NCBI RefSeq assembly: GCF_040938485.1
Contig: NW_027271791.1
Location: 62,001-126,000, forward strand
Direction: 5' to 3'
Origin: Diadema antillarum
Taxonomy: Eukaryota
Length of the DNA: 64,000 nt
In this document: positions 1-64,000 of the stretch, in pieces
Layout: every line of letters begins with the position of its first letter
Numbering within the stretch: position 1 is the first letter of the stretch
Notes under the pieces: model-generated
The model's input: the letters and a program-made list of their open reading frames with translations, nothing else
The model's database searches: none
What the model was told of the DNA's origin: nothing
Made by a program: the position numbers and the translations under genes

Positions 1-97
1 TTTGGCATACTTGTGTTCATCATCTTGACAAAATTTTCTCTTCCTAAAAACTTTCTTCAAGAATGTGCAACTGTTCTAGCAGTTTTATGCCAGAAAT

Positions 98-609
98 ATG
101 GCCAACGCAAGCGATCGCGTAAAGAAAGCTGACGACAGACTCTGCCTCGGTTTACGCGTGGCGTGGCTGTCTGCTTTTCCCTCGGTTGTGTTGCTATCCC
201 GCGGCTTGTTGCTATCTCATTATGCGGTTGTCAAGCCCCCTTTGACCGAGCGGCGAAGCGGACGGCCCGAATCTCCCGTTCATAAGCAAATAATCCTCCT
301 CCCGTTCATTGATATGTCCCAGTGAGTGCGAATCTGTACGATTGTCGCTGCCGCGCTACGGTGATTCCGTACAATATGCGCGTATTATGCGTGTGTGTCC
401 GTACTTGTATGCACTCACACAGCTGTAGCAGACTACACACACTGGAAAATACATCGGACGGTACATGCACAGCGACATCGTACGCACCATTGTAATACAG
501 TACACTGGTAGAGAGTATTTCATACCAAGGTGCAACAGAGGTGGAACCAAAGGAACTCTGAATACAAGAACACAGAAATATAATATTATATTAAGATACA
601 AAGGCAAGG
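98..609 (+). promoter_or_regulatory. CpG-rich putative promoter and non-coding leader exon, probably of the TRPV gene
   Basis: Local CpG enrichment at about 100-480 against CpG-poor downstream DNA. Strong donor AAGG|GTAAGT at 609/610. A candidate acceptor (CTGATAG, ends 3527) lies 11 nt before the TRPV ATG. TSS not determinable. Confidence 0.4.
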
Positions 610-2099
610 GTAAGTACTACATCTCTCCCAGTTCATTGTGGTTATGTGTTTGGTGTTTTATGTTCGTCTGATGTTAGTAATGTCAATGATCTATCAGTGC
701 TGATGGTTTGCATGTATGGAAAAAGTACCTAGCTAATTAAACAGAATAAGTGAGCTTTCTCTCTTGGAGCGCTGTAAGTGTAAATCTTTAATTGAAAACA
801 TGTGCATCGAACGGTTCTTCAGATGACTACTACCTGGACCCGTTGTAGAAGATTATCATATCTTCAGTGTGATGTAAATTGTGATGTTTGCACACTACCT
901 GAACATAATAGGCTTCACACAAGAGAAACAGGAAAGTGGAAATACAATAATATTTCCACAAAAAAAAAATGTCATGCCCGAGTTCTTGAAGATGTGTACT
1001 ACATCTTTTTATGTAAAATGTAATACTATAATCCTTGCGATCTATGGAGAGAGTATCATATATGCATATTTTGTAATCAATTGTAAATTCAGCGTCATGT
1101 CATGCACAATACATACATGAATATGAGGAGTATTGTGCAATGTTAGACTTTTTGTAATACAGTATGCATGACCAAGAAAATTTAAGATTCACCAAAATAT
1201 AGTGATGTGGAAACATGTCCACAACATTGTAACTGAATTTTCTCTAGTACAGTAAATAGACTGTACATGCATGGCTTTGATTTTATGAAATAACAATTTC
1301 TCCATCAGGAACATCTTTGCACAAGTACATCATTGCACCAGTTAAAGTATTACTTTTGATAGATTTCATTTTTGCCTCCACTGATACAAGTTGTACACAT
1401 GTATTTAATCAACACAGTTCACTAGTGGTCTTTTTTCCATTTCATGTTGATGTTAGATACTGCAATGTTTCAGAAGGTTCAATAATTGATATTTGAAGTT
1501 CCTTTCTGTAATTGTGTAGAAGATGAATAATGCAGACCTGTATTCCAGTTATGCCTTGGAAAAGTAAGGAATAAGAACCACACAAACAAACAAACAAACA
1601 AAACACAAACATACACACACAACAGATTGTAACAACTTTCTCTTCACTCTATCCCAGATTTGGCTGTGTAATCCATAAAGCTCAGATGCATTTAGTAATG
1701 TTACATAATATTCATTCAGTATTTTGTTAGGCCCATTTTATACATTTATAAACAGAAAATAGCAAAAGCCACCTAACATACGAATTAAATGAGCAAAGAA
1801 CATGATGTACAATTTGTATTTTACAATTCTTTAAAACACTTTTAAATGCACCATGACCAGCTCATCAGAACCATCATAAATCTTAATCTTTTAAGACACT
1901 GGACTTGCTTTACATTGCACATGTTTGCACATTGTACAGTGTACATGTAATTGGCAAAATCAAAATGTCAGTCTTGCCAATAGGCTAGGCTCATTCTTTC
2001 CGAAAAATAGTCACATTACAGATTTGTCATTTGTTATAACATTTGAACGTAATACAGTACATGCAAATCTGGTATGTCATGATCATGAATATATTGAGA

Positions 2100-2660
2100 A
2101 ACTAGAAAAGCACTCTGAGAGCGCAGACCTCCGCCAAGCAGCTACAAGTACTTTCCACTGATGATCTTGCTCTTCCCAAAGAGATTTTTCTCCTCTCCAC
2201 CTGGCTGGGGAAAAGCTCTTTGGGCTCTTCCATAGAGATCAGTAATTTCCACACCCATAGGTATACATGCTGAAAAATTGCCCGATTTCCCAATATAGAA
2301 GCCTTTGTTATGTCATAAACCCTCAGCTGCACGGCGCGCCTCGCCCAGCTGCAGAAACTGGAGCACGCACATTAGTGCGCATTTGAAAACCTCAAAAATG
2401 CGCATCTTGAACTCCCAAGTTCATTGACCCTACCTGTCAAAATATCAAAAATCCTTCATAAATTCCCTCAAAATTCTCGGATCACTACCAAAATTTAATC
2501 GTTTGTTACTTGTGTCATTCTCAACCTTTCCTGTAAGTTTCATTCAAATCTGTTAACTACTTTTTGAGTTATTTTGCACAAGGACAAACAAACAAACTAA
2601 CAAACAAACAAACCAACCAACGGTAATAAAAACATAACCTCCTCCCTTGGCGGAGGTAAT
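2100..2660 (-). mobile_element. Helentron-associated non-autonomous element (HINE, Tsp/DINE-1-like)
   Basis: 12-bp subterminal inverted repeats ACCTCCGCCAAG (2127-2138) / CTTGGCGGAGGT (2646-2657). (GTTT/GTTG)n microsatellite near the 5' end. The minus-strand 3' end has a GCGCTCT-C-AGAGTGC hairpin followed by TTTTCTAGTT. Confidence 0.7.
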
Positions 2661-3538
2661 TAGAATGTTTTTCCATTAGTATAAGTGGAATGACCTGAAA
2701 ATGATGTGAAATTATAAATGTCCAGAGTATTTGTGAAGGCATGGCATAAGACAACTTCAGAAGTTTGCCAGAGGAATACAGCAGTGTCACAAAGTCACTA
2801 AAAAGAATGAATTTCATGCAAACTGGACAAAGCATACAATGTACAGATAACTGCAGACCAGTTTTTTATATGGAAACCCCATATTGTATTCACTTATTTT
2901 CTTCTCAGCTTAACAGTGGGTGTACGGCTATAGTAATATGAAGTGTAGCATGTGTCAAATTATAGCTTTGAACAACATGTAGTGTTGTACATGTGAGGCA
3001 AGGAGAAATAAAAGTATTACTCAAATATATATATATATTTTTTTGCATTTTCTTTGAGTGCTTACAGTTACTGTATGACATTGAATTGTTACATCACTTA
3101 AAAGGTTTTCTTTTTCAGTGAAATTAATCATTATGCCTTTGAGTGACATAAAGTCATACAGGATTTATTAAAGATATTGACCTGTCACCCCCCCCCCCCT
3201 TGATAATTTGCAAATTATGACAACTATCATTTGGAATACAGACTTCTCAGAAATACTAATCTGTGTAAACCCTCTTTATTTTTGAGAATGATGTACGTCA
3301 AATGTACCATCCAATTGGACTGAAATGTGTTTGATGATATGTTTTCTCTTTCCATCATTCCTGAACATTCCAGGCAGTGCCTCAGAAGGGAATGATTGTT
3401 GTCACCATGGTAACCAACATCTAAGAGTCTCTCTTTTTTGTGTGTGATGGTGGCAAACACGCACTTCAACCTTCTCAAGCAGCATCTTCAAAATCTGGGA
3501 TTAAGTTTTGCATGTATATACTGATAGACTCTTGAGGA

Positions 3539-6500
3539 ATGGGAACAGGCAAGAGCAAGCAAGAATTGGATGAGGATGAGGGGAACAAGAAACAGGTGGA
3601 TGACAACAGTCAGGAGACCTTCCCCCTCTACTCCCTGGTGAACCCCAAGGGGGGTGGTGAACTGGTGGAACTGACCCGGGAAGCCATCAAGACCAAAAAC
3701 TGGCAACCGCTGGAGGACAAGATCAGGGGTGATGCTGTGAGTACATTTTTTATATATATGTATATATAGATCATCTCTCTCCCTTTCATTTTCTGTTGTG
3801 TTAAAGGACAAGTTCACCTTCATAAACATAAGGATTGAGAGAATGTACACACATCATTGAAAGTTTGAGGAAAATCAGACAATCCGTTCAAAAGTTATGA
3901 ATTTTTGAAGTTTTTGTGCAGTACCCGCTGGATGAGAAGACTACTGCAGTGTATGAATAACTTAGATGTCACATGCGTACTACAATATAAGGAAAATATA
4001 AAGAGAATTTCACAAAATTCCATCTTTTGAAAAAAGTACACATTCCCCTGACTCGTTACCGATAAATGTTATGGGTAATATTATTCCCCCTGCCTTTAGA
4101 AAGAGGCAAGTCAATTGCTCTTTTATTATGCGAAAAAAGTGAAAATATGTTGAATTTTCTTTTATATTTTCTTTATACTGTTGTACGCATATGACTCACA
4201 AGCTGTAGTAGTCTCCTCATCCAGCGGTTCCAACACAAAAATTAAAAAAAATCACGACTTTTGCATCGATTGTCCAATTTTCCTCAAACTTCCACTGATG
4301 TGTTCTACTAATATTGTTGCATTTTTCTCAATGCTTATGTTTATGAAGGTGAACTTGTCCTTTAATAACACTTTTGAATGACAGTAGATCTGTACATGTA
4401 AAGATAGTTTCAGAGATTAGCCGTAGGAATGCTTACACATGTCCAAGAGACCAACCTTTTATTGGCCTATCGTTGATCAAGACAAGATATGAAAGCGAAC
4501 ATCTTTGCAGAGATGATCTACAAAAGCATGGCTGCCACTCCATAAATCATTTGTTTTGTAATCTGGATGAAATTAGGATATCAATATTTACAAACTGTGA
4601 TGAAAAGATGAATATAATACACTGCAATGTCAATATTTCACATATATCTCATTAGTGTTATTCTGACCTTCAGTGGATTATTTTCTCCTGAATTTCATGA
4701 ACTTAAAATTCAAATAGACAGGATTGAGAACTATAAGATGTAAATCTACCCTCATTCCTGTTTCCCTTGATATGAGTGTTTCATACCATTCTCTCTGTCT
4801 TTCATTGTTGAAGTATATTGTGCAAGTGTGCATGTGCTGTTAATTACACTAAAAAGGAATTTCAGTACTTTGGATTAAGAACCAGGCTGTAAATATCAAT
4901 GATTGTAAGTAGTATGTCTTGTTGTTTCTTTATTTCAGTGCAATGTGGAAGTTCTATTTTATGCAAGTAATGTAATCTATAATATTCACAAGCCTCTGAG
5001 TGTGTGTGTGTGTTTGCACATGCCATGTGTGTGTGTCTCCATGTGAGTACATGTATGCATGTTTGGATAATACCTGATTCTGGATGTGCATCATTTTTCA
5101 AGACCCTCTATGATGCCAGTAGGCCTCCCAGAATCAGATGCACTCTACCGATCAATGAGCACTCTTGCTTCATATTCCTGTAGAGAGTATATCAAAGCAA
5201 GGAGCCTGTTTGTGCAGCAGTGAGTGGGGCTAATGTATATCATGTAGGCCAGTATCTATACACTGTAGCTGATTAAATGCATGCTGCCCTTTTAAGCTTT
5301 TTATAACCAGAAAAAACATCTCATTTGCCAGGGAGAGGGTACATCATTATGAGACAAACATTTAGAATAATGTCAGAATAGAGAATTGATGTTCAGAAAT
5401 AATAAGAGAATTTCACAATTTTTTTTTCCATATAAAAAGGACACACTTCCTTGAATTGTTACTCACTTCGGGGACATGTTAATGCTGATAAAATAATATT
5501 CACCATGCTTTCTGGAGGAGCTACAGTTAGTTCTTTTTTAGGGCCTCAGAACAAATATATTTCCTATTCTTTGCACCTACATGCATACAATAGACATTAT
5601 ATCTTCATAATGTTGTATTATCATGCCATCACAAATTCTTGTAGAGTTCCCAAGTAGAGAGTGTGGGACAGGGAATTACGGTGTAGCCAAGAGTCTAGAC
5701 ATTCAAAACTTTTATTCAGACTGTCACATTTTTTTTGTGAGTCTCTCTAGTCTTTCTGCATTCACTGAATTTACATATAATGTTTCTCAAAACTAAAATT
5801 TCCCTTGTTACTGTATCACTGACTAATACTTGGTATACAATTGTACACTAACTTGGTGAGAGATACAAAACACTGCATTTCGGAAACGACACAACAGTCT
5901 CGATCTGCTATGGGCAATCTAGGCTTCTGCAACACGCTCTGAGTCTCAGGAGGAGCACTCCTCTAGATATGACCTTAAGGTGACCTGATTGTTTACTGAT
6001 GGTCAGCTGGACAATCAATCCCCAATCTGTCCACCAGATGGTCAAATTAGTCCAAGCCAGACCGTCCTACCAGAAGTGGGTCAGCTCAGGTCAAGAGTCT
6101 AGATAATCCAGTGACCAGATTAGAAGGTCAGGACTCCACCTGCCCAGAAAGGTGGAAAGAGACAAATGAATGGCACATGTGTTTACGCAATTGCAACACC
6201 ACTGACCCTTTCAGATTAGCTGAAAGAACTTGTTTGTAAATGGGGGGGGGGGGGTAGAAATATGTTAAAATCGTGCAGTGTGAAAGCAACCCTGAACCAC
6301 ATCTCTCCCTGACAAGTTTCTCAAATTGCCAGGAGGGGGCCTACGTGTACATCTGTATGCATGGCCAATCATGGTCCAGAGGTTTTTATTTGGCCAAGTT
6401 GTTCATCTCAGTTCTCCATATTTGTTTGTAGCCTGAACAGTTTTAAAGATCATATACCAATGATTCAGGTACAATGTACTGAAAGAAATAAAAATCAAAC

Positions 6501-9148
6501 ACCAAGGATAGAATATACATGTGCAAATGTACAGAATGTATGTCTCACAAGCAAAAAGGCAGTCTTTCATTTCCGTGCAAGCTGTTTGAAGCGCTGGATT
6601 TTATAATGTTATATCCTGTGTGCTCAATCTATCAGAATGTTGAAGAAGCTGACAAAAATTATGACATCCTCCCTTGCACCTTCCCCTCCCCTTTTAAAAG
6701 CAAAAGAAAGAAAAAAAGGAAATAAACCACAAAAAAAAAAAGAAGAAGAGAGAAGCTAGTAAATGGCTGGCATGCTAGCAAGTATGGGTATAGATGATTA
6801 TATTCATGAAGGAAGGCTTAGTCAAGACACAGACAGCATGGCCACAAACTCCCATTGGACCAGCAGGTTTTGATGAACCTATTGCCTATGACGAGCTGTG
6901 TGTACATGTACAGAGTTTTAATGACACAGGGAGGCCTTAATCTCAACAGCATGAATACTTTATAGGCTGATCTGTGAATGTAACTCCTGCTTTTGTATCA
7001 ACTTCAACAGTTTCTCGACAAGAAATCAAGTCGCTGTTACATTGTGTATATGAGAACCTGAATTAAGAGCATGCTGTTTTGGGGTCAATATTCATGTACA
7101 GTACGTGGTGTAAGCTTGGTTATAGCAGTTTGCAGTAATGCATTGTTGATCATCATGGAGGAAAATTATGTGAAGTGAATGTTTTTCAAAACAAATATGC
7201 CCTGTATGCATGATGTGTCTGAATTCATCAAGATGTCAACGTAACTTGATTTGATTTTGAATAATATGTTACCAGCAGTCATAATCCATTTCTCATTTTT
7301 GTTGTAAAATTACATGGACAACCTCATCACAAGAGTAATGATTATTATGCATTTTGACTGAGTTGAAATGATGCTTCATTCTTCATTTTATGTTTATGCA
7401 GTAAAATTGATATCTTAAAATAATTTCAAAAACCTCAACCTCATTTGCAGAATGATTATTATATAATGTATATTTGTACAATACACTGTGTTTTGGTGTA
7501 AGCTCAAATACATAATAATTCATGGGGCATATCAGTCCATAAAATTTCCCCTCATAACAGTGAAGCGTAACATTGATGCATAGAAAATTGTCATGTAACT
7601 CAGTTGGTAGTATTTACAGTGTGTGAATGATAATTGTGATTATTCTGACACTTTTTAATGTTTTTTGACATGTGAATTGTCCCAAATGCTGTGTTCAACT
7701 TCAAATATTATTGTCAGATTGAAGACAGATAGTGTAGAATCCTACTGATTGTCCATACCTTTTCTCAGTCTAACAAATATGAAACCAACTGACCACTGGT
7801 ACTGGACAACCTGTCTGTTCTATCATTGATTTCCCCTCCATACAGACCGATTCGGGTTCGTTGAGGGCAGCAGACAAATTGTGGCACTGGGCGTAGTGTA
7901 GCCGCGAGCTCATTTTGAGGTGTCTTAGCCGACCCCCCCCCTCCTCTCCCCCACCCCCGGTCAACATGTTTATCGCGCACTTGTAACAAAGGTTCGCGCA
8001 CTAAGCAAGCATTCGCCCATTGGCTAACAACCATGCATCAGTTTTTCATTCCGTGCGTGGAAGGGGGTGGGGGAGAGGGGAGGGGGGGTCGGCTAAGACA
8101 CCGCAGTAATGGCGCTGCCCATGCCAAAAATACACATGGCGCATCACAGAATCGGTCTATACATTTTATTAACATTGAAATGAATACAACTGTAAAGACA
8201 GTGCAATCAAAGTTTCATTCAAATTTGGGAAACTCAGACAATTTTAGAATATAACTAAGTACGGTAAATACTTTGATACATACGTGTACAGCTGTAGAAG
8301 CAGTTATAGGTTTGTTCTTTTTTTACACAACAATAACATTGTTAAAATATTTACCAGTAGTTGATGGTAATGCCATCACTTTGTACAAGTCTCCATTAGG
8401 CTTAGATACACATTGTCAGAATTTTTTGTATACAGTGAACATAAAAAAAGAAATTGTTTCACTTTTCAGTAGAAAATGGTCATGCTTTTCACATACACTG
8501 TAGAGTTCAAGACACTTTAAATGCTGCTTTGTCCCAAAAAAGTGAAATTCAAAACTCTTCATCATTTCTATTTAATTGTCCAATGTTAAGAAATTAATAT
8601 GCATATAGTTCTGTTGTTGTGCTTCCACTTCGTTTTACCCAAGTCATTTCAGATATAGGGTGACTTGCCCATAGGGCCTTGTGCTCACCATGCATGTAGG
8701 CCAATCAAATTTAGCAACCATGCGTGTGAATTTATCTGTTAATATTTTATTATTTTCTGGCAGGTTTGGAGGTCTATGCTTTCCACCTGTACACCCTTTG
8801 CAATCAACAACATCATTTTAATTGATGATAGGCCTACATTTCATTTCGTTCACCACTGACAGTGAAGGACCATCCATTATATTTTCATATGATATTAATT
8901 TTAGACTAGTGTAAAAGTGGATATTTTCAGGTGAGTAATAATTTGTGCTTGGTGGGGTAATATAAGTTTCACATGTTTTTAATTCCACAGAATCAAGACA
9001 TCAAATTCTGGAATACTTACATGTATATGGCAAGCAAAAATATTTGCGTGTGTTTATGTTCGCGCTAGTTTCTGGTTGTGCGAAATGTGCGAAAATTTCC
9101 ACTTTTACAGAAACGCATCAAGGCGATGATAACTTCACCATATCTTGT

Positions 9149-9183
<35 letters not shown>

Positions 9184-10554
9184 AACATTTGATTGTGTGT
9201 GTGGGTAAGTGTGTGTACAGTGTATGTGTGATATTGAGTAAGAACACATATACATTGTACAGTACCTACAAGTATGTGTAAATTGTGATTCCCAATGTAA
9301 TCAAGTGCTTACTATGAAACAAAAGAACAAAAAAGGACATGAAGTGTGCATGATGCTTCATTTAAGATCCATCTTCACTGCAATTGTGGTCATATGATTG
9401 TAACTACCACCCTTTTTGCTACAACAGAACACATACAGTGTTTATGTAAAAGGAAGATGTCACATCTGATACAGAGCATTGGCAAATAACAGATTTACAT
9501 AGAGAGATAACCAGGCTGTGAGTTCAACAGTTCACAGTCATTATGATAATTAGATTCTTGTCAAGGGACTAATATTGTGTCCATACAGTATAAAGCCTTA
9601 TGCCAAAATATCAAGCTACGTTGTCCTTGTATCATAGCATTTTGTCACTCCTTTGGTCAGTCAGATTGTCTTCAAGCAGAAAAATGAGTTCCATGTAAAT
9701 ATCTTTTCTTTTTTATCTGTAAAGAAATGGTTTAACATGTGGAGTTGAAAGAGATATGTGGATCACACACATGTACATTTGTAATAGTAGTACACTTCGG
9801 GTTTTAAACCTCTTCATGTGTGTGTATAGTGAGATGATTCACCATGTCATGGTAAAACAGGGAGCATTCAAGAATCCCCCATCTCATTATTTGCACACTT
9901 GCTGTCATTACAATTGTACAATCTAATCATTAGATTCCCCAATATTAGTGCTTAGATTGGCTGCTACGCTGCTCATGAACATATAGATACGTACATAGCA
10001 CAACATCACTTGAACATTTCTCCTGAGCAGGGGCAATCAGGGTAGATTATTGTTAGTTGTCAGGGCATTAAGGTAATGACAATTTTTTACTGCATGTGCA
10101 GACAGCCGTAGAAGGGCAGTTTATTTAACCTAATGGAAAGCACTTTCCCTAAGTCACCTCATCCTAGTTTATAGCATTTGAGAATAACTACACTGTATCA
10201 GCCTATGAATGTGTTCACAAATGTGTTGAGTGTAAGATATCAGACTGTTGTCCATATGTGTGCATGTACATCGTACATATACAGTGTACATTGTATTGTG
10301 TTTGGATTTGTCTGGATGTTTGTCTAGGACTAGTTAGGTTTATATTCTTAGTTCATGTAATTCAATTTTGTAATTCCAATTTTCATGTACAAAGATAGAA
10401 GATCAATATTGTATGTATAATTGTTTCAAAATGCACCCTACAATCATGGCTTTTATTTAGCATTCCTCCCCATCTCCTGCATTTTCAAAATTTGAGAATG
10501 CTTTTTTTGGTGTTTCTTTTTACCTTATCAATGGTATATCCATTAATTTCATTT

Positions 10555-10611
<57 letters not shown>

Positions 10612-13600
10612 GTGTATATATATGCACCTATGTACATGTATATCTTATGTTCAAAAGAATTGTATTTACATGTTTTGTTGGAGATGGGAAAAATGAATAA
10701 ATGAATTGTACATGTATGTGCATTGTGTAAATATCAATGCATGCTTGTCTGTGTGTGATATACAGTGTAGACATGTGTGTACTAATATATGGGAACATGT
10801 TCATTATCAGGGGTGGACCCTTGAATTCTGTAAAGGGGGGCACAACAGATATTTCTGGTACTACTTCGGGGTTTCATTTGATCTTTTTTTCTTTTCATTT
10901 CTTTTGTCTTATTCACATAAACAAAAAAATTTGGGGGTGTACGCCTGATACCCCCCCCCGCCCCCCCATGCACAAAATCTAGAAACATTGTGGACCTTGT
11001 TGTGTAGTGTATAAGTTTGTTTCCCGTTACATTTGAGCTTGTCTTTGTTATTCTTCCAGTATTATTGTAATATTATGTGCTTCACTTCATTCATTTGATA
11101 CATTGCACAAATATTTTGCCAGCGCGTCTTGAAGTGAATCATCCATCATCCCAGATTTGCTGTTTACATTAAATTGGTTTGTTTTCATGTCACATGCTGC
11201 ACAACATACAGTGTATTATATACACTGTATAGCTTTTGTCTCTTGCAATATTAGTTAATGTTTTTCAATGTATCCTTCCTGTAATTACACTTTTCAGGTC
11301 AGGAGATACTTGTACAATAGTGGTCAGGGTCGTGACATCTCCATCAAGGAGCTTGTGAGCCGCAGGAACAAGAATCGAAAGGAGAAGACGGAAATCATCG
11401 GAGCATCGTCACGGCAACAGAGCGCAAACACTGTCAGCCCTGTGAAGTCAGGTGAGATACATATAGGCACCTATGGTATATTGTTGATGACTGAGACAGC
11501 CTGCGTGCAATGTATGTCATTCGGAAATTGAGTAGATTATACAAGTAGGAGTCTTTTTTGTTGTTGTTAGAATTTGATAACTGAAATTAGTGTATGAACA
11601 ATTGTCTCAGAGAATGCATGCTGCATGATGCAATATGCAAAATGCCAATGTCCCATACTATATTTTTATGCCTCCGCCACGAAGTGGTGCCGGAGGCATT
11701 ATGTTTTCGGGTTGTCCGTCCGTCCGTCCTTCCGTCCGTCCTTCCGTCCGTCCGTAATGAATTTTGTGGACAGGGTAACTATCAAAACCTTTTGAGGTAT
11801 CCTAATGAAACTTGGCATGTATGTGTATTAGGGGGTGAAGTTGTGCCTATCAACTTTTGGGTGCACATGCTCAAGGTCAAAGGTCAAAAGGTCAAGGTCA
11901 AATGCTTAAAATTTCACTATTTCCCCCATATCTATACAATGCCTGAAGATATTTTCTTGAAACTTAGTGTATACATGTATTACCCAATTAAGATTCTCTG
12001 GTAAAAGTTTGGGGTCATGAGGTCAAAAGGTCAAAGGTCAAAAGGTCAAGTAAAATGTTAAAATTTCACTTTTTTCTCTCTATCTTGGAAATTGTTCAAG
12101 GTATCTTTATGGAACAAAGTATATATGCATGTACTGACTGGCAATGGTTATCTAGGGAATTTGGGGTTTGTGGGTCAAAGGTCAGGGGTCAAAGGTCAAG
12201 GGCAATACTTCAAAATTTTACTATTTTCCTTATATTTATGCAATGCCAGCACGATTATTTTCTTTTTAACTTGATGTATGCATGTATAACCCACTAGATA
12301 TTCTCTGGGATTTTTTTTTTATGCCAAGAAGGCCAAAGGTCAAAAGGTCAAAGATCAAGTGAAAGTGCTGAACTTACTCCTTTCTCCATATCTCGCAAGT
12401 GGCTCAAGTTATCTTTAAACTTAGTACATATTTATGTATGTTCTGCCTGACAGTGATTCTCTTATGAATCAAAGGCCAGATGAAAATGATAACAATTTAC
12501 TGTTCAATACAGAAATTGCACTTTTACTCCATACCTTGAAAATTACTCAAGTGTGTAAACTTATGAAAGGGTCAAAGTCGAAGTTAAAGTTCTTGAATCC
12601 CCAAATACATGCTCTCCTATTCATCCAATTAAACATAGGTCAAGGAAGGTGAACATTCGATACATTTGTGACAAACATGTCATTTTAATATTTTGCCAAT
12701 TTTGTGAAAATGTAATCACACATTGTCCACATGTACTATAGACCTATTAGGAGAATCATGCATTATGGCGGAGGCATACCAGTCGCCATAGCGACATTTC
12801 TAGTTCATTATTTTATTCAATTTCTTTTTAGATAAGTTTGTCAGATTGAAGAGAAGAAGCGTTTTTGCCATCATAATGTGTAATTTTCAGAAATGATGAA
12901 GAAATGCAGATGGTGAGCTAATGGCATATATCTGTTGACTCCTGGTATATTTCACGAGAAATCATCTTTTTTTTGGTCGATGTTACACTTTGTTATTCGA
13001 ATGGCATTAAGCAATGCATATCAGGCTTATTTGAATTGCTATTCTATCTCCTGATCTGTTATGTGTCTTTGTTGACATTCTATGAAGCATTTCAGAGTTT
13101 AGTGGATGTTTTGGTTTTTACCTCATGCATTTTTGACTTTCTATTCAGTGTTTCAAAGTTTTTTGTATGATTTTATATCTGGCATTGATGAATTTTGCAC
13201 ATTGCTCACATCCTTGTATGTGATTTTGTCTCTACCCTCAATGTATTTTGTTTATACTCCAGAATCATTCCACAATAATAAATTACCCTTACCATACATC
13301 AGTGACAAGTCAAGGAAATGTGCACTTAAAAAGAATTGTGAAATTCTCTTTATAATATTCTCATATCGTTCTACGCATGTGACATCATGCACTGTAGTAG
13401 TCTTCTCATCCAGCAGTGATTGCGCAAATACTTTAAAAATTCGTACTTTTGAACAGATTGTCCAAGTTTCCCCAAACTTTCACTGATGTGTTCTGCTAAT
13501 ATCGCTGCATTCACTCAATCCACAAGTAGATGAAGGTTTAAGAGTTGATTGTGTGATTATATAAATTCTCTGACACCAGCCACATTCCGCAAGGTGTGCT

Positions 13601-16600
13601 GGGACCTGGACAAGAGGGGAGCAGTCAGTGAGACCATCCTTCATCTATGCTTCCTCAATGCCACCGACCTCCACAACGAGCTGGCCAAGAGGCTCATCAT
13701 TGCCTGGCCAAACCTTGTCAACGACGTGTTTCACACTGACATGTATTACGGTGAGTTCGCCAAACCCCAATGAACCTCCACTTGAACTACAATTCTGCCA
13801 CCATTTCTTGCTCATCTTAAAGTCTTGGAGCATCAACAAGTTTACAAAAATACACACAAAACATTGTATTCTTCTTTATTTTTTTCTGTGGTTGTCCAGA
13901 CCAAAAGTTGTTTTGTGATTCACAGAGACTCTGACAAAAAGAAGTGTGTATACTGGTACATTGTATGTTGGCAGGCAGGGCTTGATCTGCAGACACTACT
14001 TGCTTTGCTAAAGTGAAATATTGTCACCAAGAGACAAATTATGTATCTGTTGTATACTTGGTCTTCATCCCATATTGGTTTTTTTTTTCTTCTCTCACTC
14101 TCTGAGGTTGTTTGTACAGTAGCAGTGACATAGGCCTATAGAAGGTGACCAATATACTGCAGCCAGGTTTTTAACTGTAGATCACAGCAACGGCTACTCA
14201 ATAATTGCATGAGAAGTGATCACACATTGATTTCAGTGCCCAAATGGAATATGTACCAGTAACAAACCAAATCATCAAAGGCTTGATCATCACATGTGCA
14301 CAGGTGAGAGCTGTCTGCACTTTGCCATCGTCAACGAGGACTTCGCCATGGTGAAGTTTCTGGTGGAGCACGGGGCGTACCTTGACGAGAGGGCGTGTGG
14401 GAGCTTCTTCCTCCCCGACGACCAGAAGACGTGCAGGCAGGACACATTTGAACATGAGGCCATCCTGGTGGATCCTAAAACAGACTACCAAGGGTGAGAA
14501 AAATTCCTGATAAAATTCTCTTTATCCTCTTTCTTTTGGTCTTCATCTTCTCCTCCTCCTCTTCAACCAATTCTTCCTTTCATCCCCCTTCTTCATCACC
14601 CTGTATTTGTTCTTCTCTAAAGTGCAACTACAGATAGGCAAACGAAAGGATTGCCATTCAATTAATCAATATATAACAGTGCTCATTAATTGTTTGAGAT
14701 CTGTTGGAGACATATCAAGTGACAAAGATATACTGCCATTGCGAATGCTTCCCTGTACCATTTTGATTTCAGTGAAATGGTATACCACATACTGAAATAT
14801 ATTCATATACCTTCACAACAACTTATGACTAACTCAGGCAATCAATTATCTATTTACATGTATCTGATATAAATGTGTTGATTTGAAGGGCTTATCTCGA
14901 GGTGCATACAGTAATAAAGATGCATTAAAATATGTGAATACATTAGGAAACCAGCCTATTGTCCACTTTTTGTTGCCATGGTAATGTTTCTGCAGACACA
15001 CCTACTTTGGGGAATACCCTCTGAGCTTTGCTGCGTGCCTGGAGCAGGAGGACATACTGCGCTTTCTGTGGAGCAAGGGTGCAGACGTTAATGCCCAGGA
15101 TGCCAACGGGAACACTGCCCTACACATGGCTGTCCTCCACAACAAGAAGGTGAGCCTGGTGGTGGTCCCACCCAGTCCTTAGAACTTGTGTCAACCTTAA
15201 CCCTCATCCCCCAAAACAAGGAAGTAAAAGAAAACAAAAGCAGTAGTAACTGTATGAAGTGCAGGAATAGAGAAAATTATGATGGTACTGATGATTAAAT
15301 GTACAATCTAATTTATGAAAATGACAGCTCATCCATCTTCATCATGGGTCTGGAGCTGATTGGTTGTCACTCCTTTGGTGACAGTTCCTGTATAACTCTT
15401 ATAGTTTTTAGTCTTTAATTTAGTTAAGCACTAATCCACATCAATACATGTGCTCCTCAAGACTTCATTTGTAATAGAGTACCTTCTTGGCTTATAACTA
15501 GTGGCATTTGATAAAGACCATTACTCTTTAACTTCTCCACCCTTATCATTACACAATTGATGTGGTACATCACTCCTGAGAATTCACAGCTATGTGTGAC
15601 ATTGCACATCTTGACTCCAATAATCGGGTGTATTTGGTTCACTACATCCATATAGAATTCAATAGTTTCAGTTGGTGGGGGGTTACCGGTACATCCAAAC
15701 TTGGCATTCCTACACTGGAATTTTCAGATTTGTGTCTGTTTGTTTATTTGTTTGTTTTTCATGTGCAATATTTTCCTCACCTTCAAGCATATTCTACCCA
15801 TCGCTGTGGGATGGCTGCGATCTGCTGTAGTGTCCTTCTATTCCATCAACCCTAGACTTTGTCCATATTTCCCTTTACTCTCATCAAGTCTTCCTTCATG
15901 CTTTTTTTAACCACCATCTCCTCAGTCTCACATAACTCCATTCCTTTTTTTTTTAAATTTCTGTGACCTCCATTTTCACTGCCTGGGTGTACAATCATTC
16001 TATATGCAATTTCACTTCAAATTTGATGTTAACATCGGGCATGGTTTACATCTTGAATTGAATCGAATCGAATTGAACAGGCTGAATTGCACAAGTTTAC
16101 AATCATGATTATGAAAACAGATTATTTCAGTGCTCTGTACAAACAATGATATAAGACATGATATTAAAAAAAAAACCCATTAAACATCTTGTTTCTGGTT
16201 TCCCAGGCCATGTTCACCCAGTGCTTCGAGCTGGGTTCCAGCTGCAGCATCACCAACGCCCAGGGCTACACCCCACTCTCCCTGGCGGCCGAGATCGCCA
16301 ATGAGGAGCTCTTCGACTACATCATCTATCTTGAGCGCCAGGTGTCGTGGAAGTTTGGAGATGTGACGTGTGCCCTCTACCCTCTCTACAACCTAGACAG
16401 CATCGGAGTGGACGGGAGCGTTAACGAAAAGTCTGCCCTCTTCACAATTGTCAACCAGGTAAAAACTGCAAGCTCACTTGAATAAGTCATTTTCCTCAGT
16501 TGTATACAGTACAGTAATCTCTTTGAAGTCAGTCTGTCTATGGATCACATCGTATTGCACAGACACACACAAACAGGCATACACCTAGACAGGTTCAGAG

Positions 16601-19600
16601 GTACATACACACATACACACACAAATGAATACTAATAGTTAAAACAGGAGTGAAGATATTGTTGAAAATAAATGTAATTATTTTCATTATGTGTTGCAGT
16701 TTTATGATTTTACAAAACTAAACACCAAAGATGATGAAATTGAGATGAGTATGATAAGCATGTGATTTTCTGTTTTAAAGTGCAATGTTCTCATCGCTAA
16801 AAGAGAATAATCCCTTACTATGAGATCATACAGTTTGTAGGCTCTTTATGTTGTGACATGTTCCAATTTGTAGTAAGCCCATCAGTTAGATGTGGAGGAA
16901 TTTATCCTGCCAACATCGTTTTCATGTGGTTTCGGCAATGTAAGTTTGTACAATGCTACACCACATGTGCCTTGCATGCTGGTGACCCATGCACACATTA
17001 GCGAGCTTTACAGCTGCGACGCGAATGTTAAGATGACGGTTGTGTCAACTGTTCTCTGTCCCTGCATTGTGTTGCAAAGTAGCTTTAGATTTTGCTAAGA
17101 TGCTGCCTATACACAGTAAAGTAGCGCCCATACATGTTGTTCATCATAATGACATCAAATAGCTGTGTGCATTGTGAATTTGAGGGGACGCTAAAATGGC
17201 CCAGAACTGTCATGAAAACCTTCGACGACGCGAGATCGAGTTTGATAAGCAGTCCTGCGCTGGCAAAGAACAGGTTGGGTTTTTCTTTTTTGCCTCTTAA
17301 CGTCCGCATCACAGACCTAAAGTTCCTTATTTGTAACCCAGTATTCTTCATCCTCTGCCCTATCCTCCCAGTCTGACTTGGAACACCTGTGTCTGATGAA
17401 GGGCCTCATGAGTAAGATGCTGCACGAGAAGTGGAAGACGTTTGGCCGCTTCCAGTTCTACCTCCGCATGAGCCTCTTCATCTTCTACCTGGTTCTCCTC
17501 ACCACGGCTTTCTACCTGAGACCAGGAAATGTGAGTCTTCCACTGATGCTGAAGAGTTAAGAACCCCCCCCCAAAAAAAAAAAAAAATGATAATAATGAA
17601 TAAACAAACAAACAAATAAGATGTCTTGTGACCACTTCACAAATTTTTGATGCATATTGTTCAGCTGTTTCTGATAATAATAATACATGCATACAATTTC
17701 TATAGCGCCATCTTCCATTTCTGATTAAATGCTCAAGGTGCTTTACACCAAAGCGAAAAGACTGAAAATACATATACCATGAAAGAATCTGATGAATTTA
17801 TCAGTAATTTTTTCTTTTTTTTTCTATCAAATTTGAGACTCAAGTATTTTGATACCATGTTGAATAGTTAACACTCTCTTTGCTTTTAGATATTCTTCAG
17901 ATGTGATTGAATATGAGACAGTTAATTCTCTTTATTTTTTTATTTTTATGGCATACACCTTGATAGTATGCCATTGCATGCCATTAATATTTTTCGTTTT
18001 ATGATTTCTTCTTTACTTTGTGTTTAATTAATTCTTTGTATCAACAAAGCTCTGTCAATATTGATATTTCCCACCCCTTTTCAGGACAAGAACCCCACGA
18101 TTGTGAACGAGACAGATGAATTTGGGAACGTCACGCAGCGGGTGGAGAGAGATCCATGTTACCTCCTGAAGTCAGACACTGTGCGAGACGTGGTAAGGAG
18201 AATGATCACTGATATGGAATTAGGACCAATATGTGTAATTATCTGTTGCCCATATTTTGTCTGTTTGTCTGAGTTTGCAGAAAATGCAAACTATTTCTCT
18301 CTTGTGTGAAAAGAAAAAAATCTACCGTATTTCAAATGTGTGAACAAGACTTTTGGGGTTATTACTTTTGCCAAGGAGGTTATGTTTTTGAAAGAAAGAT
18401 ATTATTCAGAAGGGTGAAGGTTCAGGTTGGAGTTTCTTCAATTTGTCTCCCTCTACAAAATAAATTTGTTAAGATCGCAACTGCTGATCTGTAAATTAAC
18501 AAACATGTCGGAAAAAAGGAATCAGTGGGACTCGAACCTGTCATCTACTGCTTTCCGGGCAGCGACACTACCACCAGGCTGTCCCTGGTTGCTGGCAGTG
18601 ACACGATGAACATGGAAAAAATACCCAAAATTACACTTTTTGATAGTTTTGTGAGAGTTTGATTCAAGGCAAATGATCATGAAATGGTTTTTCACTTATG
18701 TTGATAATATCATGGTTATAGGTAATTCTTTCACTTATTCCTCTCTCCCTCTGCTCATGTATTCACAGTGCCGTCTCACGTTTGAATGCCTGACTCTGCT
18801 GGGGGCCATTTTGTTTGTGTTCTTTGCTTTCAAGGAACTCCACCATCTCAGGAAACTCTACTGGAATGTCCTGGTAAGAAGTCCATTCTGTTTTGATAAA
18901 AGAATTCAAATTGATTGGACCTAATTATGAACACTGCTGGACACATAGTTTATGTGCTGGACACATAGTTTATGATTATATGCTATTCTATAAATAGTAT
19001 AAGTCTTTTGATGAGACTTGTGCATGTGTAATGTGGGAGGAGGGAATATGATACTGCACACACAGTATATTTTGTGGTGTGTAGATTTTCATAAACTCTG
19101 CAAATAGACTGGTATTTGCACATTTAACAAGTTGTGAGAACATTGTGCCATGTATTAACCAAAGCGCATCTTATTTAGTCCCCAAGGTGGGAAACTGATA
19201 ACTTTTCTCATGAAAAGGGATCATAGTTTTGTTTTCTCATTACATAATGTTCCAGATCTCAAATTAACCACTTGCAAAATCATCTTGCACATCCTAATTC
19301 GTAAAATATACTCATGAAACATATGGCATGTACAATAGCTCCCCCCCCCCCCCCACACACACACTTTTTTAGCCCAGAAGTGGCACCAGAAAAATGTAAT
19401 GAAGCTTTTTTTTCTTCTCTTTTTTGCTTTAAAGCCATCTAACCCCGGAAGTTGCACCAGAAAATCGCCAGTAAAGACTTTTTTTTTTTGCTTGTTAGCT
19501 GATGAAACCCAGAAGTGGCACTGGAAAATTGCATTGAAATGGCACCAGAAATATGAACTGCCCCCCCCCCACTTTTGAAAATACGCGCCAGCCTTGCATC

Positions 19601-21695
19601 ATATTGGTGGTTGAAATGCTACGTATTGTGTTATCCTTCCACAGCGCAATGCACCAGCCAAGGCCATGTTCCTACTCTCCTGTTTCTTTGTGATACTGGC
19701 AAGCTTTGGTAGGATTCCTCCCTGTAATCCGTACTACGAGGACGTCATGATCATCTTGTGTGTCCTGACCGCTTGTCCCTTCTTTCTCTTCTTTCTCAGG
19801 TATGTAGAAAACAGCACTTAAAGAAAAATTCTAGTCCGGCTGTAAGTTATTCTGATAAGAAGGAATAAAATTTTACAAGTACAACAGTGAAAACTTGATC
19901 AAAATAGAATGAAAAATCAGAAGTTTTTCCTGAAAAATTAGCAAAGCCTCAAAATGTCATAACTTCCTTATTTTTGTCCCCGCCGAACGAGTTCGAGCAG
20001 GGGACTATGAAACGGGCTCCGTACGTGTGTGTGTCCGTGCGTCCGTCCGTGCGTCCGTCCGTGTGTGCGTCCGTGTGTGATCAAAATGTTCAATTTGCTA
20101 CTTCTCTGTCATTTATTAGCCAATTTTTATTCTGTTTGCTTTATATGATAGCACTACATGGGAGCTTTAAAACTTCTACACAGAATTTCAGTTGTGACCT
20201 TTGACCTTGACCTTTGACCTATATTGTACATTTTGCTACAAAATGCTACTCCTTCGCCATTTCTAACCCGATTTCGATTCCGTTTGCTTTATGTGATGGC
20301 ACTAGGTGAGGGCTTCAAAATTTCTACACAGAATTTTGACATTTGACTTCTTTGACCTTTGACCTTGATTTTTGACCTATATTGTACATTTTGCTACAAA
20401 ATGCTACTCCTTCGCCATTTCTAACCCGATATCGATTCCGTTTGCTTTATATGAGGGCACTAGTTGAGGGCTTCAAAACTTCTACACAGAATTTTGACCT
20501 TTGACTTCTTTGACCTTTGACCTTGATTTTTGACCTATATTGTGCATTTTGCTACAAAATGCTACTCCTTCGCCATTTCTAACCCGATTTCAATTCTGTT
20601 TGCTTTATGTGATAGCACTAGGTGAGGGCTTCACAACTTCTACACAGAATTTTGACCTTTGTCTTTGACCTTTGACCTTGATTTTTGACCTATATTGTAC
20701 ATTGGCTCAAAATGCTACTCCTTCGCCATTTCTAACCCAATTTCGATTCCATTTGCTTCATGTGATGGCACTAGGTGAGGGCTTCAAAACTTCTTCACAG
20801 AATTTTGACCTTTGACTTCTTTGACCTTTGACCTTGATTTTTTACCTATATTGCACATTTTGTTACAAAATGCTACTTCCGGCGGGGACATATATTACGC
20901 ACCGCGTAATTTCTACTTTTCCTTGTTCATCTAATTTTGATTATATTCTCATTGTTGTTCTAAGAAAATTTTATTCCTTCTTTTCAGACTAACTTCCAAC
21001 TGCACAGGAATTCCCTTGTAATACCCATCATTTATTTTGTCAAGACATGCCATTTCCAACTGAAAAAGCTTTAATTTTATATGATATAATTTCTGCTCAC
21101 GAGAGCTCTCCAGGGGTTTTCACACCAGACTATCCCTTCACAGATTTTCCGTCTATGTTAATTTCAGTTTTGATCATTGATTCTCACTTGCCAAAATTAC
21201 TTACTATAATTTTATGCCATTTGCCATGAAGGGTTTTGAATCTTATGTAATACAGTGTACTGTTTCAGAAACTCCCTGTGTTGACTGTGTCACTTTCACG
21301 GAGATCAGAAATTAATAAGGAGAAAGATAAATCCATTGTAAATGACAGAACAAGTTATTGAATATATAAATGCATGCAAATGCAGGATGCTAATGACCAT
21401 ATTCGTGTGATCATCCAACCCTTAGGGTATATGCCCTGGTAGGACCATTCATCTTCATGATCTACAAGATGATCCAGGGAGATCTACTCAAGTTCCTACT
21501 GCTTTATCTCATCTTCTTCATTGGCTTCTCACAAGGTAAGTGGAAGCTGTTTGCAAAGAGTTGTAGTGGCCAGAGTTTGTTCAGTGCAAAGGTTCTCCAT
21601 TGATATCAGTCTTCTTTTAAAACAGCAAAGTACATCCTGTGATCCCCACAAGGCACCCTACCACTTTGTAAAGCATCCACAAGATATGATGATGG

Positions 21696-21728
<33 letters not shown>

Positions 21729-24600
21729 GAGAATGATAATAACGATAGTAGTAGTATGAGTAGTATAAATGTTAGTATAGTATAAGTAGTAGTAGTAATA
21801 GTAGTAGTAGCAGCAGCAGCAGTAGTAGCAATAGTTGTAGTAGCGGAAGCAGCAGTAGTAGCAGTAGTATTAGTATCATCATCATCACCATCATAACCAT
21901 CATAATAATAATAATAATGATATGTGTACTGTTACCCATAAATTGGTCCATAAGGTGGCATTGGTATCTATGTTTTTTTAGAGATAATTGTGAGAAACAA
22001 ACTTTGTTTTTTGTTTCATGGCTTTACAGTTATTTTCATCCCACTTCATCATTTTGAGTCAGGATTGAAGTTATTGGTGTTGCATGTGTGCCTCACAGTG
22101 ATTTATCTCCTTTGATGATGCATGCATCAGTTACCAAATTTTCATCTTCTTCTCCTCCTGTTGTAGCAATGCACATCGTGTTTCTCGGCTCTGAAGAACA
22201 AACCTCCTTCATCAACTCAGCCGTAGCAATGTTTGTGATGTCACTGGGAGAATTTGGAGATGTGTATGAGAAGTTCGATAATACAAGATACCCACATATG
22301 GCTAAGGTAGGTGACAGAATCGTAGGAAATTCAGCATTTAAGTTGTATCTAGTGGTGAAAGCAGCTGTGAAGTGATATAGCCATGATGAATTAATCATTG
22401 AAGATCATATCAAAGTATTCTGCTGTTAGTTTAGACACATAATTGCAGGTAATAGGTGAGATAACAAGGGACTCATGATCCTTCAGAATGTAGCCTGCTA
22501 ACTTAATTGCTCAGGTTTTTGTGTTAATTTGTGTAAGCATGAACCTGCACAATGGCTGAATGTCACATTTGATTCTCAACATGTTCTCCTCTTGCAGTTT
22601 CTCTTCTTTGTCTACATGGTTCTTGTGACCTTGTTGCTCATCAACATGCTCATCGCCATGATGGGAAATACATTCAGCACCATCGCCAATGCGGACTATG
22701 AGTGGCAAAGACAGGTATGACCACAAAAAAACAACACAAGATCAGGGGCTCTTTCTTTCCTTACATGTGTATTTGTGTGTATGTACTGTGTGTGTCTATA
22801 TGTATGTATATTGATGAACTGTATGTCCTTATCACAGCATTTCTTGATAACCAAGTCTTATTCAAAGCTAAGAAAAGGCTAAAGCATGTTGGGGTCTAAA
22901 GGGGATACAAATGCTCCCACCTACCTTTTCGACAAGTACCATCCTTTCACATCATCATGATGTGTGTTCCAAGAGAGCACTTGTTCAACATCTTCATGAG
23001 AGCATCATTACCATTAGCCACATTTAAACTATAACTTTGATGGTGCCTCAGTGAATATGTTTCTGCTGTAAAGTAGCAGTGGTTGCTATGGTTACACAGA
23101 GTGGAGCAGGCCCTGATCGTTGTTGAATTAATGTTTTATCAAGTCTGTCTGTCTGTCACTCTGTCTTTCAGTGGGCCAAGGTACTGCTGGTCCTGGAACA
23201 GTCTCTGTCCCCAGAGATACGGCACAGCATGCAGATGATGTACTCCCAACCTGTGTGGGAGGGGCTGCCGGGCCGAGCCATGGTACAGCAAACAGAGCAT
23301 GAGGTAAACTCACTGTTCCATACATCCCTTTCTCCCTCAAGTGTCACAACCTCATTCCGCACAATCTGTGCTTTTATGAAAAGCAAAATCTACAACATAT
23401 CCATGTATAGCATGTCTTTGTTCCTGAACAAGGAAGAACTACTCTGAAAAGAGAAAAGAGAATTATGAACTTCCCTTCACATTGCGACATTTCTTTGTTC
23501 AAGAATATAAAACTACTTTGGAGGTAGAAATTTAGTAGATCATTTGTTTTCTTTTACTATCCTGATGACAGATCCGTTTCTACAATTCCGAGGACGAGAT
23601 TTCTTTTGTTCACAAATAAAAATTTGAAGTATTTTCATTGTATTTTCACAATAGCTTTGTAGTCGAGCAGGCATTACATAAAAATGTTCACAGTGACAAA
23701 TATTTGATGTTTACAGTAGTAATGTTTTACTTTCCTTTTGTCTTCAGACTGAGCAGCTTTGGTAATACATATTGTCTTTAAAGGGATCGTATAGTTTTGG
23801 TTGAGACCTAATTTCAGGTTTTCTAACATTTTTTGGTGAGATAATGAGAAACCTCTCGTGAAAAATGAAAGAGCATGTAATTCCATGAGGAATTCAACGT
23901 TTATTTGATGAAAATTGGTTTTGAAATGGCTGAGATATCCAAAACAGAGCGATTCTAATAAAGTGTGGAATCCACCTTTTATTACAATTGCTTTGTTTTA
24001 CTTTGTTTTTGGATGTTTCAGCCATTCCAAACCCGATTTTCATCAAATAAACTTTGAATTCCTCTTAAAATGGTATGCTCTATACTATTTCATAAGTGTT
24101 TTCTTGGTATCTCACAAAAAGTTAAAAGCCCAATTCTCATCTCCACCAATACTGTACCATCCCTTTAAGCTTTTACACTGATGCTTTTTTTATCCTTGAT
24201 TGATCCTACTTTAAGTTTACATCTGCTGGGGGTGTCCCATGTCCCAGGGTAGGCAGCAACGGGGATAGAACGTCTAACACCCGCTCTCCATGCAAATCTG
24301 TTATAGAGTCAGTGCGGGTAGGGTTGTGATGAGATGAAATAAATATCATTTTGATGATCTTCTTTTTGCCTATTGCTGTCTCTTGCACAGACGCACGATG
24401 ACAGGGAAATCCAGAAGTCCCGTCAGCGGAACAACCGAAACTCCAAGATGAAGTTCATTGATGGCCAGTGGGTACCTCCACCTGACATGGACCTACCACG
24501 TTGTAGCACAGTGTCTGCAGCCCAAGCCACCGATCATGGTCTCACCATCGCTGTGCCCGAGACCAAGATTACTCCGCCGACAGACGGAGAGTGCGTGTAG
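3539..24600 (+). CDS. nan: TRPV cation channel, Nanchung/OCR clade (often auto-annotated TRPV5/6-like), 784 aa, 15 coding exons
   Basis: Exons (all GT-AG, phases consistent, 2355 nt total): 3539-3736, 11298-11451, 13580-13750, 14304-14493, 14996-15149, 16207-16458, 17372-17530, 18085-18192, 18769-18873, 19645-19799, 21426-21535, 22167-22306, 22598-22714, 23172-23303, 24391-24600. Motifs: [14 protein letters not shown] (Nan-type N-terminus), [19 protein letters not shown], ankyrin repeats ([43 protein letters not shown]), S1-S6, [12 protein letters not shown], pore [24 protein letters not shown] box EWQRQWAK. Confidence 0.93.
3801..4365. mobile_element. Kolobok-like MITE (TTAA-AGG termini)
   Basis: TTAA on both sides. 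About 30-bp terminal inverted repeat AGGACAAGTTCACCTTCATAAACATAAG / CTTATGTTTATGAAGGTGAACTTGTCCT. Interior loosely palindromic. Confidence 0.8.
7919..8102. repeat. 40-bp C-rich/G-rich inverted repeat around a ~105-bp spacer (small MITE-like element)
   Basis: GGTGTCTTAGCCGACCCCCCCCCTCCTCTCCCCCACCCC (7919-7958) is mirrored by GGGGTGGGGGAGAGGGGAGGGGGGGTCGGCTAAGACACC (about 8064-8102). Confidence 0.75.
8907..9110. mobile_element. TACTGTAAAA-family MITE, old CpG-decayed copy
   Basis: Termini TAGTGTAAAAGTGG / CCACTTTTACAG. Alignable by eye along its length to the copy at 33305-33517. Confidence 0.75.
9150..9179. repeat. (CA)n microsatellite
   Basis: Pure CA run read directly. Confidence 0.95.
10557..10608. 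repeat. (TA)n microsatellite
   Basis: Pure TA run read directly. Confidence 0.95.
11663..12805 (+). mobile_element. HINE / Tsp-like Helentron-associated element
   Basis: 5' T-run, subTIR TATGCCTCCGCC (11667-11678) with a nearby partner CGGAGGCAT, (GTCC)n microsatellite, and internal degenerate repeats rich in GGTCAAAGGTCA. 3' subTIR GGCGGAGGCATA (12767-12778), hairpin GTCGC-CATA-GCGAC, end ATTTCTAGTT. Confidence 0.8.
13320..13540. mobile_element. Degenerate right half of the Kolobok-like MITE family of 3801-4365
   Basis: Shares CTGTAGTAGTCTTCTCATCCAGC, AAACTTTCACTGATGTGTTCT.CTAATAT and TCAAT...ATGAAGGT with the right arm of 3801-4365. Confidence 0.65.
17672..17747 (-). mobile_element. 3' tail fragment of an L2-clade LINE or L2-partnered SINE
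   Basis: Minus strand reads TGTAAAGCACCTTGAGCAT...GGCGCTATAGAAAT...(TAT)n, resembling L2-type 3' ends as I recall them. Confidence 0.5.
18512..18595 (-). pseudogene. tRNA-derived relic (SINE head or tRNA pseudogene)
   Basis: Minus strand has A-box-like CCTGGTGGTAGTG, stem-loop CTGC-CCGGAAA-GCAG, B-box GGTTCGAGTCCC, then a TTTTTT run. No intact acceptor stem; position 33 is C rather than U. Confidence 0.5.
19818..21021. mobile_element. Palindromic TTAA-AG MITE (about 250 bp) interrupted by a HINE insertion
   Basis: Left arm TTATTCTGATAAGAAGGAATAAAATTTTACAAGTACAACAGTGAAAA is the imperfect reverse complement of the right arm TTCTCATTGTTGTTCTAAGAAAATTTTATTCCTTCTTTTCAGACTAA. The left end starts TTAAAG; the right end is degenerate. 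Confidence 0.65.
19971..20920 (+). mobile_element. HINE element with an internal array of ~158-bp tandem repeats
   Basis: subTIRs TGTCCCCGCCG (19975-19985) / CGGCGGGGACA (20880-20890). (GTCC/GTGC)n microsatellite. AAATGCTACT recurs at 20241, 20399, 20557, 20710 and 20868. 3' hairpin ATTACGC-ACC-GCGTAAT and end TTCTACTTT. Confidence 0.85.
21686..21920. repeat. Compound trinucleotide microsatellite (ATG/AGT/AGC/ATC/ATA)
   Basis: Read directly. Confidence 0.9.
23778..24168. mobile_element. Kolobok-like MITE (TTAA-AGGG termini)
   Basis: TTAA AGGGATCGTATAGTTTTGGTTGAGA ... TCTCCACCAATACTGTACCATCCCT TTAA. Confidence 0.75.
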
Positions 24601-25024
24601 CATTAACATAAATTTTATGAATCTGAACTATGTAGAATTTATGCTAAGGGCATCTAATATGTCTCATTCTTGAATTAGCATATGAGACGACAGTCAAATA
24701 TAACTAAGTTTGTTTGTTTGTATATTCAGAATGTCAGCACATGTTATGGGTGTCGTAACAATTTGGAAAGCATGTGTACATTACCCCAGCTTGGTAACCT
24801 AGCTATCTTGGCACTTGTGTCATTTGTCTCTGGAGTAGATTTTGATGAATTATTCACGAGGGGTATGGCAGTAAAGCATAAATATGAATCAATATGAAGT
24901 CTGCATTTTTCACTCTAGATGGCGTGATGTATGCTGTAAGTTGTTGTAGTCTCTTGCATGGCAGTTTTGCTTCTGTTCACTTACAACTTTCTGGTCACTG
25001 GAAAAGCAAACAAAACAGCATTCT

Positions 25025-25389
25025 CAGGGTGGTCCACAAGGGGTTTGATGAGCATGTTGCTGCAACATGCTCAAATTCTTGTGCAACATTCTCAAAAGCC
25101 AGCAACATGCTATGCAACATCCTTGAAAATTAGCAACATGCTCAAAATAAATGTATTCAAACATGTGAAAAACATGTGCAAAACTTGAGAACCATTAACT
25201 ACCAAAAAAATTTGTGCACAAATCACGAGACAGACCATCAAACATTAGCAGCGCAAGAAAAAATTAAGTTGCAAAATACTGCATGCTACATGCTCGTAAT
25301 GTGCACTCCAGGCACGTGCAATTTTCACTGTATTCTCGCATTCAGAGCTTGCAACATACTCCAATTTCAAGATTTTGTGGACCATCCTG
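25025..25389. mobile_element. MITE with CAGG termini, probably within the TRPV 3' UTR
   Basis: TIR CAGGGTGGTCCACAA / TTGTGGACCATCCTG flanked by a direct repeat ATTCT. Internal repeated GCAACATGC motifs. Confidence 0.7.
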
Positions 25390-27810
25390 ATTCTAGTGGT
25401 GTGTTGTTCTGTAGATATTATGTGATAACATTCTACAACATGTTTGTTGTGTTTGTAATTAGTTGTATGTTGTTATTCTGCAAACTTCAGAGTGTGTCCC
25501 CGCACCATCTATTCACGTGGTGCAGCATTACAGAGGTTTTGGACTCCACTGGACAAGAAGCTTTCTGTGTGAGAGACTAATGTTCATAGGATGTACATTT
25601 TTCATTCACAGCAATGAACAAATTTTTATACAGAACACCGACTTGCATGAATAATGGAAAGTGTGTTGTAGAAGTAGTTTACATGACAAAATGTGCTGAA
25701 GTGGCTGTATTCAAGAAAGAAGTATTCTGAATTTAAAAAGTACTTTGTACAATACTTGTTTAGTACTTACATTTGTGTGAACAATAGCTCTGTGTGATAG
25801 GATGTCATAGACTGTGCAATATGGCAATACATGGTATGCAAATATTATTGTAGGCCTACTATACTATTCCATGAAGCTGTATATAAATGTACATTTAACT
25901 TTTCAAATGACTTTCTCTATTATGAATCTGCAAGATCTCAGGTTTTGTTGAAATAATTTAAAACTGTCTTTCATTTGCTAATGCTTTCATTCCACTTTGC
26001 TTTAAGCATTATTTATTGTTCCATGTTCACGCAAGTGAATGTAAATTATGCATAGGTTGTAGCCAACATTATTCCCGAAGAGAAGAAATGTTTTCAGTAC
26101 TAGTGCTCATCAGACCCTTTCATTCTCTTATTCTCATCGTAAACTTCACATATTGCATACAAATCCCCTGAGATTAATTCACAGTTAAACTCTGCAGCTT
26201 GCTAGGCATTGGAATTACCACTCTGCCTGTTAATAATGGTTTGTGCTATTATTAGCTGTTTCAACGAGCATCACATGAACAGTTTTTCTTGTCCGTGTAT
26301 AAATTAAACTGGCACCTAACTCTTGTATAATAAGAATAATGCACCAGACATGGAATTTTCGGAAATCAGTTTCGGACATACAAGCTGATTTCCAACTCAT
26401 CAAACACAAAAAATGGTTTCATCTAAAAGTGATGGCATATCTATGATAAATCATATCTCTAGTTTATCTTAGAGCAGTGCACTTTCTGTTTTTAAGGTGA
26501 AGTGTATTGAAGAGAAAGACAATTTGATTAACAGAAGTGGTACTTAGAATGCAGATCAATAAAGATCTGAGCAAAATTTCACCACACCAGTTATGCCAGG
26601 AAACCATCTCTGCACACGGGTCACAATGAACAAAGTGAGTTAAACATCATGGCCAAAGATGTGAACCACTGTGGGGGGTTAAAAAACTGGATTTCTTTTT
26701 TGGTGTGTGAATGTAGAGCCTTATCTACTTTCCAGCATGCCCCCTAATGCAGTGTGGAGGAGGAATTAAAGAACTAAAGTGAAACTTATTTACTCACAAT
26801 AGGTCTAATGATTTACATGCACCAGTTTATAGTAAACTATATCCTTGTCAAATTGTAATCAAAGGAAGTCTTTGCACTTGATAGAGTTCATATACAATTG
26901 GAATACTTCTCAAGACAGTCATAATAATTATTTTTTGTGTGATACAAGGCTGAACTTTGGGTATAAAGTCTAAAGATATTACATGCACTTGAAAAAGAAA
27001 AGAAGAAATAACTTGATTCCCTTTGTCTTTCTTTACCACAAATAATTTAATGAATCAGAATATCTTGAAATATCACAACTAGAATGCTGATATGTAGCTC
27101 TTTCAAAGGTGTATGAATTTAGTTGTGTTCCTCTACTGTATATAATATATGAAGGCTGATAGATGTACAATGTGTAGGCTTTCTTTTTATAGTTTTTGCA
27201 GTAAATACTTGATGAAAAGGACTATGCTTGGATGCAAAAGATAAGTTAGCTTGATATAAGGATGCTCTCATGTCAATGTGATGCCACTATTGTAAAAATA
27301 TTGTTTCAAAAAAGAAATAGTGAAATATGATTGATAGCATGATGGAATTACAATACACATCCAATGGTACAGACGTACCACAAGATCTCTTGATTTCTTG
27401 TAAATTGCTTTCAAATTCATATACAGTAAATGCAAGGGCAGTTATCTCCAACCAATAAAACATGAGTATGCATTATTCTGAAATATGCATTTTCTGATAC
27501 AGGTTCATTCATACATTCTGATATGAAAACCAGCATTAACTGACACCTAAAAAAGGTTTGACGGCATATTGCAGAAGGGGTAAGCAAAGGAGAGTGAGTC
27601 TGTCGAGAAGGACATAATATCTTCAGTCTGGATGAAGTGTTTTTGTTGTTTGGATGTTTCTGTGACTGAACATGGAGGAAATATAATATATGAACACAAT
27701 GAAGGCAAGTCACTGACTGGCCTTGGTTTCCAGTGTGTGTCTGTGTTTGCTTGTGTATGTACATGTGCTTCAAAGAGAATATGGAATTACTTGACCAGCA
27801 TTGTGATATA

Positions 27811-27980
27811 TGACTCCCATTTTAACGAACACGGTTATAACGAAATTCCGGATACAACGAAGTGAAAATTCAGGCCACAACATTATCCACTCCATGTATT
27901 TTTATTGTTAATTTGTTCGGTTATAACGAAAGAAAACTGCCGTTCCCGAGGACTTCGTTATAGCCGGAGTCTATGGCTGT
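27811..27980. mobile_element. Tc1/mariner(pogo)-type MITE relic with repeated TTATAACGAA motifs
   Basis: Imperfect TIR GACTCCCATTTTAACGAA / TTCGTTATAGCCGGAGTC. Several ATAACGAA-like internal repeats. Confidence 0.55.
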
Positions 27981-28135
27981 TCAGAAATTAGCACTACAAA
28001 TGATGCCTATGTGCTTGAAAATGTCAGTCTGTGGACGTATCCCTCTTACACATGGCAGTTGAAATGTAAAATTTGATGCACAGTTGCCAAGCAACACAAG
28101 TTCTGTTTGTTTTGTTTTGTTGTTGTTTTTTGGGG

Positions 28136-28138
<3 letters not shown>

Positions 28139-28168
<30 letters not shown>
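28139..28168. repeat. (TG)n microsatellite
   Basis: Read directly. Confidence 0.95.
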
Positions 28169-28170
<2 letters not shown>

Positions 28171-28239
28171 GTTTTTTTTATGGATATCTGCAATTGCAGA
28201 ATAGAAAGAAGTAACAAGTAACACAAACAGCAGGGTATA

Positions 28240-28429
28240 TACTGTAAAACAAGGAATGTTCGCATGCATTTCAATTTCGTGAATTTCGAGAGCCAAAATT
28301 CGCGAAATTAAAATGCATGCGAAAGTTCTTGTCTACACTATATGCATTAAATGTAAGAGGCAACTGGCGGAAAATTTCGGCTCCAATTCGCGAAAATTTC
28401 ATGCCGCGAAAATATCATGTTTTACAGTA
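28240..28429. mobile_element. TACTGTAAAA-family MITE
   Basis: TACTGTAAAAC ... GTTTTACAGTA termini with internal TTCGCGAA palindromes. Confidence 0.75.
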
Positions 28430-28768
28430 TGTATTTCAAGAATGCTTTTGAAGCCAGCAATAGCCCTGGTACCTGGCAACCCTACAATTTCAAATTTTGC
28501 ATATTGATATTAAGTCATGATGTTACCCTAGAAACTTATGCTGCACATTTTGTTCCATGTACACACATTCCCCTAATTTTCTTGCTAAACTGTCCATTAC
28601 CTTGGTTTTTTTTTAATGTAAATTTAAATTGAGCACACCACTCAGATTCACTGCAGGAGTAACAACCAAATGTTTCCTCCATGGTTTCTCATGACCAACA
28701 ACTAAGATGTACAAATAGGTTGCCAATGACACTGAAAGGGTTAAGTAGCTTTCTTTCTGTGTCTCCTA

Positions 28769-29187
28769 GGGTGCGTTTGAGCGCTCTAAAGTGAACCAAA
28801 GCGAACTGAACTAAAGCGTTCCGTACCATACCATGCCAGATTTGGAGCGTTCGAGCGCTCTGTCGAGAAAGCGTACCTCACAAGTTATTTTTAGAAAAGG
28901 TCACACATTTTTGTAGCAAGAATGTCATGCACCTGGTACCTGAACTACTTACAGCTGTCCCGAACAAAGAGAATGATGTCTTTGCATTGTGACGTACGCG
29001 CATGATACGCGCATGCTTTACAGCGAACTTCTGGTACGCTTTTGGTACGCTTTTGAAGCACATCGGGAAGTGGTCCACTTTTGGCTCGGTACAGTATGGT
29101 ATGGTACACTTTAGGAGCGTTCGAGCGCTCCTCTGGCGCGGGTACTTTACGGTACAGTTCGCTTTAGGAGAGCACTCGAACGCACCC
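28769..29187. mobile_element. PIF/Harbinger-like MITE
   Basis: TIR GGGTGCGTTTGAGCGCTCT / AGAGCACTCGAACGCACCC. Flanks CTA/TTA resemble a TWA target. Subterminal repeats GGAGCGTTCGAGCGCTC occur in both halves. Confidence 0.7.
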
Positions 29188-30025
29188 TTAGTCACAGGCC
29201 AATTTGCTAGCACCACATCCAAGTCCTTTGTTTGTGTAATACTCAATTTTAAGAGAGTAAGGACAACAAGTTTAATCATTTGTACAAAATGGACTTTATT
29301 TACAACACTGATGATTGTTTCCACTACCATCTGCAGATTGGACATCTCACCAACAAAGAGCCCCTCACAATATACAAAATACTGGCAGATAAATTGTGGC
29401 TTTATCTACTGAATGCTTGTCAACTGTGGTTTGCATACCACAATGTCAATTGAATGACATCAATACAGTGGGTAAGGGACGAAGTAGGCCCTACCTGCTG
29501 TAAAGAACTGGAATATGCCTAGAAATCAAAACAAACTTGCTAGGGTTCACAGAAATCTTCTGCATGCAGGTAGTTTTGGATAAAATTTAAGCAACCCTTT
29601 CTTTTCTGTTTTGTGTAGCCTTTACTGAAAAACAAACAAACAAACAAAAACAGAACAGAACAAAAGGAAAATGTTAATGATAGGTATTCCAAGAGAAGAA
29701 AATGTACTCCATATGTAAAACCTGCTTTGTCTGAACACTAGAAAAGACAGACAAGTGAACTACTGGGGACAAATTGATGAATATTAAGTTATGACCATAT
29801 ATATGTTAGTAAATTGCCTTATATGGATTAAATGGGTACCTCAATAAGACATTAACTTGGTCAGTAATTGACATCACTTTGTAAGTGAAATGCTACTAAT
29901 TCACACATTTTCTCCGTAGACATACACTGTACTTTATTCATAAGTCTGCTTGACTATTACATTTGGGGCATGATGTTATTTCACAATAAAAAGAAAAGAA
30001 TTATGAAACTGTTTTATAAAGAGAT

Positions 30026-30174
30026 CAGGGGCCCCTTGCATAAAAGTTACTAGTATATTATATTAACTTCCATGGAACTCTTGATTTTGATTGGCTGTTG
30101 AGTATTGTTGCCATGGTAGTTACCATTGAATGGCAAAGTTACCATAATAGTAACTTTTATGCAACGGGCACCTG
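30026..30174. mobile_element. Short MITE with CAGG termini
   Basis: CAGGGGCCCCTTGCATAAAAGTTACTA ... TAGTAACTTTTATGCAACGGGCACCTG, with AT on both flanks. Confidence 0.75.
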
Positions 30175-30727
30175 ATCAGGTAATTCAACAATGTTGCAAT
30201 TGTTTCAAATACCATTCACAAAATAATGAGATGAGAGTAACGACTACCGGTACCTTTGGGGTCAGGCTGGCTATCAGCCTTGAGATTTCAACTTGAAGAT
30301 TATATTCATGGAGCTGACATGAACATAAAATGATGTCCTCGATGGAATTTTAGCCAAACAAACTAAACAGCTCTTTGTTATGGCAACCACGGAACAAGGA
30401 TAATTCCGGAGTACGGCTCAGCCGCAGTGACTGGTGGACAAACAGATTCCCCGTTGAGACCGACGGATGTGTGTCCAGCTTTGGCGATAAAAACCCAATG
30501 TCAAGGTGTGTGTGTAAGGATCGAGAAGACTCCTCTTAGATACTTGTTCAAGGGCTGCCTCCAGCTGGTGAAGCAAAATGTGGGTGGGGATGGATGGATC
30601 CGTGACACCCTCCGCTACACTCTGGTGAGAACATTTTACTCAAATTTGTGTTCCTTGTAGCTCTTATCGTAGCTCGTATCATATCAGCAAACACTATCCA
30701 AGAAAGTTTCTATCCAGCAACTGTACG

Positions 30728-33700
30728 CTATGAATCAGTCGGCAGTCCAAAGAGTTTGATGCTGCCGGCATCCCTGGATCTGTCGTACTTGTCCTTGTCA
30801 TCACATGCAAATGCAAGGAGATATCTCTTTGGGTGCCAGGCCACAGTGAATGTTGGTGACTCACAGTTGACTTCAGTTATCTTTTCACCTTTGATAAACA
30901 CACATGATTTTAAATACTTTACATTAGTTTTCTGCTAAAATTAAGTGAAAAAACAAAACAAAGTCACACAAATTCAGGGAAAAGTCAAAAGTGGACTTAA
31001 ACCTAGAGAATGACAGATCTGACACTTCTATACTCGGATGTACTTTCAGAGAAGTGTTGCATTTATGGTATAAACTAAGGGACAGATTGGCTGCACTTTG
31101 CCTTAGTGGGCAGCATATAAGCAAGCAACGGGAGGAAAAAAAAAAAAAACTTCTTTCACAGTTAGCTGGCTACAGCAGCACCCGCCTCCACACAATGCGT
31201 TTGTAAATTGCTTCATTACTGGCATGCTGCCATCTATGGTGAGGGTTTGTCAGTCTTGAAGAGATCTTTGATGCCTCTACACGGCAAGCACACAACTACA
31301 TGTGAAAGAAAGCCCAGCATTTTGTAGATGGGGACCACACGCAGTCAACTCTTTTTCAACGTTTTAAGTCGTATATATTGAATTTTATGAAAGTCTAAAC
31401 ATTTTGTCGGACCAAAATGTGGAGAACGTGTGTCAATTACATCATATACATGTATGTGAGTGGAATTTTGCCTATGCTAAAGCTTATTTTCTGGTCCAAA
31501 TAAATTTAGATTTTAATCAGGTAGAGTTGCCTGTCAAAATCTTCCCATGAGCAGTTACAATTGTATTGCTTGTCTTTTCTTTCTTGTTCGCTAGGTTGCA
31601 CAATCTTTCCTTGGCATACTGTAAAAGCTGTTATTTTTGCAAGGGCTTAATTTGTGCAAATTTTGCAAAATTTAACAACACACTAAAACATTGCCACACA
31701 CAGGGTATAAGTGCACTTACTACATAGTCTCGGCGTCAAATTGCAAAAACAGCATCTTGCAAAAACGTCGGTGACCTCTTCATTCAAGAAAATATCTGTA
31801 CGCGAAATAGCTTTTACCATATTCAGACATCTTAGTTTGGAAAAGAGCAGAGCAAGCAAATTTATATTTACTATGTGAAACAAAAGTCAAAAATTTAAAA
31901 CATCCATGACTTCAAGTAATGCAATTAAACATACCTTACCAACAAAATTGTACAGTACACAAAGTATTGCATTGTCTTACCACAATTGTCACTCCTGGAG
32001 ATGCTAATTTCAGCATGATGAAACTTACAGATGAGAGAACCCCTGAGTGATGAAATATACAAGCCAATTGTACAAATACGATGTACATGTACATGAACTC
32101 AAATCTCACCTGTTTCTACATGAGCAATGTCGATTATGAGGTCCTCAGAGGCAGAAGCCAGTAACTGGCCGTCGTGACTGAAACTCAGGGCTCGAACCGG
32201 CCAGTCGAGTCTGGAAGGACACAACGTATCCAAACAATTTACCCAGTATCATGGTGGCATGTGTTAAGATACAGACTGACAGACTTGTTTCCAAATTTTA
32301 CATGTAGGTTTCATCTTTATCAAAGAACATCTTTTGACTCGTTTCAATTTGGTCACATGGTCCCAAAAGATAGAGGCAGATCAATTCTTTCCTCATCAAA
32401 TAATGCAATACATACATACATACATACATACATACATACAGAATTGTGGTGTCTTTGAAATGGTTTCTAGCTTTGCTTTTAACACAGTACGGCAAACATG
32501 AAATGTTTTGGGATGTAGAAATTTTCTTGAATTTCACCCTGTACTAAAACAGCACAAAAATTACACACAAACACTTTTGGGAGATCAAGACACCCTTTTC
32601 TATCACAGCATAAAACAAGTGAAGCTTACTAAAATTGAGTCAGTGTGAAGGAGTTTTGATTTTTTTTACAAAATACTGGATGTCTTTTTGAAGGCTGTGT
32701 ATTTCTTAGCTTGGCAAGTTGTGCAAAACATATAAATGAGGAGCAAAGAGCAAAAATACACTCTTTCCTACCTTGAAAATGTTCTGACACAGACAAGCTC
32801 AGGAACATCCCACAAACTGACCAGGGCATCTGCACTCCCCGTTGCAAAGTACTTGCCGGTCGGGTCAAACTCGATACAGATACAGTTGGCCGGGTGGGCA
32901 TTGAGTTCTTGCAGTTGCTTCAACTCTGGATAGCTGTGGAAGGGAGAGTTGAGAAAGCAAAGAAAGCAATGATATTCTGCCTGGAAGTTTACACACAGAC
33001 TTCTGGATGTTTTCAACATTTTAGACATGTCTTTGTCATCTCAATGTAGTACAATGCCCTTTGCATTCATGACAAATATTAAGTGAGTGAAGTTTTACTG
33101 AAAAAAAAAAATGAAAATACAAAGTGATTCATATTCATCATTTGATTTTTCTAGAAAGAAAATGCACTTTCCTTGACCTTTGACAGGAATGGAGTCGACC
33201 TGTTTACAAGTGTTCCATACTCTTTGGAGTTACATAACAAAAACTTCAGTTCTGCTTCTAAGATACCTTCAAGTCAGTCCACTCGTCATGTAACATGTGC
33301 ATATTACTGTAAAAGTGGATATTTTCGTGTGACTAATTTTTCGCGCTTGGCCGGGTCGGAAGAGTTTCGCGTGTTTTTAATTCCGCGGAATCAAGACATC
33401 ACGCACAGGCACATATGGCAAGCAAAAATATTCGCGTGCTTTTATTTTCGCGCTAGTTTCTGGTTGCGCGAAATGCGCGAAAATTTGAACACTGCAAAAA
33501 TTTCCACTTTTACAGTATTTGCCTTTGGTCATTTTTGTTAAATGCTAAAGTCATACCCTATATTGCCTCAATTTATTTTCTGTCACTACTTCACTATGTG
33601 TTTTATGGACATACAATACAGGATCGATTGTTTTAAAGCTTTTGATCTTGCTATGATGTGAAGAGTCAAAACACTAGTAATGTCTGCAGGGATGTCAACC

Positions 33701-36700
33701 TTGTAAACACTATTGCAGTATTCTGGGGGGGGGGGGGGGGTGTGAGGGTTGCACAAGTTTATTTGGGCAGAAAAACAGTATCGTTACCTTCAGTACAATC
33801 AACATGTTTAGTAATACAACTTGGAAAAAATAGTATTTTCCATAAAACCAGCAGCATGTTTGACATAAAAACAGTGCAAAATATTTTAAGAGAGCAAGAG
33901 TTGGCATTTCTGTGTCTGAGCATTTTGGCTTGCCACTACATAGCCAAACTAAAAGACACATGTTACATAATAATTAAAGTTGGCCTTGTTCATGCCCTTA
34001 ATCATGCAACGTGAATCGTTACCTCAAGATGTTGATACAACCGTGGCCATTGGTGAGAAAGAAGAGATCACTGTCATTGTTCCACGAGATCTCATTGACC
34101 TCGTACTTGAACTGCTCCTCATTCAGGATCTTACTCGACTTGACATCGATGAAGGTGACCAGGTCATCCTTGTTGCCCACGGCAATGTTGTGGCCATTGG
34201 GACTCCAGCAGATGTTGATGTTCTCACCTGATAATTGCAGACACAAAACGAGATAGCCAACATTACACTACCACACTCTATCTAATAAAAAGGACATAAA
34301 TCATTGATGAAATTTGAAGTTTACCAATATTTTAGCAGATTGATATAGAATTACATATATGCATCCTGTGATAATCATTACAGCATACACACAAAATATA
34401 TAGAGGGAATATAAATCATACAGAGAATTACATAGAGAATATTGCAGACTTTGGGCAAGCAATGCACTTGTTTAGCATTGCTATATGAAGACAACACAAA
34501 AGTAATTTTTAGTCTATTTTTCATTACTGTCAAGCCTCATGAAACATTTCTTCTTCTTTTTTTTTTTTTTTGTAATAACCTGAGCTCCTTACTAACTACT
34601 TACTAGACAAGTTTGCTCATTAATCACCATAAAAGCACTGAAATGGACAAAAATTCAAACTTGTTGACATCACACTGCCTAGAGATGAAAATCAAAAATG
34701 AAATAAAAACACCTGGTCTGCCGAAGTATATCTTTACAAAATTAAAACCCACCCTTCGTTTGTATGGTTGAGACTGACTTTCCAGACCGTGTGTCCCAAA
34801 TTCTGATGGTCTTGTCTCCCGATGCTGTGACAAAAGTGTCTGGGTTCCTGGGATGCCAGCACAGTTGATCCACACTACCTGCATGGCCTTTCAGAATCAT
34901 TTCCCTTGTCTGAAGAAAAAAAAGGATAATTAGATAGTTCCAATCAAAATACTGCAGTATTTCACTTTGGTCTATGCAAATTTAATAAACTTTTATCATT
35001 ATCATCATTATTCATATATTATCATATAGACAATAATATAAGTGTTATTACATTTTTACATCTGAAATCATTTGACATCACCATCAACATCACCATCGTC
35101 ATCATTATTCATTTATTGTATTAAAAAATAGGAAAAAAAAAAACAGCACCAGATATTACACGCCCTTCTTCATCAACATCACTCCGCAGACATTCTCACA
35201 AGCTCTTTTATTCGGCAAAATCGTGAAATAGGCTCCACCGCAGTGCCTGGTACCCGTGCGTTAGCATAGCTAGCAAGCAAGGTTAGGTTAGGGTTAGGGT
35301 TTTTAATAGGGTTAGGTAGGGTTGTATTTATGGTTAAATTGGCCGTTAAATTAGTCGAGGGACATTAGGGAGGCCTAATTCCGAGAAGAAAGGGAGGACG
35401 AAAGATGCTATGCTGCGGAAATTGGCCCCACCGCTGTATCAATCTCGCGTAAAAGCTGACGAACCTGTTTAGTGGGGCTGCATTCACGAGTATACTGTGG
35501 AAGAAAGCCCCACCGCCGTGCTTATCTACCGATGAACGCCACACAGTGGGGCTGAATTCACGAGTGTATTGGTTTTAGTATGGACACGCAGTGGTGCAGG
35601 TGGGGCCTATTTCACGAGTATGCCCTTTATTCCATATATACAGTCCGGGAAACCCGCTCATGAGGACCGCCCCCGCGTACGAGGATGGTCCCTCCTCATG
35701 AGGACCTCCCCCCGCCTCATGAGGCCCCCCATTCACTTCTTATTCATCTCACATCTGACGTATAAATTGTCGCAACTTTGCACGGTGATTTTTTGTTACA
35801 CACACATGTCCACTATCCATGATGAAAAGAAGAAAAAATCCTGTCTGTTTTTTTTTTTTTAAATCGAGTTTTAATCACCCGATGCAGAGCGCCCATCAAA
35901 ACACGGGCGCCAGCGCGTTCGCACAATGCAAGACTGCCGCACCTAGCGGCCTGATCCGACTAAATATTTTCGATGCTTTTTTCTGCGGCTCTCACCTCTC
36001 CGCACACGAATTAGCCTCGTGAAGCTGAAGTCTGACATCTTTTTACACAAATTCGTAACGAGAAAAATTAAATCAGTACTAACCTGATCTTGTCCATATA
36101 TTCCAAATTACTATTCCACACTGATAGAGTAGGTGGGTAGATGACATACTCCAGTTTGTTAGCAAAATAATCACTTTGTAGGTATGACGAGTTCACTTTC
36201 TTCGTCAATTCCACCCACGATTCCGCCGCCCGCTTACCGTTTGGGCGCTTTCTCTGGAATCATCCCGCGACGCGACGTACGTCGCATCACATCACGCATC
36301 CAGCACATACCAGTCTGGTACTTTAGTGCTGGATGCGTGATGTGATGCGACGTACGTCGCGTCGCGGGATGATTCCAGAAAAAGCGCCCAAACGGCGGAA
36401 TCGTGGGCGGAACTGACGAAGAAAGTGAACTCGTCATACCTACAAAGTGATTATTTTGCTAACAAACTGGAGTATGTCATCTACCCACCTACTCTATCAG
36501 TGTGGAATAGTAATTTGGAATATATGGACAAGATCACGTTAGTACTGATTTAATTTTTCTCGTTACGAATTTGTGTAAAAAGATGTCAGACTTCAGCTTC
36601 ACGAGGCTGATTCGTGCGCGGAGAGGTGAGAGCCGCAGAAAAAAGCATCGAAAATATTTAGTCGGATCAGGCCGCTAGGTGCGGCAGTCTTGCATTGTGC

Positions 36701-38586
36701 GAACGCGCTGGCGCCCGTGTTTTGATGGGCGCTCTGCATCGGGTGATTAAAACTCGATTTTAAAAAAAAAAAACAGACAGGATTTTTTCTTCTTTTCATC
36801 ATGGATAGTGGACATGTGTGTGTAACAAAAAATCACCGTGCAAAGTTGCGACAATTTATACGTCAGATGTGAGATGAATAAGAAGTGAATGGGGGGCCTC
36901 ATGAGGCGTTCCCCGGGGGGGCCTCATGAGGCGGGGGGAGGTCCTCATGAGGAGGGACCATCCTCGTACGCGGGGGCGGTCCTCATGAGCGGGTTTCCCG
37001 GACTGATATATGCACAAACTGTTGGCTACCAAACATTGCATTGACCAAAGGACATTCTTCCCAGACACAATCAGACTGTGGACTGCTCTGCCCCAGGATA
37101 TCGTCAACTGCACCATCTATAGCTCAGTTTCAGCAAGTGGTGCAGGATATTTAACTCCGCTCGGCGCTACTCGGCGCTAACGTTAGAGTAGAAGGGAATG
37201 CTGGCGCTGGTGGGGTGTTTTTAGCTGCACCGTAAATTTACTGTAGAAAATGTTCAGGTAACGTGTAACGTTAGTTATTTTGGTTACCGTTACGCGTTAT
37301 TTTAACATGCACTGTTGTCTGTACACATGGTACATAAACACGTCCACACCTAACTGCGACCAGCAGCCCCAACGTACAACGTACAGTGTTGCAGAGCGGC
37401 GGGTCTCCGGGGCTAGTCCACACCCACCATGCTAGACAGAAAGATCCGTCTGTCCGGAGGACTCTTATGTATTTTGCCATTAACGCCGTCCTCCGTAGAC
37501 AGACGGAAGGTTGTAGTACCCATTGCTGTGTGGAAGTTCTTAACCACTGTCTCAATGGAAAATTGGGTGAGGTACCTCACCCTTCTCGATTGCGTCTAAT
37601 TCACGGCCCTAGGTCGGCAAATTTAAGCTTGAATAGTTAAATCAACTATTCAAGAATAGACTACACTCACCAGATTAATGAATAATCCAATATTTCGGTC
37701 GAATTTTCAACGCAAAACACATAGAGTTCTATCAACCAGCCCGTCGCGTCGTCACGTTCAAACTGCAGAAACATACAGTATGAATCTATTAGCCAATCAC
37801 ATGCGAGGTAGTTTCTACGTGTTTTTTTTACTTAATAAAGTACCTCGCATGTGATTGGTTTACAGATTCAAAATGGCGACCTACAGCTAGCGAACGGCGA
37901 TGTTGCGATATGGATAAAATTTCTGCATTATAACCGCGTTACTGTGAGTATTTCGATTGCAAAATGTGAGATATTAACCACAAATATTGCTGCATAATGT
38001 GTCATGTCATGTCAAACTTGTTTGAATGTAAAAAAGCTGTCTGAAATTTGGTTTATCGTAACGTTTGATCTGTGCGCTACTGCCACACAGGAGCTGGCAT
38101 CATTGACTTCGGTCTGTATACGGAGGGGATCCGTGAAGCCAGACGCAGTCTCCGCGGAACATTCCCCGACGGACAGATACAGACCGATCTTTCGGTCAAC
38201 CACCATGCCTGCCAACAGTACTAGACTAGTACGTAAGCGGACATAACCATAATTTATATTTGACCAACTGCGACCAGTCGAAGTACTCAGTATTAACTGT
38301 GTGAAGCGGATCGCGCGGAGGAGCGCCCCGACGTTAAATGGTGACCGAAAATACCCTTTAATTTTATAGCATGTGTTTACAAGCTCTGAGTTTGTCAGCA
38401 ACTCACCATCCGATCTCGATCCAGAGTGAAAACGCTCACATTTCTGTCGAATGAACCCGAAGCTAACATTCTTCCATCACAATTCCATGCGACAGAGTGT
38501 ACTTTCGAGGCATGAGCGCCATTGTGCTCTTTGGTTCGAGAATTCCTTTCAAAATGCTTGCGCAGTCCGTCAACGGGAGAAGCCAT
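30728..38586 (-). CDS. THOC3: THO complex subunit 3 (TREX, WD40 repeat protein), 321 aa, 6 exons
   Basis: Exons 38586-38407, 34909-34753, 34227-34023, 32933-32772, 32210-32110, 30888-30728; all GT-AG, phases consistent, 966 nt. Peptides KVHSVAWNCDGRMLASGSFD, GHAGSVDQLCWHP, GENINICWSP, EEQFKYEVNEISWNND, AHPANCICIEFDPTGKYFATGSADALVSLWD, LDWPVRALSFSHDG, CESPTFTVAWHPKR and KLFGLPTDS match THOC3 as recalled. Confidence 0.96.
31617..31821. mobile_element. TACTGTAAAA-family MITE (diverged)
   Basis: TACTGTAAAAGCTG ... TAGCTTTTACCATA imperfect termini. Confidence 0.6.
33305..33517. mobile_element. TACTGTAAAA-family MITE, young CpG-rich copy
   Basis: Perfect TACTGTAAAAGTGGA / TCCACTTTTACAGTA termini (TA-flanked) with many intact CGCG motifs. 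Confidence 0.85.
35221..35617. mobile_element. MITE carrying telomere-like (TTAGG/TTAGGG)n
   Basis: TIR TCGTGAAATAGGCTCCACC / GGTGGGGCCTATTTCACGA. Internal GGTTAGGTTAGGGTTAGGG...TAGGGTTAGGTAGGG. Repeated GTGGGGCTG.ATTCACGAGT. Confidence 0.65.
35641..37005. mobile_element. 1365-bp near-perfect palindromic (foldback) element in THOC3 intron 1
   Basis: Left arm 35641-36306 is the reverse complement of right arm 36326-37005, with a 19-nt centre. Termini CAGTCCGGGAAACCC / GGGTTTCCCGGACTG sit in a TA-rich site. The supplied ORF track shows mirror ORFs (35819-36022 + and 36599-36802 -). Confidence 0.92.
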
Positions 38587-38664
38587 CTTCACTTGCTTTG
38601 CATCTTTTGCACTTGCTTTAGTATGGTGTCTTCAAAAAGCACAAATTCTTTTCCAAAACTTAGG

Positions 38665-39030
38665 AAATCAAAGTCCACAACATATAAATGTGGAATAAGT
38701 AATAAGCAGCAATATTAGTAAAAAATATCAGTGAAAGTTTGAAGAAAATAGGGCAATCCGTTCAAAAGTCATGAATGTTTTTTAGTTTTGATGCCGCCAT
38801 CGCTGGATGAAACTAATTCGCTTCATGACGTCAATTTATGGACAACGAAAAACATACGGAATTCCACAAAATGTCATTTTTTAACATTCCCTCGACTTGT
38901 TACTGACATATGCTAAGAGTTATATTATTTCTGAGGGGAGATAAGTCCAGTGCTTTTCATAATGATAGAAATGTGAAAATATGATGAATTTTCTTTGTAA
39001 TTACATTCTTTAAGTTGTTTTCCATTAAAA
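38665..39030. mobile_element. Degenerate copy of the Kolobok-like MITE family, just upstream of THOC3
   Basis: GAAAGTTTGAAGAAAATAGGGCAATCCGTTCAAAAGTCATGAAT and CGCTGGATGA match the left arm of 3801-4365. Confidence 0.6.
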
Positions 39031-39596
39031 TCATGAAGTGTATAGTACTTACCGGTAGTTTCCTTATCTATAGTGAATTTAAAGTAAAAGTGAATAATGA
39101 TTTACTAGTTTTAGCTAGACTTGTTTGGTAATTGCCGTAATGTTTGAGAACTTTTAATAAAAATCAAAGGTAATTTATATGAGCGGGCTATTTAATGAAA
39201 ATATTTCATGAACATCATCCCCAATAACAAATGGTAAACATCATTAATTTTACTTCGTCTGAGGAAAAGAAATACAAGTGCCGTGATTTAGAAAATCAGT
39301 ATTAGGCCTGATTTTGAGTGCGAACATAACCCTACACATAAATCATGCCAATTTGCGCAACAACAACAAAAAATTACATACGGTATATGAAAGAAAATCC
39401 AAAGGGAAATAAGAGTTTGTGTTCCACCACATGTTCATTAGACATTCACTTTATGTAAATTGCACATAATATGGAAATGCCTGATGTTTTGTATTATGAT
39501 ATCTGTTGCATATCACGAGTATGTAGTTCTGTTAAGATAAAACATTGCTGGTTTAAACCTCCTCCTTATGTAGCGTGGTGAGCCCTGGATTTGATC

Positions 39597-39800
39597 ATAG
39601 ATATGATATAGATAATGATGTCGATGATAATGATCATAATACTAACAAAAATTATAGTAATAATGATAATGATGATAATAATGATGATGGTAAATATGAA
39701 ATTGTTACTTATTACTACTGTAATTATCATTATGCTCAATACCATTCTATACTTATTATTATGGTTATCGTTGTCGCCATCGTCATCATCATAATGATGA
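39597..39800. repeat. Low-complexity ATG/ATA/ATT trinucleotide tract
   Basis: Read directly; explains the poly-Ile and poly-Asn/Asp pseudo-ORFs. Confidence 0.85.
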
Positions 39801-39899
39801 ATACTTTTATTGTTTGTCGGACAAGGTAAATAGGATGAAAGAAAACATAATATGAAGATATACGCCATCTCTTGCCTATCTCATACTTATCAGCTTTGA

Positions 39900-40330
39900 C
39901 AGCTCGGGCGCAGGAAATAAAAACGTTAGATTACATATTTGTCACGCTAGCCAGCACGACGTCCTCCAAAATGCTGTCCACCCCGATCTGTTTTCAACAT
40001 GACTTCCCCTATGTGATGACTAGAGATTATACGCTATTGTCATGTAAATAGTGTTCCTCCGAGCGGAGCATGGGTGTGTAGGTTCTTACCCTTTTTTATT
40101 GATCCGAGTGACCAGTTCGAAGGCAATTTTGCATCCCTTGTGTTAATAACGAAGAAAGCGTGTAGGACCGGCTAGTGCACAGACGTCTTCGCATTCTCTG
40201 TGGAGAACACAATCCGCTGTGTATCTAGTAAAGGCTTGTACCATACCACTAGCTAGTAATCTCCGCAAGAAAAATTCAACTCGACTGCTTTTCGAGGGAA
40301 ACTGAAGAATGGCGAGGAAGCTTTTAAAAG
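39900..40330 (+). promoter_or_regulatory. CpG-rich putative promoter and leader exon of the GT31 gene
   Basis: CpG-rich stretch ending in donor AAAAG|GTTAGT (40330/40331). A strong acceptor TTTATATTTCCAG| at 43451 precedes the GT31 ORF. Confidence 0.45.
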
Positions 40331-41919
40331 GTTAGTTCACAGGTAGATCTGATTGATTTCCCTTTAGCATTTCCATGAAATCATTACTGGCTAAAAAGTA
40401 TTTGCGGGTTACAACGAGCAAGTTGGTACGAGTACTTTTGTGCAGGAAAAGAGCATTAGTAAGTCAGCAATCAATGTGTGATATGATATTCTAATGTTTC
40501 ATGTTTCACTCTTCGGTTGACCTTTAATCAGCATGTTAACGAGATTGAAATATCATATAAGGACTATGGATATTACTAATCTTTATTATAAAAACCTTTG
40601 ACTTATCGATGGATCAGACAATTCGATAGATGTGATTATCTCTTATCTCCTATATTGATGCTTTTCTAATACCACACCAGAATTTTAGTATGCAGACATT
40701 AAAAGGACACTAGATGCCAACTCGGTTAAACCATCAACAGGTTACCTAAATGCGATCAATTCTTTCTAGAAGCCACGCAATGTTCGTGCACTCAAAAATA
40801 ATTTCTGTTTTGTAGCATCATTTGCGTCAATGGTATGTATGAAGTCGTCATTTTTCCCCTCTTATTGGATGTCCGCTCTGGACAGGTTTGCATCCAGCGA
40901 CTTTGTGTGGCTCTTTTGGTGTTTCGACTGTTACCCAGACTGCATCAATTTATATGAATACTTAGTACAGTTGACATTATGTAGGAAATATTTCAATTTG
41001 TGTATTTCTTTTGAAATATAGATAACTGTATAGACTGAATTATCACATACGATTTGACCATCGAGCTCTCCTTGTCCTTTACTTTATTTTTTTTTAGCTG
41101 CGCATTCTAATATCCTTATTGCATATACATGACTATCATGCTTTACCGGTCAATTTTGCTTTCTCATACTTTCCCTCCCACTTTCTCCTTCTGCCCATCC
41201 CTCTTCCTCTCCCTCCCTCTCTCCCTCCCCTTCCCTCTCCCTCTCTCTCTCTCTCTCTTTTACTTGAATGGGGGACTCGTCGTGTAAATGACGGTTTCTA
41301 CATAGTAAAAATAATCTAAATAATATTGTGAGCTCTTATAGCTTCTTCGAACCACGTCCGTCTTATATACCTTTAATACAAAACGGCGTGCTTTAATCTC
41401 CTCAAGTGGTTTCCAGATCACTCTGAAATGATTTGCCAAATGATTTTGCTGATAATTCGCATTCCTGCCGCACTAGGCACACCACTCCGTGTCTACGGGG
41501 ATCGAGGGGCAAGCCGAGCCTCGATTATGCGGGTCGAGCGGAACGCAAACATTCCCTTACAGAGTTACCTCAGGGGGTCAACAAAAGATAGTAGCCAGGT
41601 ATGGCTCGGTTGAAAGCGTTCGGATTCGCATTCAAACAGCTGTAAAGCCTATGTAACTTAAAGTGAATCCTCAAAAGACCCTTGAATAAGTGGAATCGAA
41701 GTCTGCCCACGAAGTTGGGGTATCTCTCTCAACTCCCTGTTCCGCTAGAACTCGCTCGTTAGCTCTTTTTTCTTTTCAAGACTATTTCTTTTCCTTTGTT
41801 TTCCTTTTCTCTAACATTGTGTTCGAACTGACATTTCTTCGTTTTTTTCTCCCCTTCCTCCTTGTTTTGTTTGCACATTTGTACCCTCCTCCTCTTCTTC
41901 TCTCTCTTTTTTCTATCCC

Positions 41920-41956
<37 letters not shown>

Positions 41957-42494
41957 AGAGATCGCCTCTCTCTTCTTTCAGTCTCTCCTTCTCTCTCCTT
42001 TTCACCTGTGTGAGATATATTTACCCCGTCTATTACTTCGCCTTTTTTTTCTGTCTCGTCTCCACATAGCATGACGTGGCAGAGAAGCGGTCCGTGGCGT
42101 CACTATACAGTTAACACTTCTGGACACGCTATACTTCTTGTCGTGCTGCAATCTGAAACTACAGCGTTCATCGTTAATTAGACCGCGAGACAATAATGCA
42201 TAATGTCTGTATGCTGATGACACACTTTCACAAACTATGAAGGTGAGTGCAGACTGTGGGGTGAGGTATTCGTTTATAGACGACAAAACGGCAACCAGGA
42301 AAGTGGGTGTGGTCCAAGGCTCAAAATTAAAATTTCTCAGATTCACCAAATAGCAGACGGTCTTTTTTTTTTAAATAAACGATGTGTTATCATTATTATT
42401 AATCACCGTTCCAAACTTATTGCGGCAAAGTTTATGCGAAACACGTTGATGTAAAAAGAGCTATATACATGTATTAGAAATCAAGGAGCTTAAT

Positions 42495-42700
42495 GTGGGA
42501 GTACGGTGGTAGAGGGGATACGAGTCTAGAGTTTTAAACAAACAGAAGGTCTGAGGTTCGAATCCTACCAAGTTCGTTCTTCCTTGGACATAATGTTTCA
42601 GCCATGACTGTCTCTCAATTTACAGAGGAGTATTATATCATTTCCTGGCAATGCTGAGGGTAGTGATAATAATAGAGCTTTCTGGGAGAGCAGAGCTTAC
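42495..42700 (+). mobile_element. tRNA-derived SINE relic
   Basis: A-box-like GGTGGTAGAGGG, B-box GGTTCGAATCC (42555-42565), then a CCTTGGACA... body typical of SINE2 elements. Confidence 0.55.
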
Positions 42701-43105
42701 ATTGAAAAGGGAACCTGCTATTGGTAATGATGATGATGATTTTCATCATACTATTGTTATTACTAACGTCTCATTGGAGGGAGGATATATTATGCTACCA
42801 CAATCTCAGGGAATTCAACTTTTTACCTCACCCAGTTCAATTTGAAGAGAAAACAAAAAGAAAATAAATAAACAAACAAACAAACAATTGGTGGTGTAGC
42901 AACTATCTTGCCAAAATATGCATCTAATCGGAATATTGAAGCTGTGTTATTGTACTTATTGTTGTTGCAAGGTAATTTCGGTACACACAACAAATGCAAC
43001 GTAATTGCAGTATTGTGGACAATACAAAAATTTATTTTGTCCTCCTTTACATACTTAAAGGCCTGATGTGCATATCAAATGTCTTAAATTTTCAATGTAT
43101 CTTTC

Positions 43106-43140
43106 GTCTGTCTGTCCATCTATCTATCCGTCTATCTATA

Positions 43141-43171
<31 letters not shown>

Positions 43172-43230
43172 ATCTATCTATATCTATACCTATCCATCCA
43201 TCCATCTATCCACAATTTATCTATCTATGT
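43106..43230. repeat. (ATCT/ATCC)n microsatellite
   Basis: Read directly. Confidence 0.9.
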
Positions 43231-43513
43231 ACCTTTTTATCTACATGTGGCAACATTTACCTACTTACTTCTATAGAGAGAATGTGTGTGGGGGAGATAA
43301 TACGATTACTGCATTTTGACATGAACATTGCAATAATGACTGTTCAATCTGACAGCAACTTCACGTGGCATTTGATCATACCCCATAACTGCTAGATTAC
43401 CTATTAAAATACTATCAATGAAGTATTTGGTTTCTTTGTTTATATTTCCAGGGCATCGTAAATCGGCTACAAATGTTCCGATACTGCTATGACAGCTGGT
43501 GTAAGGTGACCTT

Positions 43514-45586
43514 ATGACCATGGGAGACGGTTTGATAAAAAATCTCCTTGCGATCTGCTGCTTTGTTTCCTGCGCGCGGATCGCCCTCGTCGTCATCTAC
43601 CTCGGCCCACAAAGTTCGCCCCCTACTCCGGTCTTTCAGCTCGGATACTCTTCTGGGTCTGTCCTTCGGAGGGAGGCTCCGAAGAGACAGCACGACCGCG
43701 GGGGAAGCAATGTCAGCTTTGTTGGTTACCATGACGACCAGGCTCACCATGAGATCGCGAGGAAGGAAGATGATGATTGGCGAAGATTGGAGGGAGACAG
43801 TGGCGATCAGGGGGAGGTTATACCGGCTGCGGCAGTGTCACAAAACTTCGATCTTATGCCAGCAGGTGGCTGTCAGGGCAGTGGAAAAGACATTTTCTTG
43901 CTGACGCTCGTCCATTCTCTTCCACCCCACTTCGCCCAGCGCCAGGCGATACGAGAAACATGGGCGAGAAACATGTCCGAGGTGAATGGTGCCAGGGTGA
44001 AAGTTATCTTCGTTACACCCGGGGTCTCTCCGCGCCCGGATGTCATGACCGGCCTCCGTAAGGAGGCGGCAGAGTACGATGATGTGATCCATAGTGTGGC
44101 GGGGGATTCTTTGATTTCCTACCGACCCTCTTCCAAGGTCCTGCTCTCAGAAATGGGGTGGACCCTCACCTACTGTACTGGAGCCAAGTTTGTGCTCTTC
44201 GCCAACGACGAACTCTTCGTCAATATCCACCATATCGTCGAGCGTTTGAAACTCGTCACCCCCAAACCATTCAAGACTTTCATCCTTGGGAGAGTGAAGA
44301 AATTCGCGCGAGTGGAAAGAGACACTCTGCGATGGGACCATGTATCCGAGACGGTGTACACCAGAGAAACATACCCAAATTATTGCGTGGGAGGGGCTGG
44401 CTTTGTTATGTCGGTGCCTTGTATGAGAGAGATCCACCCACGAGCTGTTCGTTTTAACAAAAGAGCCAATGCATTTCCGTTGAGTGACGCGATGGTCGGG
44501 ATAGTCTCAAACCAACTAAACATAGTTCCTCGCTACCACGAGGAGTTCCACAAGTCGGGAGGGGAAGCCGATTACTGCGACTTACGCGATACCTTGACGT
44601 TGGGTGATTTCAGTCGACCAGAGCTCATACGTGGGGCATGGAGGAACTACACGCACAAGATGGACTACTGTCCAAACCCCCTTCCCAACGCCACCGAAGT
44701 GTCATGGTGGACTAAAGGCGTAAACCATAAACAGTACTTTAGTGAGACATTGCGTTTAATTCACGAGCCTCGCAGCTGTGAAGGCCAAGATATATCACTG
44801 TTAGCTCTGGTTAGTACTCATCCGCACAATACTAATCTCCGAAGTGCAATACGAGTGACTTGGGGCCACCCAAATTACATCAAACCCCTAAAAGTGCGAT
44901 TAATTTTTGTTATAGGTCGAGAGACAGTCGAAACACAGAAATCGGTCCAAGATATCGAAGGAGAAGCAAAACAGTTTGGTGACATACTGCAAGCTAATTT
45001 TGCTGAATCTTTTCATAACCTAACGCTAAAGGTCATCTTGGGATTGAGATGGGTCTCAGAGAAATGCCCTTCTGCCTCTTTCGTGTACAAGGGTGATGAC
45101 GACATGCTGGTAAACTTTGAGCACATGATCGGCTATCTGGACCAGCTCCAGACATCAGAGTCAAAGAACCTCTTCATGGGGAATCTAATGTCCATGAGTC
45201 CCGCTATCAGAACCTCGTCCAAGTACCAGGTCCGCAGGGAAGTCTACCCCTTCAAGTATTTTTTGCCTTATTTCTCCGGCGGTGGTTACATCATGTCCGC
45301 CGCGGCCGTGCAACAGATGGCCCCCATGGCAGTGTCTACGAAGCTCATCCCCATTGATGACGCCTACGCGGGAATCCTAGCCTTCCGAGCTGGAGTCCCC
45401 CTCAAGCACTCGGGAGGATTCATAGTTGGCGGCAGCAAGCGAGATGCGTGTCGTCTGCGGCGAGCGTTCAATATGCACGGCTTCAAGAAGACAGCAGTCT
45501 TAATAGGAACGTGGAAAACCTTCAAGGATCCGAGCCACAAGTGTGACGAGGACAGGGAGAAGAAAACGTGGTCTCATGACGTTTAG
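43514..45586 (+). CDS. Type II membrane beta-1,3-glycosyltransferase (CAZy GT31, B3GNT/B3GALT-like) with two tandem catalytic-type domains, single coding exon, 690 aa
   Basis: Uninterrupted 2073-nt ORF with an N-terminal hydrophobic anchor (LLAICCFVSCARIALVVIYL). Domain 1: RQAIRETW...FANDELFVN...YPNYCVGGAGFVMS...PLSDAMVG. Domain 2: RSAIRVTW...ESFHNLTLK...YKGDDDMLVN...PYFSGGGYIMS...PIDDAYAG...MHG. The true start may be the ACCATGG at 43520. Confidence 0.93.
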   Translation: MTMGDGLIKNLLAICCFVSCARIALVVIYLGPQSSPPTPVFQLGYSSGSVLRREAPKRQHDRGGSNVSFVGYHDDQAHHEIARKEDDDWRRLEGDSGDQGEVIPAAAVSQNFDLMPAGGCQGSGKDIFLLTLVHSLPPHFAQRQAIRETWARNMSEVNGARVKVIFVTPGVSPRPDVMTGLRKEAAEYDDVIHSVAGDSLISYRPSSKVLLSEMGWTLTYCTGAKFVLFANDELFVNIHHIVERLKLVTPKPFKTFILGRVKKFARVERDTLRWDHVSETVYTRETYPNYCVGGAGFVMSVPCMREIHPRAVRFNKRANAFPLSDAMVGIVSNQLNIVPRYHEEFHKSGGEADYCDLRDTLTLGDFSRPELIRGAWRNYTHKMDYCPNPLPNATEVSWWTKGVNHKQYFSETLRLIHEPRSCEGQDISLLALVSTHPHNTNLRSAIRVTWGHPNYIKPLKVRLIFVIGRETVETQKSVQDIEGEAKQFGDILQANFAESFHNLTLKVILGLRWVSEKCPSASFVYKGDDDMLVNFEHMIGYLDQLQTSESKNLFMGNLMSMSPAIRTSSKYQVRREVYPFKYFLPYFSGGGYIMSAAAVQQMAPMAVSTKLIPIDDAYAGILAFRAGVPLKHSGGFIVGGSKRDACRLRRAFNMHGFKKTAVLIGTWKTFKDPSHKCDEDREKKTWSHDV

Positions 45587-46863
45587 TTACCATTTCTACA
45601 TTTCATTGAATCTACGAGAGACAAGAAAAGTTGCAATATTTCCCGCTTGAAGAATATAATGGCTGATTTTATGTAGGTTGTCCAAATAAGGACATTCGAG
45701 GTTATTCAGAGATGATGGTAACCGTATCTTTTGTTTGTGTCTATTTATTCAACAAGACTTCGCTCTTTTGGAATCCCAATTTCTAGTTGTGCCTATATCA
45801 ACTTCTCTTTCAAATAGCGCCAACGAGCTTAAAATGGAATAACCCCAGACGCTGAAGTTGGAACGAAATTAAAGTGACCATAATCATGGTGTTTTAAGCC
45901 GGTATACATGCTGTATGTTCATTTGCATAATAGTGTTATCTTTAGGAGAAAATTTTGATTTACATCTATATACGCACCATTGAGGATGATGACGTACAAT
46001 TTATTTTTGTGATGTTTTGAAAGAATGAATGATAGGGCGGTTTGCTTGAATAGCATTCGATTGTTTGCATGTTGTGGGATTTTTTCTTGAGGGGAAGGGG
46101 TGATCGTTATATCTGACGTTGTTGTACGCATATCATTTCAACAGCGGACTCAGATGCATGTTATGACGTTTCAGCATGATCCGTACAAACAAAAATTTCA
46201 ACATTGAGCTTTCCGCTTTGAAATGTCATTGTTAAAGCAGTAACTGGTTGAAATGTTCTTGCCAATCGAATCCTGAATTGGACAGGAATTTTAGTGAAAT
46301 GCTTACAGACTTTACACATTTGTTTTTTATATATATACGTGACTCAGGCTCAGCATCTCACCTCAGATATGAAACAGAGGCCCTCTCAGATATACCAGAA
46401 TTGGTATAAAAATTATGTATGTAATAAATACACACTATAGAGGTCGTTAGTCCGCTGTACATCAAACTTATCATCATTAGTTAATGAAAAGTTTATAAGT
46501 TGAATACTATGACGAGATTTACCAAGGTGCAGTTTAATACTTCGAGCTGTTATCGCTAAGCTCAATATGACTTTTACATTAACTTTTTTTTTAAAGAAAG
46601 GAAATTTGTATTGTAGTATTTTCTTTTAATATTGTCGTTTATATTGATGAAAAAAGTCTGTATTGTATTCTAATATATATTTTAGTACATCAACAACTGA
46701 CAACTATAATTTCAATTTAATTAGGGACATCAATGAGTAGAAGCTCAAATAGCCGCCCATTAGGTGATTGAAAGGAATTCCACGTTTAAGTTGATTATTA
46801 ATATGAAGAGCTAAGTCTAAGACAAGCAGAACAATGAAAGTTTTATTACAATCGGACCGAAGT

Positions 46864-47219
46864 GGAAGACAGTCACGAAGTTTTAAAGTTACTCTTTACG
46901 CAAAGCAGGCATTGATACTCAATACGATTTGATGCATATGATATATCATATATACACTGTATATATATTCTTCAGTTCATGTCAAGTAAGGACGTTACTG
47001 TAAGTTGGAAGACAGTCACGAAGTTTTAAAGTTACCTTTTACGCAAAGCAGGCATATTAATTATGATAATGATATGATATTGAACGAGGCGAAGATGTCA
47101 CTGCATGTTTTAAATCGTCCTTTTGTCAGTATTTCGGCAACCGGAACCCCCATAACTTAACAGAGTTATCATCACGATTAGTCATTGATACTCAATGATT
47201 TGATGCATATGATATGTAC

Positions 47220-47273
<54 letters not shown>

Positions 47274-47312
47274 TTCAGTTCATGTCAAGTAAGGATGTTA
47301 CTCTAAGTTGGA
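46864..47312 (+). repeat. Local direct duplication (~143-bp unit) with (TA)n expansion
   Basis: GGAAGACAGTCACGAAGTTTTAAAGTTAC at 46864 and 47007. CATTGATACTCAAT...TTCTTCAGTTCATGTCAAGTAAGGA recurs at about 47184-47312 around (TA)n 47222-47271. Confidence 0.85.
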
Positions 47313-49403
47313 ATTTGTGAACAATTTGAATACCGAGTTCTTGTGCGGTCATGGTCAAACTTGTGAAACTTAAAAATTCCATAACTATCTCATCTTTAGT
47401 TCCACACATGCCAATGAAACTTTCAGTGTTCTATTGGTTTGATTTAACTCTTTGCAGCAAAGTCTATTTGGAAAAGGGGAGTGGGTTATTATTTCATGAA
47501 ACATCAACGAAATCTTTACTGTATTGACCACGAATTTACTTGCGGTGGTTATATTTCTAGCATAATCATTTTTATATATTGAACAAGCGTGTATTAGTAT
47601 GCAACAATGATATTCGCCTAGAAATACAAAAAAAAAAACCAAACAAAGTGAGAGCTAGGAAACGAAGGGAACAGAAAGGGCAAGACGCTATATACCTGAT
47701 GTGAGGAGTATTCCATCTTTTAAGTGTCATGTTTTATTTTAATCATTCTCTTTGTGTAGAAAACGTCTTGCAAAAATCAGTTCTTTCATTGTCTTCTTAA
47801 CACAGTTTGTGTCGATGGTCTTAAAGCAGAGACGCATTTTATGTACACATGGTGCTCACACAAACTACACACGTACTAAGTACACACATACAAACACGTC
47901 GTGTACTGCAGGGCCATAAGTACGTATATACACCACACTTTCATTCAATCTGTCATGTTACATATTGTAGCGTAGTATTATCGTATATTGCCCCCCCCCC
48001 CCTCTCCTGTACAAGCACATCGTTTTCCGACTCATTTTCAGTCACGGCTGTCTGAGCACTGAAAGTACTATTTGTTGTGTTATATGAGATTATTATCGTA
48101 CAAAGAAAGGATTATCATCATACATGAATATTGCTCTGCTGTTCTTTTTTTTTTTTTTGTCAAGGGCTACTCGGGCTTATTGAATTTGATATGGGGTTTG
48201 ATGAGATCGTCGCATCACGTATCATTTTGTTAAAGTATCCTACACTGGTGTGTGCGTGTTTGTGTTTGTGTCATGTATTGCATCACCCTACTGCACATGT
48301 ACAAATACATCCGACCAATAGCAATGAGGAGTTCTCAACCAATCATTCGTTCAGGTCCTTGCCGAAACTGCGTCATACAGATTCACACGCATGGTAAGCA
48401 CACACGCACAAGCGCGCACGCACACGACCTCTGACTCGACATGGTAATTCAGGCGTGATCGTCGTTCCCGAGGTAGGGGCAGTGGAGGATGAGAGTGACC
48501 ATGCAAACCGTGCCGTGACCGAAAGTCTCCTCCCCCTCCATTCCGTCAAGTCCCGGGCGGAATGACGGGAATGTTCCATGGCCGACATTCCTCGAGTGCC
48601 TGTCCACTAATTGACTGATCGAGTATCAATTATTACTTTCATTTCTCCCTCTCTCCTTCTTCCTCTCTTTCTTTTTTTCTATCTTTCTCTTTTCCCTCTC
48701 CCCCTCTTTCTTCTCGCTCTTTCAACCTTTCTTCCCCCCTCCTTTCTCAACACTGATGAATGGCCAAGCCGAGCATGGTTGCCTCTGCAAGCAAACTATT
48801 ATACACTTTGTAAATTCTCTCTCTGCATAGATGCATATTCTACAGAGGGGCGAAGGAGAATGGAAACACGGCAGCGATTTTTAATGATGCCAGTCAAAGA
48901 GATGAGGCAGAGCCCACACCTCCAAAAGAGATATTTGAAGTTATGCAGAAGGGTATTCTGATTATAGGTAGTGATAGACGAGAGATTAAGAATTACAATA
49001 TCTTCAATACATCGCTTCTTTCAGTCACACAGCAGTGGCTGGTGATGTCACTTTATTTATTATCACTTCGACTTTTAAGTCTGTAAAGGGGGAGGGGGAT
49101 ACATTATCGTAACAAAGAGTAACAAAATTAACCTTGTTATACCACGTGTAACAAGAGAAATACGAAAATCCAAGACAGCACTTTCATATCATGGAGTAGA
49201 GTTTATGTGTGATCAGTAAACATTGCTATATGTTAATTGGAGAGCCTGAAAAAATCCTTTATTCACTTTATATCATCAGAATGTACTCATCTGAATGACG
49301 TACAAGATTTACATACTTTCCATTTCACAAATATCTTTATATGTGTATAATACATTATATGTAATATATATGTATATAATACGATATACATGTATATGAT
49401 ATA

Positions 49404-49405
<2 letters not shown>

Positions 49406-49448
<43 letters not shown>

Positions 49449-49470
49449 GTATATATATATATATATATAT
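49406..49470. repeat. (TA)n microsatellite
   Basis: Read directly. Confidence 0.9.
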
Positions 49471-50534
49471 GTACATGATAATGATTGGAAGAAAATTTTT
49501 ACGATTACCGTTAGATTTGGTTCTCAGTTTGAAAGTATTATAGAACACAATTTTAATCAATGGTTGTGTGGACGACTAGTTAAGAAACATATACATGATT
49601 AAGACTGAATCATGTCTAGGAATGTAAAGAATTCACCGTGCAATACATCGGTCCGTGGGCACGATGCGGTGTTTTCGCGCGCGCTCATGCAGACATGCAT
49701 GTTTCGCGCATTCAACAGGCGCATATATTCTGTTCGTGAATTTTGTATCAGTGTAATAATCTGAGCTGACGAATTAACTTATTTCCTTGTTCACCAATAA
49801 CCAATGATTTCTTAAATTGTAATAATACCATCTAGGTTTTTAAGTTGTCCATCCTGCTCTTACACTACTCATAATCATATAATAACCGCTTAATGGCAAT
49901 AAGAATCAAACAGTTTGAAATCACAGTCTGCATGTGTTGCCTCCACAGCTATTTGAAAACAAACACACACGAATGCACAAACAAACTACAATTACTAAAA
50001 TGTTTGATGTGCTTATATACACCAAGAGCGTTTACTGCATTTAGTGGACCTTACTGGAAGTCGTTCACAACTCAAACTTCATTCGCCAGCGTTCCCAAAC
50101 TTATTAATCGTGATTGATGGAATCACAGTGGTGTAATGATGAACAGGATGCAGATGAACTTGTCGTTGTGGTTGCAGGAAAAGAAAACATAATAATTTGA
50201 TGAAGTCGCCGTGGATTAGTCGACCAGGACTTGTGGCTAGGGTGCGGCCATGTCTACAAATGGACATAGCATCGATGGAATGTCGACCCGAGACTTCCCA
50301 AACCCCGTCAGTGCCCCATATTTACCATTTATGAACGCCTTGGGGGGAGGGCGGGAAGGAGAGCCCGGCAGGTTGATGTCGCTCGACCTCCAGCGCTATG
50401 AATATTCATGAGGTGACGTGAATAAAGATGAATCAGAGGTAAGCATAATCATCTCTTTCCCATCTCCTTCTCTCTCTCTCTTAGAGCTCTCATTCACACT
50501 CTGTCTATCTCTTCCTCTCTATCCACTTCCTATT

Positions 50535-50727
50535 NNNNNNNNNNNNNNNNNNNNNNNNNNNNNNNNNNNNNNNNNNNNNNNNNNNNNNNNNNNNNNNNNN
50601 NNNNNNNNNNNNNNNNNNNNNNNNNNNNNNNNNNNNNNNNNNNNNNNNNNNNNNNNNNNNNNNNNNNNNNNNNNNNNNNNNNNNNNNNNNNNNNNNNNNN
50701 NNNNNNNNNNNNNNNNNNNNNNNNNNN
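50535..50727. other. Assembly gap (193 N)
   Basis: Run of N. Confidence 1.
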
Positions 50728-51809
50728 CATTGATCTTTGCTAACTCTCTTGGAGGAGTCTGCGCCTTTGAATGTTTCTGTGACAGATATATGGCGCCATA
50801 CAAATGCTGTGGATCATCATCATCATCATCATCTTTATCCCTCCCATTTCTTTCAATCCCAATGAAGTCATGTTCTTTTCAATTTAACTCGTGTTTGATA
50901 GGAATGCTCCTGATTCCACAAGGACTGACAAGGTGAAATATATAGAAATATACTGATAATTCATGAAGTTACGCCACTTTCCGTAAGTTAACACGAAATA
51001 AATGATAAAGCACTGTATGTGTTCATAAGTGCATTTCCCCTTGATGAATCACTTTTCACACGTGTGCAATGGTGGCTGGGTGGAAATAAGTAAGTTTCAG
51101 GTTGGATTTATTTTACATAAAGGCTAATACTGTGCAGTATAGATACATTACTGTCATTATAGCCGTTAACTTATAATTATAAGTTCAATTACCAGATTAT
51201 TTTTATCATGCTTTGAATCACTTTGAATCATACCAATAAGACAAACATAAAATCGTCGCAGGCTAGAATCACTCCCAGGGCATCACGACTAAAACTGCCA
51301 TGCTTCTTGGCAATTTAGTCAACTATCTGTTGGACTGACTTTTTCATCAGAGCAGCAGTTCCGACTTCTCTAAAAATTTGCTGCGGCCTGTTTCATGTTC
51401 ATAATTGTTTCGTCAAACTACACACTGGCGTGTGATGACCATACAAATCATCATCACATCTCTTTTGTAACCCTTCCCTATCCTCACTACGGGCCCGCCA
51501 CACACCTCATTCTAAATCGTTTATGAAAAACTTTCAGTTGGCCTCAGATTAACATTGGATGACGTCCTGACGACTAGCTTGGAAGTGGATGAACGGAAAA
51601 CAAGTTGGTGTTTCTCGTCAAGATTTCACAACAGTTGTAAATCATGAATATTCACGCCAAGAATGGCCCATCACCACCCTATGCCCTTTTAAGGAGCGGC
51701 ACGTGCTTCGCCTCGCTGTGAACGGACTCCCCGAGGAGACGGCGTCTCGTTGCCTTGGTGATGGAAAGATGGCGCGCTCATCGTTATCTCCCGTACACAC
51801 AACATCAAC

Positions 51810-51827
<18 letters not shown>

Positions 51828-51867
<40 letters not shown>

Positions 51868-51885
51868 ACACACACACACACACAC
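51828..51885. repeat. (CA)n microsatellite
   Basis: Read directly. Confidence 0.9.
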
Positions 51886-54800
51886 GATGCATCATCGTGT
51901 CTCGCAGCTGAAGGATGTACAGTATGTCCCCTCAGCCTGACGTGTTTCCCGAGGAGGAGAATGGACAAGCAGTCATCGGGGAAACCTTTGCCGCAACTGT
52001 CAACGACTCGACCGGCTGGAATGCGAGGCATCACTGGAGCTTGACTCCCCCTTCCCATCAGCCACTCGACAGTCGCGTGGCTATCATCCTTACCGCTGTC
52101 ACATCCCCAGAGTAACCGAGCTATCCTGCATCAAGCATGACCACTCCTACTAAGGACCAATATATTTCCGTAGCTTGCCCATCACGAGGATAATAATATC
52201 TCCATTGATCATGTCCATGGGTGCATTGTTCTCGCATGGAAAGACTGAAATCACGAACGACAGCGGTGAAATACGAGCGAAATCGGACAAGTCTATTACA
52301 AAGTTGCTATTTGTTAACATTTCAGTTGACATGGAGACTCGTGGGACTTCAAAACAAGTCTTCTTGGTCAAGTGACAAGATATGAAAACGTCAATATGCT
52401 CTCTTTTTTTTGGGGGGGGGGGGGGGGGGCTGAAAGTGCGGGCTCTTTCGAAATAGGAGCAGAAATGGCATAAAACACCAGCGCAAGTGACTGTATCATT
52501 TCCCCAAATCAAGTTCTTGGTCAGTTAATTCACGTATACCAAACACGTATAGGGGCCTACTGTTGAAAAAATAACAACTCAATACATACTGCATACTGTA
52601 TGCAGGATTTTTACAATTGTAGAGTCCTGATTAGAAAGCCCAACTATAAATAGGAATACGAATACCTTGGTATGATTCGCATGCAGCCCTCTCAATTAAA
52701 CTCTTATTTCAGTCAAACCCGTAGCCTTGTCTTCAGGCTGATGTACTTTTACACATCCATCATAGGAGGCTTACATTCAATTTAAAAGAAAAGAAGAGTG
52801 CACTTATCTATTTGCAGCGAACAACACCATAGAGCCCTCATAAGACAACTATACTATAATTTCGAAAACGTTTCCTTCGTCTCTTGAAACTTTGAAATGC
52901 CGGTTTGAGATAAAATCACATGTTCACTACTTAACCTGAGAATCGTCCGTTATGTAATATGAAATTTCGTTAGAATACATAAATAAATAAACATCTAAAT
53001 AAAGTGTAAACTTTTCTAGGAAAAGTAATCGGTCCAACCGCAAACCATCCCAATCTTAGTATAATACAGACCCGTCGACGAGTATATTGAGCCAGTTCAA
53101 AGGTACGATCTGTGCATGTACACATGAAGATCACATCAGAAATTCTCTTGAAATTGACTCTTATTGAGGTATAAAAAATTGATAGGCCTTCATGAAAACT
53201 TTGCAATGAATATTCATGTATGAATCAGGTGCATAATCATCAGAGTGTGCAGGTCAATGTTTATTCTTTTCAATCAAATTAGCAAAAACTATTTCATGCA
53301 GCACTTTTGATAAATGTAAATTACCGATTTCTGCTTGCAACTGCTCCCGGAAACTGCTCTTCCAAGGAAAACATTAATCCATGGTTTGAAACATCTGCTG
53401 TGGTATAGAGATAAGTTCAGACTATTGCTTACTGTGACCTGGCTTACTCTACGTGACAGGGTAAACAAAGAAACTCGTCAAAAAAAAAAGTAATAGGCGT
53501 ATAGATATTGAAATTGCACATCATCTGCATTTCAAATAACTACTTTACACCACATGACATTACACGTGAGTTTATATTGCATAAAGGGGGATGCTGATAG
53601 TTAAAATCATCTGGACGAAATTCTACTTGATTTGAGCTTAGCGACAACGTCATAAACGGGAAGGTTATCCGATGTATCAAAGATCGCTCAAAATTTGCCT
53701 GAAATTTGACAAGATGGCAACAATTGAAGTCAAAAAAAAAAAAGGAAATCCACCTGAAGAAAATTAACCACATGAGAGGCAGATGATTTACAATGAACGG
53801 CACATCACTTCAAGTTTGGACAGAAAAAACACGAATTTGACTTCACAAGCATAATTTATTGACCTATTACTGGTACTAAACGCAAGTCCACGCCTATAAT
53901 TTTTCTCTAACATTGATGCATTCACGTGTTCGATACGTAAGCAGTTATACGATGTGAGAGCGACACCAAGAGTCACATACAAGAAAATATGAAAGTTGAT
54001 TGGCTATGAAATTGTATGATTTACGTGAAGGCCTGTATCCAGGGTTGGGGGATAACAGAATATACTCCAGAGTTGATTGATAGCCGAAGTGTTGTGAGGT
54101 GTTCAAAACACAGCAATACATAAATCATGACCGTGAAGACGAAAACAAGATGAGCAGCTAAGAATACATGCAAGCAAATATGGAAACTTTACATGACATT
54201 CGAGGTATAGAAACCAAAATCAATACACTATATATGGCATTACCGCTGCCCGTATACGTCGTACACAGAGACTTAACTGAGATGTCAATATCTACCAAAA
54301 AGGTAAGTATTTGGATTCCAACACACTCCGATTCGTTGGCAGCGGTCTGCAATTTTCCTCCTTGTTGAGAATGAATCACACTAACAAAGACAAAGCGCCT
54401 GGACTTCAATGTAGTACTAGTAGATGGAGGGGAAGCAGAAGAGAGCGCTTAGTTAGTGTAGGACCAGGTATCATATCCACCACTGTCGACGGGCCTGAGA
54501 AGCGATGGGTTAATCATTGTGACGTCACGACCTCGCTTTGCGCCATTGGTAGGCTACTCCTCGTCAATGAATTTTTCTGTCACTCTATATAACTGACTGC
54601 CAACGTGAGGCAGGCCAGATAGAGGTCAAGATAATAATGAAAGCGATGAGCAGTGACTGACAGATGGACAGACAGGTCGCTTATAGGCCTATAAACCTAT
54701 ATATACCTCTTGTAGAATTTTGTGCATATATACCACAAACCAAATGGAATGCTGACAACTTTGTACATGGAGGATCTCACAGGATGTAAATGCAGAATAT

Positions 54801-56326
54801 CGAAGGAGAAATATGACAAAAAATATACTGCAGAGTGTATATAAGCTCCTGTATGTGTTCCTGGGGTGTTTATGGGTGGGGGACGGGCACTGAGCTATAT
54901 TAAACATATGAGCACTACCGGCTTGGAACGCCGTCTCAGTTATGCCATATAAAGGTCATCGGCGTGAATGTAGAATGTCAGCTATCCACACCGGAATAGT
55001 AATAAGCCAACACACTATCGAGCCGAGAGCCGCACTGGTAAATTGCCATTCGGTATATTTATCATTCGGTACAATTTTTAGGTTCGTCTACAGCAAGAGC
55101 GGGACATAGAGTGGAAATTCTAGTAAGATACAGGACTTGAATTCATAGGATGAAAGGACGGGAACTATAGAGAGTGATTATGATATGACGCATGGCGTTG
55201 TCAACTGCAGAGAACTTCTTTTCTTTTCAAAACGAAGAGCAAAGTGGAACAAACCCCCCTCCCATTTTTCCTTTAAAGCAAATAGTAAAGCATATCATGC
55301 TTTATTATAATGATTATGGGCATTTTAGCTATCATGTTTTTATTTTATAAATGAGACCTTGAGAAATATGAGCACATGTTTTTCATGTTGTAATTATTAC
55401 GTTCAAAATGCATTCATGCCTGCACTTTTAGAAGTGGGTATATTGACGCCAAGGGTATTACAATAATGTGATGGGGAGTTCACCCTTCAATAGAACGTCA
55501 AGATGATTAAGACTTCAGCCTTGGAACATTCATAAATTGGTTATACTGGTAACAGAGTTTCAGAATTAATAGTGATTGCGGTGGGGAATAGGAAAGTTTT
55601 CAAAATTCATTAAAAATAACAATGAACGAGGATAATGAAATAGCTGCTTCACATGACTTGATGCTCAATGACGTAGAATAAGAGAAGAAAGCATGCATAG
55701 CTACACAGTTGAAGTTGTTAAGCAAGTGATATGGTAACGGCATAACATAGATACAGTACTGGAATATGTGAGCCTCCTATGCCATCATCCTTGTTCACTG
55801 TAATTTGTTTTGGGGTTTTCAGAGTATTTGTTTATCTGCTCGAAGACCGCAATAAATTCAACAAATCCATACATAGCACTATCGATTACGAACCAGGGCC
55901 TACATGATGTGAAATTATGAAAATCGTCTGGAATTAGTTCCCTTTAACGCTGGGGTTTTTTGTTTGTGTGTGTGTTTTTTTGTTTGTTTGTTTTTTGTAA
56001 CGGTAGAGTCTACTATGGTGTTGTCAAAATCAAAGTAGTCATCATGATTGTGAGGGTTAAACAATAAAGAAACAAAATAAAGATAATGTCTGCCATCTAT
56101 CACAATATCGAAACATAAGAGAGTTATACCTACACTATGTTGATAATGACACGGTTCGCATGTGAAGGTAATGATGCTGATGGTCATAAAGGTTGTAATC
56201 ATGATAATTAGCTATTTATTTATTTAGTCTTTTTCAGTTTAAAAAAAAAAGCAGCGCAGTTCCATTCAGAGCTACAAATGCGATACCAGTACGATAATAC
56301 ACCCCATGGCCTGTACTCTACCGAAA

Positions 56327-56368
56327 GAAGAAGAAGAAGAAGAAGAAGAAGAAGAAGAAGAAGAAGAA
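56327..56368. repeat. (GAA)14 microsatellite
   Basis: Read directly; gives the poly-Glu pseudo-ORF at 56306. Confidence 0.95.
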
Positions 56369-59300
56369 GGTCTGCTTCAGATCATTAATGTTTACATGCA
56401 AGGGAGCCCTGCGTCAAACATTATATTACATTATAACGTGTGCACAATAAACATACAGAACGTGCACAGTAAACATACAAAACATAGATATGGAACAGAT
56501 AAAAGATCAATAATACTGATGATTATGATTATGATAATGATAATACTTCTTCTCCTGCCAATGATGATAATATAGTCATATCTAGATATCAATAATAGAG
56601 ACAAAGTCACATTGCAATGCTAATGACTAATCACATCAATTCATAAAAGTAGATCAAAATCAACACAAGGGTTATGTGTTTCAACGTTATGATTCTACGA
56701 CGATGATAATAGTCTTAAGAGCGATTGTTTTGATTAGAATGATATTCATGATTGCGGTTAGGATTATGATTATACACTCTAGTTCAGTGGTAGGTAGTTT
56801 TTGATTGTAAAGTCAGGTCTGAGCGATAGAGATTGTAGAATTATCTTTCTTCACGATTTTGATTTATCAGAACAGGAGAAAAACCTTACACCACAGCCCT
56901 TTATAATTATGTCAGTGAATAAGCAGGTTATGATATAACCACAGATAAAAGATTTGAATCATATTCTATGGGTATCATAACCCGGTGAGTGGCCCACCAA
57001 AATTATAAGACATGTAAAAACATCGCTCCGATCTCGCCTGTAGTTTGAGCGTTATACAGAATATATCTATGGCGGTATGAATTTCAACTGAGCCAAAAAA
57101 AGTTTATTTTATATGGGAAGCCACACAAACGTGAACGGGGCCTGTTCGAGGTAAAATAGGGACCTCTTCTACAATCTCCCTTCCCATCTACTGAAAAAAA
57201 ACAAACAAACGAACAAAACGACAATCCCACGCACTTCATCTCTTAGTCCGACTTCATGCTTTTTGTGTAAGTGATCCAGTCTAAAATCAGCACTCTGAAT
57301 TTTCTTTTACATCACCCGTGTTCGTTTCTCGTCTGTAGGCTGACGTTTCGCTGTGACGAAGAAAGAGATGATTAATTAGCATGTCAAGTCATGAAGTTTC
57401 GTGTTTATTTACAATAATCATAATATTTCAAGAGTTTCATCGCAAAATGAGCTACGCGCCATTTTCTAATATTTTGGAGCAAGTCCATCATCAGAGAGAA
57501 CAACAAAAAGATAGAAAAATCGTAATACCTCACTTGTAACATAACACGGAATACTCTTGAAGTTATGATTAGAAATATCCCATATTCTATTGTTATTTTC
57601 TCTGGGGGTCTTTTATGAGCTTTACTCGCCAATACCTCAAATTCTCAAGAATGGAATGAACTCGTTTTGTGATTAAACTCTTCATTTCTGTGTAGTAGTC
57701 CGTCATTATGCTAACGAGCTCATAAGTTGCATTCAGGTCAACTGCAGAAGTTATATTTTACGGCATAATGCATCATAAAATCCGCTGGATAAAGAGTAAA
57801 TTTTACAGGGAAACAAAACAATCAAATCTCGTTTGGCTTTCAGCCAATGAGAATTCAGCTGCTAGTGTACTCCTTTTTTGACATTTCAGCCAGGATGTTT
57901 GTTTATTTTATTTTGTTTTGTTTTGTTTTTAAAAATGTAATTGCGGGGATATCAATTGCTGCAAAGAATATAAATGTTTGAAGTCTGCTGTCATGACACA
58001 ATAACATTATTGCAAGATGACTTTTAACTTTTGAATATCGAAATGCACCAATGATGTTTGATGTTACAAAAACAACACTGTATAATTTATGTGGAAACTT
58101 AATGAATGAAATGAAATGAAATGAAATGATGTTTAACTCTCACCTCTGACTTCAATAACCTGTAAAAGACAGAATCCTGGACAGTGATTTATATAAAACT
58201 TGCATGTTGAATAAAACAGTAAAAAGCAAACTAGCAAACTAACGTAAACGTGATACATAATTCCAGTCATAATCCAATTAATCGAGGACAGGGTAAGTTT
58301 GGGATTCGCAATTGTTTTGAAAAAAAATGTATGTTTTTCTTCACCAGAGCAAAGAAACCCTGTCAGGGAGACGTGGATGATGATTATGTCTCATCCATGT
58401 GAACCATGAAATTTCGCATCATTGTAAAGAGATAAGTAATCGCATGCCGCATTGTCTATCAATATTAGGTATACACTATTCATAAAGATGACCATTGATT
58501 ATACACGTTCTCTAGGAGATTCACTCTTTCCTTCTTTTCGGCCATTCACCCCTATATACCTCGGATGTTTCGATGCAGATATTTTCAGCTCCCCCGTTTG
58601 TGTTTGTTTGCTTTAGAGATAGCTTTCAAAGTAAGTCAGTTAAGAAACACTGCATCTCAAGGCATTGTCTCAAAGACACGAACAAACGTGAAACATCTTC
58701 ATATATGAACAGTTTAGCTTGATCAAATTATTATCTACTGTAAGAATAAAGGTTTATTATTTGATGTATAAGATATAGATGACATTCGCAACCCATGCAT
58801 GCGTCCCATAATTATGATGTCAATGATCAGAATGTCTTTTCGTTAAGGCTACAGCCTTTGTGTAGTAACAAACAGGTTGCGTTTTGTTTTTTATTTTCAT
58901 GTCAGTTTATCATGTGATTTGAAGTCTTTCTGTTGGCATTTTTTATAATCTTTCATTTTTCATAGAAGGAAAAACGGTGCATATACCAAGAATAGACTGG
59001 ATGCGAGGTTGGCTGGTCATGAGCGATCAATGTCATGTTATCATTTTTGGGTTTATGCTATTCTTTAGTATTTCATTCGAAAGAGATCAAATGGCTTTTC
59101 CCCCCAGCAACAAAGGCTCATGAAACTTTAGTATACAGAATGAGCATAATTATCAAGATGTTGATATGCTAATGGATGTAATTGCTCTTGCTATGTGTGG
59201 GACTATTGGTGTAAGTCTGGTGGCTAAGCGAGTGTCTGATTTTCTGCGGCCGGGATACCGCGGCAGGGAGTTCGGGACATGATCGCTACATACCTCGTGC

Positions 59301-59583
59301 GGCATACCTCGTCCTCCTCTGCATTTACCGTCTCGGCTGTCGGGCCCTCGCTGCCATATTCGGTTCGCCGTCCGGGTTGCTCCAAACATAGGTAGCACGC
59401 CTCCCATTGGTCGCCCCCTCAATCGCTTCCGAGAAAAACTCCCTCGTGAATATGCAATATGCATCAATATTCATGTCATATTCAACAACCCAATAAACTT
59501 GGGCCAATGAGGAGAGGCTTCGATTCCCGCTCCGAGCCGTTTTGGAAAATAGAGTCCCGTGTATGTTGGGATGCAGATTGTGG

Positions 59584-59714
59584 CCTAAAATGGGCAGGGT
59601 CGGCAAGGGTTTCTGGGAATCACTAGGTCTGGCCTGGTATAAATGCTAGTCCTCCACCCTCCAAGCTCCACACCTTCCGTGAACAGCGGCAGCTAAAGGA
59701 TTAGCGCGAAATCG
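59584..59714 (+). promoter_or_regulatory. Actin core promoter and non-coding leader exon
   Basis: CArG box CCTAAAATGG (59584-59593), TATAAA (59638-59643), predicted TSS near 59670, and donor ATCG|GTGAGT at 59714/59715. The acceptor CTGCAG| at 61486 lies 42 nt before the actin ATG. Confidence 0.75.
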
Positions 59715-60845
59715 GTGAGTAGTTCTAGCTAACTATACTCCTCTTCTCGGAATATACGTATGCCTACATAGCCCTCAAGGTCTTGGTGCTTTGAGCGAAA
59801 CGCTGAGGATATACCGACGGGTGAGATACCCGGTGGACGATTGCTAGGAGTAGTAGAAGACCGCGGGTGTGCTGAGTAGAGACGATGCCTCTTCCACAAA
59901 TTGCGCTTACCCGGATTCTTACTGGTTTCTACATACCGTTTCTGCTTTGCTATTACCCGGCCTCAAAATGAATCTTACGTACTTTTCTCTGTACCGGAAC
60001 TGTGTGCACTATAACAGAGGACGTTTAATATTTCGGAACACACATTTACATCGACACCAAAATTTCTATCATTTGTTGATGGCTTATTTTTCGGAAATAC
60101 CAACAAAGTTGTATTTACAACTCTGCGTTTACTTAACGTGTTCCAGCTATCGACAACTGGCCTAGTGTCTTTAAGTTCGCGATGCGATCTTCAGCGACTG
60201 AAGGGGCATCATTTTCTATCATAATAATTTCCCTACCACGTGATCTGGCTCTACGCCATGGCTCTACGCCCACACTCTACTACTTGCGGTTAATCAGTCA
60301 ATGACATTGTATGGCAGCCAAGTGCCATTCAGTCATCTGTCAGTTACAACGGGTCTGGCCTAAAACAGTTGGCATCCTTAACTAGGCAGTCAATGAATAC
60401 TAAACTTGGCAGAGCTTTACTTATCTTACCTGTCCTCCTATACGCCGAGCAAAGCTTAGTTCTCAAGGAATTCTTGATAGATTGACGACTACTATGCATG
60501 CTATCGCTTGGTTTTCGTTTAGTTTGGGCATACCGTGCGAAGTTGAGGAAAATACAAAACTTTTTGGAATATTTCATCGTCAGTGAATTGCTGAGGCTGG
60601 CTTGATCATGCCTTCAACTCTGCTCCATGCCTACTAGACATGATGGCATGTCTGTTTTTTACTTCAGAATTTATATCCCATGCCTAAAATCTTGCGCGTA
60701 TCTTGAGATTTAAACTTGTGGACTCCAAAACATTCTAACCTTTCGTGCTGAAATGGAGTTGGCCCTCATGTATCCTTCCCATTCGCACAATATGTCCTAA
60801 CATGGTTGCCTAGTAGCCGCGTGCATAGTCGTCTTCAGTGCACCT

Positions 60846-60926
60846 GATTGGCCGAACTGAGCGGGGGCGTGGCTACGCCCGTCTACTCCCTACCAATGGA
60901 ATGTCATCTATCGTTTCCATATTTGG
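60846..60926 (+). promoter_or_regulatory. Actin first-intron enhancer-like cluster
   Basis: Reverse CCAAT (GATTGG 60846), GC box GGGGGCGTGGC (60863-60873), CCAAT (60894) and a perfect CArG CCATATTTGG (60917-60926). Confidence 0.6.
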
Positions 60927-61498
60927 TCCTAAACAATTTCACTGGCGGGCCAGCTGGTAACAAAGTTAACCCTACATGACCGATCGTCTCGCTCGCATAG
61001 AATGGAACAGAAACACTTTCATCCTCTTACTAAATTAACTGCGCACCAGGCATTTATACTTGTCATGTTACAGCGACATTCCACTGGAGGAGCTGATGAA
61101 CTAATTCTTTGCCAGTGTGTCTAAAAGAAACTTGGGGTACAAAGAATTCTGAAGTCGAGTTGAACAGTTACCGATTGCTCGAGGGCTGCAACAAAGCAAG
61201 CAAGCAAGCAAGAAATATTTTGAATCATTCCGACCTAGACCATTGTACAGGAGTCAAACGTGAACCCAGCGTGTAATTTGCTTCTCCCCATTTTTCTTTA
61301 ACTTTTGCCAAATACCACAGTTTTCTCAAAATAGCTTTCTCTTTCGGAATTCGCTGATATTGTGTACCACAATTCTCGAAAACATTTTACATTTCTGGGC
61401 GCCTTTGTGTTTCTGCTCTATCACCATCTTTATATTCATCAGCTTATCAATTTTCGCCTTTTCTTTCTCCATCTTTTGCGCTGCAGGTCTTCTTTTGA

Positions 61499-63853
<2,355 letters not shown>

Positions 63854-64000
63854 TGATTTGAAATGTCTCGCCTACAGAGAATTGTCTACTCCCTTCTCCG
63901 AATTTTGATTTTGATATTACCAATATTAAGTTTTAAAACAAGAGCTTAGATATGACAGAGATAATTGCATCAAGGCTCCGACACACAAAGAGTTTACCAT

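What the first reader, a model, noticed from the sequence alone, without database searches (positions are those of the whole stretch)
43514..45586. Single-chain pseudo-enzyme/enzyme GT31 pair: degenerate N-terminal domain fused to an intact beta-1,3-GT domain
Seen: both domains lie in one exon, so this is not a gene-model fusion. Domain 2 keeps K-G-DDD (45095-45103), GGGY, PIDDAY and the metal-binding His (MHG, 45476). Domain 1 has F-A-NDE (44204-44212) in place of K-x-DDD, PLSDAM in place of PIDD, and LGDF in place of MHGF, yet keeps the fold-defining R-x-AIR-x-TW, W...C and YP-x-YC-x-GG motifs. Known: GT31 enzymes need DxD plus a C-terminal His for Mn2+/UDP-sugar binding; B3GNT2 works as a dimer and carries PIDD; Cosmc is an inactive GT31 paralogue that chaperones T-synthase; B3GLCT has an extra non-catalytic GT-A domain. 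Inference: domain 1 is a retained pseudo-GT serving as built-in dimer partner, chaperone or acceptor-binding module, possibly an undescribed architecture for echinoderm glycan synthesis.
Basis: partly seen in the sequence, partly recalled or inferred. Interest (0 to 1): 0.75.

Follow-up and report, generated by a model that had tools for sequence, protein, structure and literature searches.

The report
Tandem dead-plus-live GT31 glycosyltransferase gene
A sea-urchin (Diadema) gene encodes one membrane protein with two copies of a sugar-adding enzyme fold: the second copy looks intact, while the first has lost its metal-binding residues yet has been conserved throughout echinoderms, an uncharacterised parallel to the human enzyme B3GLCT.

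Summary
Window 43514-45586 (+) is one uninterrupted 690-aa ORF. It encodes an N-terminal signal anchor, a disordered stem and two PF01762 (GT31) domains.

Domain 2 keeps every catalytic element mapped on solved B3GNT2. Domain 1 has lost the metal ligands and the Lys of K-x-DDD.

The architecture occurs in at least five paralogue groups across all five echinoderm classes. None of 25 domain-1 sequences tabulated keeps DDD or the C-terminal His. A domain tree indicates one internal duplication before the paralogues diverged (moderate support).

Domain 1 is under purifying selection: 12 synonymous against 4 non-synonymous differences to a related species, and 33-47% identity across classes where the stem is about 10%. 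AlphaFold2 predicts a rigidly packed two-domain unit (pTM 0.82).

The closest precedent is B3GLCT (crystal structure 2026), which has a dead N-terminal GT-A domain plus an active GT31 domain. The echinoderm family is an independent origin in the B3GNT/B3GALT branch, and I found no paper on it. What domain 1 does remains inferred. Hemichordates carry separate single-ORF arrays of 4-7 GT31 domains.

The parts
43514..45586 (+). Complete single-exon CDS, 690 aa plus stop: a type II membrane protein with two GT31 domains
   Evidence: ORF list. 99% identical to a 688-aa Diadema antillarum protein. Collinear with the D. antillarum locus L001.
43535..43603 (+). N-terminal signal anchor (aa ~8-30), the only hydrophobic segment
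   Evidence: Kyte-Doolittle maximum 2.45 at aa 11-30. AlphaFold2 helix at aa 4-30.
43604..43834 (+). Disordered, fast-evolving stem (aa 31-107)
   Evidence: pLDDT below 50 for aa 33-107. About 10-16% identity between echinoderm classes. 4 synonymous and 6 non-synonymous differences to organism A over aa 1-115.
43859..44671 (+). Domain 1 (aa 116-386): GT31 GT-A fold with a degenerate metal/diphosphate site
   Evidence: Pfam PF01762 at aa 141-338, 65 bits. VIA-align aa 127-382 against Manic Fringe, Z 20.0, rmsd 2.8. 12 synonymous against 4 non-synonymous differences.
44204..44212 (+). N231-D232-E233 in place of DxD (B3GNT2 D245-D246-D247); only the central, ribose-contacting Asp is conserved
   Evidence: Orthologues have NDE, HDE, PDN, PEN or TDS.
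44477..44494 (+). PLSDAM: remnant of the xED motif. D325 (44486-44488) is equivalent to the catalytic base and is invariant in the 22-sequence alignment.
   Evidence: The role of B3GNT2 Asp333 is taken from PMC7948508.
44600..44611 (+). LGDF: Gly364 sits at the position of the metal-binding C-terminal His
44672..44776 (+). Inter-domain linker (aa 387-421) with a conserved C-P-x-P-x-P-N-A-T sequon. It corresponds structurally to the N-terminal helical segment that precedes the B3GNT2 core.
   Evidence: Conservation. B3GNT2 alignments extend into model residues 383-394.
44777..45544 (+). Domain 2 (aa 422-677): intact GT31 catalytic domain
   Evidence: Pfam 152 bits. B3GNT2 E 5e-38. VIA-align against B3GALT5 Z 33.3, rmsd 2.0, and against B3GNT2 Z 32.5. 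36% of positions invariant across clade A.
45089..45103 (+). K526-G-D528-D529-D530 (DxD motif; D530 corresponds to the metal ligand Asp247 of B3GNT2)
45278..45289 (+). GGGY glycine loop (GT31 motif IV, GxxYxxS)
45350..45367 (+). PIDDAY (xED motif; D616 corresponds to the catalytic base Asp333 of B3GNT2)
45476..45478 (+). H655, the C-terminal His metal ligand (His376 of B3GNT2)
43431..46030 (+). Extent of a 2701-nt contig found, with the same length, in three public runs of a related species. It is collinear with the genome and is possibly the unspliced mRNA.
   Evidence: table 8. The library kind of those runs is not on record, so transcription is not shown.

Best explanation
The gene encodes a Golgi-type (type II) membrane glycosyltransferase. 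Its lumenal part is a rigid unit of two GT31 GT-A domains that arose by an internal tandem duplication in the echinoderm stem lineage.

Domain 2 is the enzyme: an inverting, metal-dependent beta-1,3-glycosyltransferase of the B3GNT/B3GALT branch. Its acceptor pocket keeps most B3GNT2 contacts (Y571, Y586, I614, D616, F636). The donor sugar is undetermined.

Domain 1 is non-catalytic. It has lost the Lys of K-x-DDD, the first and third Asp of DxD, and the C-terminal His. These include the two residues that hold the metal (Asp247 and His376 in B3GNT2). The replacements are not even conserved between orthologues. Domain 1 is nevertheless kept under purifying selection.

The most likely role (inferred, by analogy with B3GLCT) is that domain 1 packs against domain 2 and contributes to acceptor recognition and/or stabilises domain 2. 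Its retained vestigial pocket (catalytic-base Asp, acceptor-site aromatics, uridine-contacting residues) may act as a sugar- or nucleoside-binding site rather than a reaction centre.

Shown: the architecture, the motif states, conservation and selection, and the predicted rigid packing. Inferred: the inactivity of domain 1, its role, and the chemistry of domain 2.
For: Architecture: one ORF, two PF01762 domains and a single signal anchor.

Residue mapping: the HMMER alignment to B3GNT2 combined with published residue roles (PMC7948508) places D528-D530, D616 and H655 on Asp245-247, Asp333 and His376. The intramolecular alignment and the profile alignment give N-D-E, S-D and G at these sites in domain 1.

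Family-wide pattern: in the 25 echinoderm or echinoderm-like two-domain proteins tabulated (the window protein among them), domain 2 has DDD in every case and the C-terminal His in nearly every case. No domain 1 has DDD or His.

Selection on domain 1:
- 12 synonymous against 4 non-synonymous differences to organism A (binomial P 1.6e-5 against neutrality).
- 75% identity between Diadema and camarodont urchins, equal to domain 2.
- 33-47% identity across classes, against about 10% for the stem.
- 14% of domain-1 positions invariant across clade A, against 1% in the stem.

Origin: in the careful PMSF tree, echinoderm domain 1 and domain 2 together form one split (79/79). Each domain is close to monophyletic and the subfamilies are mirrored between them.

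Packing: AlphaFold2 on aa 108-680 gives pLDDT 91.3 and pTM 0.82, with all five models at pLDDT 90 or above. A two-domain chain cannot reach that pTM unless the relative placement is confident (inference).

Precedent: in B3GLCT the N-terminal dead GT-A domain forms the acceptor cleft together with the active GT31 domain (PMC13597200).
Against: No biochemical data exist for any member.

Domain 1 keeps the catalytic-base Asp, the ribose-contacting Asp, the uracil-contacting acid and the glycine loop. A non-canonical activity or nucleotide binding therefore cannot be excluded. GT14 and some GT6 enzymes work without DxD or metal (PMC7185993).

In B3GLCT the dead domain has lost the catalytic base, so the analogy is imperfect.

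I could not see whether the interface resembles the B3GLCT cleft, the B3GNT2 dimer or neither.

The count of synonymous and non-synonymous changes rests on the truncated difference table. I assumed that table is complete for 43514-44730.

Support for the sister relation of domains 1 and 2 is moderate (79/79).

Transcription is not firmly shown: the library kind of the covering runs is unknown, and the one RNA run has only a 245-nt contig.
Confidence: 0.6

Rival explanations
1. Domain 1 is a cis-acting chaperone or built-in pseudo-dimer partner. It replaces the homodimer contact of single-domain B3GNT-type enzymes, or acts like COSMC fused in cis, and is needed only for folding and stability of domain 2. 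It has no part in substrate recognition.
For: B3GNT2 is an obligate-looking homodimer. COSMC is a dead GT31 paralogue that chaperones C1GALT1. AlphaFold2 predicts a rigid two-domain unit. The domain-1 core and Cys framework are conserved.
Against: A pure scaffold would not need the catalytic-base Asp to stay invariant, nor the acceptor-site aromatics and uridine-contacting residues to be kept. COSMC lost both DxD and xED. The interface geometry could not be compared with the B3GNT2 dimer.
Confidence: 0.22
2. Domain 1 is a cryptic second active site with non-canonical chemistry, metal-independent or using other ligands. The protein would then be a bifunctional transferase like LARGE or the chondroitin synthases.
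For: The catalytic-base Asp, ribose Asp, uracil-contacting acid and glycine loop are retained. Metal-independent GT-A enzymes exist (GT14, bacterial GT6). In paralogue clade B, domain 1 has D-D-H plus a conserved Arg at the C-terminal His position, which could substitute for the metal.
Against: In the window's own clade A the DxD third position varies (E, N, S) and the C-terminal His position is Gly in all members. No conserved basic substitute is evident there. The Lys of K-x-DDD is lost. Domain 1 is much less conserved than domain 2 at depth (14% against 36% invariant).
Confidence: 0.1
3. Artefact or decay: the two domains are really two adjacent genes read through, or domain 1 is a decaying relic with no function.
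For: Tandem arrays of single-exon GT31 genes are common, and some multi-domain database entries elsewhere keep DDD in all copies (Mya, Pycnogonum, insects).
Against: The frame is uninterrupted and there is no second signal anchor. The linker is conserved. The same architecture is found in four classes for this orthologue and in five classes for the family. Full-length two-domain ORFs sit on 2.5-3 kb contigs of independent runs. Purifying selection acts on domain 1.
Confidence: 0.03

Closest known systems
B3GLCT (beta-1,3-glucosyltransferase, GT31; crystal structure in PMC13597200, 2026)
   Same: One chain carries an N-terminal, catalytically dead GT-A domain derived by duplication from the C-terminal active GT31 domain. 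The dead domain has a degenerate DxD and no C-terminal His. The linker is Cys-containing and the two domains are in intimate contact. The two domains are about 25-26% identical to each other in both proteins.
   Different: B3GLCT belongs to the Fringe branch (PF02434), has multiple coding exons and acts in the ER on O-fucosylated TSRs. Its dead domain is truncated after helix alpha5 and has lost the catalytic base. The echinoderm protein belongs to the B3GNT/B3GALT (PF01762) branch and is single-exon. Its domain 1 is full length with all four Cys positions and keeps the catalytic-base Asp. No sequence match to B3GLCT was seen, and the duplication is independent. The inter-domain geometry could not be compared, because the structure is absent from the PDB copy.
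B3GNT2 and B3GALT5 (single-domain GT31 enzymes with solved structures)
   Same: Domain 2 matches both over the whole catalytic domain: B3GNT2 E 5e-38, Z 32.5; B3GALT5 Z 33.3, rmsd 2.0. All catalytic residues and most B3GNT2 acceptor contacts are kept. The gene has a single coding exon, as B3GALT/B3GNT genes do.
   Different: Those enzymes have one GT-A domain, and B3GNT2 forms a homodimer. Here a second, degenerate GT-A domain is fused upstream. Lys149 of B3GNT2, which is modelled to contact the O4 of the donor GlcNAc, is Val or Ile here, so donor specificity is open.
COSMC (C1GALT1C1), the dead GT31 paralogue that chaperones C1GALT1
   Same: It is a GT31-derived pseudoenzyme retained because it supports an active GT31 partner.
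   Different: COSMC is a separate polypeptide. It has lost both DxD and xED and belongs to the C1GALT branch. Here the dead module is fused in cis and keeps the xED Asp.
Two-GT-A-domain enzymes (LARGE1/2, CHSY/CHPF, COLGALT1/2)
   Same: Two GT-A folds sit in one chain. CHPF has a modified DxD that is thought to be inactive.
   Different: Their two domains come from different GT families, are less intimately packed, and mostly carry two different activities. Foldseek and VIA alignments to them have rmsd above 20 A, so the arrangement is not shared.

Membership tests
GT31 / PF01762 Galactosyl_T: domain 2 | Pfam gathering threshold, plus the five GT31 motifs of Petit et al. 2020: I RxxxRxTW, II DxD, III (Y/F/W)xG, IV GxxYxxS, V (E/D)DVxxGx(W/C) | tested here: met
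   152 bits against a cutoff of 23. Motifs: R443..R447-x-T-W; K-G-D-D-D; F-M-G556; G589-x-x-Y592-x-x-S595; D615-D616-A-x-x-G620. Motif V departs from the consensus at two positions: Ala replaces Val and Leu replaces W/C.
GT31 / PF01762 Galactosyl_T: domain 2 | Metal and catalytic residues as in solved B3GNT2 (Asp247, His376, base Asp333) | tested here: met
   D530, H655 and D616 are aligned by HMMER to 6wmm. Residue roles are from PMC7948508. Enzymatic activity itself is not testable here.
GT31 / PF01762 Galactosyl_T: domain 1 (fold membership) | Pfam threshold, GT-A fold, motifs I, III, IV | tested here: met
   65 bits alone. Z 20 against Manic Fringe. R143..R147-x-T-W; G259; G-x-x-F-x-x-S300.
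Active GT31 enzyme: domain 1 | DxD motif (II) and C-terminal His for metal and UDP-sugar binding; (E/D)D of motif V | tested here: not met
   N-D-E replaces D-D-D, Gly replaces His, and S-D replaces (E/D)-D. None of the 25 domain-1 sequences tabulated has DDD or His.
B3GLCT-type 'dead GT-A + live GT31' two-domain enzyme | N-terminal GT-A lacking the metal site, fused to a C-terminal active GT31 domain, the two being each other's closest relatives | tested here: met
   (domains 1 and 2 together form one split, 79/79). The architecture is analogous to B3GLCT, not orthologous.
B3GLCT-type 'dead GT-A + live GT31' two-domain enzyme | Orthology to B3GLCT (Fringe-like PF02434 catalytic domain, TSR O-fucose acceptor) | tested here: not met
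   The best families are PF01762 and B3GNT2/B3GALT5. The Fringe model gives only weak secondary hits.
B3GLCT-type 'dead GT-A + live GT31' two-domain enzyme | Acceptor-binding cleft formed between the two domains | not testable with these tools
   Only pLDDT and pTM are returned (pTM 0.82). Model coordinates and the B3GLCT structure were not available.
B3GNT2-like dimer (intramolecular pseudo-dimer) | Interface through helices alpha4, alpha5 and alpha12 with two-fold symmetry | not testable with these tools
   The interface is described in PMC7948508. No access to model coordinates.
COSMC-like pseudo-GT31 | Loss of both the DxD and xED motifs | tested here: not met
   The xED Asp (D325) is invariant in the 22-sequence alignment. 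One distant paralogue has Glu there.

The most novel reading that the evidence does not exclude
Echinoderms evolved, independently of B3GLCT, a whole multigene family (at least five ancient paralogue groups). In it a metal-site-dead GT31 domain that still has a sugar- or uridine-binding pocket acts as a built-in reader or acceptor-selecting module for the adjacent live beta-1,3-transferase. Paralogue-specific dead domains would set the acceptor specificity for echinoderm-specific glycans. Hemichordates would have taken the same logic further, into single-ORF chains of 4-7 alternating dead and live GT31 domains that function as glycan 'assembly lines'. 'Dead GT-A as specificity module' would then be a recurrent design principle rather than a peculiarity of B3GLCT.
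Probability: 0.3. Interest if true: 0.72.

Novelty: new variant of a known kind. Interest (0 to 1): 0.55.

Why it matters
The 2026 B3GLCT structure was presented as an unusual case: B3GLCT is the only human glycosyltransferase in which both GT-A domains belong to GT31, with the extra one catalytically dead and used for acceptor recognition.

This locus shows that the same solution arose independently in the B3GNT/B3GALT branch. It has been kept for roughly half a billion years in a diversified echinoderm family, and hemichordates have separate, larger arrays.

That gives glycobiologists a natural comparative series of many paralogues. All have an intact domain 2, and their domain-1 states differ, including a D-D-H/Arg variant. 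The series can be used to test how pseudo-GT domains tune specificity or stability.

It also flags a set of unannotated enzymes that probably contribute to the unusual N- and O-glycans reported from echinoderms. It does not overturn any concept; its value is as a new, testable instance.

Tried and rejected
- **dN/dS against the D. antillarum orthologue (L001).** There are only 9 substitutions in 2067 nt, so there is no power per domain. I used instead the differences to a roughly 96%-identical contig from runs X2-X4. That table was truncated, so only the stem and domain 1 could be scored.
- **Two-domain structural neighbours.** Foldseek and VIA-align on the PDB copy find only single-domain matches. 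The multi-GT-A enzymes align at rmsd above 20 A. The B3GLCT structure is not in the copy. The ESM Atlas search was uninformative.
- **Expression.** No clearly labelled RNA run of the species was offered. One seawater metatranscriptome holds a 245-nt piece. Three runs of unknown library type hold an identical-length 2701-nt contig. That is suggestive of an mRNA but not proof. The 5' loose end at 43431 is diverged collinear sequence, not a splice junction.
- **First domain tree (LG+G4).** It nested hemichordate domain 4 inside echinoderm domain 1. Under the site-heterogeneous model three of the four hemichordate domain-4 rows rejoin the hemichordate clade; one very long branch (P0035 domain 4) stays with the echinoderm domains. 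I treat the earlier grouping as long-branch attraction.
- **Motif table.** My first table was offset by one residue. It was redone.
- **Uracil-contacting residue.** I first took D490 as the uracil-contacting Asp. Mapping onto B3GNT2 shows the equivalent is E498, with K506.
- **Second copy in the window.** There is none.
- **Earlier scan notes.** A words search shows only one other GT31 pseudoenzyme note in this genome.
Full report
**1. Observation**

Window 43514-45586 (+) is a single 690-aa ORF. No other ORF in the 64-kb window exceeds 172 aa. In-frame stops lie 12 and 24 nt upstream of the ATG.

Pfam finds PF01762 (Galactosyl_T, CAZy GT31) twice. The first hit is aa 141-338, at 65 bits when the N-terminal half is scanned alone. 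The second is aa 443-632, at 152 bits. The curated cutoff is 23 bits. The halves align to each other over 266 residues (26% identity, E 3e-26).

Only one hydrophobic segment exists (aa ~10-30). It is followed by a stretch of about 75 residues that AlphaFold2 leaves disordered. This is the signal-anchor-plus-stem layout typical of Golgi glycosyltransferases (general knowledge). Domain 2 has no anchor of its own, so the two domains cannot be two independent type II proteins.

The window is from a Diadema sea urchin. The protein is 99% identical to a 688-aa D. antillarum protein, and the locus is collinear with that genome.

**2. Residue-level state of the two domains**

The HMMER alignment of domain 2 to solved B3GNT2 can be read against the published residue roles (PMC7948508).

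| Domain 2 residue | B3GNT2 residue | Role in B3GNT2 |
|---|---|---|
| D528 | Asp245 | Points toward the donor sugar |
| D529 | Asp246 | Contacts the ribose |
| D530 | Asp247 | Metal ligand |
| H655 | His376 | Metal ligand |
| D616 | Asp333 | Catalytic base |
| E498, K506 | Asp215, Lys223 | Contact the uracil |
| Y571, Y586, I614, F636 | Tyr289, Tyr303, Ile331, Phe356 | Acceptor contacts |

Domain 2 is therefore a complete GT31 active site. Structurally, aa 413-680 superpose on B3GALT5 (Z 33.3, rmsd 2.0 A, 259 residues) and on B3GNT2 (Z 32.5). The donor cannot be called. The Lys149 position of B3GNT2, which is modelled to contact the O4 of the donor GlcNAc, is Val here.

In domain 1 the equivalent residues are as follows:
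- F229 replaces the Lys of K-x-DDD.
- N231-D232-E233 replace D-D-D.
- G364 replaces the C-terminal His.
- S324-D325 replace D-D of the xED motif.

The two metal ligands and the Lys are gone. Several features remain: the catalytic-base Asp, the ribose-contacting Asp, an acidic residue at the uracil position, the glycine loop, the Tyr303 and Phe356 equivalents, R-x-x-x-R-x-T-W, and all four Cys positions shared with domain 2.

It hides the fact that the base itself survives.

**3. Distribution**

A word-indexed search with the whole protein found two-domain homologues in four echinoderm classes:
- Echinoidea: Diadema, Lytechinus
- Holothuroidea: Holothuria
- Asteroidea: Acanthaster, Patiria, Asterias
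- Crinoidea: Anneissia

It also found a second paralogue clade (B) that includes the ophiuroid Amphiura, and further groups.

An exhaustive phmmer search with domain 1 alone found more echinoderm two-domain paralogues, from Antedon, Holothuria and two more groups in Diadema. It also found hemichordate proteins with four or seven GT31 domains, from Ptychodera, Saccoglossus and Glandiceps. Sporadic tandem arrays elsewhere (Mya, Strigamia, Pycnogonum, insects) keep DDD in essentially every copy.

I tabulated the catalytic positions for 25 echinoderm or echinoderm-like two-domain proteins, the window protein among them.
- Domain 2 has D-D-D in all of them. It has the C-terminal His in all but one complete sequence; one further sequence is truncated before that position.
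- Domain 1 never has D-D-D and never has His.
- Among direct orthologues of the window gene, the DxD triplet reads NDE, HDE, PDN, PEN or TDS. Only the central acidic residue is conserved, and no alternative metal ligand has been fixed.
- Clade B is different. Its domain 1 has D-D-H (D-D-N in Amphiura) and a conserved Arg at the C-terminal His position.

**4. Origin**

I built a domain-level maximum-likelihood tree: 86 domains, LG+C20+F+G4 PMSF, careful search.

| Grouping | Support (UFBoot/SH-aLRT) | Extra rows in the split |
|---|---|---|
| All 22 echinoderm domain 1 | 88/60 | One very long hemichordate branch |
| All 22 echinoderm domain 2 | 76/78 | One 400-aa entry |
| Domain 1 + domain 2 together | 79/79 | The two rows above |
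| Window orthologue group, domain 1 | 100/99 | None |
| Window orthologue group, domain 2 | 100/100 | None |

The 79/79 split separates the echinoderm domains from the hemichordate domains and from the single-domain GT31 proteins. The subfamily structure is mirrored between the two halves.

The simplest reading is one internal tandem duplication. Loss of the metal site in the upstream copy followed, before the crinoid-eleutherozoan split, and whole-gene duplications came after that. Support for the deepest nodes is only moderate.

The hemichordate arrays form their own clade with position-by-position orthology, so they are an independent expansion. A first LG+G4 tree placed hemichordate domain 4 inside echinoderm domain 1. 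That placement largely disappears under the mixture model, and I treat it as long-branch attraction.

**5. Selection**

The D. antillarum orthologue differs at only 9 of 2067 nt, which is useless for per-domain dN/dS.

Three public runs of a related species ('organism A') each contain an identical-length 2701-nt contig collinear with window 43431-46030, at about 96% identity. I scored the differences listed for 43514-44730.
- Domain 1: 12 synonymous and 4 non-synonymous differences, on about 188 synonymous and 625 non-synonymous sites. That corresponds to omega of about 0.1, with binomial P 1.6e-5 against neutrality.
- Stem: 4 synonymous and 6 non-synonymous differences, not distinguishable from neutral.
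- Caveat: the table was truncated at 40 rows. I assume it is complete for that interval.

Protein-level conservation gives independent support.

| Measure | Domain 1 | Domain 2 | Stem |
|---|---|---|---|
| Identity, Diadema vs camarodont urchins | 75% | 73% | 40% |
| Identity across classes | 33-47% | 54-60% | 8-16% |
| Invariant positions across clade A | 14% | 36% | 1% |

Domain 1 is clearly constrained, though less so than the catalytic domain at depth.

**6. Structure**

AlphaFold2 on the full protein gave pLDDT 79.6 and pTM 0.67, with both domains confident. On aa 108-680, with a 33-sequence alignment, it gave pLDDT 91.3 and pTM 0.82, and all five models had pLDDT 90 or above. Each domain is less than half of the chain. 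A pTM of 0.82 therefore requires a confidently predicted relative placement (my inference). The prediction is of a rigid two-domain unit, not beads on a string.

I could not obtain coordinates. The B3GLCT crystal structure is not in the available PDB copy.

B3GNT2 alignments extend into the inter-domain linker (model residues 383-394). The linker therefore corresponds to the N-terminal segment that precedes the catalytic core in single-domain enzymes. It carries a conserved N-A-T sequon.

**7. Mechanism**

The best-supported account is that domain 2 is the enzyme and domain 1 is a non-catalytic GT-A module fixed to it.

By analogy with B3GLCT, I rate an acceptor-selecting or stabilising role as most likely. 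[quoted passage not shown]

Unlike B3GLCT and COSMC, domain 1 here keeps the base Asp, two acceptor-site aromatics and the uridine-contacting residues. That leaves room for a lectin-like or nucleoside-binding function of the vestigial pocket.

Rivals are a pure cis-chaperone or pseudo-dimer role, and a cryptic non-canonical activity. The latter is more plausible for clade B than for this gene. A read-through artefact or neutral relic is effectively excluded.

**8. Comparison and novelty**

The family is GT31, B3GNT/B3GALT branch. The gene is single-exon, as those genes are (PMC8022947).

The survey of GT31 domain architectures in that paper lists X+GALT and FRINGE+X combinations, but no GALT+GALT. 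The B3GLCT paper calls B3GLCT the only human enzyme with two GT31 domains and 'an unusual example'. Full-text searches for tandem or double GT31, pseudo-glycosyltransferase, and echinoderm or hemichordate GT31 found nothing on this family.

It is therefore a new, independently evolved variant of a known kind. It is interesting as a comparative system but does not change any concept, and all functional statements remain inferences.

A words search of this scan's notes showed one other note in the same genome, on a GT31 gene lacking catalytic motifs. I did not examine it.

Noticed in passing
L002:1001-7372 (Ptychodera flava, protein P0032); also P0033, P0035, P0036, P0038, P0042, P0175: Hemichordates encode proteins with four or seven tandem GT31 domains. 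Intact domains (K-x-DDD, ED, C-terminal His) alternate with degenerate ones. The 2123-aa Ptychodera protein occupies exactly 6372 nt of genome, so it is one uninterrupted ORF and not a spliced gene-model fusion. In the domain tree most of these arrays cluster together, apart from the echinoderm family.
   Followed up: partly
Paralogue clade B proteins P0017 (Diadema setosum), P0018, P0019, P0176, domain 1: In this sister family, domain 1 has D-D-H (D-D-N in Amphiura) instead of DDD, a conserved Arg at the C-terminal His position, and a B3GNT2-like uracil motif. This pattern could fit a DxH-type or metal-independent site rather than a dead one.
   Followed up: partly
window ~33500-38200 (-), seen through L001:1-4682: The upstream neighbour, on the opposite strand, is a WD40-repeat gene. 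I did not examine it.
   Followed up: no
window:42994-43395 and 43100-43216: A low-complexity tandem-repeat stretch lies just upstream of the gene. Its chance ORF translates as repeated SIYL units. The read-laying tool skipped it as a repeat.
   Followed up: no
window:50535-50727: A run of N (assembly gap or masked stretch).
   Followed up: no
window:43537-43781: A 245-nt contig from a seawater metatranscriptome run (X1) matches the 5' part of the CDS with 5 differences. This hints at Diadema-like RNA or DNA in environmental seawater samples.
   Followed up: partly
Proteins P0051 and P0192-P0202 (Mya arenaria): A set of near-identical 1090-aa proteins sits on three contigs of the Mya arenaria assembly. 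Each has three GT31 domains, nearly all of which keep DDD. This looks like a recent multi-copy tandem-domain expansion, unrelated to the echinoderm family.
   Followed up: no
same genome, another piece (scan note s1-229817): Another first-stage note reports an intact GT31 gene of 1743 nt that has lost its catalytic motifs. It may be a further member or relative of this family.
   Followed up: no
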